Shown here: in pieces, positions 1 through 10,320 of the stretch
Position numbering within the stretch: the stretch's first letter is position 1
How the letters are laid out: each line of letters starts with the position of its first letter
From: Sulfurospirillum sp.
GTDB lineage: Bacteria > Campylobacterota > Campylobacteria > Campylobacterales > Sulfurospirillaceae
DNA length: 10,320 nt
NCBI GenBank assembly: GCA_045047115.1
Contig: JASFYR010000004.1
Span: 1-10,320, forward strand
Direction: 5' to 3'
The notes under the pieces: model-generated
What the model was told of the DNA's origin: nothing
The model's database searches: none
The model's input: only the letters and a program-made list of their open reading frames with translations
Position numbers and translations under genes: made by a program

Positions 1-41
1 CTTTGCGTAGATTTGGCAAGGATCGAGATTAATTTAAATAC

Positions 42-47
42 TATAAT
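42..47 (+). promoter_or_regulatory. Putative sigma70 -10 box (TATAAT) for dapD
   Basis: Perfect TATAAT at 42-47 in AT-rich context, ~73 nt upstream of the dapD ATG. No clear -35 box, which is usual for Campylobacterota promoters. Confidence 0.55.
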
Positions 48-82
48 TTCTAGGCGACAGCCTTAGCTTTAGTCGCGAGGAA

Positions 83-109
83 TTTAATAGGAGCTTTGCT
101 CCTATTAAA
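83..109. repeat. Perfect 12-bp inverted repeat (hairpin) in the dapD leader
   Basis: TTTAATAGGAGC (83-94), loop TTT, GCTCCTATTAAA (98-109). It abuts the purine-rich RBS (AAGGGG, 108-113). Confidence 0.85.
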
Positions 110-120
110 GGGGACATTAA

Positions 121-1320
121 ATGAAAAAAATAAAAACAGTAGAAGAGTTTAAAGAGTTGGTTGCAACTATCGAAACAAAAGGCTACAGAAAGCCATTGGG
201 TTTTGGTATTGCAAGAGTTGACAGAGGACAGATGAACTACAATTCTGTACTTCAGGCGAACTATCCCGTTATAAATTGGAATGAAAATTTTGGTTCAGCT
301 TCTATATTTTTGGAAGCATTAGTGCAAAGTGGTGTTGAGGTTGACTTTGGTAAAAGCGAGTTTGTATGTGAAGTAAATAAAAAGTTTATCAAGTTCGCTT
401 ATAATGCTTTTACCCCATTTTTAGATGAAGCAGTTGGCGAAGCACATAAAAATGTTCAAGTCATAAATGTTTTAAAGTGGATAAAAAAAGAGGTTGATCT
501 CGGAGACTACAGAGTAGTTTTTATCTTTGAGGATGATGCTCCAAAGAGTGTTGAGAGTGTATATCTTAAGCTTTATGCTCTTTCAAGCGGTAAAGCTGAA
601 CTTAGAAGCTTGAACTTAAATGGTGCCTTTGGAGTATTGCCAAATGTTGCATGGAGTGGAAGAGAGCCTATAGAGCTTGATTGGTTGAGAGAAAATGAAG
701 TTGAATTGAAGCTTTTGGGTGAGTATCCGACTATTGACTCAGTAGATAAATTTCCAAGATTTCTCTCTCATATCATTCCGGCTGATAACACAAGGATATT
801 GGATAGTTCAAAAGTTCGCATGGGAGCACAATTAGCAGCAGGAACTACAGTTATGCCAGGAGCCAGCTATATCAACTTCAATGCGGGAACAACCGGAGCA
901 GTTATGGTTGAGGGGCGTATAAGCTCGTCAGCGATAGTTGCAAAAGGTAGCGATGTAGGTGGTGGAGCAAGCATATTGGGAGTGTTGAGTGGAACAAATG
1001 GAAACCCTATAGGCATAGGGGAAAATACACTCCTTGGAGCAAATTCGGTCACAGGTATTCCTTTGGGAGATGGCTGTATCGTAGATGCCGGCATTGCCAT
1101 ACTGGAGGGAACAAAGATAGGTATAGAGCCAAATCAACTTAAAAAGATAAAAGAGGTAAATCCTGGATTTATATCTGAAGATAGTCAAGATTTGCAATTT
1201 TTCAAGGGCTTGGATTTGGCCGGACTCAATGGCATACACTTTAGGCAAAACAGTACAAACGGTATGATCCAGGCATTAAGAAGCCAAAGAGAAGTTATTT
1301 TAAATAAAGAGTTACATTAA
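121..1320 (+). CDS. dapD: 2,3,4,5-tetrahydropyridine-2,6-dicarboxylate N-succinyltransferase (long Campylobacter/Helicobacter-type DapD)
   Basis: 399 aa with the motifs VDKFPRFLSHIIP, VRMGAQLAAGTTVMPGASYINFNAGT, MVEGRISSSA, DVGGGASILGVLSG and IGENTLLGANSVTGIPLGDGCIVDAG (left-handed beta-helix hexapeptide region), plus C-terminal FRQNSTNG...LNKELH. RBS upstream. Confidence 0.95.
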   Translation: MKKIKTVEEFKELVATIETKGYRKPLGFGIARVDRGQMNYNSVLQANYPVINWNENFGSASIFLEALVQSGVEVDFGKSEFVCEVNKKFIKFAYNAFTPFLDEAVGEAHKNVQVINVLKWIKKEVDLGDYRVVFIFEDDAPKSVESVYLKLYALSSGKAELRSLNLNGAFGVLPNVAWSGREPIELDWLRENEVELKLLGEYPTIDSVDKFPRFLSHIIPADNTRILDSSKVRMGAQLAAGTTVMPGASYINFNAGTTGAVMVEGRISSSAIVAKGSDVGGGASILGVLSGTNGNPIGIGENTLLGANSVTGIPLGDGCIVDAGIAILEGTKIGIEPNQLKKIKEVNPGFISEDSQDLQFFKGLDLAGLNGIHFRQNSTNGMIQALRSQREVILNKELH

Positions 1321-1341
1321 TATAGTGCGTAAGGTCGGTTA

Positions 1342-1350
1342 TGCTATAAT
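1342..1350 (+). promoter_or_regulatory. Extended -10 promoter element (TGcTATAAT) for the ABC-F gene
   Basis: TGCTATAAT in the 58-nt intergenic gap, 28 nt upstream of ATG 1379. Confidence 0.65.
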
Positions 1351-1378
1351 CGCGTAAAAAATTTAGGATTATAGATAT

Positions 1379-2971
1379 ATGGTAGAAGTAAATAATTTAA
1401 CGATGAGATATGGCTCAAGAGTTCTGTTTGAAAATATAAATTTAAAACTTGATGTTGGCAAAAGATATGGGCTTATAGGTGCAAATGGTGCCGGAAAAAG
1501 TACTTTTATGAAAATTTTATCAGGTGAACTTGCACCAACCAGCGGAAATATATCCGTTCAAAATGGGCTTAGAGTCGGGATTTTGAGTCAAAATCAGTTT
1601 GCATTCGAGGATTTTACTCTAAAAGATGCAGTGATGTATGGCAATAAAAGACTTTATGATGCTATAAAAGAGAAAGAAGATCTCTATATGAACGGAGACT
1701 TTGAAGATGAAAAAGTTAATGACAGACTAGCCGAGCTTGAGATAATCTGCGCTGAAGAGGATCCCACTTATGAAGTGGATGTAAATATCGAAAAAACTCT
1801 CACATCTTTGGGCTTTACTGTAGAGACACACGAGGATTTGATGAGCTCACTCTCAGGCGGAGATAAGTTTAAGATTTTACTTGCTCAAGTTTTATACTAT
1901 AAGCCTGAAGTTCTCTTTTTGGATGAGCCTACAAATAACCTTGACTTAGAAGCGATAGCATGGCTTGAAGAGCAACTTAAAAGACACGATGGTACCATGG
2001 TGATTATCTCTCATGACAGACACTTTTTAAACTCCATTTGCACAAATATACTTGATCTTGATTTTAAAAAGATAAGAGAATTTACGGGCAACTACAATGA
2101 CTGGTATATGGCAGCAAATCTTATACAAAAACAACAGGAGTTAGAGAGAAATAAAAAGTTAAAAGAGAAAGAGGAACTAGAAGCTTTTGTTAGAAGATTT
2201 TCAGCAAATGCTTCAAAGGCAAAGCAGGCTACGAGTCGCCAGAAACAGCTTGAAAAATTAAATATCGAGGATTTGCAAACTTCAGCCAGACGTGACCCAA
2301 GTATAGTTTTTAAACTCAAAAGAGAGATAGGAAATGAAGTCTTAGAGCTAGAGAATATCTCACAAAGTTTTGATGAAGAGGTTTTAAAAAATATAAATTT
2401 TAGAGTTGAAAAGGGTGACAAGATAGCATTGATAGGACCAAATGGTATAGGAAAAACTACTCTTATTGGTATAATTACCGGTGATTTAAAACCTGATACA
2501 GGTATTATAAAGTGGGGAGCAACTATAGAACCGAGTTACTTTCCACAAAATACAACCGATTTGATAGATGGTGAAGAACCACTGTATGAGTGGCTACAGA
2601 GTTTTGGTGAAAAAAAAGATATAGATGAGGTGAGAAAGTGCCTTGGTCGTATGCTTTTTTCAGGCGAAGAGCAAAAAAAGAGTATCAAGAGTATAAGTGG
2701 TGGTGAAAAACATCGTATGATGCTCTCAAAAATTATGCTGCAAAGAGGAAACTTTTTGATTCTTGATGAGCCGGATAATCACCTTGATTTGGAGGCTATT
2801 ATAGCATTAGGTGAGGGTTTATATAATTTTGACGGAAATGTCATATGTGCAACCCATGACAGAGAGCTTATAGATGCTTTTGCAAACAGAATCATAGAAT
2901 TAAAAGATGATGGAGGTTTTGTAGATTTTAAAGGAAATTATGAAGAGTACAAAGAGCATATCGGTATATAG
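1379..2971 (+). CDS. ybiT: ABC-F family ATP-binding protein (YbiT-like, ribosome-associated ATPase)
   Basis: 530 aa with two ABC cassettes and no TM segments. First cassette: Walker A GANGAGKST, signature LSGGDK, Walker B LFLDEPTNNLD, ISHDRHFLN. Linker: FVRRFSANASKAKQATSRQKQL, typical of the YbiT subfamily. Second cassette: GPNGIGKTT, ISGGEK, LILDEPDNHLD. Confidence 0.9.
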   Translation: MVEVNNLTMRYGSRVLFENINLKLDVGKRYGLIGANGAGKSTFMKILSGELAPTSGNISVQNGLRVGILSQNQFAFEDFTLKDAVMYGNKRLYDAIKEKEDLYMNGDFEDEKVNDRLAELEIICAEEDPTYEVDVNIEKTLTSLGFTVETHEDLMSSLSGGDKFKILLAQVLYYKPEVLFLDEPTNNLDLEAIAWLEEQLKRHDGTMVIISHDRHFLNSICTNILDLDFKKIREFTGNYNDWYMAANLIQKQQELERNKKLKEKEELEAFVRRFSANASKAKQATSRQKQLEKLNIEDLQTSARRDPSIVFKLKREIGNEVLELENISQSFDEEVLKNINFRVEKGDKIALIGPNGIGKTTLIGIITGDLKPDTGIIKWGATIEPSYFPQNTTDLIDGEEPLYEWLQSFGEKKDIDEVRKCLGRMLFSGEEQKKSIKSISGGEKHRMMLSKIMLQRGNFLILDEPDNHLDLEAIIALGEGLYNFDGNVICATHDRELIDAFANRIIELKDDGGFVDFKGNYEEYKEHIGI

Positions 2972-2992
2972 ATAGTCATATTTAAGTTTTTT

Positions 2993-4810
2993 TTGATTTT
3001 AATTCTATTTTTTACTTCTTTGTATTCGATTGATATAAAGAACGACACAAAGGATGGTGGGATTTTATCATCGGCACAGACTCTAGTATGTGCATGTACT
3101 AAGAATATAGCCAGTATAAGAAAATCAAAAGAGTTTAAGAAGCAAGACAGTGAACATATAAATTTAGGTTTTAGCCCGAAATTGACTGTTTGGGTAAAGT
3201 TAAAATTTCACAATAAAGAGAGACAAGAGCTAACAAGGGTGATAAGAGTAGACAATCCTCTTTTGGAAGATGTTGTTTTTTACAGCAGCCAAGATGCATA
3301 TCTACCCCATGCCAAAGGTTTGCTTCACATCAAGGATACTCAGAAGTATCTATACCCCACATATCTACTAAAATTAAAACCAAAAGAGACAATTGAGATA
3401 TATATAAAAATCAAAAACAAGACAACAGGCTTACAGTTTGGTTTGGATTTGCTGAAAAAAAACAATCTTGACAAAAGCGACAGAAGAGAACAGTTTTTTA
3501 TCATATTTTTTATAGGAATTTTGAGTGCATTTTTGATATACTCTTTGGTTTTGTATATCTACACCAAGGATAAAAGCTACTTTTTGTACTCTGCTTATCT
3601 CTTTTTTCTGATATTTCAACAACTTACATTTATAGGCTTTATGCCACTTTATACCCCAAAAGAGTTTACATATATAGATAATTTAATGGTAGTCCCAAAA
3701 GTTGCTTTTATGATTATAGCTGCAGCTCTTTTTGCAAAAAAATTCCTTAGAATAAAAAAATTTACTTCTTTAAATAAGATATATAACTATTTTATACTCT
3801 TTTTGATTTTACAGATGCCATTGTTTGGAACACAATGGTTCTATCTTCCTGAAGTTACAGTGTTGACAGGCTTTTTGTTTGTTATTTTTAATACATATTG
3901 TGGATTTTATGTCTATTTTCACGGTAATAAACAAGCTAGATTTTTTATAGTTGGTTGGATTTTTTTAATTGTTGGATACCTGATTATGATTTTTGATTCT
4001 CTAGGTTTGATCTCGATTATGTACTATTTTCCTCAGCTTATATTGTGTCTTACGGCATTTGAGGCTCTGTTCTTGCTTTTGGCTTTTGTGGACAAAATAA
4101 ATATACTCGATATTCAAAAAAAAGAGTTAAATCAAGAGTTGCTGAAAGAGATGACAAATCGACACAGATTGGTGGAGGCTGAAGTTAAGAAGAAGACAGA
4201 AGAGTTAAATATGGCAGTAAAGGAGAAAACTACACTGCTTAGAGAGTTGCACCATAGAGTTAAAAATAATCTTCAACTGATTTTATCTATAATCCGACTC
4301 CAGAGATATGATATAAAAGATGAGGAGATAGTAGAACAGTTTAAAAAGCTGGAGCTTCGTGTCAAATCAGTTGCAAAGACACACGAGATGTTGTGTGCAA
4401 GTGAAGATATAGCCAGAGTAGATATGGGTGAGTATGTGGTGGAGTTGTGCGAAGAGATTAAAAATGGATTTACAAGAGACAATGTTGAAATTAGATATGA
4501 TATAGAGTTGAATCTTCCCTTGTGTAAAGCTGTATATCTTGGATTGATTATAAATGAGCTGGTTTCTAATTCTATCAAGCATGCATTTGATGAGAGCGGA
4601 GGAGTGATCAGCGTGGTATTAAAAGAGTCGCATCAAAGATATATACTGAGTATAAGCGACAATGGAAAAGGCTACAAAGAGACAGAGGTAAATAAAAAAA
4701 CATTGGGGTTGAGATTGGTTGATTCATTGGTTTTAAACCAATTGGATGGTACAATTGATTTAATAAAAGGTAAAAATACCGAGTATGTTATAAGTTTTTC
4801 AAAAATATAA
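2993..4810 (+). CDS. 7TM-DISM sensor histidine kinase (7TMR-DISMED2 extracytoplasmic domain + 7TM + HisKA_2 + HATPase_c)
   Basis: N-terminal hydrophobic leader; DISMED2-like segment INLGFS..TVWVKLKFHN...IRVDNPLLEDVVFY; seven hydrophobic helices (about aa 168-366); coiled coil; HisKA_2 H-box ELHHRVKNNLQ; N-box INELVSNSIKHAF; G1 DNGKG; G2 LGLRLV. The start codon is uncertain (TTG 2993, or an upstream ATA). Confidence 0.9.
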   Translation: MILILFFTSLYSIDIKNDTKDGGILSSAQTLVCACTKNIASIRKSKEFKKQDSEHINLGFSPKLTVWVKLKFHNKERQELTRVIRVDNPLLEDVVFYSSQDAYLPHAKGLLHIKDTQKYLYPTYLLKLKPKETIEIYIKIKNKTTGLQFGLDLLKKNNLDKSDRREQFFIIFFIGILSAFLIYSLVLYIYTKDKSYFLYSAYLFFLIFQQLTFIGFMPLYTPKEFTYIDNLMVVPKVAFMIIAAALFAKKFLRIKKFTSLNKIYNYFILFLILQMPLFGTQWFYLPEVTVLTGFLFVIFNTYCGFYVYFHGNKQARFFIVGWIFLIVGYLIMIFDSLGLISIMYYFPQLILCLTAFEALFLLLAFVDKINILDIQKKELNQELLKEMTNRHRLVEAEVKKKTEELNMAVKEKTTLLRELHHRVKNNLQLILSIIRLQRYDIKDEEIVEQFKKLELRVKSVAKTHEMLCASEDIARVDMGEYVVELCEEIKNGFTRDNVEIRYDIELNLPLCKAVYLGLIINELVSNSIKHAFDESGGVISVVLKESHQRYILSISDNGKGYKETEVNKKTLGLRLVDSLVLNQLDGTIDLIKGKNTEYVISFSKI

Positions 4811-4820
4811 AGAGAAGAGT

Positions 4821-5495
4821 ATGAAAAAAATATTGATAGTTGAAGATGAGAGTTTGGTGGCGTTGGATATATCTGAGAGTATAGCATCTTTAGGGTATAA
4901 AGCCGTGGGTCCAGCTTCTAGTTTTGATATGGCTGTAGAGCTTGCATCTAACTACCGGCCTGATTTGATTCTTATGGATATTTGCCTCAAGGGAGAAAAA
5001 GATGGCATAGAGGTTGCCAGTGTTATTAAAGCAAAGTATGATACACCCGTCATTTATATAACTGCGCTAAACAGTGAAGATGATATACAAAGAGCAATTT
5101 TGACTAACCCTAGTGCATATCTCATAAAACCTTTCGACATAAAGTCTCTTCAAGTTGCTATCAAAATAGCACTAAACCATAACAACGGAAACTCTGTTTT
5201 GAAGGGAGATATCATATTTGATGATGAATTTAGTTATGATTCTTCAACAAAACAGTTAATACTCAATGGAGAGTTTGTTGGGCTTACAAAAAAAGAAAAT
5301 AGCCTTTTGGAGCTTCTTTTGGATAATGCGAACAGTATAGTTGACCCATATATCATAGAGAATCATATATGGCCTGATAAAGATGCAAATGTAAATACTC
5401 TAAGAGCACTTGTCAGCAGACTAAGAGTAAAACTCAAATATAAATTTATAGAAACCATCCCGTCTATCGGTTACAGATTTACACATATCAAATAG
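4821..5495 (+). CDS. Two-component response regulator, REC + OmpR/PhoB-type winged helix
   Basis: ILIVEDE acidic pocket, phosphoacceptor in DLILMDI, YITA, KPF. C-terminal LTKKE..LLELL...IWPD...TLRALVSRLRVKL...IETIPSIGYRF is Trans_reg_C-like. Starts 10 nt after the kinase stop. Confidence 0.92.
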   Translation: MKKILIVEDESLVALDISESIASLGYKAVGPASSFDMAVELASNYRPDLILMDICLKGEKDGIEVASVIKAKYDTPVIYITALNSEDDIQRAILTNPSAYLIKPFDIKSLQVAIKIALNHNNGNSVLKGDIIFDDEFSYDSSTKQLILNGEFVGLTKKENSLLELLLDNANSIVDPYIIENHIWPDKDANVNTLRALVSRLRVKLKYKFIETIPSIGYRFTHIK

Positions 5496-5535
5496 ATAAT
5501 TAATCAAAAATTAATATAAACTCCTAATAAACTAA

Positions 5536-5571
5536 TTTTGCAATGTTTTTGCAATGCCTTTTTGCTAGTAT
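5536..5571 (+). promoter_or_regulatory. Tandem direct repeat TTTTGCAATG x2 (11-bp period) followed by an extended -10-like TGcTAGTAT; putative regulated promoter
   Basis: TTTTGCAATG at 5536-5545 and 5547-5556. TG-C-TAGTAT at 5563-5571. RBS AGGAG at 5590-5594 before ATG 5601. Confidence 0.55.
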
Positions 5572-5600
5572 TTGCTCATATAAAAATTTAGGAGCAAATC

Positions 5601-6431
5601 ATGGTAAGAAAGATTTTAATCGTCTCGTTACTGTTTTTTGCCACTCTTGGATTTTCTGCATCAGAGTATGATAAGGATATTACAGTTCTAAATCAAAGCA
5701 GAAACGATAAGGTGGTAGCAGTATTTAAAGAGATGATGAAAGCTTATGAAGAAGGGGATATAAGTGGTTTTTTCTCTTATGTGTCAGAAGACAGGTTTAT
5801 ACAGGATTATATGACCTTTTATGATGCTATTGAGAAAGATATGCGGATTTATGACATATTAAATGTAGACACATGGGTAGATAAAATCACGCAAGATGGT
5901 ATAAAAAGGTATCTGTATGTCACTTGGCAAAAGAGATATCAAAGCACTAGCAGTGATAACGAGCTCTTCAAAAAAGGCTACTCAAGATTTCTATTTGATG
6001 AAGTAAATGGAAAATACAAACTAATTGGACTTGCAGGAAATAATTTTTGGGGTGGAAGTCTTGCTGAGTGGAGAGAGGAAGTACCTGAAATAGCGGGACA
6101 AGAACATTATGATACAGCCCCGTCTTTACCGGATTTGATCGTTGAAAATATAACTTGTCCATCAGGAGCTGGTGGAGCTATGCCTGTTGAATTTGATATT
6201 TCCAATATCGGAACAGGAGATACCACTTCCGGTTCTGTGGAGTATGGATATTCAGGAGGAATGTATCCGTCTCAACCTCAATATAACGGAGACATACCTT
6301 CTGGAGGTTCTGTTCATATTTCTACTTCTGGTGATTGCTATGGTGGAGAAACTGCAACAGTTGATCCAAATAATTTAATTAAAGAGTCTAATGAGAATAA
6401 TAATATAGCTACAAATGGATCACCACTATGA
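5601..6431 (+). CDS. Secreted protein: signal peptide + NTF2/SnoaL-like domain + C-terminal CARDB-type Ig-like domain
   Basis: Sec signal MVRKILIVSLLFFATLGFSA. NTF2-like pattern: FKEMMKAYEEGDISGFFSYVSED, a helix, then beta strands ending FLFDEVNGKYKLIG. CARDB signature LPDLIVENI...FDISNIGTG...TVDPNNLIKESNENNN from nt 6126. Strong RBS. Confidence 0.8.
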   Translation: MVRKILIVSLLFFATLGFSASEYDKDITVLNQSRNDKVVAVFKEMMKAYEEGDISGFFSYVSEDRFIQDYMTFYDAIEKDMRIYDILNVDTWVDKITQDGIKRYLYVTWQKRYQSTSSDNELFKKGYSRFLFDEVNGKYKLIGLAGNNFWGGSLAEWREEVPEIAGQEHYDTAPSLPDLIVENITCPSGAGGAMPVEFDISNIGTGDTTSGSVEYGYSGGMYPSQPQYNGDIPSGGSVHISTSGDCYGGETATVDPNNLIKESNENNNIATNGSPL

Positions 6432-8002
6432 TACAAATACTATTCGTTATATTACCTATATTGGCGGTGAGTGTTTTGGGGGCAGATAAAAAAACCGATG
6501 AATGGAAAGTAAACGGACGCTTAAACGCTTACATCCAAAGTATAGATACACAAGGTGAAAGCAACACAACAAAAGAGGGTACAACTCATGTAGAGGAGTT
6601 AAATCTAAACTTTGCAGGACCACTTAAAAACGGACATGCAGGAGTTGAGATGAGAATGAGAACTACAAATGATGATAATGTCCAAAAAGATGGTGCAGAA
6701 CTTCTCTATCTTCACTCATATTTTAGAAACAAGATTTGGACACTCGAAGCCGGAGATGTTGCAGCCTCTTTTAATCCATATATTTTTGGTGGAAGTGTAA
6801 AAGGATTAAAAGCGAAATATAAATCTCCAAATAAAGATAAAAAGTGGGATTACACGATTATATCTGGTTTTAGAAAAGGAAGTTGGAGAGAGGTTTTTAA
6901 AGATGTTAGCGGTGAAGCTCCTACCGCATATGCCGGTGCTTTTGAGGCAAGATACATACATGCCAGAGCCAAAGAGATAGCACTTAGCGTAGCAGCATAC
7001 AAAGATGATCTCTCAACAGGAGATGCAAATTCATCTGTTCTTGGTAAAAAAGGTATAGGTTTTGGGATCGACGGTAAGTGGAGATTTAGTAGATATGTTA
7101 CACTAAAGGGTAGAGTTGCCTTGACAAACGGAACCGATGATATAAAAAACGATAAGCCGAGCAAAACCCACGGTGCAATCTATATAAAATTACTTACAAG
7201 ACCAGTTTTGAGATCAGTAAAGAGTAATTTCACATATCAAAGAGTTGCGTCTGATTTTCTATCATTTGGCGGAAACGGGACAAAAGATAAAGAGCAGATT
7301 GAAAACTCAACATCATGGAGAATTAACAAAAAATTTCGTGCAAGCCTTAGTCTAAAAGCAAACAGAGACAATCTGGATGGTGCTCTGGGAGATACCAGAC
7401 ATATCTACTATGAGATGCTTCGATTGAGCTATTATCCCAATTTTTTAAAGAGAGGAGATATAAATTTCAAACTCTCAAACAAAGATACCAAAGGAAGAGG
7501 TGCTAACAACAACAGACAGATAGCAGGAGTTGATTTTAACCTTCGTAAAAAGTCTGGCTGGAGATATGGCGCTGGATTTGAGTATAATGACTATGATGAT
7601 GACAACTCAACAGCCTCGTCTCAAACTACAACCATCTATAAAGCATTGGTGGGATACAGACATAAGATCAGCAAAACGCAATCTTACCGTGTAACTATCA
7701 GGACAAATTATCAAGATATCCACGGAGATCAAGATAAGATAGGTTTTAAGATAGATGCGGGATATGTTCACAACAAGCATCTGTCTATGGATCTGTCATA
7801 TAACATAAATGATACGGATTATGATAACTCAAATGATACTCAAAACAGTACCTATCAGTTCAGAACTACATATAAAATCGACACAAAAGGCGCCAAAACA
7901 GTTCGACTTCTCTTGGAGAAAAGAGATGTTGATGTTGAGAATGATGGCGCAAACAGCTACAACGAATACAGAGGAAAACTCTCATTTGTTGTGAATTTTT
8001 AA
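6428..8002 (+). CDS. Putative outer-membrane beta-barrel protein of unknown family
   Basis: 524 aa with a hydrophobic signal peptide. Many amphipathic strands with aromatic ends (WKVNGRLNAY, FGIDGKWRF, WRYGAGFEY, FKIDAGYVH, YQFRTTYKI). C-terminal YRGKLSFVVNF ends in Phe, resembling a BAM beta-signal. ATGA overlap with the upstream gene. Confidence 0.8.
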   Translation: MIQILFVILPILAVSVLGADKKTDEWKVNGRLNAYIQSIDTQGESNTTKEGTTHVEELNLNFAGPLKNGHAGVEMRMRTTNDDNVQKDGAELLYLHSYFRNKIWTLEAGDVAASFNPYIFGGSVKGLKAKYKSPNKDKKWDYTIISGFRKGSWREVFKDVSGEAPTAYAGAFEARYIHARAKEIALSVAAYKDDLSTGDANSSVLGKKGIGFGIDGKWRFSRYVTLKGRVALTNGTDDIKNDKPSKTHGAIYIKLLTRPVLRSVKSNFTYQRVASDFLSFGGNGTKDKEQIENSTSWRINKKFRASLSLKANRDNLDGALGDTRHIYYEMLRLSYYPNFLKRGDINFKLSNKDTKGRGANNNRQIAGVDFNLRKKSGWRYGAGFEYNDYDDDNSTASSQTTTIYKALVGYRHKISKTQSYRVTIRTNYQDIHGDQDKIGFKIDAGYVHNKHLSMDLSYNINDTDYDNSNDTQNSTYQFRTTYKIDTKGAKTVRLLLEKRDVDVENDGANSYNEYRGKLSFVVNF

Positions 8003-8008
8003 TCTCTG

Positions 8009-8045
8009 CATGTAGAGGGTAAAGCTACTCTCTACATGTCTTTTT
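8009..8045 (+). terminator. Intrinsic terminator-like hairpin between the barrel gene and the large ORF
   Basis: 13-bp stem CATGTAGAGGGTA (8009-8021), loop AAGC, TACTCTCTACATG (8026-8038), with one G-U pair, followed by TCTTTTT. Confidence 0.6.
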
Positions 8046-8064
8046 GGACAAAAAGGAGCTTATC

Positions 8065-10320
8065 TTGAGAATTTTATTTTTATTTATCTTTAGCATCAGT
8101 TGTATATATGCAAATATAGGTGTGGTAGTTGACAGTGTTGGTAGCTCGACTCTCCTTAGAAGCGGGGAGCTTCTTAAGGTAATCCAAAAAACAAAAATCA
8201 AAGTACACGATACGATTTTTACCAAAAAAGGTGCCAGGGTAAAGATATTTTTCAAAGATGATACAGTAGTCTCTCTTGGCGAAAGGACATCTTTTGAGGT
8301 AGACAGCTATTTTTATAAAGATAATGATAAAAAATCAAATGTAAAATTCAGAGTTCTAAAAGGTTTTTTTAAAGCCGTAACCGGAAAGATAAGCAAGATA
8401 GCCCCACAAAGATTTAAACTGCAAACAAAAAATGCAACGATAGGTATAAGAGGGACGGTTTTCGCTGCCCAAGTGGGTGACAAGGTGGATGTTACTATCT
8501 GTACAGATGGTACTATAGTGATCACAACTGAGACAGGAAGTTATGAGCTAAGCAAAGGGGGAGTGGCTCGAGTCTCAAAATCAGCTCCACCTAAAATTTC
8601 AAAATATTCACAAAAATTAAAAAAAGAGATTGTAAAAAAATCTGGTTGGCAAGGAAGCATGACTCAAAATGAGTTAAAAAAATATATCGAAAAAATTTTT
8701 AAAGAACCTGTAAAGAGCCAACTGTTAGGCGCAATAGATAATATATTTAAAAAAGACAGTAGTGAAAAAAGAGGAACAGAAAGCGCAAAAAATGATTCCA
8801 AAAATAAAACGGCAGATGCTGAGAGTATAGGATTTATAGATGACATAACTATAAATGGCAGAGAGTTTGATGAACTCCCACGCCATATCGAGTTTTATAC
8901 AGAAGATTTAAAAGGCGGAAAAGTCACTATAAGCGGATTGTTGGAGAGTGACAAGAAGAGTGTCCCTGTAGATGACCTTTCGGTAGCTGTCAGTCTTGAT
9001 GGAGGTGATACATGGAAGATTGCAAACGGACATGCAGATTGGGAGTATAAATTTTATCCAAAGATAGGCAAGACATATGAACTATCACTAAAGGTAGTAA
9101 AAAAATCCACTTCAGATACACAAGATAACTCCAATGATATGGATATACCTCATATTTTAAATATAAATGGTTTTATACTTACTTTGGGAGATGATGTTAG
9201 CATAGAAAATGGAAGACTAAGAGGTAGCGGTACCCTTTTTATCCCAATTTTGCAAACTATAAGCTCGACTGCAAGCATAGATGTAAATTTTAACAATCTA
9301 CAATTTTCAAATGGTGTGGTTACAGTAGGTGATATAGAGTATAACGAAGCAATAAATCTTCAGACAGATGTGGCTGATATAAGTATCAGTAAGTTGACAG
9401 TGTCGCCTGTTATAGCGAACAATAAGATAGAAGGAAAGGTAACATTCAAGGGTGATTTTTCTTTTCTTCCTGCGATAAATTTAGCAGATACATCCGCCCT
9501 GCTTCCATCATCTTTCTCCCTTGTCGTTCCCGTGCAGGTACAGGAGTTTTCCATATTGCCATCACACAGTGTAAAGTTTATATTGAGTTCGGGAAACATC
9601 AAGATAAATTATGCCTTGGGAGACAGTACTCCGACTCTGGATATATCTTCACTAAATGCGAAATTGGACTTTGGAGATATTCTTCAAACTGCAGTAGGCA
9701 GTGCATCCTCAGTTGTTGCAAATTTGCAGAGTATCGCAAGTAGTGCAGGTTCTTACGCGCTGAATTTGGAGAGAGGTGTAAAAGCTTATCTTTATGGCAA
9801 AAGTATATTATTGGAGAATCTTGGTCTGAGTTTTAATATAAAAGATAAGTCTGTACATGTAGAGAGTGGTATAGATTTTAGTGGGTATGATAACCCTGTG
9901 GCAGAACGCATAACAGATGCGACTATGAGTGCAGATATAAGCCCTGGCGGATTTAGTGGTGAGATAAGTGCATCGGCATCACTTGAGCCTATAGTTATAC
10001 TTGAGCGAGGAGGAGTGGGTAAAGATGTTAGGATTACTTTTGGCGAGAATACATCTGTAAGCCTCAGTCTTGGTGATTCGGATGTGGATATAGACTTTGA
10101 AGGCTTTGATATGAGCGTTGATTTTGGTGATGTCCTAAAGAGTGGTACTGAAAATGTCGGCTCTATTGTGGCAAATTTAAGCAAGATTGACGGTGCATAT
10201 TTTTTAAATTTACCCCAAGGCACAAAAGCATATCTCTTAGGACAAAATATTCTCTTGGAAGGCTTGGATTTAAGCTTCGATATGGATAAAAAATCCGTAC
10301 ATATAAGCAGTAGTGTGGAT
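8065..10320 (+). CDS. Large secreted FecR-domain protein with Ig-like domain and ~150-aa beta-rich repeats (3'-truncated by window end; absent from ORF track)
   Basis: Manual translation: RBS AAGGAG (8053-8058), TTG 8065, then 752 codons with no stop. Signal peptide MRILFLFIFSISCIYA. FecR-like region (DTIFTKKGARVKIFFKDDTVVSLGERT...VLKGFFKAVTGKI...FKLQTKNATIGIRGTVF). Ig-like region (VTISG...VAVSLDGGDTWKIANGHADWEYKF). Internal repeat in the 3' part. Confidence 0.88.
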   Translation, partial: MRILFLFIFSISCIYANIGVVVDSVGSSTLLRSGELLKVIQKTKIKVHDTIFTKKGARVKIFFKDDTVVSLGERTSFEVDSYFYKDNDKKSNVKFRVLKGFFKAVTGKISKIAPQRFKLQTKNATIGIRGTVFAAQVGDKVDVTICTDGTIVITTETGSYELSKGGVARVSKSAPPKISKYSQKLKKEIVKKSGWQGSMTQNELKKYIEKIFKEPVKSQLLGAIDNIFKKDSSEKRGTESAKNDSKNKTADAESIGFIDDITINGREFDELPRHIEFYTEDLKGGKVTISGLLESDKKSVPVDDLSVAVSLDGGDTWKIANGHADWEYKFYPKIGKTYELSLKVVKKSTSDTQDNSNDMDIPHILNINGFILTLGDDVSIENGRLRGSGTLFIPILQTISSTASIDVNFNNLQFSNGVVTVGDIEYNEAINLQTDVADISISKLTVSPVIANNKIEGKVTFKGDFSFLPAINLADTSALLPSSFSLVVPVQVQEFSILPSHSVKFILSSGNIKINYALGDSTPTLDISSLNAKLDFGDILQTAVGSASSVVANLQSIASSAGSYALNLERGVKAYLYGKSILLENLGLSFNIKDKSVHVESGIDFSGYDNPVAERITDATMSADISPGGFSGEISASASLEPIVILERGGVGKDVRITFGENTSVSLSLGDSDVDIDFEGFDMSVDFGDVLKSGTENVGSIVANLSKIDGAYFLNLPQGTKAYLLGQNILLEGLDLSFDMDKKSVHISSSVD
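9616..10320 (+). repeat. Diverged intragenic repeat, period ~148-151 aa (444-453 nt)
   Basis: LGDS..(13 aa)..DFGD begins at 9616 and at 10069. KAYLYGKSILLENLGLSFNIKDKSVHVESGID (9781-9876) vs KAYLLGQNILLEGLDLSFDMDKKSVHISSSVD (10225-10320) are 19/32 identical. Confidence 0.85.

Follow-up and report, generated by a model that had tools for sequence, protein, structure and literature searches.

Genes and features of the locus

The window analyzed here, a stretch of 10,320 nucleotides, corresponds to one entire contig. It contains three forward-strand open reading frames that encode proteins of 276 and 524 aa and a giant protein, the gene of which starts at 8044 or 8065 and is still open at the 3' end of the contig (Table 1). 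As a previous reading of the sequence alone had stated, these genes are co-directional and the first two overlap by ATGA (6428 to 6431); the signal peptides of the three proteins were assessed by eye. The two-component pair noted in front of them was identified by Pfam, and a two-component kinase and/or regulator was found immediately 5' of the module in 8 distinct loci. We consider the 7TMR-DISM/HisKA_2 kinase to be the likely regulator of the operon. As to the dedicated-looking promoter, a sigma-70 scan returned promoter-like sites at chance level (15 versus 11.3 ± 3.6), but the upstream direct repeat is conserved where two-component genes adjoin. Its pattern occurs twice in the genome, and from its sequence it is likely a regulator box. 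Hairpins similar to that separating the barrel and giant genes were present in part of the related loci.

Table 1. Features of the locus, with positions in the window
Feature	Position	Strand	Basis or remark
7TMR-DISM/HisKA_2 sensor kinase	2993..4810	+	Pfam
OmpR-type response regulator	4821..5495	+	Response_reg and Trans_reg_C (Pfam)
Direct repeat TTTTGCAATG with 11-bp period, putative regulator box	5536..5556	+	Sequence
Gene for NTF2-CARDB exported protein	5601..6431	+	NTF2-like region ~5661-6047, CARDB 6129-6413
Gene for predicted 26-strand plug-less outer-membrane beta-barrel of an unnamed family, MtrB-like fold	6428..8002	+	
Terminator-like hairpin	8008..8039	+	
Giant exported protein, N-terminal 752 aa	8065..10320	+	Rest on G000:C38, minus strand
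FecR domain of the giant	8209..8499	+	Pfam
IgX, acidic Ig/FN3-like conserved domain, candidate for barrel docking	8800..9111	+	
First copies of the ~146-aa all-beta repeat forming the body of the giant	9150..10320	+	

In the first protein, CARDB (PF07705) was detected at aa 177 to 271 (E 4e-8). The NTF2-like region preceding it had no direct Pfam match, and the comparison of a narrow NTF2 alignment with Pfam was uninformative. A 45-row profile of this domain matched a designed NTF2 protein (E 1e-3), and individual members gave weak matches to SnoaL_2 (4/45), SnoaL_3 (4/45) and NTF2_YvbJ (3/45). The NTF2-like identity of the domain is supported but weak.

The giant protein likely starts at TTG 8065, which is preceded by AAGGAG; the database copy has 752 aa. 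It continues for a further 2,023 aa on contig C38, giving a full length of about 2,780 to 2,930 aa. Its FecR domain (PF04773, E 5e-13) is the sole FecR in the genome. The description as a giant FecR-Ig-repeat protein needs amendment, since the window encodes a single Ig-like domain, IgX (100 aa), and the repeats are small beta domains rather than Ig domains. The structure model covers residues 252 to 759 (IgX and repeats), and the fold matches listed for it were Ig-like domains and small beta barrels, all with Z < 7. The repeats weakly resembled avidin/calycin-like small barrels (Z 6-7), where a Z under 8 denotes merely a common arrangement. Foldseek retrieved nothing from the PDB at E ≤ 0.001 with this model, and nothing meaningful among viral structures (TMq ≤ 0.15). 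The C-terminal part of the giant matched DUF6603 weakly (E 1.4e-6), a term absent from the literature searched, which comprised few subscription papers. One Atlas row showed DUF6603-like clusters to be most frequent in Actinomycetota, so such a region needs no outer-membrane barrel. The protein ends in a Gly-rich tail, followed by the gene for an FN3-type protein. Anchoring of the giant as a lipoprotein through its Cys was considered and dropped, as a lipobox is lacking and relatives do not conserve this residue.

The long all-beta repeat body, with its alternating hydrophobic residues, would also suit a TamB/AsmA-like bridge that feeds lipids to the barrel. We regard this as highly improbable, given that the N-terminus resembles by eye a cleavable signal peptide rather than an anchor, that several loci lack the body, and that the best fold matches are small closed beta domains. 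TamB, AsmA and beta-helix chains did not appear among the 50 fold matches listed for the IgX-repeat model, and AsmA/TamB had no Pfam match in the giants.

Conserved partners of the barrel

The NTF2/CARDB gene was located directly 5' of the barrel gene in 34 of 40 close loci, the other 6 being too short to judge, and an IgX protein was encoded at most two genes downstream in 35 of the 40. Among the five loci in which no IgX was seen, three were too short and two had less than 800 bp with a small gene first. These close loci are kin, as 45 loci fall into 34 clusters at 90% barrel identity. In another phylum, an IgX and/or NTF2-like protein adjoined the barrel in 14 of the 15 true barrel loci fetched, and neither accompanied the one false barrel match there (a BBP2 porin). 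Loci L003 and L076 were dropped as false barrel matches. A distant barrel paralogue on contig C9 of the same genome has neither IgX nor NTF2 beside it.

The arrangement of these domains varied among loci. In a second layout, IgX and NTF2 are fused in a single protein, and in 9 loci, 15 proteins of 880 to 1,316 aa that differ in their bodies have an NTF2-like tail at the C-terminus in common. The region after IgX ranges from nothing (347-aa protein) through low-complexity chains to giants of up to 3,200 aa. Neither docking domain is universal: L069 to L073 have IgX only, and L067 and L068 have NTF2 only. The sequence-only reading had looked to FecR-repeat and CARDB proteins as the partners of the barrel. 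These do co-occur with it, but what is conserved beside the barrel is IgX and the NTF2-like domain; CARDB is interchangeable and FecR, detected in 16 of 35 downstream proteins, is optional. By net charge, both NTF2 and IgX were acidic in each of 26 loci, and the barrel was basic in 22 of them, as computed for the whole barrel and not for its lumen. The pairwise identities of barrel, NTF2 and IgX correlated (rho 0.75 to 0.86, 26 loci), which we do not count as co-evolution because shared ancestry accounts for it. Taken together, the existence of the genes is confirmed and they make up a conserved module; the barrel and its partners very probably constitute one physical module.

Predicted barrel architecture and known outer-membrane systems

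The barrel model (pLDDT 89.5) comprises 26 strands from residue 27 to residue 523, with no N-terminal domain, plug or POTRA, and the C-terminal residue is F. This agrees with the earlier description of a barrel with a terminal Phe that lacks POTRA, TonB plug and TPR regions. POTRA/ShlB had no Pfam match in the barrel, and neither TPR nor DUF560 was detected in 82 members of its family. Sequence, profile and family searches also upheld its placement outside characterized families: the family is unnamed (351 clusters), PDB sequence searches gave no match, and a deep profile retrieved only weak chitoporin matches (E 0.002). The Atlas search returned unnamed clusters (Elusimicrobiota, Thermodesulfobacteriota and Omnitrophota; 0.98), one cluster auto-named TIGR03016, and DUF6029 at 0.94. 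TIGR03016 as the identity of the family was dropped, as it matched 1 of 82 members (E 2e-4). The S-layer porin model SlpA_C matched 6 of the 82 (best 3e-10), which counts against reading the barrel as a docking socket.

The closest fold was MtrB (6r2q_B; Z 19.8, rmsd 5.5, 445 aligned residues, 11 to 12% identity, TMq 0.55), which ranked first in both structure searches and was followed by a match with Z 16.1. MtrB has 26 strands and a lumen occupied by MtrA, which is encoded just upstream; the likeness may reflect strand number alone. Both are wide plug-less barrels, but the present module differs in its low identity, its Ig/NTF2-like partners, its giant cargos and the lack of haem proteins. 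A porin-cytochrome electron conduit like MtrAB would explain the top fold match and the precomputed PF11854 match in 1 of 88 close barrel homologues. However, MtrB_PioB (PF11854) matched none of the 82 family members, and no CxxCH motif was found in partners of more than 250 aa in the loci scanned, a set that excludes four flank loci. Since haem motifs are absent, such a conduit is largely refuted and we consider it extremely unlikely.

Ushers (FimD, PapC) formed the second-best Foldseek group. These are wide, too, and let folded Ig-like domains through, but they have 24 strands, a plug and periplasmic domains, whereas the barrel described here has 26 strands and neither; no usher, PapD or fimbrial Pfam family, chaperone and pilin included, was matched in the barrel or its partners. 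SusC and porins were also among the fold matches. Together with the avidin/calycin-like repeats and the conserved charged residues located on strands, they would fit a wide porin that takes up nutrients with surface binding proteins, following a SusCD-like logic. The predicted lack of a plug, the low Z scores of the repeats and the absence of recurrent TonB, transporter or catabolic neighbors in the loci listed make nutrient uptake quite unlikely.

Two-partner secretion (type Vb) resembles the module in that a barrel gene precedes one for a giant protein that is exported by Sec and has a conserved domain near its N-terminus, but it employs a 16-strand Omp85 barrel with POTRA and TPS cargo; here, NTF2 and FN3 partners are added. 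As already recognized from the sequence, the large protein has no TPS domain, and none was detected in the Pfam and NCBIfam scans of the window and the full-length giants. Slam/type XI proteins combine a TPR N-terminus with a 14-strand barrel (DUF560), whereas this barrel has no helical domain, and TonB-dependent transporters have 22 strands with an N-terminal plug. The module belongs to none of the type Vb, Slam, usher, TonB and Mtr systems.

Proposed surface display and FecR-CHASE2 link

In this locus, the giant gene is followed by the FN3-type gene and then by a CHASE2 kinase gene, and FecR-IgX-only proteins of related loci have CHASE2 genes behind them. The sequence-only reading had missed both the fourth gene and the FecR-CHASE2 link. 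The FN3 gene followed 14 complete giants that left enough sequence to show it and none of 4 short cargos, behind which CHASE2 takes its place. The presence of FecR tracks CHASE2 sensors: the respective numbers per genome were 1/1 in G000, 0/0 in G075, 1/1 in G414, where the CHASE2 gene does not adjoin the FecR giant, and 3/3 in G586. The coupling of FecR and CHASE2 is probably part of the system. This gene association has been published, as seen in section 9 of PMC9239204 and the accessible text of PMC5192318, for a Campylobacterota adenylate cyclase cluster and a Burkholderia LysM-FecR/CHASE2 operon. There too a FecR envelope protein is genetically tied to a CHASE2 sensor, but in the present system the barrel cargo may or may not carry FecR as its N-terminal module; such a barrel, IgX, NTF2 or giant is not mentioned in those portions of the two papers.

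These data could also reflect a receptor for trans-envelope signaling, in which a ligand enters the barrel or is sensed by it, with partners on the periplasmic side relaying to CHASE2 or 7TM sensors. The published association, the CHASE2 genes behind FecR-IgX-only proteins and a stand-alone NTF2 gene 5' of a 7TM kinase in some loci are in line with it. However, 19 of the 35 downstream proteins lack FecR, G075 contains the module with neither FecR nor CHASE2, and a bead chain of 3,000 aa would fit poorly in the periplasm, all of which renders a receptor unlikely. Delivery of polymorphic toxins is very unlikely. It would account for the conserved N-terminal domain, variable C-termini and FN3 neighbors, which recall the TANFOR-domain giants of Bacteroidota in the accessible part of PMC7073777; there, T9SS export is proposed and a dedicated barrel is not described. 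TANFOR and DUF6603 proteins share with the giants a large size, Sec export, FN3-rich neighborhoods and the weak DUF6603 match. Against toxin delivery, no toxin family was found in any giant scanned, complete giants are followed by FN3 and not by a small immunity gene, and TIGR02542 (TANFOR) had no match in the giants or the genome, the control being likewise silent.

We infer, as the sequence-only reading did, that the barrel may serve as a translocon or anchor. The three genes likely encode a hitherto undescribed system, which would retain giant proteins at the cell surface and may inform an internal sensor of their state. We lean toward an MtrB-like socket that would export or anchor docking-domain proteins at the surface, wired here to FecR-CHASE2 signaling. 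The predicted open 26-strand barrel would take Sec-exported partners by their acidic IgX or NTF2-like domains and hold the docking domain, the remainder of the partner being displayed outside the cell. The giant would span the membrane, with FecR in the periplasm, IgX docked in or at the pore, and some 2,400 residues of beta-domain beads plus the DUF6603-like region forming a stalk outside the cell. This stalk would most likely act as an adhesin or surface probe, and the FN3 protein would help it to fold or assemble. The NTF2-CARDB protein, whose gene is translationally coupled to that of the barrel, would serve as resident plug or adaptor, the role that MtrA fills for MtrB. Through FecR, the CHASE2 kinase would be informed of the state of the stalk, and the upstream two-component pair would turn on the operon via the direct repeat.

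Passage or anchoring through the barrel with surface display appears reasonably probable. The locus encodes no ATPase, motor, POTRA or usher-type chaperone-binding domain, which counts against export. Partners might instead cross the outer membrane otherwise and bind the barrel from outside, like type B CTD proteins on PorP/SprF, where, according to the accessible part of PMC9143113, a cognate barrel holds large surface proteins by a small shared domain. The lack of an energizing component, this precedent and the tail common to several cargos per barrel speak for mere anchoring. We nevertheless find it improbable: a 26-strand lumen predicted to have no plug of its own would require filling, and FecR with its CHASE2 partner implies a periplasmic end of the giant. 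The T9SS also has another barrel and other signal domains and belongs to Bacteroidota; no Por secretion tail (CTD) was detected in the giants by NCBIfam or Pfam, and TIGR04189 (SprA) was unmatched in the genome as in the control genomes.

More tentatively, the module might represent a new two-step secretion/display class spanning Campylobacterota, Desulfobacterota and several candidate phyla. Its 26-strand barrel would recognize folded cargo by two interchangeable signals (an N-proximal IgX and a C-terminal NTF2-like tail) and thread giants without a motor, and the periplasmic FecR end would let the CHASE2 sensor report surface contact. The module was not described in the literature searched, for the most part without subscription papers; loci of this kind may be listed in supplements such as Table S6 of PMC9239204. 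Novel ways of crossing the outer membrane are rarely found, and here candidate signal domains are already available. If correct, the MtrB-type sheath architecture would serve protein display rather than electron transfer, and the unnamed barrel family and the DUF6603-like giants would acquire a role. A mere anchor or receptor would still be an undescribed envelope complex. The display model would also provide a concrete input for FecR-CHASE2 pairs, the signal of which is called unknown in the accessible text of PMC5192318. As to the sensor genes themselves, the CHASE2 kinase gene of this assembly carries a frameshift close to its start, and in genome G572 FecR is internally deleted and CHASE2 was matched in two pieces.

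Gene order of the module and continuation of the giant protein

Three co-directional ORFs were read on the plus strand (see table), all with signal-peptide-like starts as judged by eye and the first two overlapping by ATGA, and the arrangement proposed in the sequence-only reading was thus recovered. The window corresponds to contig C4 of the source genome in its full length. The GC content of this stretch is similar to that of the remainder of the window, and the named close homologues belong to the Campylobacterota. The large protein encoded by the third ORF, the giant, resumes at the end of C38, a second contig of the source genome (G000), with 2,023 aa there and an overlap between both contigs of only 4 nt. 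Its closest relative is 62% identical across the C38 part and holds one extra repeat of ~150 aa at the break, so that the length of the giant is given as ~2,780 to 2,930 aa. Its C-terminal part showed a weak match to DUF6603 (E 1.4e-6; Atlas 0.91, recognition low). A short, REP/MITE-like repeated element at window positions 35-135, found again on over 20 contigs and in many cases at contig ends, probably breaks the assembly. The kinase frameshift in this assembly may reflect an assembly error, a pseudogene, or phase variation.

Features of the locus in the window and on contig C38
Feature	Position	Strand	Basis or remark
dapD, ABC-F gene, 7TMR-DISM/HisKA_2 kinase, OmpR-type regulator	upstream of the three ORFs, in that order		Pfam
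TTTTGCAATG direct repeat, 11-bp period	5536-5556		sequence
ORF 1 (NTF2-CARDB)	5601-6431	+	ORF call
Barrel ORF	6428-8002	+	ATGA overlap with ORF 1
Giant ORF	most likely from TTG 8065, open-ended in window	+	ORF call
FN3-type protein, 646 aa	C38, directly after giant		homologue of Pfam fn3 protein
CHASE2/HisKA_2 kinase	C38, ~46,150-46,400 (frameshift region); gene after FN3 gene (locus L004)	-	frameshift at short T-run near start

The barrel and its family

The AlphaFold2 model of the barrel (71 sequences, pLDDT 89.5) contains 26 strands over residues 27-523, and plug, POTRA, and helical domain are absent from it, in agreement with the earlier claim of a barrel lacking a POTRA-like region, a plug, and a TPR N-terminus. 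The top fold match was MtrB (Foldseek E 3.5e-10, TMq 0.55; VIA Z 19.8, rmsd 5.5, 445 aligned, 12% identity), and ushers, SusC, and SlpA ranked next; no sequence relative was found in the PDB. MtrA fills MtrB, and ushers pass folded Ig domains.

The barrel architecture of the module resembles that of MtrAB, its gene logic that of two-partner secretion, and its possible anchoring that of PorP-type B CTD pairs. It lacks features that define type Vb, Slam, usher, TonB-dependent, and Mtr systems. The view that the cluster does not obviously fit T5SS, T11SS, or TonB-dependent uptake was upheld. A search of the genome for the SprA translocon gave no match, and the control genomes gave none either. 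A role of the barrel in uptake is improbable, and one as an electron conduit is hardly credible. The module is real, and it is an undescribed envelope module; no published description was found in the literature searched, which consisted mostly of papers outside subscription. It would represent a categorically new kind of system should export be confirmed, for which the odds are put somewhat below even.

The barrel family, as gathered by a profile search, comprises 351 clusters (50% identity), of which 206 matched at E <= 1e-10, and 3 of 10 clusters looked up had named members, from Planctomycetota, Calescamantes, and Omnitrophota. Matches to SlpA_C (6), OMP_b-brl (5), Porin_4 (5), and TIGR03016 (1) were scattered among 82 scanned members, and none of them defines the family. 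The distribution is patchy, with barrels in 3/401 genomes of the phylum sample, 10/401 of the order sample, and 31/401 of a second phylum, the Desulfobacterota, weak matches counted in.

Partner proteins in close and distant loci

An NTF2/CARDB gene was observed directly 5' of the barrel gene in 34 of 40 close loci, the other six being too short to test. Similarly, a protein with the IgX domain was encoded within two genes 3' of the barrel in 35 of them; three of the remaining five were too short, and in two the <800 bp available held just a small gene. Clustered at 90% barrel identity together with five more loci, these collapse into 34 groups and are thus kin rather than independent cases. 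IgX is a 100-aa Ig/FN3-like sandwich (mean column identity 54%), with the sulfite-oxidase dimerisation domain as nearest fold (Z 6.0, 30% identity over 80). The parts joined to it differ between loci. FecR was present in 16 of the 35 downstream proteins and missing from 19. The body C-terminal to IgX is missing (L029), of low complexity (L027, L034, L037), or a giant. Giant bodies consist of ~146-aa repeats with a confident all-beta model (pLDDT 90.4, residues 252-759) that had no Foldseek match and only weak avidin/calycin-like similarities (Z < 7); they are not Ig repeats, contrary to the initial description.

The FN3 gene followed 14 complete giants with room to see it (in L046 the giant is split into two ORFs, and a fragment of FN3 comes in third place; L044 and L051 stop too early to tell). 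After short cargos with room, the next gene was FN3 in 0/4 and CHASE2 in 4/4. In seven loci (L022, L027, L030, L031, L034, L036, L037), the barrel is separated from a short FecR-IgX cargo by a small exported protein (140-163 aa), and the one scanned had no Pfam family. The cargos of L027, L034, L036, and L037 carry 15-aa tandem repeats (VITTxPxVxKFK-like) after IgX, followed by long acidic Gly-rich low-complexity chains. Many giants (G000:C38, L023, L033, L039, L040, L048, L056, L057) end in a Gly-rich linker and a short alternating strand, often with final F, W, or Y, and others do not; this beta-signal-like end could interact by strand pairing with either the barrel or the FN3 protein. Features that point to decay or to errors of assembly include an in-frame deletion of most of FecR in the L001/L053 giant and the L060 barrel and L046 giant, each in two ORFs.

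Among distant loci, those of G322, G594, G414:C53, and G598 encode the barrel, then an IgX-NTF2-X fusion (430-450 aa), and then 1,000-1,200-aa proteins with an NTF2-like tail; 32 further IgX proteins measured 427-449 aa. The second-phylum sample covered 16 of 31 matching genomes, picked for high score and wide spread, with one weak match among the 16. An IgX and/or NTF2-like protein adjoined 14 of 15 true barrels, the L074 barrel having no such neighbour at E 1e-3. The weak match was a BBP2 porin without partners and was rejected as a family barrel. Arrangements comprised an IgX-NTF2 fusion accompanied by several tailed cargos (L061-L065), IgX-NTF2 on its own (L066, L075), NTF2 with NTF2-CARDB (L067, L068), and FecR-IgX-X (L069-L073).

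The NTF2-like tail is common to 15 proteins (880-1,316 aa, 9 loci) whose bodies are only partly alike; in a Pfam scan of 13 of them, seven PASTA repeats were found in one and no convincing family in the other 12. A small domain that recurs on otherwise diverse large proteins next to a dedicated barrel is what would be expected of a targeting signal, and the tail may serve as one. A polymorphic toxin, as in the TANFOR-domain giants of PMC7073777, is very improbable. The TANFOR domain was matched neither in the giants nor in the genome, although the control was silent as well. Support for the NTF2-like fold assignment is weak but concordant. By whole-protein charge, IgX and NTF2-like domains were acidic in 26/26 loci and the barrel basic in 22/26.

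We lean towards a barrel that would act as an MtrB-like socket, gripping partners by their IgX or NTF2-like domain, with the remainder of each displayed outside the cell and, in the window locus, FecR kept inside and signalling to CHASE2. No energy source is evident for the proposed export. An anchor only, with a precedent in PMC9143113, is unlikely, and a lipid bridge is still more doubtful than a toxin.

Skp/OmpH-like genes lie just 3' of the barrel and FecR-IgX genes in L069-L074 (one Pfam-confirmed), and in L067 and L068 a PASTA-subtilase gene, encoded on the opposite strand, occurs 5' of the NTF2 genes and the gene of the 650-aa barrel. A distant second locus of the source genome (L013, G000:C9:7721-18730) encodes a 652-aa barrel paralogue and a 357-aa exported protein, with a 1,977-aa giant with Cys-rich tail and a 662-aa fn3 protein on the opposite strand; no IgX or NTF2-like domain was detected there.

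FecR, CHASE2 and putative control

FecR and CHASE2 occur together. Both are single-copy in the source genome and within this locus, and both are lacking in the complete genome G075, whose giant has no FecR. G414 has one of each (1/1), on different contigs, and G586 three of each (3/3), whereas in G572 the two appear degraded. Of the distinct FecR-bearing loci long enough to show it, 6 of 7 contain CHASE2; it is in none of four FecR-less loci with >2.7 kb after the giant. PMC9239204 and PMC5192318 associate FecR with CHASE2 in Campylobacterota adenylate cyclases and Burkholderia kinases, respectively, and PMC5498481 counts a FecR protein as one of the Clr targets of Sinorhizobium. As an alternative to the socket, a receptor or signalling complex in the periplasm is as unlikely as the anchor.

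Considering the binding pattern of OmpR-type regulators, the direct repeat upstream of ORF 1 is likely the regulator's box. By eye, it was located 5' of the operon in all eight distinct loci with an adjoining kinase or regulator (six perfect, one with a mismatch, one GGAAC variant), and of 13 loci without the adjoining pair and with at least 2 kb upstream, 2 had it, 1 had part of it, and 10 lacked it. There are two sites with this pattern in the source genome, and the only other TGCAAY-N5-TGCAAY site, at G000:C41:35849, is a possible second target of the regulator. The same GCAAT direct repeat also lies just after the hairpin between the barrel and giant genes in L016, L018, L019, L020/L057, and L026, which suggests that the giant has a regulated promoter of its own as a second one; in the window, no such repeat lies there. 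A stand-alone 146-aa NTF2-like gene is located 5' of the 7TM kinase, with the response regulator missing, in L018/L054 and L026/L028.
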